Made by a program: the position numbers and the translations under genes. A DNA stretch of 64,000 nucleotides, taken from Thainema sp. GTDB taxonomy: Bacteria; Cyanobacteriota; Cyanobacteriia; Phormidesmidales; Phormidesmidaceae. The number at the start of each line of letters is the position of its first letter. Positions within the stretch are counted from its first letter, which is position 1. Where the stretch lies: positions 128,001-192,000 of the forward strand of contig JBQLZK010000002.1 of the NCBI GenBank assembly GCA_052168235.1, written 5' to 3'. This document shows, one piece after another, positions 1 to 64,000 of this stretch. Under the pieces are notes generated by a model. The model did not search any database, had not been told where the DNA came from, and worked only from the letters and a program-made list of their open reading frames with translations.

Positions 1-218
1 ATACTATATAAGCTATGTGAAGCTGCTTGAGGCTCGCTAGAATGGGCATGATGATTTAATCATCAGTGTTGCAAAAAACAACTGATTTTGCGTTTAAGTG
101 CTTGGCTAATACTTAAACCTGTAGTGGCCGAACAAGACTGCACGTTTGGTGTACGTCGATGTTGATATAGGCTGTCTGCGGCTTTGGTGCTGAGTTGTCA
201 CCTTGAGAGGAATTTACT

Positions 219-1148
219 GTGGGTTTTGGTACTCCCGTTCCCCTGCTGTTGGGAATCATCATGATTGTTGGCGCTGTGGCGCTGTTTTTTCTGAATCGGC
301 TAAAGCCTGGTTATGAGCGCGATATCGATAAGATCTATGCGTTCGCATTCTTGATAGCAGGGATCATCCTGTTGACGGAATGGGATATGTCGTTTCCGGC
401 AGCAATGCAGCAACTCATCGTGGTGCTATCGCTGATCAGTCTCACGATCCAAAATATCTACTCCCGTACACCGCTGGATCCCCGCGTGGCTCCACCTGTG
501 GGAGGGTACGATGGCGGACGCGATGACTATCGACCTCCCAGCCGTCCGGACTATCGGCCTGGCCCTCGAACCAATGTGCGAGCAGAGTTGGATCGCAGAG
601 ACTACATGCCTGACGACCGCTATTATGCGAATCGGCCCATGATCGGGGGACGGGAAGAGCCTTACTACGATGATTATCGGGGTGCTCCTCCCGATGCTTA
701 CAGCAGCTATCGGCCAGGAACCCCACCGAATAATGGCGTCATCGGTCGTTTACCAGGTAATATGCCAGACCGCTCTGAGCGGGGGATGCGCCCATCTCGC
801 TCGGATAGTCGCGATCGCACTCCTGATCGTCCCTACAATCAGCCACCCAGTTCATACACTCAGCAGCCACCTGCCGATCCGTACAGTAGCCGTCCACCTG
901 CTAATAACGAACGTTGGAATGATTGGAACGATCGGCCAGCGCGTCCGTCTTCCCGTCCACTCGGCAACCGTCCCTCTTCGCTAGATGATGCGCGACGCTC
1001 TCCAGCTCCAACCCGGACAGCAGCTCGGTTTGATGCCCATGATCCGGCGGCAACTAACCAGGATGAGCCAATGGCTCCCAGCAACTATGTCGATTACAGT
1101 GCCGTTAACCCAGATGATCGTCCCGATCAGCCACTCAACTTGAGTTAA
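219..1148 (+). CDS. ycf66: Ycf66 family protein (N-terminal membrane domain, long disordered R/P/D-rich tail)
   Basis: N-terminal three hydrophobic helices with 'KPGYERDIDKIYAFAFLIAGIIL...W...QQL' pattern typical of Ycf66_N; low-complexity C-terminus. Confidence 0.75.
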   Translation: MGFGTPVPLLLGIIMIVGAVALFFLNRLKPGYERDIDKIYAFAFLIAGIILLTEWDMSFPAAMQQLIVVLSLISLTIQNIYSRTPLDPRVAPPVGGYDGGRDDYRPPSRPDYRPGPRTNVRAELDRRDYMPDDRYYANRPMIGGREEPYYDDYRGAPPDAYSSYRPGTPPNNGVIGRLPGNMPDRSERGMRPSRSDSRDRTPDRPYNQPPSSYTQQPPADPYSSRPPANNERWNDWNDRPARPSSRPLGNRPSSLDDARRSPAPTRTAARFDAHDPAATNQDEPMAPSNYVDYSAVNPDDRPDQPLNLS

Positions 1149-1167
1149 CGCAGTTTGGATTTAATGC

Positions 1168-1210
1168 AAAAGAGGGCTGGTAGCGTGCTGCGCTGCCAGC
1201 CCTCTTTTTT
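1168..1210. terminator. Bidirectional intrinsic terminator between convergent ycf66 and mnmG
   Basis: aaaagagggctggtagcg-tgctg-cgctgccagccctcttttt hairpin with A/T tails on both sides. Confidence 0.75.
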
Positions 1211-1217
1211 GATTCGA

Positions 1218-3143
1218 TTAGATAGCAGCTTCCTGTTTTGCGGCTGCTTTTTGGCGCGATCGCAGTTCCAGGTACACAATCAGAGCGTTCACATCGGCGG
1301 GATTGACTCCACCAATGCGAGAGGCTTGACCGATCGTGAGCGGCTGCACCTGAGCCAGCTTTTCCCGTGCTTCTTTCGATAACGTTTCAATTTGGTGATA
1401 ATCCAAATCGGACGGCAGCTTGCGATTGGCCTGTTTGAGCACTTGGTCAATCTGATTTTGCTGGCGCTGAATGTAGCCAGAGTACTTGATGTCAATTTCT
1501 GCGCCTTCTTTCTCAGTGCGCTCTAGCGCGGGTTGCCCCAAGCCGTAGTGCTCCAAATTGGCGTAGTGAAATCCGGGCCGCCGCAGCAAATCTGCCAGTG
1601 TAATCGAGCCTTTGATCCGCTGCTGCGTATCCTGCATGATCGCCTGACCAATTTCATCATGCTCTTTAACCCGCGTTTCGTAGAGGCGCTCTTTCTCTGC
1701 CGCAATGTTTTCCTGCTTGTGCTGAAACAACTGCCAGCGGCGGTCATCAATCAAACCAATCTCGCGCCCCAGCGGCGTCAACCGCTGATCGGCATTATCC
1801 GATCGCAGCAGCAGTCGATACTCAGAGCGCGAGGTCAACATGCGATACGGTTCCCGCAGATCCTTGGTGCAGAGATCGTCAATCAGCGTACCGATATAGC
1901 TGCCTTCGCGGGGCAGAATTACCTCATCTTGACCGCGTACAAACCGCGCGGCATTAATGCCTGCGACAATGCCTTGGGCCGCTGCTTCTTCATAACCCGT
2001 AGTGCCGTTGATTTGACCCGCGCAGTACAGACCTTCGATCTTTTTCGTCATCAGGGTCGGGAAACACTGCGTAGCAGGCAGGTAGTCATACTCCACCGCA
2101 TAGGCAGGCCGCAGCATGGCGCAATGTTCCAATCCAGGTAGCGATCGCAGCATGGCGAGCTGAAGCATTTCCGGCAGCCCGGTGGAAAATCCCTGGATAT
2201 ACAGCTCTGGGCTGTCGCGGCCTTCTGGCTCGATAAAGATTTGATGGCTATCTTTGTCGGCAAATCGAACAATTTTATCCTCAATGCTCGGACAATAGCG
2301 TGGCCCTTTAGCATCGACCCAGCCGCCATAGACGGGTGAAAGGTGCAGATTATCCCGAATAATTTGATGCGTTTCTGCCGTCGTCCGCGTCAAGTAACAG
2401 GGCATCTGCTCCCGCTCGATCCAGACCGCCGGATCAAAGCTAAACCAGCGAATATCCTCATCACCGGGTTGGGCTTCCATTTTGGAGTAGTCTACGGAGC
2501 GCCGATCCACACGGGCAGGCGTTCCCGTCTTCAACCGTCCCGTTTCAAAACCGAGCTGGTTCAGCGTCTCCGTTAAGCCAACCGCCGCAAACTCCCCGGC
2601 TCGTCCAGCAGGCATCGATTTATTACCAATCCAGATGCAGCCGCCCAGAAACGTTCCGGTCGTCAGAATGACGGCTTTGCACTTAAACGCCACGCCGAAA
2701 TAGGTCTGTACGCCAACCACTTCATCGTTATGACCCATAACCAAATCTGTTGCCATGCCCTCGCGGATCACCAGGTTGTCCTGATTTTCCACAATGGTTT
2801 TCATGATGGCGGCATATTCGCGCTTATCGGTTTGCGCCCGCAGTGCCCAAACCGCTGGCCCACGGGAGCTATTGAGAATTCGCTTTTGCAGATAGGCACG
2901 ATCGGCCATTTTGCCAATCTCGCCGCCCAGCGCATCGACTTCATGGGTCAATTGCGATTTAGCAGGCCCACCGACAGCAGGATTGCAGGGCTGCCAGGCA
3001 ATTTTGTCGAGGTTGAGCGTCAGCAGCAGCGTCCGACAGCCCAATCGCGCCGTCGCTAAGGCCGCTTCACAACCCGAATGTCCGGCTCCGACGACGACGA
3101 CATCAAATTCATCTAAAAACTCTACATTTGCGAGCCTGACCAT
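1218..3143 (-). CDS. mnmG: tRNA uridine-5-carboxymethylaminomethyl(34) synthesis enzyme MnmG (GidA)
   Basis: GAGHSG FAD motif, [35 protein letters not shown]. Confidence 0.97.
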
Positions 3144-3247
3144 ACCTCAACCCGTTGAAGGACACAGTCTCAATTTTAGCGGTTGCGATCGAGGCTTGGA
3201 GTTGCAGATCGATTCTGATCGGCTATGAGGAACCTGAATTAGGGAGC

Positions 3248-3880
3248 TTAGTACTGCTGTTGAGAATAGGCTGGTGGATAGGCATAACTAGACGTGTTAG
3301 GGACAAAGGGTGGTACGCCGGATGACGTGGATCTAGGCTGCTGTACAGGTTGGTTATGTGCTGCCGGTGCCGAATGGGATGCCGTATCTGTGCTGCCTGC
3401 ACGATTAATGTGGACAAAGCTGGGTGTGAAGAGAAAGATGGTTTCACCGAGACGTTCTTGGTCACCATCAATGGCAAACGTGCCGCCAGCGACATAGTCA
3501 ACGGCGCGCTGAGCCTGATCCGGATCCATCCGATCGAGGTTGAGGATAACGGCCTTACGTTCGCGTAGAGCTGCGATCGCACGTGGCATATCTTCAAATG
3601 AATCGGGTTCCAGTACCATAAACTCAACATGCTTTAGCCCCAAACCCGGCATCGCCACAATATTGTTATTGGCGGGATTACCAGCGGGCATTGGATTTAC
3701 AGTGGGCGGCAGGGAAGCACCTGGAACCGCCTGTGGCGATGGAGGAGTCGGATAGGCGGATGCGGTTGGCGCATCATAGCCGTTGTCATAATCGGCATCC
3801 TGGTTGGCATCGTAGACATAGTCGTATTGACTCGCCTCGCTCCAGCCCAAAGAATCTTGTATGCGCTGAAATAAACCCAT
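3248..3880 (-). CDS. sepF: Cell division protein SepF
   Basis: C-terminal '[25 protein letters not shown]...[17 protein letters not shown]...IFLFTPS' SepF domain; start placed at ATG 3880, 7 nt after AAGGTGG. Confidence 0.88.
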
Positions 3881-4120
3881 AGCCATGCCACCTTTAGTTC
3901 GCATGTTCTGTTTTTTTATATCATTTTTAGATTGTTATTGCCAGAGTAAAGATGCGGATTCTTGAGCATCAAGCTGAGTTTTATTCAGTGATTTAGATCG
4001 CTTAAATTCAGATCTTTGATCACTTTTTAGCTGATAAACCAGTGCATCACCTGTTAAATCCAGATGCTTTTGGGCATTCTGAGGCAAAATGCCATATTTC
4101 TCTTGCCAAAGGATGGAGTC

Positions 4121-4550
4121 ATGCTGTATTTAGCATCTCGTTTAATCCGTCGAAGTTCTTTTCTGAGTGGCTTATTTGCGATCGCGCTCAGTCTAACGGT
4201 GCTGACCGGGATTTCTGCACGGGCACATCTGAACTAAACGTGAAGCCGTTGTGGGTGGGTCTGAATAGCTGGCCGGGATTTGATGTGGCGCTGTATGGCT
4301 CCGACGCAGGCATTTTTGAGCAACGGGGACTAGAGGTCGAATTTGTGCGATTCGATGTTGCTCAAGATACGGTACGAGCGCTGCTGCGCGGGTCGCTTGA
4401 TGCGTGTTTGTCTCGCTGTGGGATATTATGCAGGCCGATCCGGGAGAGCATAATCCGGCTTTCATTATGGCAACCAACGTATCGCATGGTTCCGATGGCA
4501 TTGTGGCCCAAGCCGGCATTACTTTGGTGGCTGAGCTGAAAGGAAAAGTT
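4121..4550 (+). pseudogene. Fragmented NMT1/SsuA-type ABC substrate-binding protein
   Basis: Signal peptide from ATG 4121, frameshift near 4210 into 'VGLNSWPGF...GIFEQRGLEVEFVRF', second frameshift near 4405 into 'TNVSHGSDGIVAQAGI...ELKGKVVG'; truncated near 4550. Confidence 0.7.
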
Positions 4551-6164
4551 GTCGGCTTGTGCAGAATTACGCGACTCTGCCAGGTGTGGTCGAAATCGCG
4601 ATTTTATCGCCCAATCGGGAAACATTGGCGCGCAGTCCATTTGCGGTCGGGGACGAGTCGTTTGTGCGAGATTATCCCAATTTGATTCCTGTTTTAGAAA
4701 CAGCCGCTTGTACCGGAGTAGCCACCAATTTTCAGACAACTGTCGGTGGTACCCCCGTGCTAGTGGATATTTTGCCGTTTAGCAGCATCCTATTCGGTGC
4801 GGGTCAACGCGGACTTGCGATCGCAATTGTCGATCTGCATCAAATGCAGCAAGAGGCACAATCAACCTTTCTCGCCTCTACCGTTACCATGTTGGGGGGG
4901 CAGCCGTCATTTTGGGGCTCATGGCGCTGTTGGTGCAGCACAACGTTTTGGAACCCATGCGCCAGCTCACCCAAACCGTGAGGCAGAGCCAGAAAACCGG
5001 CAGTTTTCAGCCGCCGTCTCATCTGCCTAATAACGAAATCCAATTCTTGGCCGAGACCTTTAGCACCGTCTTCAAAGAGCTGGAATCCTATCTCCAACTT
5101 CAGCTTGAAATTACGCGTCGGAAAGAAATTGAGACCGAACTGCGGGACAGCGAAGCCAATGAGCGGCGTAAGTCAGAACAGCTTGAAAAAACGCTGGCCG
5201 AATTGCGGCAGGCGCAAGCTCAACTGGTGCAAAGTGACAGGCGCAAGCTCAACTGGTGCAGGCCGAGAAAATGTCCAGTCTGGGTCAACTGGTCGCCGGG
5301 GTAGCCCATGAAATTAATAATCCCGTGAGCTTTATTTACGGCAATCTTGTGCATGCGGAAACGAGCATTGACGATTTGTTGGGGCTGATTGCCCTTTACC
5401 AGCAGCACTATCCTGATCCAAATGCTGAGATTCAAGATGAGATTGAAGCGATTGATCTAGAGTTCTTGATGACTGATCTGCCCAAAATGTTGCACTCAAT
5501 GAGATTAGGGGCTGATCGGATTAGAGATATTGTGATGTCCCTGCACGTGTTTTCGCGTATGGATGAGGCTGAGGTTAAATCGGTGGATTTGCACGAGGGA
5601 CTGGATAGTACCCTAATGATTTTGCAGAGTCGGCTGAGGGAGAAACCTGAGCATCCTGAAATTCAGGTGATTAAGCAATATGGAGATTTGCCTCGGGTTG
5701 AATGCTATGCCGGACAGGTCAATCAGGTGTTTATGAACATCTTGGTCAATGCTATTGATGTGCTGGAAGAGTGCGATCGCAACCGGACTTGGCCGGAAAT
5801 TCAGGCTAACCCCAGCACCATCACAATTTAAACAGAAGCCGTCATCAATCCAACCGATCCCACCGCTGAACCCGAGCGAGTTCGCATCCGCATTCGTAAC
5901 AACGGCTCCGGAATTCCGACAGAAATTCAGGAACGGCTGTTTGACCCTTTTTTCACCACTAAATCCGTTGGCAAAGGTATGGGTTTAGGTCTATCGATTA
6001 GCCACCAAATTATTATGGGTAAACACAATGGCCAGCTGACATGCTACTCCACCGTAGGCGAAGGCGCTGAGTTTGTGATTGAACTGCCGTGCTACGTGCC
6101 AATCACAGAACGCCTATCCTTTCGCCAGAAACAAGGTCTGAAACCGACAGTGACGAAGAACTAG
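4551..6164 (+). pseudogene. Fragmented sensor histidine kinase (TM-HAMP-HisKA-HATPase)
   Basis: Pieces in different frames: 4559-4900, 4912-5231 (HAMP), 5256-5828 ('[17 protein letters not shown]'); in-frame TAA at 5829-5831, then '[21 protein letters not shown]' in the same frame to 6164. Confidence 0.88.
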
Positions 6165-6324
6165 ACCCCACCATCATGCTGGTGCCACCGGATACTCAGT
6201 GATTAATGGTTATTGCTTGTGACCTAATGTCAATCCAAACGCCAATCTAATGGTGTGAAATGCCTGCACAGCCAAAGTTTCACATCATCAGGCACGGGTT
6301 TTCTAACCAGGCTTCAAATCAACC

Positions 6325-7380
6325 CTATGGGTAGAAGCTCATTTGGGGGAGTCCTAACGTTTCCTCCCAGCCCATCATGATATTCAGACACTGTACGGCT
6401 TGACCCGCCTGCCCCTTCATCAAATTGTCGATCGCCGACATGACGATAACTCGATCGGTGCGGGGATCAACCTCAATGCCGATGTAGCAATTGTTGGTGC
6501 CGTAGGCCCATTTGGTTTGAGGATAGACGCCGTTGGGCAGCATCTTTACCCAGGGACAGTTGCGATAGAAGGCACTGTAGATCGTTAATAAATCATCACG
6601 TACCAGACCTGGATCGCGCAGCGTGGCATAAACCGTTGCCAAAATTCCCCGCACCATTGGGATCAGGTGAGGCGTAAACTGCACGAGCACTTCATGTCCG
6701 GCTAGGCGGCTGCAGATTTGCTCAATTTCTGGTGTGTGGCGATGACGGGCCACGCCGTAGGCCGCTAAGGAATTATCAGCTTCAGCCAGCAACAAGTGCG
6801 TTTTAGCCTGCCGTCCGCCGCCGGATGTGCCGGATTTGGCATCGACAATGGCAGTTTCGGTCAAAATCAAGCCTTGCTTCATCAACGGCGACAGAGCCAG
6901 CAAGCTCGCGGTGGGGTAGCAGCCTGGACAGCCGATTAGTTGGGCTTCGGCAATGCGATCGCGATATAGCTCCGGCAGACCATACACTGCTGTTTCCGCG
7001 ACGGCTTTGTCCTGCCGTTCTTTGCCATACCATATTTCATAGGTGCCCAAATCAGAGAAGCGGTAGTCGGCTGACAGATCCAGCACCTTGCAGCCCTTCT
7101 CTAGTAGGGGCGGAGCCATCTCACAGGCTAAGCCATTCGGCAGGGATAGAAACACAACATCACAGCGGCGGGCGATTTCGTCTAGGTCAATTGCTTCTAC
7201 TTTCAAGTCAAACTGGCGCGTCAGATGAGGATAAATATCGGAAAAAGCTTGCCCGGCGCTGCTATCACCACCGAGATACACAATCTCTGTTTTGGGGTGT
7301 TCGCTGAGGAGCCTAACCAGTTGAATGCCGCCGTAACCCGATGCACCAATAATTCCGATGGATAGCTCAGAATCGCCCAT
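6325..7380 (-). CDS. argC: N-acetyl-gamma-glutamyl-phosphate reductase
   Basis: [41 protein letters not shown]. Confidence 0.97.
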
Positions 7381-7789
7381 AATCGATCGCCTACACAAAC
7401 GTAATGTCAACAGTAGTATTGGTTATCTCGGTCTGTCAAAAAACTGTCAACGTCTTGCCAAAACCAGTTGACGCTGCCGCATCAACTTTGCAGAGTCATG
7501 ATATGTGGAGCAGGGAAATGGTGTCTCCCTCCGCAGTTGGGCGTTGAGTTTTAGCTGTGAGCAAATCTTGACAGTCGAATTTGACAGCTTTCCCTAACAG
7601 TCGTGATTGGATTGTAGTACCAAATATTCAGATTGATCCGCTGATCCCCAGAGATGTTGTTGGCGATACATGACGCAGGCAGCATCCGGGCTTTGGCGTT
7701 ACAGATCAAAATACAACCAGCGGTGTATTTGTATTTTTTGTTAAGTTAAGTTACAGTGGGTCTAATAAGAAATGTATTGAGGATTTCAC

Positions 7790-7960
7790 ATGCCATATAC
7801 GAGTGAAGAGGGTGGTCGCTTAAACAACTTTGCAGTTGAACCAAAGATGTATGAAGCAGAACCCCCTTCTAAAGGGCAAATGATTAACTACGTCATTTTA
7901 GGCGCTGGTGCGATCGCACTTATTGGTGGTCTATTTTTCGTAGCTGCTTCTGTTTCATAA
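7790..7960 (+). CDS. psb34: Photosystem II assembly protein Psb34 (Ssl1498 family), 56 aa, missed by the ORF track
   Basis: Translated by hand: MPYTSEEGGRLNNFAVEPKMYEAEPPSKGQMINYVILGAGAIALIGGLFFVAASVS; 'EGGRLNNFAVEPKMY' motif plus one C-terminal TM helix; GAGG RBS. Confidence 0.9.
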   Translation: MPYTSEEGGRLNNFAVEPKMYEAEPPSKGQMINYVILGAGAIALIGGLFFVAASVS

Positions 7961-8009
7961 GATATTAATTCTTAAATAAAACGATTTTGATCCAAATCAG
8001 AATTTAACG

Positions 8010-8045
8010 CACCTGCTGTTTCTAGATGAAGTGGCGGGTGTTTTG
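8010..8045 (+). terminator. Probable intrinsic terminator of psb34
   Basis: cacctgctgttt...aagtggcgggtg stem (G-U pairs on + strand) followed by tttt. Confidence 0.55.
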
Positions 8046-8152
8046 GCTTTAAGCACTCAGAGCGCTCACGTTTTTGCGATCTCACGATCGCCACGTCGCC
8101 TCTCCTTCCGTCATTCACTGTCGCCGTTGAGTCGTTGATTGATCACTGACAG

Positions 8153-8710
8153 ATGCCTATACTTACCTCCACCAACTTTGAGGGACTTGTCAATCGCCGA
8201 TTTCTGAAAAACTTGTTGCCTCAGCCCGCTCGCCCTGTTTTGTCGCTGGGCAATTCAACGCCTGATTTTGAACTCTTTTGCATTCAGCAGCAGCAGATCA
8301 TTCGGCTGTCCCAACTGATTCAGGCAAAACGACCAATTCTCCTGGCTTTTACGCGCATTTTTACTGAAAATCAGTACTGTCCGCTCTGCTTTCCCCATAT
8401 TCAAGCACTGAATCGTCAGTATCAGCAATTTCAGCAACTTGGCGTAGACGTATTCATGATTACGAGTACGGACTATGACCAAAGCACAATCGTCGTACGC
8501 GATCTGGGGCTAAAAATTCCGCTACTCAGCGATCCGACCTGTGAAGTCTTTCGCCGCTATGGGCTGGGGCAAGCGCTGGGTGCGCCACTGCCGGCGCAGT
8601 TTTTGCTCGATCAAACGGGACGCTTGCAGTATGCCCATCTCTTTTCGTTTTTATCTCACAATGCGGATGTAGACGGGTTGCTGTCCGTCGCACAGGCTTG
8701 TTGTGTATGA
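8153..8710 (+). CDS. AhpC/TSA (peroxiredoxin-like) redoxin
   Basis: Thioredoxin fold with CPLC motif, 'PDFEL', 'LLSDP', 'PAQFLLDQTG'. Confidence 0.85.
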   Translation: MPILTSTNFEGLVNRRFLKNLLPQPARPVLSLGNSTPDFELFCIQQQQIIRLSQLIQAKRPILLAFTRIFTENQYCPLCFPHIQALNRQYQQFQQLGVDVFMITSTDYDQSTIVVRDLGLKIPLLSDPTCEVFRRYGLGQALGAPLPAQFLLDQTGRLQYAHLFSFLSHNADVDGLLSVAQACCV

Positions 8711-8720
8711 GTTGCAAAAA

Positions 8721-8759
8721 CAAAAGAGAGCGGTCAGCTTAGCTGATCGCCCTCTTTTG
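8721..8759. terminator. Bidirectional terminator between redoxin and tRNA-Ser
   Basis: caaaagagagcggtcagc-tta-gctgatcgccctcttttg hairpin. Confidence 0.7.
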
Positions 8760-8777
8760 GTTATTGGTCTTTATCAA

Positions 8778-8866
8778 CGGAGAGAGAGGGATTCGAACCC
8801 TCGATGGAGTTTAACCCCCATAACTCCTTAGCAGGGAGCCGCTTTCAACCACTCAGCCATCTCTCC
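8778..8866 (-). tRNA. tRNA-Ser(GCT)
   Basis: Reverse complement GGAGAGATGGCTGAGTGGTTGAAAGCGGCTCC-CTGCTAA-GGAGT, long variable arm, GAGGGTTCGAATCCCTC T-arm, TCTCTCCG acceptor; CCA not encoded. Confidence 0.97.
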
Positions 8867-9534
8867 AAGCGGAACTGGATAATTATCATAACAGATGAGG
8901 CTGCCAAAGTTGAGTGCGATCGCACAGATTTTCGACAAAAATTAGTGCCTTAAGTTACTGAACAATAGGCCAGTCAAGGATTACAGATGATTTATTGACG
9001 AATTATCAACACAGCAGTTTGCTCTTTCTGAATAAAACGCTTTCTATATTGATGCGCTTCCGTCTACGGCCAAATGCCTTTTCTAGGTTTGATGAAGAGA
9101 TTAATCGTCAAATGTGATCGATAAAGCACACTTTTTTATGGATTTGCAATCAAAATTAACGTATGCCCATAGAGTAGCTTCATACAATATGAATGCACTT
9201 TTAGACTGATGAAGTTCCCTGACGCTACGTTTTAGAACAAAAACAGGCAATACGGTTAGTTTTGGCAGTATTGCTACCAATCGGTCATTAGTTTTTGGCT
9301 ATCCAATCACCTGCGCAGACTGGCAGCGTTTAGATACAACACTTACAACTAATCCAGCTTTCATTTGCAGATACAGGTGCGGCACTCGAGTTCTCGTGAT
9401 TTTTAGTTTTTAGTTTTTTTGTGCTCGTAGTTTTTTGAGTTTACCGTTACGTGGCTGCTCCTGACTTGATTCAGTGAGTTGGAGTACCAGAAAGAGCTGT
9501 GAATTCAATTCTTTGAAGAATTTTTAGAAACATT

Positions 9535-10812
9535 ATGTTATCCCAAAATTTAAACCACATTGCCTTGATCTCTGTTCATGGCGATCCTGCCGTTGAAATT
9601 GGTAAAGAAGAAGCGGGCGGCCAAAATGTCTATGTCCGCTGTGTCGGGGAAGCACTGGCTCGTCAAGGCTGGCAGGTGGACTTATTCACTCGCCGTACCA
9701 GCCCTGAGCAAGAGCCGATTGTTCAACATGCCGATAACTGCCGCACCATTCGCTTAACGGCTGGCGAGGCAGACTTTATTCCCCGCGATGAAATTTTTAA
9801 TAGCTTGCCGATTTTTGTCGAGCAATTCCTAGACACCCAGCGAGAACTGGGAATTCGTTATCCCCTCATCCACACAAATTATTGGCTGTCGGGCTGGGTT
9901 GGACTAGAGCTGAAAACGCGGCAAAACATTCAGCTGGTGCATACCTATCATTCGCTGGGGGCTGTGAAATATCAAAACACGTCGATGGTGCCGCTGATTG
10001 CTAAAACTCGGCTGGCTGTCGAAAAAGCCTGTTTAGAGCAGGCTAATCGGGTAGTGGCGACGAGTCCACAAGAAGAACAGCATCTGCGATCGCTGGTTTC
10101 TCGCCAAGGGTACACCGAGGTGATTCCCTGCGCGACGGATGTTGAGCGCTTCGGATCAATCAGCCGCATTCAGGCGCGGCAGCATTTGGGGATCGATTTG
10201 GACATCCAAATGATTTTCTATGTGGGTCGTTTCGATCCGCGAAAGGGCATTGAAACTCTGGTGCGAGCCGTCAATCAGATTCAGTCAACGAATTGCGATC
10301 GCAACTTGCGTCTTGTAATTGGAGGCGGCAGTCGTCCCGGTCGCAGCGATGGTCAAGAACGCGATCGCATCGAAGGCATTGTGAACAGTTTAGGTCTGGA
10401 ATCATTTACCGAGTTCCCAGGCCGGATCAGTGATGAAAACTTGCCGATTTACTATGCTGCCGCTGATGTGGTGGTGGTGCCCAGTCACTATGAACCCTTT
10501 GGATTGGTTGCAATTGAAGCAATGGCCAGCGGTACACCTGTGGTTGCCAGCGATGTCGGTGGACTGCAATTTACCGTGATTCCAGAACAAACGGGGTTGC
10601 GAGTGCCACCGAAAGATGTGGCTGGGTTTGCTCAAGCGATTCAGCGAATTCTGGATAATCCTGATTGGCAGCACCAACTCGGCCAAAATGCCCGTCAGCG
10701 AGTTGAACAGCAATTTAGCTGGGACGGCATTGCCGCAGAATTGAGCCATCTTTATTGCAAACTGTTGGCAGAGGGCGATCAGAATTTGACGCTAACCTCT
10801 GCAACCGCATAA
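9535..10812 (+). CDS. sps: GT4 glycosyltransferase, unidomain sucrose-phosphate synthase type
   Basis: 'IALISVHGDPAVEIGKEEAGGQNVYV', 'HTNYWLSG', 'HTYHSLG', 'EPFGLVAIEAMASGTPVVAS'; 425 aa matches the minimal cyanobacterial SPS. Confidence 0.8.
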   Translation: MLSQNLNHIALISVHGDPAVEIGKEEAGGQNVYVRCVGEALARQGWQVDLFTRRTSPEQEPIVQHADNCRTIRLTAGEADFIPRDEIFNSLPIFVEQFLDTQRELGIRYPLIHTNYWLSGWVGLELKTRQNIQLVHTYHSLGAVKYQNTSMVPLIAKTRLAVEKACLEQANRVVATSPQEEQHLRSLVSRQGYTEVIPCATDVERFGSISRIQARQHLGIDLDIQMIFYVGRFDPRKGIETLVRAVNQIQSTNCDRNLRLVIGGGSRPGRSDGQERDRIEGIVNSLGLESFTEFPGRISDENLPIYYAAADVVVVPSHYEPFGLVAIEAMASGTPVVASDVGGLQFTVIPEQTGLRVPPKDVAGFAQAIQRILDNPDWQHQLGQNARQRVEQQFSWDGIAAELSHLYCKLLAEGDQNLTLTSATA

Positions 10813-11108
10813 AGAACAGCAGGAATCTCTTATGTTTGCGAAATTAATCTGAATCTGTGGAGGGGAAAAGCATCAGCCTATGCTGAATCCGCCCGTCGCA
10901 ACTCATGCAGGAACCGCAGACTGTTAAATCTATTTATTTCCGATAAATCTATTTATTTCCGAGAGAGTAAGGCTCTACTTCGCTCTGCTGTGGATCAAGG
11001 TGCATTGAGCTCAGCTGAACAGGCAGTAAAACGGCTCAATGCACCAGCAAATAAGGCTTGACGAATGTTAATCTGTGTTGCTTTATCAGCAAATCCTGAC
11101 AGGATTGT

Positions 11109-11122
11109 GTATTTTTTGATAC
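11109..11122 (+). promoter_or_regulatory. Candidate NtcA box upstream of pckA
   Basis: GTA-TTTTTTGA-TAC, a perfect GTA-N8-TAC, 122 nt upstream of the ATG. Confidence 0.45.
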
Positions 11123-11244
11123 GAAATGACGCGGATTGAAACAGATCAGGGAATATTGGATTATAAGGCCAGCAAAGGAAAACAACTCTACCCGATAAGC
11201 TTTTCCTTCTGACCCCGCAGCGCTACAAGCGGAGATAGAGTCCT

Positions 11245-12873
11245 ATGTTTAATCCTTTAGATGCTCTGGGAGCTCTCGGTTTAAAAAACGTTGGTCAAGT
11301 TTACTACAACCTCTCGGTGCCACAACTAGTGGAACATGCGATCGCACATAAAGAAGCCAAACTGGCTGCCAATGGTGCCTTGTGTGTCAAAACCGGACAT
11401 TACACCGGGCGATCACCCCGCGATCGCTTTATTGTGGATGAACCCAGCATTCACGACCAAGTTGATTGGAATGCGGTAAACGTGCCCATTTCCAAAGCAG
11501 CTTTTAATCAGCTCTATCAGCAGATTCGCGCCTATGTTCAAGGGCGCGATTTGTATATGTTTGATGGTTTTGCCGGAGCTGATCCAGAATATCGGGTGGG
11601 AGTGCGGGTGATCAATGAGCTGGCGAGCCAAAATCTGTTTGTACATCAGATGTTCCTGCGCCCGACGCCCGAAGAGCTGAAGCTGCACCAGCCCGAAATT
11701 ACCGTGATTGCGATGCCTGGATTGCATGGTGATCCAGAGCTGACACCGGGAATCCGCAGCGAAGCGTTCATTGTGATGGACATCGAGCAGCGACTGGTGA
11801 TTATCGGTGGCTCCAAATACGCGGGAGAAATCAAGAAGTCCGTCTTTTCAATGATGAACTTCTTCTTGACCGAGCGGGGCGTCTTGCCGATGCACAGTTC
11901 CGCCAATGTGGATGACGAGGGCCATACGGCGCTATTTTTTGGTCTGTCGGGTACTGGGAAAACTACGCTTTCGGCTGACCCCAATCGGCGGCTGATTGGC
12001 GATGACGAACATGGTTGGTCGCCTAACGGCATCTTCAACTTTGAAGGGGGCTGCTACGCCAAAACGATTCGGCTCTCACCGGAAACCGAGCCGCAAATTT
12101 GGGATGCGATTCGGTTTGGGGCACTGATGGAAAATGTGGTGCTTGACCCACACACGCGCCAGCCGGATTACAACGACGGCAGCCTGACGGAAAATACCCG
12201 CGCAGCCTATCCGCTACACTACATTCCCAATGCGGTGATTCCCAGCGTCGGTCGCCATCCGAAGGTGATTATTTTCCTGACCGCAGATGCCTTTGGCGTG
12301 TTGCCACCGATTGCCAAACTGACCAAGCGGCAAGCCATGTATCATTTCATTTCCGGCTACACCAGCAAGCTGGCCGGAACGGAGCGGGGCATCACCGAGC
12401 CGCAAGCCGTCTTTTCGGCCTGCTTCGGCAAGCCGTTCATGCCGAGATCCCCGGCTGTCTATGCGCGGATGCTGGGCGATCGCATTTCAGAGCATAATGC
12501 CACGGTGTATTTAATTAATACGGGCTGGTCAGGTGGCGCTTACGGTGTGGGTCATCGGATTCCCCTGGCCTATACGCGGGCAATGGTGACAGCGGCGCTG
12601 ACGGGCGCACTGGATCACGTTCCCTGCCATCCTCATCCGATCTTTAGGGTGCTGATTCCAGAGCAGGTGCCAGGAGTGCCGACGCGATTGCTGAATCCGC
12701 ATCAAACTTGGGTAAGCGCCACCGCCTATGAGCAGCAAGCCCATGCGCTAGCGGAACAGTTTATCGACAACTTCAAGCAGTTTGAGGCAGACGCACCGGA
12801 GCTGATCGCCGCCCAGCCCGATCCAACGGGTCTATCGATGCTGGAACCTGCGATCGCAGTTCCCTTAACGTAA
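11245..12873 (+). CDS. pckA: Phosphoenolpyruvate carboxykinase (ATP)
   Basis: TGRSPRD, YAGEIKKS, FFGLSGTGKTTLSADP, LIGDDEHGW, NFEGGCYAK, ENTRAAYP. Confidence 0.97.
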   Translation: MFNPLDALGALGLKNVGQVYYNLSVPQLVEHAIAHKEAKLAANGALCVKTGHYTGRSPRDRFIVDEPSIHDQVDWNAVNVPISKAAFNQLYQQIRAYVQGRDLYMFDGFAGADPEYRVGVRVINELASQNLFVHQMFLRPTPEELKLHQPEITVIAMPGLHGDPELTPGIRSEAFIVMDIEQRLVIIGGSKYAGEIKKSVFSMMNFFLTERGVLPMHSSANVDDEGHTALFFGLSGTGKTTLSADPNRRLIGDDEHGWSPNGIFNFEGGCYAKTIRLSPETEPQIWDAIRFGALMENVVLDPHTRQPDYNDGSLTENTRAAYPLHYIPNAVIPSVGRHPKVIIFLTADAFGVLPPIAKLTKRQAMYHFISGYTSKLAGTERGITEPQAVFSACFGKPFMPRSPAVYARMLGDRISEHNATVYLINTGWSGGAYGVGHRIPLAYTRAMVTAALTGALDHVPCHPHPIFRVLIPEQVPGVPTRLLNPHQTWVSATAYEQQAHALAEQFIDNFKQFEADAPELIAAQPDPTGLSMLEPAIAVPLT

Positions 12874-12982
12874 GCACAATTGCTTATCGTTTTGTTGCGA
12901 TCGCGAACCCTATAGTCTAGTGGAGGTTCTAGCATAAAGATAGAAAGACTTAGCTCTACTCTCTACGAAGGAGGGCTGCATT

Positions 12983-13519
12983 ATGTCTATCAAATTCTTC
13001 CAAGTCGCGTTTGTGGCTTTGGCTGGTGCAAGTCTCGCTACACTTGCGTTTGCCATGACACCGCTGCGGGCCGAACCGCAGTGGGGCGGGATGCCAATGG
13101 GCAGACCGATGCACTCAGCCCAATCGCAAGGACATCACCGTGGCGGTGGCCCCGGATGGGGTGGTGGGCCTTGCTGTGATGACGCGGTGTTTGACTCAGC
13201 CGAACTGGAAACCTTGGAGGGCACAGCCCTTGAGGTTAACCAGTACAACGGTCATCAAGGCGTTTTTGTGCGGATGCAAACGGGACAAGGCCCGGTTGAG
13301 GTTCACTTGGGGCCAGCGTGGTATCTGGAGGATCAGGGGATTGAAGTCACGCCTGGCAGTGCGCTAACAGTAACGGGTTTCCGCAACCAGTTCAATAATC
13401 AGCCGATGGTGATGGCTACCGAACTCCAATCCGGCGATCAGGTTGTGCAACTGCGCGATGCCGATGGCTTCCCGGTCTGGATGGGACGGGGCTTTCGGCA
13501 TCACCCAAGGAGTTGGTAA
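12983..13519 (+). CDS. Secreted protein with OB-fold-like domain
   Basis: Signal peptide, Gly/Met/His-rich linker, 'VEVHLGPAWYL...VTG...LRDADGFPVW'; AAGGAGG RBS. Confidence 0.65.
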   Translation: MSIKFFQVAFVALAGASLATLAFAMTPLRAEPQWGGMPMGRPMHSAQSQGHHRGGGPGWGGGPCCDDAVFDSAELETLEGTALEVNQYNGHQGVFVRMQTGQGPVEVHLGPAWYLEDQGIEVTPGSALTVTGFRNQFNNQPMVMATELQSGDQVVQLRDADGFPVWMGRGFRHHPRSW

Positions 13520-13631
13520 TCCTAACCCTGTAAACCGAGCTTCTGTGGTGGGCGCGAATACCCGAAACCAGAAACCCAGTTGCTGGCTCAGACGATCGCA
13601 CTAGAATAGGGTCAGATTCGCTCAAGACTTC

Positions 13632-14381
13632 ATGCTTCAGGTTCAGTTTCGCTTTTATGGCAGCCTCAATGACTTTCTCACGCCAGAGCGGCGGCAAGTG
13701 GAATTTGCCCACAGTCTGAACGAGCCGGGAGCCGTCAAAGACACCATTGAAGCTTTAGGTGTACCTCATCCGGAAGTGAATCTGATTTTAGTCAATCAGG
13801 TATCGGTTGGCTTTGGCTATAGTTTGCAGAACTGCGATCGCATTAGTGTTTATCCAGCGTTTCGGTCGTTAAACGTGTTGGAACTATCCCAGGTACAGCC
13901 ACCGCCACTGTATCCACTGCGGTTTGTGCTGGATGTGCATTTGGGCAAACTGGCGACCTATTTGCGACTGCTGGGGTTTGATACGCTCTATTGGAACGAT
14001 ATAGATGACAGCGAACTGGCGCAGATTTCTCAGCAGCATTCGCGCCTGTTACTCACGCAAGATCGCGGTTTACTGAAGCGCAGCATCGTTACCTATGGCT
14101 ATGCCGTGCGAGCCGAGCAGCCGGAGGCTCAGCTGATCGAAGTAATTGAGCGGTTTCAACTACAGTCTGCGGTGGCTCCCCTACAGCGGTGTCCGCGCTG
14201 CAACGGCGAGTTGAAGCCCGTCCCCAAAGCGGAGATTTACGACCAGTTGCCTGAGCGGACGCGGCAGCACTACGATGAGTTTGCCCAATGCCAGAACTGC
14301 CAGCAGGTGTACTGGAAAGGGAGTCACTACGCGCGCATTCAAGCGCTAATTGAGCGGGTGATAGGTAACAACGTCTGGTAG
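13632..14381 (+). CDS. Ubiquitin-like domain plus Mut7-C (PIN-fold) RNase with Zn ribbon
   Basis: 'VKDTIEALGVPHPEV', 'RFVLDVHLGKLATYLRLLGFDT', 'LLTQDRGL', CPRCN and CQNC...YWKGSH. Confidence 0.88.
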   Translation: MLQVQFRFYGSLNDFLTPERRQVEFAHSLNEPGAVKDTIEALGVPHPEVNLILVNQVSVGFGYSLQNCDRISVYPAFRSLNVLELSQVQPPPLYPLRFVLDVHLGKLATYLRLLGFDTLYWNDIDDSELAQISQQHSRLLLTQDRGLLKRSIVTYGYAVRAEQPEAQLIEVIERFQLQSAVAPLQRCPRCNGELKPVPKAEIYDQLPERTRQHYDEFAQCQNCQQVYWKGSHYARIQALIERVIGNNVW

Positions 14382-14392
14382 GGATTAGTCAT

Positions 14393-14478
14393 GTAGGTTG
14401 GGTTGAGCTTGCGAAACCCAACAATTGCAGTGAACAGACACGAGGGATCGTTGGGTTTCGTTCCTCAACCCAACCTAC
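14393..14478. repeat. REP-like dyad (GTAG-terminated inverted pair)
   Basis: gtaggttgggttgag...gaaacccaac-spacer-gttgggtttcg...ctcaacccaacctac; homologous arms at 30771-30800 and 31134-31164. Confidence 0.8.
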
Positions 14479-14497
14479 GAACTACAGCCCTTTACTG

Positions 14498-14524
14498 GTA
14501 AGGGCGAATGGCCATTCGCCCCTA
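14498..14524. repeat. Short REP-like palindrome
   Basis: gtaagggcgaatggccattcgccccta. Confidence 0.55.
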
Positions 14525-14531
14525 TATAATC

Positions 14532-15914
14532 TCATCTAATCTGGAGGCTGGGTTCTGCTGCATGAGACGGATCGCGCTTCATTAGCAACAGGTAGGTGGT
14601 CATTTCGCCTTTTCCCTTCACCGCGATCGCACCTCGTTTTTCCAGAAAGTACTTGTCTTTCAAACATTCGTAGGTTGCTTCGGTGACTTGAATGCGGTTG
14701 GCGATGCCGTGGGATTCCATGCGGCTGGCCAGATTGACCGTATCGCCCCACAGGTCGTAAATAAATTTCTTGATGCCGATCACGCCAGCTACGACTGGCC
14801 CGGTGGCGATGCCGATGCGGATGTGGAAATCCTGCCCGGTGCGCTGGTTGAACTCGTGCAGGGTGCGCTGCATGTCGAGTGCCATATCTGCGATCGCATC
14901 AGCATAGTCGTCGCGGGGAATGGGCAGTCCCGCCACCACCATGTAGGAGTCGCCAATGGTTTTAATTTTCTCCAGTCCGTGCAGGTCGGCTAGGCGGTCG
15001 AATTCCGAAAAGATTTGGTTGAGTAACTCCACCAGCTCAGGCGGCTCGATCCGCGAAGAGAGTTCGGTGAAGCCGACGATGTCGCCAAACAAAACGGCCA
15101 CGTCGCTAAAGCTGTCGGCGATGGTGCTGTTTTGTTGCTTCAGCCGTTCGGCAATCGGTCCGGGCAAAATGTTGAGCAGCAGGCGTTCGGAGCGTTCCTG
15201 CTCGACAGATAGCTGCTCGTAGGCGCTTTCGAGGGCGCGGCGCGAGTTAAAGTCTGAGCGCTGCAAGCGATCGTAGAGATATACCGATAAGTCGCAGGTG
15301 CCGCACAGCCAGAAGAAATAGAGAAACGTGACGGGTGCAGTCATCCATTCGGTCGGCATGATGACATCGAGCTTAAAAACAACGGTCAATACTGCACACA
15401 GCCCAAACAGTCCCAGTTGCGATGCCATGTGTAGTCGCCAGCGGACGGGGATGAGCGTGGCCTGACCGAGAAACATCAGCGGCCAGATCAGCAGAGACGG
15501 TTCCATGTTGCCTTCGACGATGCCAGCAGCTTGGGCATTGAGGTTAATCGACCAGGAGGTCAGCAGGAAAATCACTTCTGGATAGCGATAGCCAAATGGC
15601 GATCGCAGTAAGACATACCAGATGAGCAGGCACAATTCGCCGACGAGTTGGGTAATAAACCAACTGCCTAGAAATTCCTCTGGTTGAAACAGCCACTCGT
15701 AGAGTTCCAGCCCCATGAACGTGAGGAAGGAAAGAAAGGCGAGGACAAGTCCCAGGCGCAATCGCTTGTGCATGAAGTGCTGCCGCCACTCATCGTAGTT
15801 GGCTGCTCGACCAGCGGGGAGACTGCCAAACAGGAGATACTGCACCCGAGCGAAGAGTCTGGCGATTGGCGATCGCTGGGCTGGGGGAGGCTGGGTTGAG
15901 GGTTGTTGGCGCAC
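14532..15914 (-). CDS. Membrane-bound class III adenylate/guanylate cyclase
   Basis: Multiple N-terminal TM helices; 'LLLNILP', 'VLFGDIVGFT', 'EKIKTIGDSYM', 'YDLWGDTVNLASRMES'. Confidence 0.93.
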   Translation of the reverse strand: MRQQPSTQPPPAQRSPIARLFARVQYLLFGSLPAGRAANYDEWRQHFMHKRLRLGLVLAFLSFLTFMGLELYEWLFQPEEFLGSWFITQLVGELCLLIWYVLLRSPFGYRYPEVIFLLTSWSINLNAQAAGIVEGNMEPSLLIWPLMFLGQATLIPVRWRLHMASQLGLFGLCAVLTVVFKLDVIMPTEWMTAPVTFLYFFWLCGTCDLSVYLYDRLQRSDFNSRRALESAYEQLSVEQERSERLLLNILPGPIAERLKQQNSTIADSFSDVAVLFGDIVGFTELSSRIEPPELVELLNQIFSEFDRLADLHGLEKIKTIGDSYMVVAGLPIPRDDYADAIADMALDMQRTLHEFNQRTGQDFHIRIGIATGPVVAGVIGIKKFIYDLWGDTVNLASRMESHGIANRIQVTEATYECLKDKYFLEKRGAIAVKGKGEMTTYLLLMKRDPSHAAEPSLQIR

Positions 15915-16079
15915 GGCGTTAAAGAGTCTGGGAACTTTTAACTTAGTTGTACCCTTTCGGGATTGAGTTGTACCCCGAATTTGGTCGAAAAAGTAGTTCG
16001 CTGGCCTGTAGTCATACCATACGCACTTTGAGATCTGAGATCAGTTTGCGATCGCTGTTTGATAGCTACACCCAAACAG

Positions 16080-16835
16080 ATGATTGACCCTGATCAACCA
16101 ACACTCGATCCAACGTGCATTACCCAAACTGTTCTTACGCAACACCTTTGCAACACGTTACTGCAACACATTACTATGGCTAGCATTAGACGCTTCATCC
16201 AAGCCGTTCATCGCTATTACACAACTGGCGAGGTCGGCGATGTGGCTTTTCTCAAAATCAATCTGTTCAAAGCAGGAGTGAATCCGGCGATTCAAGACCA
16301 GCTTCAGAAGTTGGCCGGATACTATCCCAAAATCGACCTGGATCAGCTCAGCCAGCTACCGCCGGGAACGCTTGGCTACGAATACGCTCAGCATATGCGG
16401 AAAAATGGCATTCAGCCGTTGAACATTAGCCCCGACCTGCATGAAGCAGCCAACCGCAACCCGTTTGCGCTGCGCTATGTGGTGACGCACGATATGTTTC
16501 ACGTTCTGCTGGGATTTGACACGAGCTATGCCGGAGAAATTGGGGTCTATTCGTTTGTGGTGGCGCAGAACTACAGCAAATTGTTGAACCTGTTTCATCC
16601 CGTGGCCCAGGTACTTTATCCGGTAATTGAACCCCGGCGCATCAAGGAAACGCGCTCGTTTTTCCGGCTGGGAAAGGCGTTAGGTGAGCAGGCGCAGTGT
16701 CTATTAACCTATCGGTTTGAAGATAATTGGGAACGACCGATTGCGGATGTGCGATCTCAACTGGGTTTGGTCTTGACGACTCAACAGCCACCATCTGATG
16801 ACGCTTATCCAGCGACTCCAGCCGTCATCCACTGA
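16080..16835 (+). CDS. Coq4-family protein
   Basis: 'LPPGTLGYEY' and HDxxH-x11-E metal motif 'HDMFHVLLGFDTSYAGE'. Confidence 0.8.
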   Translation: MIDPDQPTLDPTCITQTVLTQHLCNTLLQHITMASIRRFIQAVHRYYTTGEVGDVAFLKINLFKAGVNPAIQDQLQKLAGYYPKIDLDQLSQLPPGTLGYEYAQHMRKNGIQPLNISPDLHEAANRNPFALRYVVTHDMFHVLLGFDTSYAGEIGVYSFVVAQNYSKLLNLFHPVAQVLYPVIEPRRIKETRSFFRLGKALGEQAQCLLTYRFEDNWERPIADVRSQLGLVLTTQQPPSDDAYPATPAVIH

Positions 16836-16892
16836 TGATTGCAGAAACGGCTGAAGCTTAAGTCTGCTCAAAATTCCTGCTCCCGCTCTGGG

Positions 16893-17056
16893 CTGCTACT
16901 TATACACATCTGAATGGTTCGTCTAAATCCTGGACTGATCCCCCTAAATCCCCCTTAAAAAGGGGGAACTTTGAGCCAATTCCCCCCTTTTTAAGGGGGG
17001 CTAGGGGGGATCTCAACGTCGAAACGAAGTCTAGAAGACTTATGTATAAACAGTAG
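16893..17056. mobile_element. MITE family A, copy 1 (164 bp)
   Basis: Imperfect TIRs ctgctacttatacaca / tatgtataaacagtag; internal atccccctaaatccccctt...aagggggctagggggat palindrome; second copy at 30826-31118. Confidence 0.8.
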
Positions 17057-17132
17057 CCCGCAGGAGAAGGGGAGCCGGAAAGTTAATTTTTCAAAGTCCC
17101 TCTCCTGTGGGAGAGGGATTTAGGGTGAGGGC
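17057..17132. repeat. Short dispersed palindromic repeat (host of MITE A copy 1)
   Basis: tccctctcctgtgggagagggatttagggtgagggc; related half-element at 42022-42063. Confidence 0.6.
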
Positions 17133-17134
17133 AA

Positions 17135-17416
17135 TTAGTTCAAGTACTGCGTCAGAATGCTCATTTGATCATCGGGTTGCCTGGGTAAGAGTCGCGCTAC
17201 GTCTCCGGCACCGGGACAGGGAATCGGCTGGCTCCAGTCGTTGGCTTCGGCAAAGCCGCGTCGATGCAGGTTTTTGATCGTGATGATGATGTCGGAACGG
17301 GTGCCGAGCAGAATAATTCGCAGGGGATGGCGACCGTCGGGCTGGAAGCTGCTGGGGTTGGGCGCACTGGACTGTAGCGCTGCATCGGAGGCAGCACCGA
17401 GAATGAAATATGTCAT
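17135..17416 (-). CDS. Small cyanobacterial protein of unknown function (93 aa)
   Basis: AGGAG RBS 7 nt before ATG; 'LRIILLG...TIKNLHRRGFAEANDWSQPIP...MSILT' pattern that I recognise as a multicopy cyanobacterial hypothetical family. Confidence 0.75.
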   Translation of the reverse strand: MTYFILGAASDAALQSSAPNPSSFQPDGRHPLRIILLGTRSDIIITIKNLHRRGFAEANDWSQPIPCPGAGDVARLLPRQPDDQMSILTQYLN

Positions 17417-17520
17417 TGTGGTTCTCCTGTTTTTGACTTTTTGAGGAAAGCCAAAAACCTAGCCACCCCGCAAACGTGCAGCGCAATGCAGGGTGGCTTT
17501 GGAGAAGGTTATAATCCTCC

Positions 17521-17605
17521 ACAGCCTCCGCGTTGCCGAGTACAACCGGGGGTTAGCTATCCAGGGTTGGTCGCAACAACTCTGGGTAGCGTTGACTAGA
17601 TTTTT
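17521..17605 (+). ncRNA. Candidate antisense RNA overlapping the leader of the 17135-17416 gene
   Basis: TATAAT at 17510-17515 just upstream; two hairpins (17523-17554, 17556-17590) whose mismatches are G-U pairs only on the + strand; T-run follows. Confidence 0.5.
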
Positions 17606-17652
17606 GGTAGCAGTCGCCGCACGTGTTTAGGGCTACGACAACTTAACGTTTC

Positions 17653-17681
17653 ACAGTACGGTATCTGGCCTGTGGAGTCAA
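17653..17681 (-). promoter_or_regulatory. Sigma70-type promoter for the 17135-17416 gene
   Basis: TTGACT-N17-TACTGT on the minus strand. Confidence 0.6.
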
Positions 17682-17793
17682 TACAGGTTCACTGACAGAA
17701 TATAGAAATAGATGGGATTGTTGGGTTGAAGAATGAAGCTCATTTTAGAAGATTTGCGATTTATTTAGCATTCTAAAGCAAGAGTTTTAGGTT

Positions 17794-19509
17794 TCAATTC
17801 GCCGAAAGCTCTATATTGTCTAAAGCTACTTTATAAATCCTTTTTGCCCTCAAGGCATTCAAATCATTTTCTTTAGAAAGGTTGATAATGGCTTCGCGCA
17901 AAAAGCCAGAGAACTCTTCTCCTGCTTTAAGACCATGATTGATTATGAGATCCTTGTCAGGACCCTCTTCCATAAGCCACTGTTTCCATTGATCTAAAGT
18001 GCGAGTATTTAGATAATTTAAATCGTTTTCAGACCAGCTCTCATTTCTGATCATGCTGACTAGAATTTCATTAATACTCATATTCTGCTCAAAAGTAGCT
18101 ATCTTTTCTTCAAGATCAGGTACTAGACCAGCTAATTCGAAAATACCATTTTTTTCAACAATCAATCTTAAACTATATAAATCTTCTAGCTTGGAATAGC
18201 TTTCAATCCTATATCTTGCCCATTTCTCTGCATAGGAACTAATATCTAGATCGATTGTATCTGAAATATCTTTTAGATCTGTTATTTCTCGGAAATCGAG
18301 TAGAGAATAATAACTATCTAAGAATGCCTTTATATTGTCCTGGAGTTCTTTCTCGGCAGGTTTAAATGATTCTAGAAATGGTTTACAAGCCTCATGAAAT
18401 TTTTCTTGCATTTCATATCTATTTTCTCTATCATTTAACCTGACACCTTCCTCATGAAACTTTTTATAATCGCAAAACGATGTTTCAACTAAACGAATAA
18501 TTTCATTGCTAATGTGTGAGTCTGTGTATCCAAGAGAACAAGCCAACATGTAGAAATCTCTCTTCTTGTTATTATTTTCAGATAGAATTTCTGAGAAGTC
18601 TCCCAATGAAACCAAATAATCCAAGTTTATGACGAAATTGCTGTCCAACTTGGATAATGTTATGAAAATAATCTCATTAATTATTTTTTCTCTAACTCTG
18701 GGTAAGAAATCGGCAATGTGTGGCCTCAATTTTTCAAGATTCCATCTTAGCTTCTTAAAAATTCTAATATTCTTAACTTGAACAGTTTCTTGACTGAGGT
18801 AATTAAAAACGATCTCTTTATCCGGATCATTTTCGCCAAAGCCAATATTGAAGTTCTCTACCAGATTGGGATCTAGTTTAATCTCATAGTCAATCACTTT
18901 TTCTCTATAGTCTTTCAGAATGCTGGTAGATTCTGAATCCAAGGCGATTTTGCTTTCGTTGTAAATAAGAATAACCTTACATTCTTTTTCCTCTGATAGA
19001 TTTTCAATAAATCCTAATAGTTCCTCTAAAGGTAATTTTCTAGATCTTCTTTCAAGATCATCAATACAGATCAATTTCCTTTTAAGAAAATTACTAAGAA
19101 ACACATTGCTTGCCAATGAAATAGCTGCTGGCGCAAGTCCAACTCCGTGATCTCCAATTGGAAGTTCTTTAATCAGGCTTCCTATATCTTGCGAGTTATC
19201 TCTGATAGGTTTGAACCATTTCCGAAAGCGTAACTTATTGCTTTCACTGTCATTTGATTGTCCGACCGATCTGTAGTTGCTCCATAGTTGGATACGCAGT
19301 TCCTCAATAGTTGAGACTCCAAAAACAGAGGCGTAGTAGTACTGTTGATTATTGCTTGATAAGATACTTGTTATCAAATGTGTTTTGCCAATTCCCCAAT
19401 CTCCTTTGATGGCAAATACTTTAGCCTCGTTACCTTGCTCCAGAAATGCTTTAATAGCTTCTTCTGATTCTTTACGTTCTAGCCCAAAAGTATATTCGTT
19501 ATTTTTCAT
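17794..19509 (-). CDS. KAP-family P-loop NTPase (putative anti-phage protein)
   Basis: Walker A 'IKGDWGIGKT', Walker B 'LICIDDLER', 'YREKVIDYE', 'NIRIFKK'; visibly AT-rich and I saw no HIP1 site in it. Confidence 0.85.
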   Translation of the reverse strand: MKNNEYTFGLERKESEEAIKAFLEQGNEAKVFAIKGDWGIGKTHLITSILSSNNQQYYYASVFGVSTIEELRIQLWSNYRSVGQSNDSESNKLRFRKWFKPIRDNSQDIGSLIKELPIGDHGVGLAPAAISLASNVFLSNFLKRKLICIDDLERRSRKLPLEELLGFIENLSEEKECKVILIYNESKIALDSESTSILKDYREKVIDYEIKLDPNLVENFNIGFGENDPDKEIVFNYLSQETVQVKNIRIFKKLRWNLEKLRPHIADFLPRVREKIINEIIFITLSKLDSNFVINLDYLVSLGDFSEILSENNNKKRDFYMLACSLGYTDSHISNEIIRLVETSFCDYKKFHEEGVRLNDRENRYEMQEKFHEACKPFLESFKPAEKELQDNIKAFLDSYYSLLDFREITDLKDISDTIDLDISSYAEKWARYRIESYSKLEDLYSLRLIVEKNGIFELAGLVPDLEEKIATFEQNMSINEILVSMIRNESWSENDLNYLNTRTLDQWKQWLMEEGPDKDLIINHGLKAGEEFSGFLREAIINLSKENDLNALRAKRIYKVALDNIELSAN

Positions 19510-19556
19510 AAATGTTTAAGCTTTAGCCCAACTTGCTCATCCCATCACTTATTATC

Positions 19557-19588
19557 GGTGCGTTTCGCTTCGCTCTACACACCCTACA
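19557..19588. repeat. REP-like half element (copy 1 of 2)
   Basis: ggtgcgtttcgcttcgctctacacaccctaca; near-identical to 20902-20933. Confidence 0.7.
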
Positions 19589-19596
19589 AATTCTGG

Positions 19597-19965
19597 TTAC
19601 AACACCTCGATTCTGACTACTCCACCCTCAACAGCATCTATCTGTAACCTGTATCCATAAAGCATTCCCATCCCAATTAAAGGCTCCGTTTCCGACTCGG
19701 CAACATCAACATCTCGATATTGCCCATCCCAAATAATTGTTGCCGCGTACAAATCAAATAGCGCCTCACTACCATCACCCAAAGTGACAATATCTGAGGC
19801 ATTCCAAGGCAAATTCAATGCTGTAATCATTGCCGATGGCAACGTGAGAAAACCATTGAACCCCGTATCAATCACCGCATTAATAAGCTGCCGTTGTCCA
19901 CTCGCATTACCAACCACCAGCGGCAAAATCGCTTCACAGCGTTGATTAACCGTACCTTGAATCAT
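19597..19965 (-). CDS. Clan AA (retropepsin-like) aspartic protease
   Basis: 'NAVIDTGFNGFLTLP' and 'PLIGMGML'; ATG 19965 overlaps the upstream stop (ATGA). Confidence 0.88.
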   Translation of the reverse strand: MIQGTVNQRCEAILPLVVGNASGQRQLINAVIDTGFNGFLTLPSAMITALNLPWNASDIVTLGDGSEALFDLYAATIIWDGQYRDVDVAESETEPLIGMGMLYGYRLQIDAVEGGVVRIEVL

Positions 19966-20237
19966 TTTTTCTTTTGCAAAGACCGTGCGCCGAAGTGATA
20001 AACCGCACGATGCCCAATCCGAATCACCCAAGGTTGAGCATCAGGATACTGTTCAAACAAGCGATTCGTCGCAGGCAAAACCTGATCCGCAACCTCAAAC
20101 GCACCCGTCTCAATATCAATCGCAACAATTCTGCCCTCATTGCCAGCCTCAACCTGCTGCCGAATACCCGATTCGTACAGCTCTTGCCCTCGTCGAGCCA
20201 ATTCCTCTTTGCTATGTCGCCGCTGTCGAACTGCCAT
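19962..20237 (-). CDS. Small partner protein translationally coupled to the aspartic protease (DUF5678-like)
   Basis: 'EELARRGQELYE...GRIVAIDIETGAFEV...VIRIG'; TA-like two-gene layout. Confidence 0.75.
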   Translation of the reverse strand: MAVRQRRHSKEELARRGQELYESGIRQQVEAGNEGRIVAIDIETGAFEVADQVLPATNRLFEQYPDAQPWVIRIGHRAVYHFGARSLQKKK

Positions 20238-20371
20238 ATTTCGCCCTAGCTCAACGCCCAACACAATTATATCTTGAGCAAAAATCAGCTTTTGCAGTGC
20301 GACTCATGCAACCATTGTCGGTTGTAGCACTGTTATTTCTAGGACGCATCATCGCATCCCATCACCTGTTA

Positions 20372-20794
20372 TCACGGCATTTTGCTTCTAAACTGCGCCT
20401 GGTTGAGCAGTGTGCGTAATTGCTTCCAGGTATAGGCCATTTCCGCTCCTAAGACCCCGATGTAAAAACCCGCCAAGCCATAGATAAACTCAGGGGGATA
20501 ATCACGGGGATACTGTGTCCGATCCATCAGCAGCTCAACAGCAATGCCTCCTAAAAGCAGAATCACCATGAAAATCGCAATGGGATCAGGTTGAACCGAA
20601 TAGCGAACCTTTCCTTCCACCCGATCCGTCACAACCACACGAGCACGCGGTATCAAGAGACGAAAAACACCGCGTTTGGGTAAAAACGTGCGGCGACGCG
20701 TCGCAATCAAACGTTGGTCAGCAACTTTGATATCAAATATAGGGTTTGAGGTAAGCAGCCGTTTGACAGCTTCAAATTCATTCAAAGAATCCAT
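20372..20794 (-). CDS. Hypothetical membrane protein (2 TM)
   Basis: 140 aa ORF, GAGG upstream of ATG, two hydrophobic segments. Confidence 0.65.
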   Translation of the reverse strand: MDSLNEFEAVKRLLTSNPIFDIKVADQRLIATRRRTFLPKRGVFRLLIPRARVVVTDRVEGKVRYSVQPDPIAIFMVILLLGGIAVELLMDRTQYPRDYPPEFIYGLAGFYIGVLGAEMAYTWKQLRTLLNQAQFRSKMP

Positions 20795-20901
20795 TACCCG
20801 ACCTCTTGCAAAAATAGTTATTCACTGCCCAACATTTAACCGTGCCTTGAATCGTAGCACTGGTTTTTGGGAACACACTATCTCTGCAATCACTTGTTAT
20901 A

Positions 20902-20933
20902 GGCGCGTTTCGCTTCGCTCAACACACCCTACA
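20902..20933. repeat. REP-like half element (copy 2 of 2)
   Basis: ggcgcgtttcgcttcgctcaacacaccctaca. Confidence 0.7.
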
Positions 20934-20963
20934 CAGAAATAGTGATCCTGCTTTCAGTGCCCT

Positions 20964-21047
20964 TTCTAGCGCCTTTTGGATGACAGTATCGAAATTCTGC
21001 GGGTTGTCAGTGGCGATCGCAACTTGCAAGATGTTTTTCCGGAATAA
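20964..21047 (+). pseudogene. C-terminal remnant of a ParE/RelE-family toxin
   Basis: Hand translation F*RLLDDSIEILRVVSGDRNLQDVFPE*, matching the ParE C-terminal pattern 'FYR...IEILRVV.G.R.L'. Confidence 0.65.
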
Positions 21048-21071
21048 GCGATCGCAACTCCCGTATTGCAA

Positions 21072-21605
21072 CTACACCAAAAGACTCAACCAGCGATCCG
21101 TTTCCGCAGGCGATCGCAACCGCAAAACAGTCAGATGAGCATACTCCGGCTGCTGTAGCAGAATCGGGTATTACCGCCGTCGCCGATGATAGGTTTGCAG
21201 CGCCCAGAGCAGAATCGACTCGCGACTGAAAAACGACAATCGCCAATTCTCTCGATTGCCATTACACACTAGCTCCTGCGTCATCGCCCGCCGCACCGTA
21301 CGACGCAGCAAACGGCTCATAATCACGGGCAGCGAATAGTCCAACCAAATCAGCGTATCGGCTCGTTGCCAAATGTGCGATCGCACCGGACTGTAATTGC
21401 CATCCACCACCCAGCGATCACCCGACAGCGCCACCTCCACCCGCGCCTGAAACACCTCATTCGGCACTTCGATCCAGCCTGGCTCCCAATGCAGCGCGTC
21501 GAGTTCAACATGGGGCAGTGCCAAACGCTGAGCCAACTGCCGCGCCAGCGTTGTCTTTCCGGCTCCGCTGGTGCCAATCACCACAATTTTCTGAGCGCTA
21601 CTCAT
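21072..21605 (-). pseudogene. Adenylate-kinase-like / topology-modulation P-loop protein with premature stop
   Basis: 'IGTSGAGKTT', 'WVVDGNY'; TAA at 21171-21173 followed in frame by YPILLQQPEYAHLTVLRLRSPAETDRWLSLLV*, the normal family C-terminus. Confidence 0.8.
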
Positions 21606-21688
21606 CCAACGCCAACCTGCCATCTACTCAACATTCGGCAAGTTAACTACAACGCTCTCCCAGCCAATTCCGCGTTGATAGCGTCAAT

Positions 21689-21910
21689 TTATTTTGGCAT
21701 CGCTTCAATTAACGCTCTCAAAGCTTTGTTAACTGATTCTGGTGTCTTGAAAACCTGAGCTACATCATCATCTAAAACAACTACCTTTAGCTGATTTTCT
21801 TTACTACGGGCCGCAAACCGATTCGGCCTCGCTTTCTGATAATCGAACTGGTATTCAGCTAAAAGCTCATCATTCGAATTTTGGGGCCGATCAGAGGCCA
21901 TTTTGTTCAT
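21689..21910 (-). CDS. BrnA-like antitoxin
   Basis: 'EYQFDYQKARPNRFA...VVLDDDVAQVFKTPESVNKALRALI'; overlaps the 3' end of the BrnT remnant. Confidence 0.78.
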   Translation of the reverse strand: MNKMASDRPQNSNDELLAEYQFDYQKARPNRFAARSKENQLKVVVLDDDVAQVFKTPESVNKALRALIEAMPK

Positions 21911-22037
21911 AATCCTCACGTTCTTGGCGTTTAGCTAAACGAGCACTAATAATACGAATGCGCCTAGCTTCTTCAAAGCTAACATCGTGCTTCTTCAAAT
22001 TAGCGGCAGCTTTTGCCTGATCCCATTCAAATTTCAT
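21891..22037 (-). pseudogene. brnT: BrnT-family toxin with an in-frame internal deletion (48 aa)
   Basis: MKFEWDQAKAAANLKKHDVSFEEAR joined directly to RIRIISARLAKRQEREDYEQNGL; the central part of the usual ~90 aa protein is missing. Confidence 0.85.
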
Positions 22038-22135
22038 CCCCAGATCATATCCAACTTAATTCAAAGAGAAAACGCAAATCCCATGATTCACATGGCATGA
22101 TCGCTATATCTAGATATCCAGCTAATCACCTCTTC

Positions 22136-23209
22136 ATGCCTACGCCGACTCTTTCACCCGAACTCCAACAGCGACTCGCGACTCCGCTCCAGATTGGTCA
22201 CGTTACTCTGCACAGTCGGGTGCTGCAATCGCCGCTGTCGGGCGTGACGGATTTGGTGTTTCGCCGCTTGGTGCGCCGCTATGCGCCGACTTCGATGATG
22301 TATACCGAAATGGTGCATGCGTCGGGGATTTGCCATGCCAAAGAGCTGCCCTGCATCATGGATGTCGATCCCAATGAGCGACCCATTAGCATTCAACTCT
22401 TTGACTGTCGGCCTGACTTCATGGCCGAAGCAGCGCAGATGGCGGTAGCCGAAGGGGCTGAAACCATCGATATTAATATGGGTTGCCCGGTGAACAAAAT
22501 CACCAAAAAGGGTGGCGGTTCTTCTCTGCTGCGGCAGCCAGAACTAGCGGCGGAGTTGGTGCAAACCGTGGTGAATGCGGTGGATGTGCCCGTTTCCGTC
22601 AAAACCCGCATTGGCTGGGACGATAACGACATCAATGCCGTCGAGTTTGGCCTACGCATGCAGGAGGCCGGAGCGCAGATGCTTACCCTGCACGGTCGCA
22701 CTCGCGCTCAGGGCTACAATGGCACCGCTCGTTGGGAGTGGATCGCCAAGGTGAAAGCTGCACTGGATATTCCCGTAATCGCTAATGGTGACATTAACTC
22801 GGTGGAATCCGCCATTCGCTGCCTGGAACTGACCGGAGCCGATGGCGTCATGTGCTCGCGCGGGACGCTGGGCTATCCGTTTTTAGTAGGCGAGATCGAT
22901 TATTTCCTCAAAACCGGACAAGAAAAAGCGCCACCGACCGTGATTGAACGCTTACGCTGTGCCCAAGAGCATCTGCAAATGCTGTGGGAGTACAAGGGAA
23001 TGCGCGGTCTGCACCAAGCTCGCAAGCACATGACCTGGTATGTCAAAGGATTTGCCGGAGCGGCAGAACTGCGCGATCTCATGTGCCAAATGCAGTCGGT
23101 TGAAGAAGGAACGCAATTGCTCGAAGCTGCGATCGCAACTTTAACAACTTTAAATTCAGCAAATTTAAATCATTCAGCCGAGCCAAGCGTAGGCTTGGTA
23201 GGGGTTTAA
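22136..23209 (+). CDS. dusB: tRNA dihydrouridine synthase DusB
   Basis: 'SPLSGVTD', 'IDINMGCPV', 'VKTRIGWD', 'LHGRTRAQ', 'VIANGDI', 'GADGVM'. Confidence 0.95.
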   Translation: MPTPTLSPELQQRLATPLQIGHVTLHSRVLQSPLSGVTDLVFRRLVRRYAPTSMMYTEMVHASGICHAKELPCIMDVDPNERPISIQLFDCRPDFMAEAAQMAVAEGAETIDINMGCPVNKITKKGGGSSLLRQPELAAELVQTVVNAVDVPVSVKTRIGWDDNDINAVEFGLRMQEAGAQMLTLHGRTRAQGYNGTARWEWIAKVKAALDIPVIANGDINSVESAIRCLELTGADGVMCSRGTLGYPFLVGEIDYFLKTGQEKAPPTVIERLRCAQEHLQMLWEYKGMRGLHQARKHMTWYVKGFAGAAELRDLMCQMQSVEEGTQLLEAAIATLTTLNSANLNHSAEPSVGLVGV

Positions 23210-23429
23210 CGCCAACTGGGTTCGGATTCACTCCCCTCGCCCCTGTCCTAATCGCGCTAGGATGGAAAACAAAGTCTTATCAAAGTGTGTCTTAAAGATT
23301 GACAACGTGCGATCCATTTGCCGTTAAGTTTGTTACATCAGCCCTGTGAGCTTCACCGTAAGATTCATAGGCTTGTAAGATACAACGATAAGATTGAATT
23401 AACCATAGCTGCTTCCATAGGCTGTACAG

Positions 23430-24071
23430 ATGACATCATACGCAACCTCATCGACTCGGGCAGATGTGAGTGAATTGCGCCGTTTGAAGACCTTGCTGCC
23501 GCCAGAGCTGAAAAGCTGGGTCACGGTGGAATCCTCCACGGTCGTCAATCCGCCGCTGATCACCTGCGAAGAAATTGGCAAAGATCAGGTCGAAATTCAA
23601 ATTGACCTGGTGCGCTGGGATCAACTCGCCATCGATCAGCGCAACCTTATGTTCTGGCACGAAGTTGCCAAAATTCAAAACGACACGATTCCCCGTGATG
23701 GTTGGGAGATGGCAGCGTTAGCGATTGGTCTCGGTGGCGCAGTCGGTGAACTTTGGGTACAGGATGGCCTGTTGCTGATCCTTGCCCTTGCCCTCTGTGG
23801 TGTCTCTGGCTTCCGCCTCTACAAGCGCAACAATGGGGAGCGCAAACTGCAAGAATCAATCTCAGCCGACGAAAAAGCGATCGCACTTGCCACTCGTTTT
23901 GGCTACACGCTGCCCAATGCTTACAAGAGCCTCGGTAGTGCGCTGAAAACGCTGATTGAACAATCGCCGAAGAAGCGCCAGCGACAAAAATACGAAAAGC
24001 GCCTAGATGCTCTGAAGCGCAGCGCCGCCCGCGCCAAGGATCGCGCTCGCGGTTCGCGAATGCCGTCCTAA
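23430..24071 (+). CDS. DUF3318 family protein
   Basis: 'ELRRLKTLLPPEL', 'DQRNLMFWHEV', 'LAIGLGGAVGELWVQDG', 'ADEKAI'. Confidence 0.75.
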   Translation: MTSYATSSTRADVSELRRLKTLLPPELKSWVTVESSTVVNPPLITCEEIGKDQVEIQIDLVRWDQLAIDQRNLMFWHEVAKIQNDTIPRDGWEMAALAIGLGGAVGELWVQDGLLLILALALCGVSGFRLYKRNNGERKLQESISADEKAIALATRFGYTLPNAYKSLGSALKTLIEQSPKKRQRQKYEKRLDALKRSAARAKDRARGSRMPS

Positions 24072-24110
24072 TTCGTCTGAGTACGTCTCAGTACAATCGA
24101 ACATATGTAT

Positions 24111-24144
24111 AAAAGCGCCAGGTCAATGCTGACCTGGCGCTTTT
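24111..24144. terminator. Bidirectional terminator
   Basis: aaaagcgccaggtca-atgc-tgacctggcgctttt between convergent genes. Confidence 0.8.
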
Positions 24145-24187
24145 GTTTTTACAGCTTGGATATGATGTGAAGTAGTTGGCAAGACGT

Positions 24188-25354
24188 TTACGATTCAGAT
24201 TGTGCAATCGGCAGCAGATCAGCATCAAATTTCAAGCTGTCCAGAATAGTCTTAGCTGCAGGCCAGTAAGCATCAGCCATTTCCGGCGGATAAAGCAGCG
24301 TCACCTGTACGGCTTGCCCGTTAGTTTGACCAATCAGAATATGTCCCGACTGTTCCATATCGGTGCTGACATCAAACACCATCTCAAACCAGGAGTAGGG
24401 AAACTCACTCGCCGTATCGGCGCGGCTACCGTCCAGCATCCAGCCATTGCTTTCAATCAAACCATTCGGGCCAGTGATAAATGGCATTAGTTCAGTTGTT
24501 GAGGGAGTACCCGCTGGCAGAAAGACATGCACATAAGCATCATCGAGAGCGTTCCCTTGCGGCCTGAAGGTAAAGAAAATGCCAACGCCCTCTCCGCTAC
24601 CTGCACTCATGACCTCGACCTGATCGGCAGGATACTGGGCCATTACTGGAACGCCAGCGGCTGTTTCGTCAAAGGTTTGTAAATTCGATTGCTGTAAATT
24701 TGACTGTTCAGTGGGAGCGGCTTCTGTGTCCTCAGATATTGTCTCTTCTTCTACGTTATTGTACGTCTCAGCCGGAAGTTGAGGCACTAAAACGGGCTGC
24801 TCGCCTGCCATCTCGACTTCGTAGAACAAACGGCTTTGCCCCGAGGCGCAGCAGAGCGCGTCTTCAGGTGTGTAGCGATTGAATGATGCGTCTAAATAAC
24901 CTTCACGATAGAGATCAAAATCGGCCAAACTGCCATCGGTACGGGAATCCATTGGCATGGGTGACAGCGTACCTGCAAATTCTCCATCGGAAAAGACAAA
25001 CACTTGGTACTGCAACGGGCGACACATGCCATCGGCATCGGCCATGCCCATGATCACCGTTGTGTCATTGAAGATTTCCGCCGATCCGGTGAGCGTCCAG
25101 CCTGCGGCCTCAACTAGAGCATCTTCCGGCAGCGTGGCTTGACGCACACCGATATCGCAGTTGGGTAGATTATTACCACCTTCATACATCGGGGCCTGGG
25201 GAATTTCGGCTCCGGCTGTATTCCAATTTGTTTCCTGATCCAGCCAAGTTCCTGAGGGGTCAGACGGTGCAGATTGTGCGATCGCACTTTGGGTTAACAG
25301 CAGCGAAGTTGTTAATAGTAGAGAGTTCGACAGCCCCAAAATAATTTGTTTCAC
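24188..25354 (-). CDS. Secreted protein with LppP/LprE-like domain plus a second acidic domain
   Basis: GTG start after AAGGAG; signal peptide; 'DGMCRPLQYQVFVF..G.FAGTLSP.PMDSRTDG', 'YTPEDALCCAS'. Confidence 0.7.
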   Translation of the reverse strand: MKQIILGLSNSLLLTTSLLLTQSAIAQSAPSDPSGTWLDQETNWNTAGAEIPQAPMYEGGNNLPNCDIGVRQATLPEDALVEAAGWTLTGSAEIFNDTTVIMGMADADGMCRPLQYQVFVFSDGEFAGTLSPMPMDSRTDGSLADFDLYREGYLDASFNRYTPEDALCCASGQSRLFYEVEMAGEQPVLVPQLPAETYNNVEEETISEDTEAAPTEQSNLQQSNLQTFDETAAGVPVMAQYPADQVEVMSAGSGEGVGIFFTFRPQGNALDDAYVHVFLPAGTPSTTELMPFITGPNGLIESNGWMLDGSRADTASEFPYSWFEMVFDVSTDMEQSGHILIGQTNGQAVQVTLLYPPEMADAYWPAAKTILDSLKFDADLLPIAQSES

Positions 25355-25439
25355 GGCTATATTCTCCTTGCAAAGAAATTCAAGGAATACCATACCAATA
25401 ACTGAGTATCCCAAGATTAGTTCTTTCGCTTCACTTCAG

Positions 25440-26780
25440 CTAAAGTCCGGATACATCGGTAGTGTTTCCGGGCGTAGACGGTTGGGCCTGGAGTTGATCG
25501 AGTTTGTTCTGTGCCTGCAACAGCAGCACTTGTGCATCTCGATAAGCGGTTGTCCCGTTTTCAATTTGCTTGAGCTGATTGATAATGCCTTGAATTTGGC
25601 TAATCAGCCTATTCCGGTCGTAGCGAGCGGAATTTGCCTGGAGTGTTTGAATATTACGCTGCGCTTGCTGAAGAGTCTCCACGGCCTTCGCTTCTTGTTG
25701 GCGACGAACCTGAATTTGGGCCAAGTTATCGCGGTATTCAGCGCGCAAATGTTGCGCCTCTGTATAGCCGACTGAATCTTCAGGAGAAACCTGATCGAGG
25801 TGTTGGATCGCGTCCTGCCACATGTTTTCAACTCTCTGCCATTCTTCAACTGAATGGGGCGGATTCTGTCCTGCTTGAGCCGCTCTGATACCGTAATCCC
25901 GCGCAATCTGGATTTGAGTCGCTGCTTGTTGATTGCTCGCGGCCAGTCCGACGGTATCCTGCCACTCCCGTTGTGCTGCCGTTAATTGTTGCTGAGCTAT
26001 CCGACCCGCTAAGGTTTGCGATGGCACCTGCGCCAGTTGAGCCAGTGCTGATTGCCAAGCTTGGCTAGCCGTGAGCTGAGCGGCAGCCGTATTTGCTTGC
26101 TGATATTGCTGTTTAGCCAGATCGATGGCTTGCTCTGCGTCTGTTAATGCGGTCTGAGCGTTACGCTCCTGGATCGCTTTGGCATCAAGCCGACCAATCT
26201 CGCGGCGAGCTGAATCAAATCCGGCATGGCTCATCCGGCTATACCACCACCAGGAGCGGTATCCCGGTAGTTCATCCCATAGCCAAAGCGGCAGTTTATC
26301 CAGATGTTCTTTTGCTTCTGCGACTTTCTGAGCGCCTAAATCAATGTCAGCTGGAGTCGTTGCATTGTCCACAAGCTGCTTGGCCTGTTCAACGGCGTCA
26401 ATGGCGGCCCGATAGCTGTGATCCATTCTGGTATAGCTGGGCAGTAGGAGAATCGGAGCATTCTCAGCAATGGGGCGACGAATTGGCGGATAAGGCAGAT
26501 TGATCGCCCATAGTGTACCGACGGGTACACCCACGAGTAGAGTCATGCCAATCAGTTTGCCAGTCCATCGGTTTTTGTGCTGGGGGGATGCGGATTTTAG
26601 AGAATGTGGTTTGTACTGCGCTAGGACTTCTTGCTCTAGCTGTTGCAGAGTTTTTTGCGATGATGTCGTTGGCAGCGGCGCACTGGGCAGAGACGCAGGT
26701 GCTTGAGCGGAGGGCGGCGCACTAGGCTGGCTCACCTGATTGGCCCGAAACCAAGAATGAAACTTCGAAAACAGCCCCAT
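25440..26780 (-). CDS. Hypothetical membrane-anchored helical-repeat protein
   Basis: 446 aa, one TM, 'NLPYPPIRRPIAENAPILLLPSY', Q/A-rich helices. Confidence 0.75.
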   Translation of the reverse strand: MGLFSKFHSWFRANQVSQPSAPPSAQAPASLPSAPLPTTSSQKTLQQLEQEVLAQYKPHSLKSASPQHKNRWTGKLIGMTLLVGVPVGTLWAINLPYPPIRRPIAENAPILLLPSYTRMDHSYRAAIDAVEQAKQLVDNATTPADIDLGAQKVAEAKEHLDKLPLWLWDELPGYRSWWWYSRMSHAGFDSARREIGRLDAKAIQERNAQTALTDAEQAIDLAKQQYQQANTAAAQLTASQAWQSALAQLAQVPSQTLAGRIAQQQLTAAQREWQDTVGLAASNQQAATQIQIARDYGIRAAQAGQNPPHSVEEWQRVENMWQDAIQHLDQVSPEDSVGYTEAQHLRAEYRDNLAQIQVRRQQEAKAVETLQQAQRNIQTLQANSARYDRNRLISQIQGIINQLKQIENGTTAYRDAQVLLLQAQNKLDQLQAQPSTPGNTTDVSGL

Positions 26781-26984
26781 GATGTTCTATGGCTACTTTA
26801 GCGTTTGAGATCCAGTCTCCAGTATGCCCATTTATATGGGGCCAAGTCACGAGTATTTATGACGCACAACAAAGTCTGAGACAATGACAATCTTGGGATG
26901 AAGATAGAAATAATTTTTTGTTGTGTGAGCGTTGCCAACACAACAAAGTCATCTTCCAATATCAAGCCTAGTTGAAAACCCATA

Positions 26985-27035
26985 ATTTACTGTTTGTGAA
27001 ACGTATGCGGAGCATACGTTTCACAAACAGTAAAT
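26985..27035. repeat. Perfect 24-bp inverted repeat with GGA loop
   Basis: atttactgtttgtgaaacgtatgc-gga-gcatacgtttcacaaacagtaaat, between divergent genes. Confidence 0.85.
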
Positions 27036-27096
27036 CGGGTTCTTATACACAGACTTGATCTAACCAGTAACATAAGGCGATTTCGAGGATAGGTGA

Positions 27097-27561
27097 GTGC
27101 CGCAAGTTGTTTTAGTTGAACCCCAAATTCCACCCAATACAGGCAATATCGCCCGCACCTGTGCGGCTACGAATACCGAACTGCATTTAGTGGGGCCATT
27201 GGGGTTTGAAATTAGCGATCGCTATTTGAAGCGAGCTGGATTGGATTATTGGCCGCATGTCAAACTGCATGTGCATGAGTCAATGGCCGAGTTTGAGCAG
27301 CACGCCCGCAGTCGGGGCGGACGCTGGATTGGATTTACCAAATTGGGCAGCCGCAACTACACTAAGCTGAGCTATCAGCCGGATGACTGGCTGCTGTTTG
27401 GTCGTGAAACAACGGGACTGTCTAAAGAAATCTTGGCGGCCTGTCACGAAACGGCGCGGATTCCGATGGCCAATTGTGGTGTGAGAAGTTTGAATCTGTC
27501 GGTCAGCGTGGCAATTGGTTTGTTTGAGGCGCGGCGGCAGTTGGGGTATTTGGAGGAGTAG
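27097..27561 (+). CDS. trmL: tRNA (cytidine(34)-2'-O)-methyltransferase TrmL
   Basis: 'EPQIPPNTGNIARTC', 'KRAGLDYW', 'LFGRETTGL', 'RSLNLS'. Confidence 0.95.
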   Translation: MPQVVLVEPQIPPNTGNIARTCAATNTELHLVGPLGFEISDRYLKRAGLDYWPHVKLHVHESMAEFEQHARSRGGRWIGFTKLGSRNYTKLSYQPDDWLLFGRETTGLSKEILAACHETARIPMANCGVRSLNLSVSVAIGLFEARRQLGYLEE

Positions 27562-27690
27562 CTGGGGGTGAGGCGAGAGGAGTGATAGGTTAGGAGATTA
27601 GAGGGGCAGGGGAGATGGGGAGTGGGGGAGCTAAGGGTGAAGTAGGAATGAGGTGAATGAGTAGTGTTGGGTGTAGCGGGGGTGACACTA
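27562..27690 (+). repeat. Degenerate purine/G-rich short tandem repeat tract
   Basis: ggggtgaggcgagaggagtgataggttaggagattagaggggcaggggagatggggagtggggg..., strongly strand-biased. Confidence 0.5.
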
Positions 27691-27798
27691 CTTTTACTTT
27701 GACGGCTTTTTAATTGGCAGATCAAGCTGATATACCATCGTGGAGGATTGCGATCGCATATCAAACTTTCTCTCTTAAGCCCTGACTCCTAAGTTTAT

Positions 27799-28416
27799 CT
27801 AGGGTACTTCGTCCTGCTCTTCAACTAGCCCTAAGCTACCTAGGGGACGATAGGTGTAGGGATGGCGGGGTGTTTTTTGGATGTCTTCTTTGATGCCATC
27901 GAGATCAATGTATCGATCCGACACATTGATCAGACTATCGCTGGTCATGGAGCGGAGGCTGACAACCTCGACGCGGACGCCTCGGTAGCTGACGGCATCG
28001 ACGGCATAGGCCAAGTCGCCATCGCCACTGACGAGGACAGCGGTATCGTAGGAACCGACCAGCGCCATCATATCGACCGCGATTTCAACGTCTAAATTAG
28101 CTTTCTTGGAGCCGTCCGGCAGTTGAACGAGATCCTTAGCGATGACACGGTAGCCGTTGCGGCGCATCCAGAGCAGAAAGCCCTGCTGCTTTTCATTGGT
28201 GCGATCCACACCCGTGTAGAAAAAGGAGCGGAGCAGCCGAGAACCTGCGGTCAGACGACACAGCAGTTTGGTGTAGTCAATTTCAATACCGAGCTGTAGA
28301 GCGGCATAAAACAGATTAGAGCCATCAATAAAGATGGCTACGCGCCCTCGATTTTCTAAAACCTGTTCGGGTGTTGAAAATACAGAATCGCCCTCTATAT
28401 CGGGACTATGAAACAT
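27799..28416 (-). CDS. NYN-domain (LabA/DUF88 family) protein
   Basis: 'VAIFIDGSNLFY', 'KANLDVEIAVDM', 'LVSGDGDL'. Confidence 0.9.
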   Translation of the reverse strand: MFHSPDIEGDSVFSTPEQVLENRGRVAIFIDGSNLFYAALQLGIEIDYTKLLCRLTAGSRLLRSFFYTGVDRTNEKQQGFLLWMRRNGYRVIAKDLVQLPDGSKKANLDVEIAVDMMALVGSYDTAVLVSGDGDLAYAVDAVSYRGVRVEVVSLRSMTSDSLINVSDRYIDLDGIKEDIQKTPRHPYTYRPLGSLGLVEEQDEVP

Positions 28417-28514
28417 GTGAAAACCTCTATATTATGTGATCCAATGTTAGGCAAGAGGCATAGATAAATCTGCATACCTCTCAATTTCGTCTAAGTTTGT
28501 AATGAATGTTAGTT

Positions 28515-30098
28515 TTATGACTCGATCCGTTGGAATACGGGCTTGGCTTCACCCAAGGCTTGTCCCGCGGGCAAAAAGCCCCACTGCGCGTGATCCCGAT
28601 GATGTGCGATCGCACCAATTTCGTGGTTACTGAAATCAATTCCGTGAAAACCGAGTTGCGAATATACCTCGGTACTGATATCGGGAATTAGGGGGGACAG
28701 TAAGTAAGCTGCTAATCGCACGCTTTCCAGCACCGCATACAGAATTTCTTCCACAGCAGCTTGTTCACCCTGCTTGAACTTTGTCCAGGGTGCTTCTTCA
28801 TCTAAATACTTGTTACTCGCACGGACGACACCTAGAACCGCTTGAGCGGCGGTGCTAAATGAGAGACTGTCGTAAGCCGCAAAGACTTCTTCGGCTAAGG
28901 TTTGGCTCTTGGACTTGAGCATGTTGTCAACCGAAATCTGGTTAGCGTTAACGTTGGGGACGTTGCGATCGCAGTATTTGTACGCCATCCGCAGCGTGCG
29001 ATTGAGCAAGTTGCCCAAGTCGTTAGCGAGATCGGCATTGAGCACGTTGATAAAGCGCTGCTCATTGAAGTCGCCATCGCGACCGAACTCAATTTCCTTC
29101 ATGAAGTAGTAGCGCACGGCGTCGGCTCCGTACTGATCCACCAGATCAAACGGATTCAGCGTATTGCCCAAGCTCTTGCCCATTTTTTGACCGTCTTTGG
29201 TCAAAAAGCCGTGTCCAAATACGCGCGGCGGCAGCGGCAAGTCCGCCGACATCAGCATGGCGGGCCAGTAAACCGCATGGAAGCGCAGAATGTCCTTACC
29301 AATCAGGTGAATATTAATCGGCCACCAGCGCTTGAGCGCATTCTCTAGCGTTGGCTCATCTTCGGGTTCAAGTAATGCCGTGATGTAGCCCAACAGCGCA
29401 TCAAACCAAACGTACAGTGTATGCTTCTCGTCGGTTGGTACAGGAAAGCCCCAGTCCAGATTGACCCGTGAAATGGAAAAGTCCTGTAAACCACCAGAAA
29501 CGAAACTCAGCACCTCATTGCGACGGCTGACAGGCTGAATAAAATCAGGATTTGCTTGGTAATAGTCTTCAAGCTGCTGCTGATATTGAGAAAGCCGGAA
29601 GAAATAGTTTTCTTCATCGCGCCATTCGGCGGACTGATTGGTGTGAATAGCGCAGCGATGATCGTCTAGTAGCTCACGCTCTTCTTTAAACTCTTCACAG
29701 GAGACACAGTACCAACCCTGCTGGCGGTCTAGATAGATATCCCCTTTCTGCCAGACGCGATCAAAAAATTCATTCACAATCGCGAGATGGCGCTCTGCCG
29801 TCGTGCGGCTGAAGCGGTCATATTGAATATTTAGCCGCTGCCATAGGTCTTTGAAGCCCTCGGCAATTTGGTCACAGTGCTCTTGGGGAGAGCGATTCAG
29901 GCTTTGGGCCTTGCGCTCAATTTTTTGCCCATGTTCATCTGTGCCTGTAATCATCAGTGTGGGACGATGGCGCAGCCGCTGCGATCGCGAAATCACGTCT
30001 GCGGCAATGGTGGTGTAGGCACTCCCAATATGCGGCAGATCGTTAACGTAATAGAGCGGTGTTGTAATAGAAAACGGAGATTCAGGCGCAGAACTCAT
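28515..30098 (-). CDS. metG: Methionine--tRNA ligase
   Basis: HIGS, TGTDEHGQK, YVWFDAL, GKDILRFH, KMGKSLGN. Confidence 0.97.
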   Translation of the reverse strand: MSSAPESPFSITTPLYYVNDLPHIGSAYTTIAADVISRSQRLRHRPTLMITGTDEHGQKIERKAQSLNRSPQEHCDQIAEGFKDLWQRLNIQYDRFSRTTAERHLAIVNEFFDRVWQKGDIYLDRQQGWYCVSCEEFKEERELLDDHRCAIHTNQSAEWRDEENYFFRLSQYQQQLEDYYQANPDFIQPVSRRNEVLSFVSGGLQDFSISRVNLDWGFPVPTDEKHTLYVWFDALLGYITALLEPEDEPTLENALKRWWPINIHLIGKDILRFHAVYWPAMLMSADLPLPPRVFGHGFLTKDGQKMGKSLGNTLNPFDLVDQYGADAVRYYFMKEIEFGRDGDFNEQRFINVLNADLANDLGNLLNRTLRMAYKYCDRNVPNVNANQISVDNMLKSKSQTLAEEVFAAYDSLSFSTAAQAVLGVVRASNKYLDEEAPWTKFKQGEQAAVEEILYAVLESVRLAAYLLSPLIPDISTEVYSQLGFHGIDFSNHEIGAIAHHRDHAQWGFLPAGQALGEAKPVFQRIES

Positions 30099-30572
30099 GA
30101 AGGCTTATTAAAGACAAAACAATTTAAACTATCGGCATCTCAATCCCAGGTCGAACCAAACGTCAGAGCGAAGGTCGGATTTTAAGGGATTGATTCTTTA
30201 TTATTCTTATATAAGGATACAAAACTAAAGGATACAAAATAAATATCACTCTGTTGCCTGCCGTGCTGATGACAGCAAAAATGGTTGAAAAGCAGCTAAT
30301 CCATAGTTGTCTCACAGCAAGATTGACCAGTTTACGTGGTTAGAACCTATTTGTCAGCCATAATCTTTAACGAAGTATTCAGAATTTATGCCAAGTGTGA
30401 TGGGTCGCTGGCCGATAATCTTAATGATTACTTCGGGATTGGAGGGGCGACACGCAGAGCGTACTGGCGGTATACAATCGAAAACACTGACTGAGTTAAA
30501 CCAACTCGTTAAACAAAGCCGTTAAGCGAACTGAGTCAGTTGCTGATTGATATGAAGGATGTCGCTGTACCC

Positions 30573-30755
30573 ATGACCACTCATTTCATTACCGCCGAAA
30601 TTGACTTACAAGCTTCACCTGCCGAAACGCAGAAAGCCATTGAAGCCGAACTCAGCAAGCGAGGAGAACCCTTGCGCTGGGCCGTTGCCAAAGTAGACGA
30701 CGAGCAGAACAAAGTTCAGGTTGAAGCAGTTGTCACAACAGATGCTGCTCAGTAA
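30573..30755 (+). CDS. Small conserved cyanobacterial hypothetical protein
   Basis: MTTHFITAEIDL...GEPLRWAV...VEAVVT; upstream of the DUF3326 gene. Confidence 0.7.
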   Translation: MTTHFITAEIDLQASPAETQKAIEAELSKRGEPLRWAVAKVDDEQNKVQVEAVVTTDAAQ

Positions 30756-30825
30756 GTTTCTAATCCTTCTGTAGGTTGGGTTGACGAAGGAAACCCAACA
30801 TTACACGCAACCTCAGTTCTCCAGA

Positions 30826-31118
30826 CTACTGCTTGTACACATCTGAATAGTCCTTCTAAATCCCGGACTGATCCCCCTAAATCCCCCTCAAAAAGGGGAA
30901 CTTTGAGCAGGTCCCTTTTTAAGGGTAGGGCTGATTCTCTAGCAGAATAATAATTCTGTAACTCCCAATTTATGGTTCTTTGCCAAAACGGGTTGAACGA
31001 GGAAATAGGACTTACGAGCATTTTCTTTTTTTAGAGAATCAGCCCTACCTTTTTAAGGGGGGCTAGGGGGGATCTCAACGTCGAAACGAAGTCTAGGAGA
31101 TTTATGTATAAACAGTAG
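30826..31118. mobile_element. MITE family A, copy 2, with 10-bp target-site duplication
   Basis: gttctccaga at 30816-30825 and 31119-31128; TIRs ctactgcttgtacaca / tatgtataaacagtag. Confidence 0.9.
30926..31047. mobile_element. MITE family B (122 bp) inserted inside MITE A copy 2
   Basis: Perfect 16-bp TIR tagggctgattctcta / tagagaatcagcccta; cctttttaaggg duplicated at 30914-30925 and 31048-31059; absent from copy 1. Confidence 0.9.
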
Positions 31119-31197
31119 GTTCTCCAGAAGAGATGTTGGGTTTCGCCAGCTCAACCCAACCTGCAAACTATGTCAAAACTTAAGTAGCAAGTTCTTT

Positions 31198-32286
31198 GTG
31201 AATTCTAGTTCTCTGACCAGATCCTATACCGCACTGCTCGTGATTCCGACCGGGATCGGAGCAGCAATTGGTGGCTATGCAGGCGATGCGCTGCCCGTGG
31301 TGCGGGCCATGTCCCAAGTGTGCGATCGCATTATTACCCATCCCAACGTGCTCAATGGGGCGCAGCTCTACTGGCCACTGCCCCAAGCCTGGTACGTCGA
31401 GGGCTACGGATTAGACCAGTTCGCAGCAGGCAACTGGGGATTGCAGCCCGTTCACCGTAACCGGATTGGGTTACTGCTGGATCAGGGCATTGAGCCGGAT
31501 CTACGGCTGCGGCATTTGCAAGCGGCTGATGCGACGCGGGCGACATTGGGACTGGATTTAACTGATTATGTTGTCACTGATGCACCTTTGGGCGTTGAGT
31601 TGCGCACATCCGAATCCGGCGCAACCTGGGGCACGATTCAGCGACCCGATAGTTTGCTCAGAGCGGCAGAGAAATTGATTCAAGAGGCTGGGGCAACTGC
31701 GATCGCAGTTGTGGCTCGCTTTCCAGATGACGAAGGCAGTCCTGCGCTGCAAGCCTACCGCATGGGCCAAGGCGTTGATCCCCTGGCTGGAGCAGAAGCC
31801 GTAATCAGCCATCTGGTCGTGCGTCAGTTCCAGATTCCCTGCGCCCACGCTCCCGCACTCCGTCCCCTAGACCTCGATCCCGATCTCTCTCCTCGTTCCG
31901 CTGCCGAAGAGTTGGGGTATACATTCCTGCCTTGTGTTCTAGCTGGACTTAGCCGCGCCCCGCAGTTCGTCGCGTCTCAGTCAACCTCTACGCCAGCAAC
32001 TTGGGTGGATGAAATTGATGTTGCGGTTGTGCCGACAACGGCCTGCGGTGGCAGCGCCATCTTAAGCCTGACCCGTAGGCCGATCCCAATTTTGGCAATT
32101 GATGAGAATGTGACTAAACTTGCGATCGCACCGGAACGCTTAGGACTATCGGTGCAGCGAGTAAACTCGTATCTAGAGGCGATTGGCGTGATGGCAGCCC
32201 ACAAAGCCGGAGTTCGACCGGAGGCGCTGCACCATGATATTCGCCAGATTCAGCCTTTATCCTGCCGTAACGCAACAAGCCTGTGA
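31198..32286 (+). CDS. DUF3326 family protein
   Basis: 'VIPTGIGAAIGGYAGDALP', 'ITHPNVLNGA', 'DPLAGAEAVISH', 'AAEELGYTFLPCVL'. Confidence 0.88.
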   Translation: MNSSSLTRSYTALLVIPTGIGAAIGGYAGDALPVVRAMSQVCDRIITHPNVLNGAQLYWPLPQAWYVEGYGLDQFAAGNWGLQPVHRNRIGLLLDQGIEPDLRLRHLQAADATRATLGLDLTDYVVTDAPLGVELRTSESGATWGTIQRPDSLLRAAEKLIQEAGATAIAVVARFPDDEGSPALQAYRMGQGVDPLAGAEAVISHLVVRQFQIPCAHAPALRPLDLDPDLSPRSAAEELGYTFLPCVLAGLSRAPQFVASQSTSTPATWVDEIDVAVVPTTACGGSAILSLTRRPIPILAIDENVTKLAIAPERLGLSVQRVNSYLEAIGVMAAHKAGVRPEALHHDIRQIQPLSCRNATSL

Positions 32287-32876
32287 GTGATCCCCAGTCC
32301 AACCCTAACTCGTTTGAACCATTGAGCCGCTTCCAAGTGCTAGTCATGATTGGCGTAACGGCAGTTGCACTGCTCGTCGTCGCCCGACTGTGGCTGCTGT
32401 TCGATCCGGCGGCATTTCTGCCCGTCACGTGGTCAGTGCAGGGGGTGCTGCTGGGTGCCGGACTCGCGATTGGCATCACGCTAGCAAGCAGCGTCGTTTA
32501 TCGCCTGTGGGATGATTATCGAGAAAGCGCCGATTTCTATTTGGATTTTGTGCTGAAGCCGCTAGCGCTACCGGATTTAATCTGGCTAGGCTTACTGCCA
32601 GGACTGAGTGAAGAATACCTGTTTCGAGGCGTGCTGCTACCTGCGATCGGGTTTAATTCTATCGGTGTGATTCTGTCGGGTCTGTGCTTTGGGCTGCTCC
32701 ATTTAGCCGGACGGCAACATTGGCCCTATGCGGTTTGGGCAACGGCGGTCGGCCTCATTTTAGGCTTTAGCGCCTTGTTCACGGGCAATTTACTAGTACC
32801 GATCACGGCGCATATTTTGACCAATTTCGTATCGGGTTTGATTTGGAAAGTGAGTCAGGATGACAGTGCTAGTTAA
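32283..32876 (+). CDS. CPBP (Abi/CAAX) intramembrane metalloprotease
   Basis: 'SEEYLFRG', 'FGLLH', 'AHILTN'. Confidence 0.9.
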   Translation: MSDPQSNPNSFEPLSRFQVLVMIGVTAVALLVVARLWLLFDPAAFLPVTWSVQGVLLGAGLAIGITLASSVVYRLWDDYRESADFYLDFVLKPLALPDLIWLGLLPGLSEEYLFRGVLLPAIGFNSIGVILSGLCFGLLHLAGRQHWPYAVWATAVGLILGFSALFTGNLLVPITAHILTNFVSGLIWKVSQDDSAS

Positions 32877-32890
32877 AGTTATTAAGGCCA

Positions 32891-32925
32891 AAAGGGAAGA
32901 AATTGCAGCGCAATTTCTTCCCTTT
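32891..32925. terminator. Hairpin terminator between convergent genes
   Basis: aaagggaagaaattgc-agc-gcaatttcttcccttt. Confidence 0.7.
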
Positions 32926-32998
32926 CAATCCTTATTAAAGCTGGTTTTTAATGAGGAAATCAAAATAAGCTTGGTCGGAATTTAATCTAAAGCCGTGC

Positions 32999-33196
32999 TT
33001 AGCAAACCTGCACACAGCCCGATGCGATCGCATCATCCAGAATTTCTAAACATCGATTCTCTTCAGCACTGAGGTATTCCGCTTCGGCATAGTCCTGGAG
33101 GTGGGTTTGAGCCTCAGGAGATAGCATTCCAAGCATCAGGGCTTCGCGAACGATGGTTTCGATGCTGGACTGAGTGAGGGGATTCAGTGTTTTCAT
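32999..33196 (-). CDS. Small hypothetical protein (65 aa)
   Basis: 'IVREALMLGMLS...E.RCLEILDDAIASG.V', a pattern common in small cyanobacterial proteins. Confidence 0.65.
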   Translation of the reverse strand: MKTLNPLTQSSIETIVREALMLGMLSPEAQTHLQDYAEAEYLSAEENRCLEILDDAIASGCVQVC

Positions 33197-33656
33197 AGGA
33201 ACTTCAGAACAGGTGATTGACAGAGCAGTTGTTGAACGATGTTGTAAAAAACTTCAATGCATTTATCCCCGATTTCGGATATGTTAGCCTGATTCCCGGA
33301 CAAAATTCTGTTCATCCTTATCTAGATCATTAAAATTCACGTCGGCAATGATGCCGATTAATACTAATTAAAAGTATTGGTCTGTGCTTTGAACGTAAAT
33401 TTATTTCGTTCTAGAGTTGGAAACTCACATTAATGTGATCGATAACCTGAACTGAATCATTTACCCTGGGTTCTGTTTGCCGCCGCTGATGGATGCAACG
33501 GTAAACTCCTCATGCCAAGCTGACACAGGCGGGACGTTTTCATCATTACATTTTGCACCTGGCAAGATCGATACCCTTGGGGGGTAATTTGGCTACCTGA
33601 TTGAAGCCTGTCTAATGTTTAACCCAAAAAATTGGAGTCTCTACAGGATTTGTTGA

Positions 33657-34310
33657 TTACGTTTGGCTGGCGGCAAGCGCGATCGCAATTGGATAAATAT
33701 GATGTTCCTGCACCTGAATCCGAGCTTGCAGCGTTTCTACCGTGTCAGTGGGCAGGACTGGCACAGCAGCTTGGGCGATAATTGGGCCGCTATCGACTGC
33801 TAATTCTACATAGTGAACCGTACAGCCCGTGATTTTGACATTAGCTTTCAGTGCCTGTTCCGGGGCGCGAATGCCTGGAAAACTGGGTAGCAAACTGGGG
33901 TGAATATTCAAAATTCGGCGGGGAAAGGCATCAATCAAAACCTGCGTCACTTTACGCATCCAGCCCGCCATAATCACCCAGTCCACATCGGCTTCTTCAA
34001 ATAGCGTAATGATGGACTGATCGAGCGCCTCGCGAGAGTCAAACTTGCGGTGATTGAGTAAAGCCGTTGGCACCTGCCAGCGGCCAGCCCGTTCTGCCAC
34101 TTTTGCCCCAGGATTGTTGTAGATCAGGAGTTGCACCTGGGCATTAAGCTGCTGATTGACGATGGCTTGTGCGATCGCTTCAAAATTGCTGCCGTTACCG
34201 GAGGCCAGTATGCCTAATTTCAGCGGTTTTTCAAAACTGGGAATTGCGTCTGGCAAGTAAGGCGAAATGATGGCCTGATTGGCATCGGTCAAAATGGGCT
34301 GAACAGTCAT
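33657..34310 (-). CDS. purN: Phosphoribosylglycinamide formyltransferase
   Basis: 'ASGNGSNF', 'LNIHPSLLPSFPG', 'GCTVHYV...DSGPII'. Confidence 0.96.
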   Translation of the reverse strand: MTVQPILTDANQAIISPYLPDAIPSFEKPLKLGILASGNGSNFEAIAQAIVNQQLNAQVQLLIYNNPGAKVAERAGRWQVPTALLNHRKFDSREALDQSIITLFEEADVDWVIMAGWMRKVTQVLIDAFPRRILNIHPSLLPSFPGIRAPEQALKANVKITGCTVHYVELAVDSGPIIAQAAVPVLPTDTVETLQARIQVQEHHIYPIAIALAASQT

Positions 34311-34487
34311 AATGATGGATTCGATTCTATATCAGTGATCAATGGTCTCAAGAAAATAGCATCGAATATGATCAACATACATATTTGGCCCTAACTCAGT
34401 TGTGAATCATGTTGCGGGAAACGCTCCAGCTAGAAATCGATCAGCTAAACGATAGCCAACTAAGGCGTATTGCGCATAGGTAGTGCC

Positions 34488-35411
34488 ATGAAAGAGTCTT
34501 CTCCAAGCGCTCCACCCAAATCTGCACCAACCTTTGCTCAGCGGTTGGCACGGCTGATGGATCAAGATGCGATCGCAGCTTTGATTATGCTGGCTCCGGC
34601 ACTGATTTTGCTGGGCGTATTTGTATTCTGGCCGATCATTGATGTCGTTCTGCTGAGCTTCACGACGGGCAGCTTTACCCGCGCAGGCATTCAGTGGAAC
34701 GGATTGCGGAACTATCTGCGCTTGCTGATTGACCCTGATTTTTGGAACATCATGGGCAATACAGTGTACTTTACCGTGGCGACCGTGATTCCGAGTTTAG
34801 TCATACCGCTAGTGTTAGCCGTGCTGCTCAATCAGTCTCTTGCGCTGCGTGGGCTATTTCGTACCGCCTACTTTATTCCGTCGATTACGTCCCTGGTTGC
34901 GGTTGGCTTGGGTTTCCGCTGGCTGTTCCAGACTAATGGCCCCGTTAATGCGCTGCTGATGAATGTGGGGCTAGAGCCGATTTCCTGGCTGAGCAGTCCG
35001 ATTTGGGCCATGCCCGTGCTGATTATCCTCAGCACCTGGAAGCAAATTGGCTTTAATCTGGTTGTCTTTCTGGCAGGCTTACAGACCATCCCCCTGAATC
35101 GTTACGAAGCAGCGGAACTCGATGGAGCCAATGCTTGGCAAAAATTTTGGCATATCACACTACCAGGACTGCGACCGACTCTGGTGTTTGCCACGATTAC
35201 CACTGCCATCTTTACGCTGCGTAGCTTCGAGCAGGTGTACGTGGTGACGGGTGGTGGCCCGCTCAATTCCACCAATATTTTGGTCTACTACATTTATGAG
35301 CAGGCATTTTCGCTGTTTGACTTTGGCTATGCCTCGGCTGCGGCGACGGTGCTACTTGCGATCGCACTTGTCCTGGTGTACTTTCAACTCCGGATTTGGA
35401 GTGAAGATTAG
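34488..35411 (+). CDS. Carbohydrate ABC transporter permease
   Basis: Six TM helices, EAA motif 'YEAAELDGA', 'TGGGP'. Confidence 0.92.
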   Translation: MKESSPSAPPKSAPTFAQRLARLMDQDAIAALIMLAPALILLGVFVFWPIIDVVLLSFTTGSFTRAGIQWNGLRNYLRLLIDPDFWNIMGNTVYFTVATVIPSLVIPLVLAVLLNQSLALRGLFRTAYFIPSITSLVAVGLGFRWLFQTNGPVNALLMNVGLEPISWLSSPIWAMPVLIILSTWKQIGFNLVVFLAGLQTIPLNRYEAAELDGANAWQKFWHITLPGLRPTLVFATITTAIFTLRSFEQVYVVTGGGPLNSTNILVYYIYEQAFSLFDFGYASAAATVLLAIALVLVYFQLRIWSED

Positions 35412-35445
35412 GTGAAACTTATTTGGTAATGATCATCGGTAAAGA

Positions 35446-36051
35446 TCAATAGACATACACGAATCCATTGGGTTCAATCGATAAGGTGATCGCGCCTGGA
35501 ATCATGCTGGTCTGCTCACTAACGACGACTTCAACAACATTGTTGGCTGTTGAAACAACATACAGGTTAATGCCAACATCGTTGAGGGATGGATCGATAG
35601 CTAAGTAAACGGGTGGTGGTAGAAAGCTAGTGCGAGTGGAACCGAACGAAATTTCACCATTGGGCGGCAGTGTCCGTCGGATAGTGCCGGGCTGAGTGAG
35701 TTCAAACAGCACCTCTAAATCCCCGCCGTTGACGATATCAATCCGAATGGGCTGATCTGGATCAATGCGACCCACTGGCTCTCGGACGGATTGGGCCATG
35801 TGTGCTGCATCTGCTTGTGACGTATGTGGTTGTGACGTATGTGGTTGTGACGTATCTGTCGCAACGGCTGCGATCGCAATTTGATAGCTGTCAGGCAGAT
35901 GCGGATCATCCGCCGGTTCCAGTGCAACCCCAGAAGTAGGTCGTGTAGTGGTTATGCCGACACAAACCAGCACCGCCCCCAGCAGCATCGCTTGATTCAG
36001 GACTTTATGCTGAACGCTGCGGCTTCCCGTTGGATGCAACTTGCCCATCAT
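35446..36051 (-). CDS. Hypothetical exported protein
   Basis: AAGGAG RBS; hydrophobic N-terminus; TSQPH-TSQPH-TSQ encoded by a 15-bp tandem repeat near 35817-35855. Confidence 0.65.
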   Translation of the reverse strand: MMGKLHPTGSRSVQHKVLNQAMLLGAVLVCVGITTTRPTSGVALEPADDPHLPDSYQIAIAAVATDTSQPHTSQPHTSQADAAHMAQSVREPVGRIDPDQPIRIDIVNGGDLEVLFELTQPGTIRRTLPPNGEISFGSTRTSFLPPPVYLAIDPSLNDVGINLYVVSTANNVVEVVVSEQTSMIPGAITLSIEPNGFVYVY

Positions 36052-36202
36052 GCTGGCTCCTTTGGATGACTCTAAACAACACAGCAGCAAAATCCCAGTT
36101 GGGCTGTGTTCTTACTGTGTCCCAAATAAGGGCTGATGATCCAAAACTCCGCACAATTCTTTTCAGAACGGTTAATAGCGTTACACGCTTTAAGTAAAAC
36201 CA

Positions 36203-36247
36203 ATATTTGGGGGAAAGCTGCGCGGCGCACAGCTTTCCCCCAAATAT
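36203..36247. repeat. Long palindrome (possible terminator or REP-like element)
   Basis: atatttgggggaaagctg-cgcggcgca-cagctttcccccaaatat. Confidence 0.7.
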
Positions 36248-36361
36248 GTTCTAACCTACTTTCTAACCCACTGATGTCGGGTCATATTCGTCAATCAGGA
36301 TGATGTGATGAGTCGTACCAGTTCTACAAACCAGTGTTGTGGATGAGGTCAGTGCTGAGTG

Positions 36362-36868
36362 CTACAAATCCTCAAACACGTTGCTGATGACTGCTTTCGC
36401 TTTATGATCCAGCGCCACCCAATCGACATCACCAATTTCCGTATCGATCAGCGATTCATCAATGACAACGGTTTGCTCTGCATTTGGATCATCGATTTGC
36501 TCTGGATCGTACTCTGCAAAGCAAACCCGATAACACAACTGCCACAGGTCAATCCGCTGTTCCTGATCGCCATGCTTGAGACAGAGCGCGTATTGCGGAA
36601 ATGGTTCCGGTAAATCAGCTAGCTGTTGTTCAACGGCTGCGATCGCATCTGGACTACTAGCCTGCTTAAGCTGCTCCTGCAGTTGCAAAACATGGGCTTT
36701 GGTTTCATCTGAGGTGTCTTCTGGCCAGAGCAGTTGATTATCGTAGGAACCATGCCAGTCGGATGTTTCTAACTGCTTGCGGATATTGTCAATCACGCGA
36801 ATAAAGGCAGGCTGCATCAGCAAATTGGCCTGCTGCCAGTCTTGAGAATTGGCAAACTTGGGTGTCAT
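36362..36868 (-). CDS. Conserved cyanobacterial hypothetical protein
   Basis: 'WQQANLLMQPAFIRVIDNIRKQLE..W', 'DLWQLCYRVCF', 'GDVDW..LD.KAK'; start trimmed to ATG 36868. Confidence 0.8.
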   Translation of the reverse strand: MTPKFANSQDWQQANLLMQPAFIRVIDNIRKQLETSDWHGSYDNQLLWPEDTSDETKAHVLQLQEQLKQASSPDAIAAVEQQLADLPEPFPQYALCLKHGDQEQRIDLWQLCYRVCFAEYDPEQIDDPNAEQTVVIDESLIDTEIGDVDWVALDHKAKAVISNVFEDL

Positions 36869-36986
36869 AACGTTTAGGGGCGACTCTACAGAGGATTTTA
36901 TTCGATTCCGGACGACAAAAACTGGGTCGGCGGTTCCGGTTCCGGCTGGGGTCTCACTTCCTGATATTGGCTGATCTGGAAGATCA

Positions 36987-37239
36987 AGCTGAAGGGTTGT
37001 CCCATTGCTTCCGTAGCGACGCAATCAGCATCGCGCCAATAATTACCGCAGTGCTATTGGATAACAGGCCAAAGGTTGCGATCGCGCAGGAGCCCAGATA
37101 TCAGAACCAAGTAGTCTCGATTCAGCGCGGAATCATCCAGCAGGCTATCTTCGATGTAGCGAATGCCTTGTGGAGATATGCTGCGATGCCATGATACCTT
37201 TTGCCAAATTTTTTGCCGATGGTCTTGCAAGGGTCTCAT
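36987..37239 (-). pseudogene. DUF389-family membrane protein remnant
   Basis: ...DYLVLISG, frameshift, SCAIATFGLLSNSTAVIIGAMLIA, then abrupt loss of similarity. Confidence 0.7.
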
Positions 37240-37505
37240 CCTCAAAGCCTCCTCCCTTTTATAACCTGCATTGGAAAATCTACTGATATTCAGCCAACGG
37301 GGTAAACTAGGGAAACAGTTCATTAGGTATTTCTTAAGATTCACTAGCATCTGCTATCTGAACCGACAGTAGCGCTGTCTGATCTGTTGTTAGCTATGCC
37401 TGATTGAGATTGGTGTTCACCTGTTCATCTGCTCCTTCCAGCTTGGGAACTTTAGTTTGACTCTAGCTGCAAACTTCGCTTTGTTGTTCCAATGTGAGAG
37501 ACCGC

Positions 37506-38681
37506 ATGGAGGCATTATCGAGCAAGGCAACTCAGCCTGATGTATCGCTACAGCTTCTGCTATTTATTGACCGACGACCAGGTTCAACGGAACAGGTGCG
37601 ACAAATCCGTGATCATTTGAACACGCTCAAATTAAACTACCCCTCAGACTACCCTGTTGTCCTGGATATCGTAGATGTTGGAGAGCAGCCTTACCTAGCT
37701 GAGCACTTTAAACTGATTGCCACTCCCGCTTTAGTCAAGCTGTCACCCGAGCCGCGTCAAACTCTGGCTGGCAGTAACATTCAAGATCTGCTCAATCAGT
37801 GGTGGCCCCGCTGGCTCAAAGCGCTGGACGAGAATCAAACTCAACGGCAGCGAGAACAAGCCAATAGTGCTCGCTCTCAAATCAATGGGGTCGCCGAATC
37901 CGCCGAAATTATTAAGCTATCTGACCAAATTTTTCAGCTTAAGCGAGAGCAAGAAGAACTAAAAGCCCAGCTGCAGTTCAAAGATCGGATCTTGGCCATG
38001 CTGGCCCATGATTTGCGCAATCCCCTGACGGCGGCATCGCTGGCTGTGGAAACACTGGATATGGGCTACGGCATCGAAACGGGCTGGAACAGTCGGTTAA
38101 CGCCGAAACTGATCGCTCAGTTACTCAAACATGCCCGCACCCAAACCCGCACTATCGATCGCATGATCACCGATATTCTGCAAATTGCGCGGGGCACCAC
38201 TGCAGAAATTCATATCAAGCCACAGGAACTCAATCTTCAACAGCTCTGTTTATCGGTGATTCAAGACTTTGAAAATAAACTCAAGGACAAAAATTTAAGG
38301 GTTGATACCGACCTGCCCGAAGATTTACCTCCCGTTCATGCGGATTCTGAGCGGGTGCGGCAGGTGATTACCAACCTGATTGACAACGCCATTAAATATA
38401 CTCCGGCTGGCGGCCAGATTCATCTCTCAACCCTGCACCGCACCACGCAAAAAGTGCAGGTGTCGATCTGCGATACGGGACCTGGTATTCCGGAAGAGAA
38501 TAAAGAGCGCATTTTTGAAGACAGTTTTCGCTTGGAGCGAGATGTCAGCAAAGACGGCTATGGCATTGGGTTATCGCTTTGCAAACGTATTGTCTGTGCC
38601 CATTACGGCCAAATTTGGGTTGATTCTGTTCCTGGACAAGGAAGCTGCTTTCACTTTACGTTGCCCGTTTACCGTCAATAA
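37506..38681 (+). CDS. sasA: Circadian output sensor kinase SasA
   Basis: N-terminal KaiB-like domain ('LLLFIDRRP','EQPYLAEHFKLIATPALVK') plus 'AHDLRNPLTA' HisKA and HATPase. Confidence 0.93.
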   Translation: MEALSSKATQPDVSLQLLLFIDRRPGSTEQVRQIRDHLNTLKLNYPSDYPVVLDIVDVGEQPYLAEHFKLIATPALVKLSPEPRQTLAGSNIQDLLNQWWPRWLKALDENQTQRQREQANSARSQINGVAESAEIIKLSDQIFQLKREQEELKAQLQFKDRILAMLAHDLRNPLTAASLAVETLDMGYGIETGWNSRLTPKLIAQLLKHARTQTRTIDRMITDILQIARGTTAEIHIKPQELNLQQLCLSVIQDFENKLKDKNLRVDTDLPEDLPPVHADSERVRQVITNLIDNAIKYTPAGGQIHLSTLHRTTQKVQVSICDTGPGIPEENKERIFEDSFRLERDVSKDGYGIGLSLCKRIVCAHYGQIWVDSVPGQGSCFHFTLPVYRQ

Positions 38682-39431
38682 TTACTCTTTTATCTGCGAT
38701 CGCAACTGTTCCAGTTCTTCATCAACAGAGGCATTGGGATCGGCAGCGGGCAGCGTTCCGGCTGCGCTAGAGCCAGAGAGCATTTCGGTTTTCATCGCTG
38801 CAAGCTGGGCATCAATGTTATCGCCGCCCTCTAATTCGGCAAATCGCTTTTCTAGGCTGTCTGAACCCAGTTCAGCCGAAACTTCTGCTTGGGCTTCCAG
38901 CTGATGCACCCGTTCTTCCATGCGCTCAAAGGCGGCCATCGCGTTATTGGTGCCGACCTGATTCAGCATGTCGTTGATTTGCTGCGACGCCTGAGCTGAA
39001 CGGGCACGGGCAATATACAAGTCTTTCTTACTGCGGGCATCCGCTAATTTACGCTCTAGTTGGCCCATATTTTGCTTCAGCTTGGCGACGACATCGCGCT
39101 GTTGAACAATCTGTGTTTCTAGGCTAGATGCGGTTTCAGCATAGGATTGGCGGCGGGTAAGGGCTTCACGGGCGAGTTGCTCATCGCCTTTTTGGAGGGC
39201 AAGCTGGGCGCGGCGATACCATTCATCTGCCGTGGATTGCGCTTGAGAACACTGGCGTTCGGTGCGCTTTTGAGTTGCGATCGCTTGTGCAACGGCCTGT
39301 CGGATTCGAATCAGGTCTTCCTGCATGTCGGCGACAGCCTGCTCCAGAATTTTCTCTGGATCTTCAGCATTGCCAACCATGCTTGAAATATTGGCTCGAA
39401 TTACCCGGCTCAACCGATCCAAAAGTCCCAT
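38682..39431 (-). CDS. vipp1: PspA/IM30 family protein with C-terminal extension (Vipp1)
   Basis: 'MGLLDRLSRVIRAN...EDPEKILEQ', 'AFERMEE', extra terminal helix 'VDEELEQLRSQI'. Confidence 0.85.
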   Translation of the reverse strand: MGLLDRLSRVIRANISSMVGNAEDPEKILEQAVADMQEDLIRIRQAVAQAIATQKRTERQCSQAQSTADEWYRRAQLALQKGDEQLAREALTRRQSYAETASSLETQIVQQRDVVAKLKQNMGQLERKLADARSKKDLYIARARSAQASQQINDMLNQVGTNNAMAAFERMEERVHQLEAQAEVSAELGSDSLEKRFAELEGGDNIDAQLAAMKTEMLSGSSAAGTLPAADPNASVDEELEQLRSQIKE

Positions 39432-39596
39432 ACCTCTGCCTCAAGCGGTTTCAAAACGTTTCGAAAAATGATGAATTGCTTTTATGCTACCGCACAGCTT
39501 CAAATGGGCGTTGCTTGCTCTAGGTATAAATTGGGATAAGGCAATGCTCCATATCTCAATTCCATAACTTGAGATCAGTCATTTTGCTCGGATTAA

Positions 39597-41144
39597 CTAT
39601 TCTTCGATATCAGCATCTATGCCTTGTTCTTGCAGATTTTGCACCATTTCTTGAGCGCTCGACTGATCCGCAAATGCGCCTAGACGAATGGTGGCTCCCG
39701 CTGACGAGTTGTGAATGTAGGCATCGCCTGCAACCTGTCTTGCCTCGTTCAGGCTTTGGTCGCCTGTGTAGGGGACGACGACATGATAGTAGTCGCTTGA
39801 ACTGGCTGAACCCGTTGAACTTGCAGTGGTTTCCGACCGATCTGAACTGCCAGAATTCTCTGAACTGCCAGAAGCGGGACTGTTTGAACCTGCACCGGAA
39901 CCCGATGAGCCGCTCGAAGCTGCGGCCCGTTCTGTTGATGGCGATGCCGCAGGTCTCGGGGCAGGGGGAGCCGCAGGAGCAGGAGCCGCTGGGCGACTCG
40001 CTGAAGCTGACTGAGATGACCGCGATCCGCTTGCACTCGATGATGCTGGGGCAGATGAACGGGATGAGCTAGAGCTGGATGGGGCAGCACTGGATGAGGC
40101 TGAGGGTGTTGTAGGAGTTGGACTGGCACTAGACGATGGTGTTCTAGTCGTCCCGGTTGCGGTGGCTGAATTAGACGGTGTGACAGGTGATGCCAGTGGT
40201 GTCGGTGTCGTGGAACCATCGGCGGCTAAGCCTGGAGCTGGACTGGGCAGATTAGGCGCAGATCCGTTGCTAGGTAATGTGCTGAGCGTGCCTAAGTCTA
40301 GTTCGACGAATTCTTCGGAGGACAAATTGGGCTGACCGGATGGGTCAAATTCTGATGCACTCGGCGTAATCGGCGCGTCTAAATCGGTGCTGGAAGTCTC
40401 GTCATCCGCCTGCCATCTGGTGGTGATGCTGCTGATTGCATCTGGATTGGCAATGACGTAGCCCAAGCCGACGCTGGACACCAACAGCAGCAGCATTGAC
40501 CCGATGCCCAGCGGCGTAAATAGCTGGTTTGTCCAGCCGCTTTTCTTGGGATTTTCTGCCGTTTGGGCTTCTTCGACCAGGCTCTGCAGCAGATGTTCTG
40601 ACGATTTTAGGTAGTCCTGTGGTTCAGCGGCATCGTGAGTAGCGCCAAGATGATTCGATTCAGAATGGGGAACAGGGACGATATTGCCGTGGGCCTGGGC
40701 TGTATGCGGAGCGGTTGCGATCGCATCACGACTCTCCTGAGATTGAGGCACATTCAAAGTTGCGATCGCACCACCTGCACCTGCAATGGCCTGTATTCCA
40801 TTGCCATTACCGTTATCAGAATGGCCGTGATGCGCGCCGTTCGCTGAGCCGTTGGTATAGGACGATCCGGTTGGGTAAGGGGCTGCGGCTGGTTGAGTAG
40901 GGGGATGAGTGGCTGCTGGATTGGGTGATGAGGGTTTGACGGAAATTAGATCCAAACCGTGCTTTTTCTTGGTGCGAATATTGCCTTTGAAGGGACGATT
41001 GGGCGTGGGTTGAGCGGAGCGCTGTCGCCGATAGCGGGTTAATTCATCGTCAAGCTGTACTTCTAAACAGCCCAATGCCGATTGCAGCAACGGGTGCAGT
41101 GGGCTTTGAGGTACGTTCGAGTTGGATGCGTTTGGCTGTCCCAT
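39597..41144 (-). CDS. Membrane-anchored protein with Ser/Pro-rich linker and C-terminal SPOR-like domain
   Basis: 'LEVQLDDELTRYRRQR', single TM, 'YHVVVPY...IRLGAF...AQEMVQNLQEQGI'. Confidence 0.8.
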   Translation of the reverse strand: MGQPNASNSNVPQSPLHPLLQSALGCLEVQLDDELTRYRRQRSAQPTPNRPFKGNIRTKKKHGLDLISVKPSSPNPAATHPPTQPAAAPYPTGSSYTNGSANGAHHGHSDNGNGNGIQAIAGAGGAIATLNVPQSQESRDAIATAPHTAQAHGNIVPVPHSESNHLGATHDAAEPQDYLKSSEHLLQSLVEEAQTAENPKKSGWTNQLFTPLGIGSMLLLLVSSVGLGYVIANPDAISSITTRWQADDETSSTDLDAPITPSASEFDPSGQPNLSSEEFVELDLGTLSTLPSNGSAPNLPSPAPGLAADGSTTPTPLASPVTPSNSATATGTTRTPSSSASPTPTTPSASSSAAPSSSSSSRSSAPASSSASGSRSSQSASASRPAAPAPAAPPAPRPAASPSTERAAASSGSSGSGAGSNSPASGSSENSGSSDRSETTASSTGSASSSDYYHVVVPYTGDQSLNEARQVAGDAYIHNSSAGATIRLGAFADQSSAQEMVQNLQEQGIDADIEE

Positions 41145-41674
41145 CGTCTATCTTCCCTTCTCAGCAAGCGAAATCACGGTTCCAACAGGTTAGCGTTATT
41201 TCGAAATCTCGATAGTTGAGTTTCGGTAATAACTATCAAGTCCGCAGACGGGAATCCAGTTCATCTTCTGTACAAGGCTGGCAAAGTCAGCATTTCACAG
41301 AAAATCACACTATTGGGTTTTCCACCGGACTTCACATACGGTTGGATGAGTACTACTACTAGCTCTAAGAGCTTAGCTAAAAGTTTCAATTCGTCAAGCA
41401 AATATCACAAATGTGTCATCTGAAGTGGTGGCTGGGCAGAGTTGCGCCGGATTGGATGTGCGATCGCACTCCACATCTAGCGGTTAAGTTTCTAAGCTGC
41501 GCTTTTAGCCTCAAGATACAGTAATCTAAATTATTTTGACTATATTTTCTGATGGCTATTGTGTGAATTTGTTCTGCGAATCCGAGGTTGTCTTTGGCGT
41601 CCCTGCATTGATACCCTGGAAAGTCGGTTCAATGTTTAATCACTCAACTTTTAGAGACAAAACGCGATCGCATC

Positions 41675-41995
41675 ATGGCAGAAACTTATACCGTCGAAAT
41701 TCATCATCAAGGGCAAACCCATACGATTCAGGTGGCTGATAATCAAAAGATTTTAGATGCGGCTCAGGACGCAGGTTTGGATCTACCGTTTTCCTGTAGT
41801 GCTGGAGTATGCACGACCTGTGCTGCGCTGGTTCTAGAGGGCGAAGTGGAACAGCCGGATGCGATGGGCGTGGGGCCGGAGTTACAGGCGAAGGGATATA
41901 CGCTGCTATGTGTGGCGTATCCACGATCGGATATTAAGCTGGAGACGGAGAAGGAAGAAGAAGTTTATCAGCAGCAGTTTGGTACGTCGCAATAG
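41675..41995 (+). CDS. Plant-type [2Fe-2S] ferredoxin
   Basis: 'LPFSCSAGVCTTCAA' ... 'LLCVAYPRSD'. Confidence 0.95.
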   Translation: MAETYTVEIHHQGQTHTIQVADNQKILDAAQDAGLDLPFSCSAGVCTTCAALVLEGEVEQPDAMGVGPELQAKGYTLLCVAYPRSDIKLETEKEEEVYQQQFGTSQ

Positions 41996-42021
41996 TTGAT
42001 TGCTGCTTGGAGTTTGATCGG

Positions 42022-42063
42022 CTCCCTTCTCCCAAATTTGGGAGAAGGGCTGGGGATGAGGGC
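42022..42063. repeat. Short dispersed palindromic repeat (half element)
   Basis: ctcccttctcccaaatttgggagaagggctggggatgagggc; related to 17095-17132. Confidence 0.6.
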
Positions 42064-42353
42064 AATGCAGAGTTGGGCAGCTTTTTGAGAAGTCGCTGCT
42101 CATCATGTGACGTTGGTTCTGAGGGGACTAGTCCCCTCAGGCTCCCCAACTGGTGCGTTCCGCCGCCCCAGGCCCCCACGGACGAGGTGATCGGTGGGGG
42201 GTGTTACGTCGCTTCGCATCGGTGGAGTGGCAAGGCAGTTATCTGTTGAGGACACAGTTGGCGTGGAACGCCAATCGATTGCAGGACTCACACTTTCTCT
42301 CTCGCTTCCCTTCCGATTCCCTTGACTTCCCTTTCCTTTGCAGCTTCTCCTCC

Positions 42354-43049
42354 TTACACTCTGACCATTGCTCCCATCACGCTTTCAAACAGCGCTAAGC
42401 CATCTGTGCCACCAAGGATGGCATCGATGGCTCGTTCGGGGTGGGGCATCATGCCGAGGACATTGCCGCGTTGGTTGCAGATGCCAGCGATGTTGGCGAG
42501 GGAGCCGTTGGGGTTGGCTGCGTCGGTGATGTTTCCTGCTGGGGTGCAGTAGCGGAAGACGATTTGGTTGTTGTCTTCTAATTGCTTGAGGGTGTCGGCG
42601 TCGGCGTAGTAGCAGCCTTCACCGTGGGCAATGGGCACGGTGATGACTTGATTGGCTTGGTATTTATTTGTCCAAGGTAGGTCGGTGCGTTCAACGCGCA
42701 GGGAAATGCGATCGCAGATAAAGTGCAAGTCGCGATTTCGCACTAGCGCGCCGGGTAGTAAGCCTGCTTCGGTTAAGACTTGAAAGCCGTTGCAGATGCC
42801 GAGAACCAGCTTGCCTGCTTCGGCATGTTTGATGGTGGACTGCATGGCGGGCGAAAACCGCGCGATCGCACCACAGCGCAAGTAGTCCCCATAGCTAAAG
42901 CCACCGGGAACGACCACTACATCTAAATCGGACAGATCGCTTTCTTCGTGCCAAACCATTCGCGTCGGCTGCTTCAGCACGTCACGCACGGCATAGGCCA
43001 TATCGCGATCGCAATTCGAACCCGGAAATACAATAATTCCAAATTTCAT
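42354..43049 (-). CDS. purQ: FGAM synthase subunit PurQ
   Basis: 'FPGSNCD', '[11 protein letters not shown]', 'GICNGFQ', 'MMPHPER'. Confidence 0.97.
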
Positions 43050-43051
43050 AT

Positions 43052-43315
43052 CTACGCCTGCACCGTCTCTTTCAAATCAAACCGATAGTTCTCAATCACC
43101 GGATTGGCCAAAAGCTGATCGCATATCCGATCGAGCTGCTGTCGGGCATGATCTTCGTCTTCAGCCGCGAGAGACAGCTCAATGTATTTGCCGATGCGAA
43201 CGTTGTGAACCTGGTCGTAGCCCATATGCTCTAGGCTAGACTGAACGGCTGTCCCCGCCGGATCGAGTACCGAAGGCCGCAGCGTAACGTAAATTTTTGC
43301 GTGAAACAGTCCCAT
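43052..43315 (-). CDS. purS: FGAM synthase subunit PurS
   Basis: 'VLDPAG', 'VRIGKYIEL', '[10 protein letters not shown]'. Confidence 0.96.
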
Positions 43316-43509
43316 AGTCTTTAATCTTTCCGGAGATAGTTGCTGAGTATTAACGGCAATAAACCCATTGCTCCCTCATTTTACGGTTTTCTGCTGATCT
43401 GCGATCGCGCATCCAGCATGAGGTCAGCAAACATCGGTTCAGATAGCGTCTAAGCTAGAGATAAAGCAAGTACAGCGCTTGCTTATTTATTGGGATTCCC
43501 ACACATACC

Positions 43510-43896
43510 ATGAAGACCCGTCGAACCCGCAGTCAAAGTCAGATATTAAATTTGCTGAAAGACTTGAATAAAGAGATTTCTGCCCAAGATTTGTATATGG
43601 AACTGCGTGGACAAGGGCACAGCATGGGGTTAGCCACGGTATATCGCTCCCTGGATGCGCTGAAGTTAGACGGCTCGGTGCAGGTACGAACGTTGGCCAA
43701 TGGCGAATCACTCTACAGCCTGATTCAGCAAGATCGGCATCATCTCACCTGCCTACAGTGTGGCCAATCTATTCCAATCGATCGCTGCCCCGTTCATGCG
43801 CTTGAAGAACAACTTCACGAGGAGCATCAGTTCAAAATCTACTACCACACACTAGAGTTTTTTGGCTTGTGTACGGGGTGTCAAGAGAAGGGCTAG
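43510..43896 (+). CDS. zur: Fur-family regulator, Zur/FurB type
   Basis: 'MGLATVYRSL', 'HHLTCLQCG', 'HTLEFFGLCTGC'. Confidence 0.8.
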   Translation: MKTRRTRSQSQILNLLKDLNKEISAQDLYMELRGQGHSMGLATVYRSLDALKLDGSVQVRTLANGESLYSLIQQDRHHLTCLQCGQSIPIDRCPVHALEEQLHEEHQFKIYYHTLEFFGLCTGCQEKG

Positions 43897-43932
43897 AGTT
43901 TGGAGGCTGTATCGTCTTACATCACCAAGTTG

Positions 43933-43989
43933 AGGCAGTCAGTTGTTGAAAAGCCGCGCTCTGCGCGGCTTTTCAACAACTGACTGCCT
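43933..43989. repeat. Perfect 27-bp inverted repeat
   Basis: aggcagtcagttgttgaaaagccgcgc-tct-gcgcggcttttcaacaactgactgcct. Confidence 0.85.
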
Positions 43990-44132
43990 GATTCTAGGTA
44001 CGCAGCGCCATCAAGGCGGTAACGGATCGAGATTTTTAGCACAAGCGCAGCGCGCCGAACGGATTAGAACGACGCGTTGCACGTTGGTTTAGTCGTGATG
44101 TCGTTAGAACAACTGGCTCAGAATAGCTGGTG

Positions 44133-45818
44133 CTAGAACAGATCCAAATCGGTGACTGCTCCTTTGCTGCTCGACGACACCAGTTTGGCATACTTGGCCA
44201 GAACGCCTTTGGTATAGCGGGGTGCAGGCGGCTGCCAGTTGGCGCGACGCTGGGCCAACTCTTCATCTGAAACATGCAGATGTAGGCTGCGCTCATCGGC
44301 ATCAATGGTGACAGTGTCGTCTTCTTGAACCAGTGCGATCGCGCCTCCAACTGCGGCTTCCGGTGCAACGTGACCAACGACCATGCCGTAGGTGCCGCCA
44401 GAGAAGCGACCATCGGTGATTAGACCCACAGAATCACCCAAGCCTGCGCCAATGATGGCTGAGGTGGGAGCTAGCATTTCCCGCATACCGGGGCCACCCT
44501 TTGGCCCTTCATAGCGGACGATTACCACATTACCGGCTTTGATTTTGCCCGCCAGGATGGCGTCTAAGCACTCTTCCTCGGATTCGAATACCCGTGCAGG
44601 GCCAGTAATCTTGCGATTTTTTACCCCCGTCAGCTTGGCAACTGCGCCCTCTGTGGCCAGATTGCCTTTCAGAATACCCAGGTGGCCTTTGGGATACATC
44701 GGGTTATCCCACTGACGAATCACATCTTGATCGGTAGACGGATTGTCCGGCACGTCAGCGAGAACTTCGGCGATTGTTTGTCCGGTGATCGTCAGCGCGT
44801 CACCATGCAGCAACCCGTGATTCAGCAGCATCTTCATGACCTGCGGAATGCCACCGACGCGATGCAGATCGGTTGCCACATAGCGGCCAGAGGGCTTCAG
44901 GTCGCAAATGACGGGCACCTTGGCGCGAATCGTTTCAAAATCGTCCAGCGTTAGCGGCACTTCTGCCGCATGGGCAATGGCCAATAAGTGCAGTACTGAG
45001 TTGGTTGAACCACCGACGGCCATAATCACCGCCATCGCGTTCTCAAAGGCCTTGCGGGTGAGGATTTGGCGGGGCGTGATCTGCTTCTGAATTGCTTCTC
45101 GCAGAACGAAAGCAGACTTCTCAGCGCTATCCGCTTTTTCGGCATCCTCAGCCGCCATTGTGGAGGAGTACATCAAGCTTAAACCCATTGCTTCAATAGC
45201 CGATGACATGGTGTTTGCTGTGTACATACCGCCACAGGAACCCGCACCAGGGCAGGCGCGGCGCTCAACTTCAATCAGTTCATGCTCATCAATTTTGCCT
45301 GCGCTGTATTCACCAACAGCCTCAAAGGCGCTGACAACCGTTAGGTCTTTACCGTTATAGTGACCGGGCTTAATCGTGCCGCCATAGACAAAGATGGCCG
45401 GAATATTCATGCGTGCGATCGCAAGCATGGCTCCCGGCATATTCTTGTCGCAGCCACCGATAGCTAAGACCCCATCCATGCTCTGACCGCTACAGGCGGT
45501 TTCAATAGAATCGGCAATCACTTCCCGCGACACCAGGGAATATTTCATCCCTTCCGTACCCATTGAAATACCGTCGCTAATCGTAATCGTGCCGAACATC
45601 TGGGGCATTGCGCCTGCGGATTTCAGCCCGGCTTCGGCCCGCAGCGCCAGGTCGTTGAGACCCATGTTGCAGGGTGTAATGGTGCTGTAGCCGTTGGCCA
45701 GGCCCACAATAGGCTTATTGAAATCCTCATCTCCAAAGCCGACAGCCCGCAGCATGGCGCGGTTGGGTGTGCGCTGCACGCCTTGAGTAACAACTTGGCT
45801 CTTGCGATTGTCCGACAT
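44133..45818 (-). CDS. ilvD: Dihydroxy-acid dehydratase
   Basis: 'TPCN', 'SDGISMG', 'GCDKNMPG', '[12 protein letters not shown]', '[11 protein letters not shown]', 'TDGRFSG'. Confidence 0.97.
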
Positions 45819-46083
45819 GGCGACAATTCCCCTCTTAAGACTGATGATCGTAGCGACAAATCTTACAGTAGCAAGGATAACGACTTCAGCCGTGAAACTG
45901 TGCGGATTCTTTGCTGACTGTACTGCTTATCATGGCAGTCCCCCTTGTCCGGCTACAAATCACAGCGTTAATCGGGTTTCATTATTGATTTCAATATTGA
46001 TTTCAACATTGATGCAATCTGTGTCGTCGATTCGCATACAAAAAAGGGGTGTCGTCGCATCGCGGCGACACCCCTTTTTTAAA

Positions 46084-46173
46084 TAGACTCTATTGGAAAT
46101 AAAGTTTTTGGGGTGGGAAATTGTTTTGTAGCGCGGCGGAGCCGCGCTACAAAACAATTTCCGATAAGGTCTA
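46084..46173. mobile_element. 90-bp TA-bounded MITE family C, copy 1
   Basis: tagactctattggaaat...atttccgataaggtcta with an internal hairpin; three near-identical copies in the window. Confidence 0.85.
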
Positions 46174-46177
46174 ATTA

Positions 46178-46735
46178 TTAGAACCAGTCCGGCAGCGAGG
46201 AGGGGAGGCGATTCAAAATGCCCTCTAGTCGTCCCTGAAGTCCTGCCAGCGTTTGATAGGCATCTGCTAATTCATCGCCATCAACGTGAACTTCCGGCGT
46301 GGGATAGTTTTGCAGAATTTCCAGTAACGTGACGTTGTTGTCATCGGCAGCAGACAAGATAATTGCCGCCCGCATCGCCTGCCGATCTGCTTGCTGCGAA
46401 GGCGGATAGATTGCTTTACCAACCTGATCCAGCGCATAGTTGCCGACAAAGCTATTCAGAATCTGGTCGAGCAGCACAACGTCCATTTCTACTTGGCGGT
46501 TGAGCAGTTCCTGCATTTCTTCGGCGTCGTAACCTGCGGTACGTAAGTAGAGATCCAGTTGACGGGTTGTCTCACCCGTTTCAGCCAAACGGGTTAAATC
46601 TTCCACCGGAACAGACCGCTCATGTGCTCGGTACTTCAGCACCACCTGTTCAGCCGCGATCGCAGATGTGTTTGGAAGTAAAAGAGTAAGAGTTGCGATC
46701 GCAGCACCTAATCGAGTTGCCAATTTCTGATTCAT
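46178..46735 (-). CDS. DUF1400 domain secreted protein
   Basis: Signal peptide, 'AAEQVVLKY', 'LAETGE', 'AMRAAIILSA...TLLEILQNYPT...VD'. Confidence 0.82.
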   Translation of the reverse strand: MNQKLATRLGAAIATLTLLLPNTSAIAAEQVVLKYRAHERSVPVEDLTRLAETGETTRQLDLYLRTAGYDAEEMQELLNRQVEMDVVLLDQILNSFVGNYALDQVGKAIYPPSQQADRQAMRAAIILSAADDNNVTLLEILQNYPTPEVHVDGDELADAYQTLAGLQGRLEGILNRLPSSLPDWF

Positions 46736-47163
46736 CGTGATTTATCTCGTAAGTCTAATTACAAGCCGTCCAATATCAGTTCAATATCAATGCGTAGGCA
46801 TCTGCCAATAAATTCTTGCTCAAGCGAGTGAAATATCGGGAAAGTAATCTCCAACATGCTCGTGGATTCTTCCAGATTCAAAATCTAGCTCCGTCTTGTC
46901 GCGGCAACTACCAAAACCTGAAGCGACAATTGCGCAGTTTCACAGCCGTTTGAGCAACCGAATTTGAGATGTAAAGATTTTCTAGATCTCAGTTTCCGAT
47001 TTGCCAAAGCCGATTACCGTTTTCAGCACCGGATGCTGATGCCATTGGCTATTCCCACCGAAGTTCTATAATCAAAACCGAATTTTTCACCTTCACTCAA
47101 ATTCTAAAACTCGTCTAAATTCAGAACGTATTTTCCAGGGTAGAGATTTCCACCTGACTGTTT

Positions 47164-47212
47164 ATCTACTCACCCACCCATCTACTCACCCACCCATCTA
47201 CCCATTCATTCA
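47164..47212. repeat. Short tandem repeat (atctactcacccaccc x2 plus partial)
   Basis: Directly visible 16-bp period. Confidence 0.65.
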
Positions 47213-47235
47213 CGTCGAACTCTCATCTTGTCACT

Positions 47236-48873
47236 ATGAAACCGTTAACAGCTTATTTGTTCCGTGCTTCCCTATCCCGACGATTACTGCCCCTTGCTAG
47301 TCTGGTACTGATTTGGGGCGGGACAGTGCTTCCTGCGACGGCACAAACTCCGTCCCGCACCTCTACCACCACCGCGCAGCAGTTACCGATTAACGCTCGC
47401 ATTATTCATGTCAACCCCACGTTGGGCAGCGATGTTCCTTCCGCTGGCGCGACAGAAGCAACGCCCTACAAAACGATTGCCTACGCCTTGCAACAAACTG
47501 AAAACGTGCCGCAGGTCGTGATTCAACTGGCACGGGGTGTGTATGCTGCCGATACGGGCGAGGTTTTTCCGCTCCAGCTACGTCCAGGGGTGATTTTGCG
47601 GGGAGATGAACCGAATAAAGGCTCAACCACTCGGATTATTGGTGGAGGACAATTCATCAGCCCCAACTTTGCCCGACAGAACGTAACTGTCTTAGCCGCT
47701 CAAGACAGCCAAATTCGCGGCTTGACGGTTACTAACCCAAATACTCGCGGTACGGCAGTGTGGGTCGAATCCGCCAATCCAACAATTCGCAACAATACCT
47801 TCAGCGAAAGCAATCGAGAGGGTGTCTTTATCAGCGGTACGGGCAATCCTCTGATTGAAGACAATATCTTTACTGCCAATACAGGCAACGGTGTTTCGGT
47901 GGCCGTCTCGTCCCAGGGCACGATTCGCAATAACGTTTTTCGTGACACCGGATTTGGTATTGCCATCAGCCAAACCGCGACGCCGCTGATTGAAGGCAAT
48001 CAAATTGTTCAGAATCAAGACGGAATCGTTGTGTCTGACTCGGCAACACCCGTGCTGCGTAGCAACATTATTGAAAGCAACGCCCGCGACGGTGTGGTGG
48101 CCATCACCAACGCTCAACCAGATTTAGGTACCGCTAGCAATCCAGGCGGCAACTTAATCCAAAACAACGGTCGCTACGACATTCACAATGCCACCCGCAC
48201 CAACACGCTGCTAGCAGCGGGTAACCAAAGCCAAACCAAGCAAATTGAGGGAGCCGTTGATTTTGTGGCGGCCAATGTGAATCTGGGCACAGGCAACTTC
48301 TCGGATGTCACAGGGCACTGGGCCACCGACTTTATTACCGCATTGGCCGAGCGAGGCGTAATTAGTGGGTTCCCAGACGGCACATTTCGTCCCGAAGAAC
48401 CCGTGACCCGCGCTCAATTTGCGGCCATTGTCGCTAATGCCTTTAATCCTTCTGCTAAACGGGAAGGCACTCAGTTTGTGGATGTTGGCAGCAATTTCTG
48501 GGGCTACAGTGCCATTCAAAAGTCCTATCAAGGCGGCTTTATGGCCGGTTATCCAGGCGGTAAGTTTGAGCCGCTGCTGGAGATTCCACGGGTGCAGGTA
48601 CTCGTCGCACTTGCGAATGGGTTGGGTTACACCGCCAGTAATCCGAATGTGCTATCGGTTTATCAAGACAGCACAGCGATTCCTGACTATGCGGTAGACA
48701 GCGTTGCCGCTGCCACCGAGAAGCGAATGGTGGTCAACTACTCCAATCCGGCCCAGCTACAGCCCAACCGCAATGCTACCCGCGCCGAAGTCGCCGCGTT
48801 TGTGTATCAGGCGCTAGTCAATGCTGGTCAAGCCGAACCAATCTCGTCTCCTTACATCGTGCAGCCGCAGTAG
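47236..48873 (+). CDS. DUF1565 / parallel beta-helix protein with three SLH domains
   Basis: 'PYKTI..AL', 'GEVFPL', 'TNPNTRGTAVWVES', then 'GHWA', 'GFPDGTFRP', 'TRAQFA', 'TRAEVA'. Confidence 0.9.
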   Translation: MKPLTAYLFRASLSRRLLPLASLVLIWGGTVLPATAQTPSRTSTTTAQQLPINARIIHVNPTLGSDVPSAGATEATPYKTIAYALQQTENVPQVVIQLARGVYAADTGEVFPLQLRPGVILRGDEPNKGSTTRIIGGGQFISPNFARQNVTVLAAQDSQIRGLTVTNPNTRGTAVWVESANPTIRNNTFSESNREGVFISGTGNPLIEDNIFTANTGNGVSVAVSSQGTIRNNVFRDTGFGIAISQTATPLIEGNQIVQNQDGIVVSDSATPVLRSNIIESNARDGVVAITNAQPDLGTASNPGGNLIQNNGRYDIHNATRTNTLLAAGNQSQTKQIEGAVDFVAANVNLGTGNFSDVTGHWATDFITALAERGVISGFPDGTFRPEEPVTRAQFAAIVANAFNPSAKREGTQFVDVGSNFWGYSAIQKSYQGGFMAGYPGGKFEPLLEIPRVQVLVALANGLGYTASNPNVLSVYQDSTAIPDYAVDSVAAATEKRMVVNYSNPAQLQPNRNATRAEVAAFVYQALVNAGQAEPISSPYIVQPQ

Positions 48874-49119
48874 AGCGGGATTCGACGAGCCGCAAATTTA
48901 GTGTAAATCGTGACGTGCGATCGCAGTTTCAATTGCAGTTTGCAATGTGCGATCGCACGTTTGTTGCAACCTGTAACAGGGTTTTGCGCAGGTTTCCGTA
49001 TCTACCCTTAGAAAAGTCTCCGATAAAGCTGGGCATCTTTAAATTGAAGGACACAGCGGCAGCACGTATCGCACCCAACGTCCTACGTTCTGTTATCGAT
49101 CATCGAAGACACACTAGCT

Positions 49120-49296
49120 ATGAACTCTAAGCAAAATTCCGTTCGCTTTCCCCTCGGGCAGTATCTCAACCAGCCACTCTTCAACAAATACTACAGAGCC
49201 GTCTTAAATCCGATGAGCTACTGGTATCTCTATCGGATCCAGCATTTGGAACGTTGCTTAGTTAAACAGCATCGCCCCGAAGAGAATTTTCATTAG
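49120..49296 (+). CDS. Small hypothetical protein (58 aa), missed by the ORF track
   Basis: MNSKQNSVRFPLGQYLNQPLFNKYYRAVLNPMSYWYLYRIQHLERCLVKQHRPEENFH; the 'FPLxQYLNQPLF...LNP...LERC' pattern occurs in cyanobacterial small proteins. Confidence 0.7.
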   Translation: MNSKQNSVRFPLGQYLNQPLFNKYYRAVLNPMSYWYLYRIQHLERCLVKQHRPEENFH

Positions 49297-49383
49297 ACTT
49301 TATTGGAAATAAAGTTTTTGGGGTTGGAAATTGTTTTATAGCGCGGCGAAGCCGCGCTATAAAACAATTTCCGATAAAGTCTA
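49294..49383. mobile_element. 90-bp MITE family C, copy 2
   Basis: tagactttattggaaat...atttccgataaagtcta. Confidence 0.85.
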
Positions 49384-49419
49384 TTAATTGTGACTGAGCT
49401 TGTGACGGAAGGATTTTGA

Positions 49420-50058
49420 CTAAAGCGAATCGTGCAAACCAGTCTGCCAAGCCGCTTGAAAGAAATCGCGTTCGCACAGCATGGCATAGTGATAGGCTGA
49501 CCGCACAGCATCGCTATCCTCGCCATATTCCTCCAGTAAGTGATCAAGCTGTTGAGCCAAAGCTGCAAATTCAGTACTACTATAGGTTTGAATCCAGTCA
49601 CTATAGGCATGTTGAAAACTGCCAGCTTGGGCCAGTTGCTGCCCCAGGAATGCATACAGACTCATGCAGGGAGACATGGCTGCCGCTGTAACACCAACGG
49701 GTTGGCTCCATGCCGTAGCTAGAAGAAAATCGGTATAGCGTCGCGTCGCGGCACCGGGCTCAACTGCTTGTAAATCAACCTGCCACTGCTGAGCGTACTG
49801 ATGATGCAGCTTGAGTTCTGCCAGTACCCCATTCGCTAGTTCGTGAAAGACTGCAAAGCCCTGCCAAGTCGCGGCTTTTGCTGCAGCAATGCTATAGGCA
49901 CGGGCAAACGCTTCGAGAAAGAAGGCGTCTTGACCGACGTAATAGGCAAACGTGGTTTGGGGTAGTGAACCACGTTTGATTCCCTGGACAAACGGATGTT
50001 CGAGTGACGCTTGAATCAAGCTCTGATTCTGCTGCCAAAGCTGTTGGGCAAGGGACAT
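49420..50058 (-). CDS. tenA: TenA family (thiaminase II / thiamine salvage) protein
   Basis: 'HPFVQGI..G.L', 'YYVGQDAFFL', 'PCMSLY', 'Y..WIQTY', 'E..FF'. Confidence 0.9.
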   Translation of the reverse strand: MSLAQQLWQQNQSLIQASLEHPFVQGIKRGSLPQTTFAYYVGQDAFFLEAFARAYSIAAAKAATWQGFAVFHELANGVLAELKLHHQYAQQWQVDLQAVEPGAATRRYTDFLLATAWSQPVGVTAAAMSPCMSLYAFLGQQLAQAGSFQHAYSDWIQTYSSTEFAALAQQLDHLLEEYGEDSDAVRSAYHYAMLCERDFFQAAWQTGLHDSL

Positions 50059-50225
50059 GGGCACGTTGAACTCGATGCTAACTGCTATATTCTCGGCAAC
50101 TGATTATAGGGCACTCCAGGGTAGGGTTGTTTCATGTTTATCGGAGCATGGTCGCAACCGTTGACGTTACTTGAGAGTCATGATTGGGTTGCTAAACCCC
50201 TCCCTACCCAGGGTTTCAGAATAGA

Positions 50226-51563
50226 TCATTCGTGCGTAATTAATAGAGGCATGGTTTTCGTAGAGGGTTGTGATGCAGCATGGATGGGGAGTTCAACATA
50301 AAACGTGGTGCCGTTGCCGGGGGGAGACTGGCAGGTTAAGTGGCCCTGATGATGATCGACAACAATTTGCCGACTGATTGAAAGGCCAAGGCCAGTGCCC
50401 TTGCCCGTGGGTTTAGTGGTGAAAAAGGAATCAAAAAGCTTTTTCTGGATGTCGAGTGGAATGCCGGGGCCATTATCTGCGATCGCAATTCGCACCCAGT
50501 CATTGGTCATCACCTCAGTTTGAATCTGGATGTGAGGATGCGTCACTGATCCTTGCTCCACGGATTCCTCCAGCGCATCGATAGCATTGCTCAGAATATT
50601 CATAAACACCTGGTTGATTTGACTGGCAAAGCATTCCACCAGCGGCAAGTTACCGTAGGTTTTGATCACTTCAATTTCTGGACTCTCCGCAGTTGCTTTC
50701 AGCCGATTTTGCAGAATCAATAGCGTGCTTTCGAGGCCATCGTGCAGATCCACTGGTTTGACCTCAGCTTCGTCTAGGCGAGAAAAGTTACGCAGCGACA
50801 GGACAATTTGCCGAATTCGATCGGCTCCCATCTTCATGGATGCCAGCAGTTTGGGCAGATCGTCTTGTAAGAACTCCAAGTCGATTTCTTCAATTCGTGC
50901 TTGGAGGGCTGGCGTGAGCTGGGGATATTCCTGACAAAATAGATTCACCAAATCCATCAAGTCCTGCACATAGTCGCAAGCAGGGGCGAGGTTGCCGTAA
51001 ATGAAATTGACCGGATTGTTGATCTCATGAGCAACACCCGCGACTAGTTGGCCCAGTGACGATAGCTTTTCGCTTTGCACAAGCTGGAGCTGAGTTTGCT
51101 GGAGCTGATTCAGAGCTTCCGTCAGGTGGGCAGTGCGTTGGGCAACTTGGGCTTCTAGCGTTTGATTTAAATGGCGCAGCTGCAGATGGACACGAATTCG
51201 AGCCAGCACTTCTTCTTGCTGGATTGGCTTGGTGATGTAGTCCACTGCACCGAGGTTCAGCCCTTTGACCTTATCGACTGGATCGGCCAGTGCAGTCATA
51301 AAGATCACCGGAATGTCTTTGGTCACTTGGTTTTCCTTCAGGCGGCGGCAGGTTTCAAACCCGTCGATTCCCGGCATCATCACGTCGAGCAGAATCAAAT
51401 CCGGCAGTGAGTCTTGGAGACGTTTAAGGGCACTTTCACTGCTTTTAGCCACAGCAATCCGATATCCCGATGCTTTGAGGACATCAAATAAAACTTGGAT
51501 GTTGGTTGGTGTGTCATCGACAACCAATATGGTGGCTTGATCTGGAGGAAACGCAAGAGACAT
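50226..51563 (-). CDS. Hybrid response regulator / histidine kinase (REC-HisKA-HATPase)
   Basis: 'ILVVDD', '[11 protein letters not shown]', 'KP', 'AHEINNP', 'GTGLGLS'. Confidence 0.95.
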
Positions 51564-51577
51564 GAGACTAATCCTGA

Positions 51578-53989
<2,412 letters not shown>

Positions 53990-54022
53990 ATGAGCCTCCT
54001 GGGTTGCTCTTTTCGTATGACC

Positions 54023-54892
54023 TTATTGCACAAACTCGCCTTGACCAATCGCTTGGTAGACCGCTCGAATCGAGTCATAGTCTTCATCTGCTGCTGGTTT
54101 TAGCGTGGAACCAATGTATTTTGTTTCATGAGTTGCGATCGCAGTTGTAATTTCGTCCTCATGAGCCAGTAAGCGCTCTTTGATCAGCTCCACTGCGACC
54201 GGATCAAGACTACTGCTCGCAATTAGCACATCACTGGGCAGCAATTCGCCTTCCACCAGCACCTTAAATCCACCTGATCCATCGTCAATTAGATCAGCAT
54301 AGTCTGTAGCTGAACCGCCCCAAGCCTCAACCTCTCCAGCTTTCATGGCAGCAGCGCTTCCGTCATCTCCCAACATCTGCGCGGTCACATCAGTTTTCGG
54401 ATCAAGACCCGCTTCAATCAAAATATAGGTTGGCCCCAGATGCCCGCTGGTGGAACCAATATCTGACATTGCGATCGCAGTTCCTTTTAGATCAGCCACA
54501 CTGGCAATATCACTATTGGTTGGAACCGCAATTACCGACCGATAGTTTGGACGGGTAACCGCAACGACAGGCACTGCATTAGTTTGCGAATTAATCACTA
54601 TATATTCTGAAGGTCCCGCTAGCGCTAAATCAATATTGCCCTGCTTGAGCCCTACAGTTGCCGCTGCTGAGTTCTCAACCGGATAAAATTCGACTTCCGT
54701 TTCCAATGCATCCGCCAACGCTAGTCGAAACTCTTCATACTCTGTTTCTAAACCTTCTAAACCACTAACATCAGTAATAGCCAATTGAATAGTCGGCAAT
54801 TCGGCTACAGGCGGTTCCGCCGAACGGCTACAGGCAATCCCAAAACTGGCCATCAGCAGAATCGAACACCCAAGCATCTTTCGTCGTTTCAT
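54023..54892 (-). CDS. PhnD/PtxB-type phosphate/phosphite/phosphonate-binding lipoprotein
   Basis: Lipobox 'GIAC', 'GPSEYI', 'TRPNYRSVI', 'GSTSGHLGP', 'DYD..R'. Confidence 0.85.
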   Translation of the reverse strand: MKRRKMLGCSILLMASFGIACSRSAEPPVAELPTIQLAITDVSGLEGLETEYEEFRLALADALETEVEFYPVENSAAATVGLKQGNIDLALAGPSEYIVINSQTNAVPVVAVTRPNYRSVIAVPTNSDIASVADLKGTAIAMSDIGSTSGHLGPTYILIEAGLDPKTDVTAQMLGDDGSAAAMKAGEVEAWGGSATDYADLIDDGSGGFKVLVEGELLPSDVLIASSSLDPVAVELIKERLLAHEDEITTAIATHETKYIGSTLKPAADEDYDSIRAVYQAIGQGEFVQ

Positions 54893-55313
54893 AGGGCAGC
54901 ATCTCTCAAGAACATTCGAATTAGTTGAAGTTGAACATCAAAGTTGAACTTAAATCTTCGGTTTATTTCTCAATAAAAAACCGTTACAGAAAGCAGTATC
55001 AAAATTTGTTTCTCAGCTTATTCATGAAATTTTGAGTCTTTCAAAAAGCAGAAACACTGCCTAATCTATATAAGATTCAATAAATCTGTTCCCCATGAAC
55101 ACTTTAAGAATACCCAATCCCTCCTAAGATCTAACAGTTCCGTATCTAAGCCGTTAGTGCTCCAGCACGCAGTCATGCCGGAGATCTCAGCTCAAAATGT
55201 AGCAGGTAAGTGCTAAATAGAAAGACTAAAGATTTTATCTTTAGAGGCAGCGCATACGTTGAAAGTTACCTCATTGCCAATGGGGTTATAGCCTACTTTA
55301 ATTGATGAGCAAT

Positions 55314-55354
55314 TAGTTAAGTAAAGGTTAATTGAAAGCCCAGTTTTGATTAAA
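55314..55354 (-). promoter_or_regulatory. Candidate Pho box (SphR/PhoB) oriented toward the PhnD-like gene
   Basis: Minus strand TTTAATCA, ATTAACCT, CTTAACTA at offsets 0, 22 and 33 (11-bp phase), followed by a TAAAGT -10-like hexamer. Confidence 0.5.
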
Positions 55355-55516
55355 AACTTTGCCATCTTCGATTTCTACAACAAGAGCAATAAGGCATGAG
55401 CTTCATTCAGCAATTAGTCCATCCCATCTATTACCGCTAACCGTGGCTGAAGATTGCGGCCATGCCCACTTGGAGCCTGTAGGATCACAGTAGGTGCTTT
55501 GGCAATTCGTTGATCT

Positions 55517-56914
55517 ATGCAAACTCAATCTCCTGCTTCAATTTCGTCCTTATCTGATACGCTGCGACAGCGTCGAGTCCAACTGGCGCAGCAGTTTGAT
55601 CAGCCTGTTCTGCTTTGGTCAGGCCGAGCCAGTTCGCGTAACTTTCCGGCTAACACCTATCCGTTTCGGGCCAGCAGTCATTTTCTTTACTTTGCTGGTT
55701 TGCCGCTAGAACATGCCGCGATTCATCTTGACCAGGGGCGACTGACGCTGTTTATGGACGATCCGACGCCGGATGATGTGCTCTGGCATGGATCAACCGC
55801 GAGTCGTGCCGAAATTGCCGAGCAAATTGGGGCTGAGGCCGACTATCCCTATGCAGAATTAGCCAAGTGGACAGAGAACGTGGCGACGCTACCGCTGCAG
55901 CATCCACTCGCAATCGAGCAGCAAACACAGATGCTAAATCGGGCAGTTGGTGTTGCGGCTCATCCCCCAGATCAACAACTGGCAAACGCGATTGTGCAAC
56001 TGCGGCTGGTTCAGGATGAAGGTGCGATCGCAGAAATCCGGCGAGCGGCATCTGTGACCGTGAAAGCTCATCGGGCTGGCATGGCCGCAACCCAAACTGC
56101 CACAACCGAGGCTGATATTCGGGCGGCAATGGAGCAGGTGATTCAAGCGCATAATATGTCCTGCGCCTACACCAGCATCGTCACAGTTCACGGCGAGGTG
56201 CTGCACAATAACCACTACCATCACCCGGTTCAGGCTGGAGATCTTTTGCTAGCCGACGTTGGAGCCGAAACAGAAAACGGCTGGGCCTCTGATGTAACCC
56301 GGACATGGCCCGTCTCCGGCCAGTTTTCTGCCACCCAACGCGATCTTTATCAGGTCGTGCTTGCGGCCCACGATGCTTGTATTGCCGCTGCGAAACCGGG
56401 TGTAGAGTACCAGGATTTGCATCTCCTCGCCGGTCGAGTGATCGCTGAAGGTTTAGTCAGCCTTGGTATTCTCAACGGCCAACCCGATTCGCTGGTTGAA
56501 CAAGATGCCCATGCTCTCTTTTTCCCGCACGGTGTTGGACATTTACTGGGTTTAGATGTTCATGATATGGAAGATTTGGGCGATCTGGCGGGTTACGCCG
56601 CAGGACGGCAGCGCAGTCAACGGTTCGGTCTCGGTTTTTTACGATTGAATCGTCCGCTGCAAACGGGCATGATTGTGACGATTGAACCTGGTTTTTATCA
56701 AGTGCCCGCGATTTTGCAAGACCCAGAAAAGTGCGATCGCTATCGAGACATGATCAACTGGGATCGGCTAGCCGAGTTTGCAGACGTGCGCGGTATCCGT
56801 ATCGAAGACGATGTTCTCATTACAGATCTTGGCTGCGAGGTGATTACGGCTGCGTTGCCCACCTCAATCAACGACATTGAAGCATTGGTTAATTTGAAGC
56901 AGATGGGGCGCTGA
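55517..56914 (+). CDS. pepP: Xaa-Pro aminopeptidase (M24B)
   Basis: 'DVGAE', 'SDVTRTWP', 'PHGVGHLLGLDVHD', 'TIEPGFY', 'GIRIEDDVL'. Confidence 0.93.
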   Translation: MQTQSPASISSLSDTLRQRRVQLAQQFDQPVLLWSGRASSRNFPANTYPFRASSHFLYFAGLPLEHAAIHLDQGRLTLFMDDPTPDDVLWHGSTASRAEIAEQIGAEADYPYAELAKWTENVATLPLQHPLAIEQQTQMLNRAVGVAAHPPDQQLANAIVQLRLVQDEGAIAEIRRAASVTVKAHRAGMAATQTATTEADIRAAMEQVIQAHNMSCAYTSIVTVHGEVLHNNHYHHPVQAGDLLLADVGAETENGWASDVTRTWPVSGQFSATQRDLYQVVLAAHDACIAAAKPGVEYQDLHLLAGRVIAEGLVSLGILNGQPDSLVEQDAHALFFPHGVGHLLGLDVHDMEDLGDLAGYAAGRQRSQRFGLGFLRLNRPLQTGMIVTIEPGFYQVPAILQDPEKCDRYRDMINWDRLAEFADVRGIRIEDDVLITDLGCEVITAALPTSINDIEALVNLKQMGR

Positions 56915-56944
56915 ACACCACGTAGAGCATCTCTTGCAGCAGCC

Positions 56945-57595
56945 TCAGGACGATGCTCGATGCCGCCGATACCAAGTGGCACCACCAACCAAAAGCCCAA
57001 TCAGCCCCAGTGCCAGCATGAGCGGTAGCACGTTGCCCGTTTGCAACGCGGTCAAGCCTGAACTGCCCAGTAGCACAAACGGCAAGATGCCCGGCACCGT
57101 CCCCAACGCCGTCCCAATGAGGTAGTCACGAAACCGAATGGATGTCAGTCCGGCAGCAAAGTTCACCAGCCCGTAGGGAATCAGCGGCAGCAGCCGAATC
57201 GCAAACATATAAAACAAGCCGCCATCATGCAGCTCGGCATCTAGCGTTTGCCAGCGTCCTTCCAGCCGCTGCGCCATCCAGGTGCGGCCAATTGTGCGGG
57301 CAAAGGCAAAGGCCACAATTGCAGCTGCGATCGCAGCCACACTGGTCCAAAGAGTACCCATCCATACGCCGAAAATGGCTCCTCCAGTCAAATTCAGCGC
57401 CGTCGAAGGCATGATCAGCAGCGTTGCCACCACATATACCACCACGTAGACCACGGGTGCCCAAAATCCGGCCTCAGCTAGCCATTGCTGTATCTGCGCC
57501 GGATCAATCCCGCCCAAGCCGTGCGCTACTGCCACTGTCGCCGCCGCGCAAAACAGTAGCAGTAGCACTAAGCCTCGTTTGCCGTTTTTCTGCAT
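56945..57595 (-). CDS. TVP38/TMEM64 (DedA-like) membrane protein
   Basis: 'GGAIFG', 'RLLPLIPYGLVNFAAGLT', 'GTVPG'. Confidence 0.9.
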   Translation of the reverse strand: MQKNGKRGLVLLLLFCAAATVAVAHGLGGIDPAQIQQWLAEAGFWAPVVYVVVYVVATLLIMPSTALNLTGGAIFGVWMGTLWTSVAAIAAAIVAFAFARTIGRTWMAQRLEGRWQTLDAELHDGGLFYMFAIRLLPLIPYGLVNFAAGLTSIRFRDYLIGTALGTVPGILPFVLLGSSGLTALQTGNVLPLMLALGLIGLLVGGATWYRRHRASS

Positions 57596-57622
57596 ACCTA
57601 CACGCTAGTTTGCGATCGCTAG

Positions 57623-57712
57623 TAGACTTTATTGGAAATAAAGTTTTTGGGATTGGAAATTGTTTTGTAGCGCGGCGGAGCCGCGCTACAAAACAATTTC
57701 CGATAAGGTCTA
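57623..57712. mobile_element. 90-bp MITE family C, copy 3
   Basis: tagactttattggaaat...atttccgataaggtcta; the terminal cta is the purH stop codon. Confidence 0.85.
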
Positions 57713-59275
57713 GTGTAAGAAATGACGCACACCCGTCAGCGCCATCATTAAGCCCAGTTCATTTGCCGCCTTGATCGAATCCTCGTCGCGAATACTGCCG
57801 CCGGGTTGCACTACCGCAATCACGCCTGCATCTGCTGCCGTCCGCACCGAGTCATCAAACGGGAAGAAACCATCGCTCGCCAGAATCGCCCCCTGGCTCT
57901 TGTTACCTGCCTGTTCTAGCGCAATCTTGACCGAGCCGACTCGGTTCATTTGGCCGGCACCGATACCCACCGTCGTGCGATCACGGGTTACCACAATCGC
58001 ATTGGATTTGACATGCTTTGTTACGTGCCAAGCAAACAGCATTTCCTCAAGCTGCTCCGCCGAGGGCTTCTTATCGGTAACAATTTGCCAATCGGCGGGA
58101 TTATCGCCAATATCGTCAGAATCCTGCACCAGGAATCCCCCAGCAATCGAGCGCACCGTCTGATCCGGCCCCTGCTTCAGATCCGGCAGCACCAAAATTC
58201 GTAGCTTCGATTTCTTGCTGAGAATCTCCTGCGCCTCCGCATCGCAGCCGGGAGCCACCACGCATTCCAAGAACGTTTTGGTTAACGCCGTCGCCGTTTC
58301 CGCATCAATTGGCCGATTCAGCGCCACAATGCCGCCGAAGGCCGAAACCGAATCGGCATCAAACGCCCGCTGATAGGCATCAGCCATATTGTCACCAAAG
58401 GCCACGCCGCAGGGATTGGTGTGCTTCAGCACTGCTGCCGCTGCCCGGGGAGAATCGGCAAACTCGGCAATAATCCGTCGCGCCGCTTCCAAGTCCACCA
58501 AATTGTTGTAGCTCAGTTCCTTACCCTGGAGCTGCTGCGCCGCAGCCCAGCCCGTCGCCTGGTTGCCGCTGCGATACCAAGCCGCTGGCTGATGCGGATT
58601 TTCGCCATAGCGGAGGGTTTGCTGCTGCTGGCCCGTCAGCGTAAACCGTTCCGGCAACGCGGGAGCAGTTTCTTGATCCAACTGCTGGTCGCTCAGGTAA
58701 GTTGCGATCGCATGATCATAGGTGGCCGTATGCCAAAACGCCTGCTGGGCACAGTTGCGCCGGAAGCTGGGCGACGCCAAGCCATCGTTAGCTTTCAGCT
58801 CGTCTAGATAGGTGTTGTATTGATTGGGATTACACAACACCGTCAGATAGGCGTGATTCTTCGCCGCCGCTCGCAGCAGCGTTGGGCCACCGATGTCGAT
58901 TTGCTCAATTGCTTCTGGCAGCGTCACGTTTGGATTGGCGATTGTCGATTCAAACGGATAGAGGTTAACCACGACCAGATCGATTGGCCGAATATCGTTA
59001 TTGGCTAAATCCGCCTGATCCTCTTCCAGAGAACGACGCGCTAAAATACCGCCGTGAATCCGGGGATGCAGCGTTTTCACCCGTCCACCCAGAATTTCCG
59101 GCGACCCCGTGTAGTCGGATACTTTCGTCACGGATAGCCCTGCCGCTTGCAGCGCTTTAGCTGTGCCGCCGCTGCTGATCAGCTCAAAGTCAAAATCTGC
59201 CACTAGCCGCTGGGCCAGCTCGACGATACCCGTTTTGTCCGATACGCTCAGCAGTGCAAGACGCGCCATATTCAT
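57710..59275 (-). CDS. purH: Bifunctional AICAR transformylase / IMP cyclohydrolase
   Basis: 'ALLSVSDK', 'GRVKTLHP', 'IDIGGP', 'LRYGENPHQ', 'KHTNPCG', 'SDGFFPF', 'RHFLH'; start could be 59269. Confidence 0.97.
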   Translation of the reverse strand: MNMARLALLSVSDKTGIVELAQRLVADFDFELISSGGTAKALQAAGLSVTKVSDYTGSPEILGGRVKTLHPRIHGGILARRSLEEDQADLANNDIRPIDLVVVNLYPFESTIANPNVTLPEAIEQIDIGGPTLLRAAAKNHAYLTVLCNPNQYNTYLDELKANDGLASPSFRRNCAQQAFWHTATYDHAIATYLSDQQLDQETAPALPERFTLTGQQQQTLRYGENPHQPAAWYRSGNQATGWAAAQQLQGKELSYNNLVDLEAARRIIAEFADSPRAAAAVLKHTNPCGVAFGDNMADAYQRAFDADSVSAFGGIVALNRPIDAETATALTKTFLECVVAPGCDAEAQEILSKKSKLRILVLPDLKQGPDQTVRSIAGGFLVQDSDDIGDNPADWQIVTDKKPSAEQLEEMLFAWHVTKHVKSNAIVVTRDRTTVGIGAGQMNRVGSVKIALEQAGNKSQGAILASDGFFPFDDSVRTAADAGVIAVVQPGGSIRDEDSIKAANELGLMMALTGVRHFLH

Positions 59276-59545
59276 TGCTCCCCAAGATGCTCTTCAACTA
59301 AATTCTGAGATAGACCCAAGTTTGTGCATTACTCAGAATAGTAGAAGTTCTGCCGCTTTGGCTGAGCGAACCGAAGACGAATTTAAGGTCTATCAATATG
59401 CTGCACGAAAATCTCTGCTGCGGGTTCTAGATTTGCAATGTGCAAAAATATGAGGATATGGGCATTTTGACCGAAATATTGATAGTTACGGCCAGTTAAA
59501 AGGGAATTCTTTCCTCGGATAAAATTTTAGCCGGTTGGACTGCCA

Positions 59546-61327
59546 ATGAAATCGTTTCCCCTATTTTCCTGGAAGAGAGGCTCCCCACTTGCCCAACGTC
59601 TGTCGATTGCCAAGTGGCAGTATGTTTACTATGTGCTGGCCGCGTTTAATCTATTGACCGTCACGACCAGTTTGTACCTCAACCATAAAATCATGAGTAT
59701 CTATACTCGATCAATTGAGGTCAATCGGGAGTGGGTCATGCGGCTGGAGACTTACTCTAAGCTCGGTGAACTGCTTGCCAATCTGAATGTTCCTGGCAAT
59801 GATGTTTTCAATTCTCAAGATGTTGAGTTGGAGTCTCGTCGATTAGAAGCGGCTCAGGAGATTTATCAGGAGAACCTAGAACGCATTCGATCTGAGCTGC
59901 AAACTGAGGTCAATCCTGACCAAGCCCAGGTGCTGCTCAAGGATTTAGACGCGATCGAAACCGCAAAAGCAGACATGCTGAATGAAACTCAACTCATTTT
60001 TGCTGATTTTCGCCTTAATCAAGCTGAAATGGCTGCTAAACGGATGGCATTAATGGATCACAAATACCATTATGTCAACGAAACCTTTGCCACCTTTCAG
60101 CATGACATCAGCACCGTCCAGCAAAATCTGCTTGATCAGCAAAAGATTGTAGCCGACTCGTTTCGACGCTATGAATCTGCGATCGCAGGTGCCATGCTGC
60201 TGATGGTGGGCGGGATTACCGTTTATGGACACCAGCTTGCCCAAAAGATGAAATCGGAAGCCCAGGAAAAAGAACAGTCGATTGCAGAGCTTCAAAGAAC
60301 AGAAACACTCTTGAAGGAGCAAACTCAACAGCTGCAACTCACGCTCGATCATCTTCAGAACACTCAGTTGCAGCTGATTCAAAGTGAAAAAATGTCATCG
60401 TTGGGACAGTTAGTTGCCGGTGTTGCCCATGAAATCAACAATCCAGTGAACTTTATCCACGGGAACTTAGCGCATGTCCAAGACTATACCCAGGATTTAT
60501 TAAACTTCGTACACCTGTACCAAAAGCACTATCCCCATCCTGTGCCTGAAATTGAGTCTAAAGCCGAAGTCATTGATCTGCCGTTTTTACAGGACGATCT
60601 AGCCAAGACGATTGCTTCTATGAAAATTGGCACGGAGCGGATTCGCCAAATTGTGCTGTCGCTGCGCAATTTTTCCCGCATGGATGAAGCAGAATTTAAG
60701 CCCGTCGATATCCATGAGGGCATCGAAAGTACCTTAGTCATTCTGCAACATAGCCTCAAGGCTCGCTCTGAACGACCAGCAATTGAAGTGATTCGAGATT
60801 ATAGCCAGTTGCCACTCGTGGAATGCTACCCTGGCCAACTTAACCAGGTGTTGATGAATATTCTGACGAACGCAATTGATGCCCTAGATGATGCTCATGC
60901 CAAACAAACAGCACCTGCGATCGCAGCTCGTCCCAGCCAAATTACCATTCGCACATCTCTGTTTAATCGCCAAATGCCCGACAGCCAGTGGATCGAGATT
61001 GCGATCGCAGATAATGGCCCAGGTATTCCTGAAGCAGTAAAGCAACGGATTTTTGATCCCTTTTTCACAACTAAACGAATTGGCAAAGGCACAGGTATGG
61101 GCTTATCTATCAGCTATCAAATTATTGTTGAAAAACATGACGGTCAGCTAGAGTGCAGTTCTAATTTCACACAAGGCACCGAATTCCTGATCAAAATTCC
61201 TGTTCGGCAACAGATTTGCCAACCTAAGCCCTCAAGTAAAACGAACAACAGTAGTGCAAGCTCGCATGACAGGCGCTCAAGCCATGACAACGGTTTTAAG
61301 TCAACACCATCCAAATCAATCTCTTAA
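59546..61327 (+). CDS. Membrane sensor histidine kinase
   Basis: Two TM helices flanking a helical sensor domain; '[21 protein letters not shown]', 'DNGPG', 'GTGMGLS'. Confidence 0.95.
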
Positions 61328-61807
61328 CAAATGTGCCGCGTAAAACAGCGGCACACTTTGGTTTAAGGAAGCTTCATCAGGAATTAAATTGCTTTTCAAA
61401 AAATAAAACGGTAAATGCAAACATTCATCGATATTTGCGGCAAAATACGGCAAAATCATTCCGGCTCAACTTCCGATCATCGCTCAATTTCGGCAAACGG
61501 TTACAAATCTGTCACGCCGTTTTCACACAATTGTCATGTGTTGCATTTAGATTAAGTACAGGTGAATGAACAACCCGGAGCAGTGCGTCGCCATCGGTAT
61601 TCCCCGGTTCTCACTAGGAACTTAGGCTAGGAGTTTAATCATCGGCGATCGCACGCTCCTTTTTTGTCTTTAAAAGTGCTGAGCGTACCGTGACGTTGGC
61701 AGGTACGCCGCTGATTGTGGAGAATTTTGTGCAGGATGCGATCGCATAAGTTCGCCAGCACGACCATCTCAATGACGTGGTGATGTCGCACATAACGGTT
61801 TAGTGTC

Positions 61808-61850
61808 CCAATAGAAAAAGGACTGGCGCTGCCAGTCCTTTTTCTATTGG
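61808..61850. terminator. Long hairpin, likely terminator of the 61870-62250 gene
   Basis: ccaatagaaaaaggactggc-gct-gccagtcctttttctattgg. Confidence 0.75.
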
Positions 61851-61869
61851 ATTAGGAATAATAGAGAAA

Positions 61870-62250
61870 TTATCGCCAAGTCCGATTTCCTTCATCATCG
61901 GTGCGAGCCTGACGAATCACGTCTGAGATTTCTTCAGCGTCTTTCACGTGGTGGAGCGCTTCTTGGCTACCGTCTGGTTCGTTAACGACAAAGTAAGTGG
62001 GCACAACAATGTGATCGCCAGTGATGTCTGGAGCGTTAACTGCAACTTGGCGTGCCTTCTCTTCTAAAGACATCGGCCCTTTAACGCGATCACCCGGGTT
62101 GAGCGTATTGTCTTCTTCCTCTAGCGCTCTCTGCCGTTCTAGCTCTTGTTCAGGAGTGATTTCTTCAGGAGTGAGCGGCTGATGAATCTCTTTAGGTGAG
62201 GAAGATTTAGATTCATGCAAGTCATGTAAATTGTGTTCGTGAGTTGCCAT
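61870..62250 (-). CDS. Hypothetical acidic protein
   Basis: 126 aa, AGAGG RBS, 'PDITGDHIVVPTYFVV...LHHVKDAEEISDVIRQAR'. Confidence 0.75.
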   Translation of the reverse strand: MATHEHNLHDLHESKSSSPKEIHQPLTPEEITPEQELERQRALEEEDNTLNPGDRVKGPMSLEEKARQVAVNAPDITGDHIVVPTYFVVNEPDGSQEALHHVKDAEEISDVIRQARTDDEGNRTWR

Positions 62251-62402
62251 ATTTGCCTCTAATCTAAAACGAATTTTTTGTAATCACTGCGCTTATTCGT
62301 ATTAGACCGCAAAACAAAAGTCGCTGAATCGCCCCAACGTTTGAGACCGGAGCCTTCAGCGACTAGTCGCGAGTTAGATATTTAGAGAACCAAAGAGCGC
62401 AC

Positions 62403-63155
62403 CTAAACGGCCAAGAACTCTTGAATCACCTGATTGCTCAGCTCACTGGTTGCCCCCGATGCTACGATGCCGCCCTTCTGCATAGCGTAGTAGTAATCCG
62501 CCTGCCGTACAAAGTGCAGATGCTGTTCAACCAGTAGGACAGAAATGCCCGTTGCTTCAATAATTCGGCGCACCGCCCGCTCAATGTCGAGAATAATCGA
62601 CGGCTGAATCCCTTCCGTCGGTTCATCCAATAACAGAAGCTTGGGCCGACCCATCAGTGCACGTGCGATCGCAAGCTGCTGCTGTTGACCACCGCTGAGA
62701 TCGCCGCCCATGCGGGGCAGAAATTCATGCAGAATCGGAAATAGCTCAAAAATTTCTTCGGGAATTTTATCTTTGCCCCGCCGTCCTTTCGCTTGCGCTT
62801 CCAGACCCAGCAGCAGATTTTCTTCCACGGTGATGCGGGGAATAATTTCCCGGCCTTGAGGCACATAGGCAATTCCCTTCCGGGCCCGCTGGTTGGGACT
62901 GAGCCGATTAATCTCCTCGCCCTGATAGCGAATTGTGCCCTGGCGCGACTGCAGCAGACCGATAACATTCTTCAGCAGCGTGGTCTTGCCCACGCCGTTG
63001 CGACCAATCAGGCAGACCATCTGTCCCGCTGGCACCGTTAGATCAACGCCACGTAGAATGTGGCTTTCCCCGTAGTAAAAGTGCAGGTCGGAAATCTGCA
63101 GTGTGGGTGCAGTGGTCGTTAAATCTGCGATCGGGTTGGGAATCGTTTGGGTCAT
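62403..63155 (-). CDS. urtE: Urea ABC transporter ATP-binding subunit UrtE
   Basis: 'YGESHILR', 'GRNGVGKTT', 'YVPQGREI', 'LSGGQQQQLAIARAL', 'DEPTEGIQPSII'. Confidence 0.95.
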   Translation of the reverse strand: MTQTIPNPIADLTTTAPTLQISDLHFYYGESHILRGVDLTVPAGQMVCLIGRNGVGKTTLLKNVIGLLQSRQGTIRYQGEEINRLSPNQRARKGIAYVPQGREIIPRITVEENLLLGLEAQAKGRRGKDKIPEEIFELFPILHEFLPRMGGDLSGGQQQQLAIARALMGRPKLLLLDEPTEGIQPSIILDIERAVRRIIEATGISVLLVEQHLHFVRQADYYYAMQKGGIVASGATSELSNQVIQEFLAV

Positions 63156-63157
63156 GG

Positions 63158-64000
63158 CTACACACTCGCGTAAACGTCGGCTTCGATCCGCTGCACGGTT
63201 TCCAGGGGCAAACCGAGCAGGTTGAGTAACTCCTGATAGGCTGCAGCTTCGTGGGGATTGATTTGGTTGACCAGGATGACCTGATAGGCCAAGCGCAAGG
63301 CGGCTTCACGGTCTTGATCGCTGGTCAAATTCGGTACCAGTTCATCCAGAGGAATATCGCTGGCCATATAGTCCCGCAGTTCCAGCCGCAGTTGTTCCTG
63401 ATGCTCGGCATCGTGGGCAAACTCCTGACTCAGCCGATTGAGGATCAGATTCATCTGCTCTGGCGCAAAATTCCCGTCCGACCAGGCCATCGTGGCCGCA
63501 ATTCGCAGCATAGTCATTTGTTCTGACGTAATCGAAGGCGCACTGCCCAGATACACCTCGATCACGCGCGGGTCGTTCTGCACTTGATTCATCGTGCCTT
63601 CGCACAGCACCGAACCTTGGTGCAGCACCGTCACCTGCCGCGCGATCTGTCGCACAAACTCCATATCATGCTCAATCACAATTACCGAATGGCTTTCGGC
63701 CAGGGCAATCAGCAGTTCTCCGGTCTGTTCCGTTTCTTCATCGGTCAATCCGGCCACAGGTTCATCGACGAGCAGCAAATCCGGATTCTGGGCCACCAGC
63801 ATACCGATTTCCAGCCACTGCTTCTCACCGTGGGAGAGCAGTCCCGCAGGCATATCTGCCTTGGCCGTCAAGCCAATCGTTTCCAGCAGACCGCCAATGT
63901 TGCGCCGCTCTGCCGTTGATGACTTGCCAAACAGGGTCGAAAACACACCCTTGTTGGTATTGCTGGTCAGCTCTAGGTTTTCGCGCGGTGTTAGGTTCAG
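63158..64000 (-). CDS. urtD: Urea ABC transporter ATP-binding subunit UrtD with C-terminal TerB-like domain (5' end outside the window)
   Basis: 'LNLTPRENLEL', 'LSHGEKQWLEIGML', 'DEPVAGLT', 'VIEVYLG', then about 125 extra residues. Confidence 0.9.
   Translation of the reverse strand: MNLTPRENLELTSNTNKGVFSTLFGKSSTAERRNIGGLLETIGLTAKADMPAGLLSHGEKQWLEIGMLVAQNPDLLLVDEPVAGLTDEETEQTGELLIALAESHSVIVIEHDMEFVRQIARQVTVLHQGSVLCEGTMNQVQNDPRVIEVYLGSAPSITSEQMTMLRIAATMAWSDGNFAPEQMNLILNRLSQEFAHDAEHQEQLRLELRDYMASDIPLDELVPNLTSDQDREAALRLAYQVILVNQINPHEAAAYQELLNLLGLPLETVQRIEADVYASV

Follow-up and report, generated by a model that had tools for sequence, protein, structure and literature searches.

Wobble-pair signatures on both strands point to an antisense RNA within a repeated cyanobacterial leader-protein cassette

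How might a 93-codon gene of Thainema sp. be controlled when a pair of convergent promoters and a series of hairpins with strand-biased wobble pairs lie in front of it? The locus belongs to a window of 64,000 nucleotides (the whole stretch of DNA that was analysed), and an initial annotation had taken it for a self-contained module in which an antisense RNA acts on a multi-hairpin leader. Cis-antisense control of a structured leader is classic in plasmids and in toxin-antitoxin (TA) systems of type I and, to our knowledge, is scarcely documented in cyanobacteria. The features discussed here are collected in Table 1.

Table 1. Features of the cassette, in window coordinates.
Feature	Position	Strand	Remarks
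Gene for the 93-aa protein of an uncatalogued family	17135..17416	-	Variable N-terminus, conserved core
Structured 5' mRNA leader	17417..17646	-	About 230 nt; helices P0-P5 and the ribosome-site region
Anti-Shine-Dalgarno CUUUCCU (17444-17450), spacer, Shine-Dalgarno GGAG (17424-17427)	17424..17450	-	CUUUCCU conserved
P1 3' strand (GGCUAGGUUUUUGG)	17451..17464	-	Alternative partner just before/over the ribosome site
P5 GC-rich hairpin, then UAGGUUUUUGG	17462..17497	-	Terminator-like; G-U 37 vs A-C 2
P4 hairpin	17495..17526	-	G-U 28 vs A-C 3 in 34 sequences
Putative antisense promoter, -10 box TATAAT	17510..17515	+	Inside the loop of leader helix P4
P3' hairpin of the putative antisense RNA	17523..17554	+	A-C 76 vs G-U 20 cells in the mRNA sense
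Putative antisense RNA, about 85 nt	17523..17607	+	P3', P2' and U-run 17601-17605; 3' end uncertain
P2' hairpin of the putative antisense RNA	17556..17590	+	Complement of leader helix P2
P1 5' strand (CCAAAAAUCUAGUC)	17594..17607	-	14 bp, 100% paired in 20 copies
P0 hairpin	17612..17643	-	Variable loop; G-U 88 vs A-C 28 cells
Putative sense transcript start	near 17646	-	Placed from the promoter
Sense promoter	17653..17681	-	-35 TTGACT 17681-17676, 17-nt spacer, -10 TACTGT 17658-17653

The stretch was found to be one of 14 close copies of a cassette in the Thainema genome, built in the order sigma-70 promoter, leader of about 230 nt and 93-codon gene, with sequence conservation across the copies setting in about 25 nt before the -35 element and ending at the stop codon. 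The whole arrangement recurs in 20 paralogues from two genomes and in 79 homologues, the latter being the leaders fetched from about 200 matches of the covariance model R1; counts over these related copies refer to sequences that share ancestry and are not independent samples. Among 41 related genomes, the protein was present in 31 and the leader in 24, the two side by side, with up to 25 leader matches per genome when searched with R1. An ORF of at least 55 aa starts within about 140 nt (mostly 20-60 nt) downstream of 33 of 34 leaders, and for 31 of them this ORF is a member of the family; for leaders L042 and L066, the chosen ORF start was in the wrong frame. A DNA pattern scan for further loci returned mostly chance matches, in other phyla. 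When its loci were checked with the covariance model, 17 of the 18 that bore cyanobacterial titles were confirmed, as were all three from a single MAG and none of six non-cyanobacterial controls; cultivable carriers named by this check are Alkalinema pantanalense CENA528, Oscillatoria sp. CS-180, Microcoleus sp. FACHB-1515 and Leptolyngbya sp. BC1307. The cassette is a repeated, self-contained unit of filamentous non-heterocystous cyanobacteria, with no entry for its leader RNA in Rfam or for its protein in Pfam or NCBIfam. Homologues are also carried on Nostocales plasmids (seven plasmid records), and no R1 leader was found upstream of the two examined (best E value 0.099, filters off); no phage match was found. 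The copies adjoin variable, island-like genes, and synteny is kept between the window copy and the orthologue in a sister genome. No conserved partner gene was found in the genomic context of the copies, no transposase or recombinase was found to accompany them, and no terminal repeats or target duplications were seen around the cassette.

The sense promoter TTGACT-N17-TACTGT was read where the initial annotation had placed it (17681-17653), about 230 nt from the 93-aa ORF (17416-17135), as had also been claimed. Of 20 own-genus copies, 18 have it unchanged or almost unchanged, and in many of the 79 homologues TTGAC[TG] and TAnnnT lie about 31 and 8 nt, respectively, before the start of the model; a simple consensus scan called neither of the convergent promoters and no terminator. 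The inverted repeat CTCCACAG(G)CC that had been described across both promoters is indeed present in the window copy. Among the 18 paralogues with anchors (2 of 20 lacked them), a repeat of at least 8 nt occurs in two, the window copy and its orthologue; its candidacy as a conserved operator was rejected on that count, and the suggestion that the protein might bind it is unsupported.

The transcript would form the P0 hairpin and, after it, a four-hairpin junction (P2-P5) that the 14-bp helix P1 closes. Folding of a 301-nt stretch gave z values of -6.6 for the minus strand and -4.1 for the plus strand, and none of 100 shuffles folded as well on either strand. In the leader alignment, 89.8% of cells were paired, compared with 85.8 ± 0.4% in shuffles (0 of 500 reached the value) and 30-48% in slid-control alignments. 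Conserved or covarying hairpins upstream of homologous genes, for which a search had been advised, are present, with 16 leader pairs changing on both sides, and compensatory variants of P1 were seen in distant homologues. Both of the hairpins reported near the ribosome site were recovered, the GC-rich one with its U-run at 17462-17497 and the second at about 17429-17459. The loop motif UUGCRCU of P5 is conserved, and the base of P4 (GGCU/AGCC) overlaps the outer pairs of P3. The Rfam scan that had likewise been advised matched no family inside 17417-17700: with Rfam 15 covariance models on both strands of 15000-20000 at E ≤ 1, three matches were obtained, all of them elsewhere. Inspection of the alignment by eye suggested that the 5' arm of P3 might pair with the 3' arm of P5, which would make it a candidate for the pre-emptor (anti-terminator) of an attenuation system.

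The wobble pairs of this fold are divided between the strands. Throughout the 79 homologous leaders, P0, P1, P4 and P5 contain G-U pairs in the mRNA sense, whereas P2 and P3 contain A-C mismatches, which are G-U pairs on the opposite strand. The G-U/A-C cells amounted to 88/28 for P0, 110/5 for P1, 12/129 for P2, 20/76 for P3 and 163/13 for P4 and P5 together, the alignments (A3 and A5) being fitted to the own-genus model, so that pair counts lean towards that model. This asymmetry was first seen in 20 copies, then in 34 sequences and then in 79, and was unchanged in the 71 sequences outside the own genus. A comparison of folding energies, which is independent of the pair alignment, found P2-P3 to fold better as antisense in 74 of 74 cases (by a mean of 10.9 kcal/mol), whereas the sense orientation was the more stable one for P4-P5 in 63 of 74 and for P0 in 59 of 67; on these comparative grounds, P0 is selected in the mRNA sense. 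The two plus-strand hairpins first described for the window copy, with G-U pairs on that strand only, were confirmed at 17523-17554 and 17556-17590, and P2' was 92% paired on the plus strand versus 78% on the minus strand in 20 copies. Judged by sequence comparison, fold signatures are present on both strands, and the pattern expected of two functional RNAs that overlap on opposite strands stands out cleanly throughout the family. Counting G-U against A-C strand by strand offers a simple means of uncovering antisense genes that are hidden in other candidate leader RNAs.

A promoter for the second RNA is suggested by the plus-strand TATAAT, which was read at 17510-17515 as claimed. An xAnnnT hexamer was found on the opposite strand in 79 of 79 homologues, its second position being A and its sixth T in every one (TATAAT, TACAAT, TAAAAT, TAGAAT and CATAAT are among the variants). 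From its last base to the end of AGCC, the distance is 9-12 nt (mostly 10-11), and the A of AGCC is kept in 78 of 79. Some copies have the hexamer in the P4 loop and others have it in a stem arm, always at the fixed distance to AGCC, and 7-8 nt ahead of the first antisense hairpin. No conserved -35 element was found for this promoter across the homologues; the distance of the conserved P5 loop from the -10 box is variable. P3' begins with AGCC, paired to GGUU, and a U-run of at least 4 nt follows P2' after 6-13 nt in 52 of 75 homologues and is missing in 23, a spacing that is non-canonical for a terminator. Flanking UUAGC/GCUAA could extend P2' in some copies and place the U-run beside the stem, and folding favours AGCC/GGUU as the base of P3' over this extension. 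The complement of the P1 5' strand, read on the plus strand, contributes the U-run after the antisense hairpins. The loops of P2 and P3 are hypervariable: their pairwise identities are 0.47 and 0.43, whereas the leader as a whole has 0.78 and the loop of P4 has 0.85. Taken together, these features argue strongly that a two-hairpin antisense RNA, about 85 nt long, exists. The core reading of the initial annotation, a self-contained module with a putative antisense RNA, is strongly backed across the family by the wobble pairs and the fixed -10 box. Metatranscriptome contigs (three runs of one study, with one DNA run) cover 17248-17669 at about 97% identity, a value that assigns them to the copy of a relative, and extend past the predicted sense start, to 17669-17700. 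Such contigs give neither strand nor transcript ends nor levels, and DNA may be among them, so that neither transcript is shown or excluded by them.

The other end of the leader offers a possible target of control. The pairing of the anti-Shine-Dalgarno with the Shine-Dalgarno sequence covaries between subfamilies (for example GGGAUUCC/GGAAUCCC, GGGUUUCC/GGAAACCC and GUUCUGUUUUCU/AGGAAACAGAAC). Folding of the tail by itself pairs 3 nt or more of the Shine-Dalgarno/AUG region with the 3' strand of P1 in 57 of 66 homologues. Since the P1 3' strand and UUUCCU can pair with the Shine-Dalgarno/start region, two mutually exclusive leader states follow, and in the models the long-range helix P1 is in competition with a hairpin that buries the ribosome site. 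When the antisense target was blocked in equilibrium folding, the effect on access to the ribosome site was weak (lower in 24, higher in 7 and unchanged in 31 of 62 cases); repression as the direction of control is suggested by analogy. We regard it as fairly probable that the antisense RNA docks on P2 and P3, takes the P1 5' strand and represses translation from the cassette mRNA. In this mechanism, the strong sigma-70 promoter would drive an mRNA whose leader is about 230 nt long, and a promoter consisting of a -10 box only, within the P4 loop, would start the antisense RNA at the A of AGCC. This RNA would be fully complementary to P3, P2 and the P1 5' strand, would dock most likely via the P2 and P3 loops, which are hypervariable and specific to each copy, and would then spread into a duplex, perhaps a substrate of RNase III. 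With the P1 5' strand drawn into the duplex, its former partner would be free to close off the ribosome site and so repress translation of the small dimeric protein.

Other explanations have to be weighed against this mechanism. An antisense RNA might act on transcription, making the nascent leader terminate at P5 and its U-run; P5 is GC-rich, is followed by a U-run of at least 4 nt in 65 of 75 homologues and sits between the antisense target and the ribosome site, and the convergent promoters are only about 125 nt apart, as might suit such countertranscript-driven attenuation. Nevertheless, the remaining 10 of the 75, which include a subfamily whose P1 has another sequence, lack the U-run, the simple scan called no terminator, and the strongly covarying helix that sequesters the Shine-Dalgarno sequence points to translational control, which makes attenuation rather unlikely. 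The junction could instead be a riboswitch or a protein-binding leader that gates the ribosome site with no antisense RNA, in which case the A-C mismatches of P2 and P3, like the AU-rich loop of P4, would be features of the mRNA itself (for example protonated A+.C pairs or recognition sites). The clear covariation of the sense leader, its conserved junction and single-stranded motifs such as UUGCRCU in the P5 loop are consistent with such control, and the competition between P1 and the sequestor would work without an antisense RNA. A pure sense RNA, however, should tolerate G-U everywhere, and the excess of A-C over G-U in P2 and P3 is the opposite of what the other helices display (G-U 361 versus A-C 46); moreover, the -10 pattern and its distance to AGCC are kept in loop and stem arm alike, and no Rfam family was matched. 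Control by the leader alone is considered improbable on this evidence.

The plus-strand hairpins could also be single-stranded DNA structures that serve recombination, replication or transposition. Such a function would explain the many dispersed copies per genome; G-T wobble is likewise tolerated in folded single-stranded DNA, and the neighbouring genes are island-like. The hairpins, however, lie in the middle of the unit and not at its ends, conservation stops exactly at the promoter and the stop codon, and the lack of terminal repeats, target duplications and transposase or recombinase genes, the synteny of the window copy with its orthologue and the position of the -10 box 7-8 nt before the first hairpin, as a transcript start would require, all speak against a DNA-level element, which is very unlikely.

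The mechanism preferred here, translational repression by a strand-stealing antisense RNA, has its nearest counterparts in plasmid copy-number control, where CopA/CopT controls repA in plasmid R1 and Inc RNA controls repZ in IncI/IncB plasmids. The likeness would lie in a cis antisense RNA of about 70-90 nt with stem-loops and its own promoter, complementary to leader hairpins well upstream of the ribosome site, with recognition through loops and an indirect effect on translation via long-range structure. In contrast, the gene of the cassette encodes no replication initiator, the unit sits on the chromosome in dozens of copies, and its RNA and protein sequences are unrelated to those systems. 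In pT181 and pIP501, attenuation of a plasmid leader is driven by an antisense RNA; the cassette resembles them in its putative countertranscript to the leader and in the terminator-like hairpin that separates the target from the gene, whereas the terminator-like U-run of the cassette is missing in some homologues, as noted above. The analogy with the c4 RNA of phage P1 and the CI RNA of P4, raised in the initial annotation, fits poorly because those RNAs are processed from the same strand as their target sites, whereas the putative RNA of the cassette would be read off the opposite strand from a -10 box of its own. Glutamine riboswitches (glnA RNA and the Downstream-peptide motif) also place a structured leader before a small cyanobacterial ORF, but the cassette leader, of about 200 nt with a multi-helix junction, has no Rfam match at E ≤ 1, and its antisense signature has no counterpart there.

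Type I TA systems include soluble toxins (SymE/SymR and RalR/RalA) and multicopy families (Ldr/Rdl and Ibs/Sib). They resemble the cassette, as modelled here, in combining a small gene with a cis antisense RNA against the 5' UTR, in an mRNA that buries the ribosome site and in the large number of paralogues per genome, whose recognition sequences have diverged; the cassette differs from the classic systems in that its 93-aa protein is predicted to be a soluble dimer, not a short membrane peptide, and it has no sequence or fold relation to SymE. On sequence features, a type I toxin-antitoxin reading is possible. That the cassette is a new kind of type I-like addiction or defence module, with a soluble dimeric effector, a strand-stealing two-hairpin antisense RNA and private, fast-evolving kissing loops that keep the dozens of paralogues in a genome insulated from one another, is put forward as a tentative idea that we hold to be somewhat doubtful. 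Within this idea, the sense junction (P4, P5 and the conserved P5 loop) may also sense a ligand or the cassette's own protein, which would make the leader a two-input RNA switch. The many natural variants of the family would offer material on how paralogous sense/antisense pairs stay orthogonal. A report from 2025 (PMC12390103) presents MsoT1/MsoA1 of Microcystis as the first type I TA candidate in cyanobacteria and describes such systems as unknown in these organisms before that year.

The cassette also points to an unstudied small protein kept in dozens of regulated copies. Differences by codon position numbered 1137, 441 and 2418, and the excess at the third position indicates that the gene is coding. 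The family comprises 827 clusters at 50% identity (E ≤ 0.001); the protein atlas returned matches to cyanobacterial clusters only, all family clusters being named 'hypothetical protein', and a keyword-level literature search found nothing on the leader RNA or the protein family. Profile searches of Pfam, NCBIfam and PADLOC matched no family, and the best PDB profile and Foldseek E values were 0.34 and 0.28, respectively. The best structural match by VIA-align was the papillomavirus E2 DNA-binding domain (rmsd of 4.9 over 63 residues), with a Z score of 4.3 that is below the level at which more than a common beta-alpha-beta arrangement would be meant. The predicted structure has a conserved beta-alpha-beta-beta core (residues 29-93) with pLDDT values above 90, and modelling suggests that the protein is probably a soluble, dimeric alpha/beta domain; by analogy, it is possibly a toxin-like or regulatory factor. 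The view that it is not a hydrophobic pore-former was correct, the maximum Kyte-Doolittle value over 19 residues being 1.04, with 40 of 41 family members below 1.6.

The sequence elements on which the initial annotation based a small-protein gene under convergent promoters, with a putative antisense RNA and a multi-hairpin leader, were each read from the sequence at the positions listed in the table below and, from the position of the sense promoter and the ORF start at 17416, the leader measures about 230 nt. When the 301-nt stretch was folded and compared with shuffled sequences, z values of -6.6 (minus strand) and -4.1 (plus strand) were obtained, and on neither strand did any of the 100 shuffles fold as well. 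A simple consensus scan called neither the sense nor the antisense promoter and no terminators; the leader had no Rfam match on either strand (E up to 1) and the ORF none in Pfam or NCBIfam. The sole site from the simple promoter scan was TTGAAA-16-TAGAAT (17770-17797, minus strand), located at the KAP NTPase gene's 3' end and directed towards the cassette.

Features of the cassette and neighboring genes that match candidate defense models (window positions)
Feature	Position	Strand	Basis or remark
Sense promoter, -35 TTGACT	17681-17676	minus	Read from sequence; 17-nt spacer
Sense promoter, -10 TACTGT	17658-17653	minus	Read from sequence
93-codon ORF	17416-17135	minus	ORF reading
TATAAT	17510-17515	plus	Read from sequence
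Two hairpins after TATAAT	17523-17554, 17556-17590	plus	Read from sequence
Two further hairpins, closer to the ribosome site	17462-17497, ~17429-17459		Read from sequence
KAP-family P-loop NTPase gene	17794-19509	minus	PADLOC candidate PDC-S49, E 3.7e-21; directly upstream of the window cassette
DUF3800 protein			Next to a cassette copy; PADLOC candidate defense model match
DUF726/TerB protein			Next to a cassette copy; PADLOC candidate defense model match

The cassette was found to be a repeated family, with 14 close copies of the ORF in its own genome (tblastn, identity 72-100%, E up to 5e-29, one truncated) and 5 additional distant ones. Conservation among the aligned copies begins about 25 nt upstream of the -35 box and stops at the stop codon, the flanks being unrelated, so that promoter, leader and gene form the unit. 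The 93-codon gene is coding, with 1137, 441 and 2418 pairwise differences at codon positions 1, 2 and 3, respectively. Of 41 related genomes, 31 gave matches to the protein, as many as 39 in a single genome (matches do not equal copy numbers), and 24 gave matches to the leader covariance model (R1), up to 25 each, with E values down to 1e-23 outside the genus and leader matches adjoining protein matches. Downstream of 33 of 34 leaders lay an ORF of 55 aa or more, which started within about 140 nt and mostly at 20-60 nt, and belonged to the protein family in 31 of those 33; in the other two loci (L042 and L066) the chosen start was in the wrong frame. When the hits of a pattern scan were checked with R1, the leader was confirmed in 17 of the 18 loci whose titles are cyanobacterial (Microcoleus, Alkalinema, Oscillatoria, several Leptolyngbya, Coleofasciculus and Phormidesmis), in all three loci of one further MAG and in none of six non-cyanobacterial controls.

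In the 20 copies from this genome and a congener (alignments A1 and A2), the mRNA leader folds into a hairpin, P0, and a four-hairpin junction, P2-P5, for which the 14-bp long-range helix P1 (CCAAAAAUCUAGUC / GGCUAGGUUUUUGG) forms the closing stem. Standard pairs occupied 89.8% of the cells in A2, compared with 85.8 ± 0.4% in shuffles (0 of 500 reaching that value) and 30-48% in slid controls, and pairs changing on both sides numbered 16, against 10.1 in shuffles.

A helix selected as RNA tolerates G-U pairs, which turn into A-C mismatches when the opposite strand is read. Among the 20 close copies, P0, P1, P4 and P5 paired better in the mRNA sense (P1, 100% vs 87%), whereas P2 (92% vs 78%) and P3 (95% vs 83%) paired better on the opposite strand. 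The strand-specific wobble pairs, first noted in a single sequence, hold across the family of 79 homologs (alignment A5), where the G-U and A-C cells counted in the mRNA sense were 88 and 28 for P0, 110 and 5 for P1, 163 and 13 for P4 and P5 together, 12 and 129 for P2, and 20 and 76 for P3. The pattern was unchanged in the 71 sequences from outside the genus and agreed with a previous count on 34 sequences, which omitted three rows of the earlier homolog set (A3): a partial self-hit, a weak hit on the opposite strand and a duplicate. Fold energies, which are independent of the pair alignment, favored the antisense orientation of the P2-P3 segment in 74 of 74 sequences (mean 10.9 kcal/mol; five truncated sequences of the 79 left out), and the sense orientation of P4-P5 in 63/74 and of P0 in 59/67. 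From pairing and energies together, selection therefore appears to maintain the plus-strand complements of P2 and P3 (P2' and P3') as folded parts of a plus-strand RNA and the remaining helices in the mRNA. Pairwise identity in the 20 close copies differed sharply between regions, at 0.47 for the P2 loop and 0.43 for the P3 loop, against 0.78 for the whole leader, 0.83-1.00 for the P2 stem and P3 inner stem and 0.85 for the P4 loop, which contains the -10 box; the P2 and P3 loops have diverged even more than third codon positions (about 0.66 identical, from codon-position differences). Fast-changing loops on conserved stems are expected of copy-specific kissing contacts, suggesting that each mRNA may be matched to its own antisense RNA.

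The predicted antisense RNA would run from about 17523 on the plus strand through P3' and then P2'. All 79 homologs carry a plus-strand hexamer of the form xAnnnT (variants include TATAAT, TACAAT, TAAAAT, TAACAT, TAGAAT, TACCAT and CATAAT). From the 3' end of this hexamer to the end of the AGCC that follows it there are 9-12 nt (10-11 nt in most), and the A of AGCC is conserved in 78 of the 79. This A is therefore placed 7-8 nt downstream of the hexamer, as is usual for a start site. On folding, AGCC pairs with GGUU as the base of P3', which accounts for the conserved leader motif GCUAACC. Since some copies have the hexamer in the P4 loop and others have it in a stem arm, a DNA-level constraint fits better than an RNA loop motif. 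No conserved -35 was found for the antisense promoter among the homologs. The 3' end is uncertain because a U-run of at least 4 follows P2' in 52 of 75 sequences only, and 6-13 nt beyond the stem. Metatranscriptome contigs of a copy about 97% identical extend from inside the gene to 17669, their strand and ends being unreadable and DNA carry-over possible. The inverted repeat across both promoters did not prove to be a family feature, reaching at least 8 nt in only 2 of 18 anchored copies, the window copy and its orthologue; other copies share at most 6 nt.

A conserved UUUCCU was found downstream of P1. When the tail was folded alone, the Shine-Dalgarno/AUG region paired with UUUCCU, and in 57 of 66 homologs 3 nt or more of the P1 3' strand took part in the pairing as well (13 of the 79 lacked an ORF or Shine-Dalgarno sequence under the rule used). 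This sequestering helix covaries across subfamilies (GGGAUUCC/GGAAUCCC, GGGUUUCC/GGAAACCC, GUUCUGUUUUCU/AGGAAACAGAAC), and in some the P1 5' strand is repeated ahead of the AUG. As both use the P1 3' strand, P1 and the sequestor are mutually exclusive. The antisense RNA, the likely trigger of the leader, would pair with P3, P2 and the 5' strand of P1, and the P1 3' strand thereby released could form the sequestor at the ribosome site. In equilibrium folding with the target blocked (n = 62), access to the ribosome site was lower in 24 cases, higher in 7 and unchanged in 31, a hint that the antisense RNA may repress translation in this way. Transcription attenuation at P5 remains as a rival or additional mode, P5 being followed by a U-run, and thus resembling a terminator, in 65 of 75 homologs. 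As for precedents, the proposed analogy with the P1 c4 / P4 CI systems is a misfit, because the RNA predicted here lies on the opposite strand with its own promoter. Classic cis-antisense systems acting on a folded leader include R1 CopA/CopT, IncI/IncB Inc RNA and type I toxin-antitoxin pairs such as Ldr/Rdl and SymE/SymR; the cassette probably works like these and is a sequence or fold member of none. The RNA pair and protein family are uncatalogued, and the regulatory logic is familiar.

The protein was modeled with AlphaFold2 (41 sequences; mean pLDDT 73.6) as a disordered N-terminus and a confident beta-alpha-beta-beta core, with pLDDT >90 at residues 30-60. Residues ~10-28 (window ~17333-17389) are hypervariable among the 13 full paralogs, residues 29-93 being nearly identical, and the variable segment could be a specificity or partner-binding tail. 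No clear fold match was obtained with Foldseek (best E 0.28) or VIA-align (best, papillomavirus E2 DNA-binding domain, Z 4.3, rmsd 4.9 over 63 residues). Modeling supports a homodimer in contact through strand residues 30-39 (score 0.59 vs 0.04 for the best control, run agreement at least 92%, partner pLDDT at least 70), on a mark passed by 20/30 solved homodimers and 1/23 single chains, a rough calibration since the own alignment was used. As initially annotated, the protein is no hydrophobic pore-former, with a maximum hydropathy of 1.04 and no membrane segment; 40 of 41 members stay below 1.6. The family comprises 827 clusters (E up to 0.001), small proteins throughout, those named being 'hypothetical protein' from Leptolyngbya, Iningainema and Rhizonema. 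Homologs occur on seven Nostocales plasmids, the R1 leader being absent in the two examined, and none were found in phage records.

Copies are scattered, their neighboring genes are unrelated and no one gene accompanies them constantly; some copies adjoin genes that match PADLOC candidate defense models. The window copy is syntenic with a congener copy (95% identity over the cassette), with different flanking genes on both sides. In the sister genome, the syntenic position holds a DUF5131 gene and a family-less 447-aa gene instead of the KAP NTPase gene, so the cassette lies at the edge of a variable island; upstream of another copy (G000:C11) there is also a weak match to a KAP NTPase. A Coq4-like ORF (16059-16835, plus strand; Pfam Coq4, E 1.5e-17) separates the cassette from the adenylate cyclase gene; it is missing at the sister site, where the two are only about 113 nt apart. 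In several distant homologs (loci L066, L071, L073, L074, L078 and L097), the cyanobacterial HIP1 palindrome GCGATCGC directly follows TTGAC in the sense promoter spacer. Just 5' of the conserved promoter (~17705-17750), a short hairpin-forming, GGTTGGGTTGAAGAATGAAACCCAAC-like repeat, also seen at the G000 copies C42, C34, C26 and C28, may terminate the preceding gene or represent a further family of small repeats. Directly 3' of the stop codon (16900-17132) lie nested palindromic, MITE-like repeats that are distinct from the cassette; the same repeats also occur 3' of several other copies and are found widely in the sister genome. One arm (17096-17132) gave a sub-threshold Rfam match to 'whalefall-1' (28.5 bits vs a gathering score of 37), and contig depth in RNA libraries was very high at 17104-17137 (810-1820).
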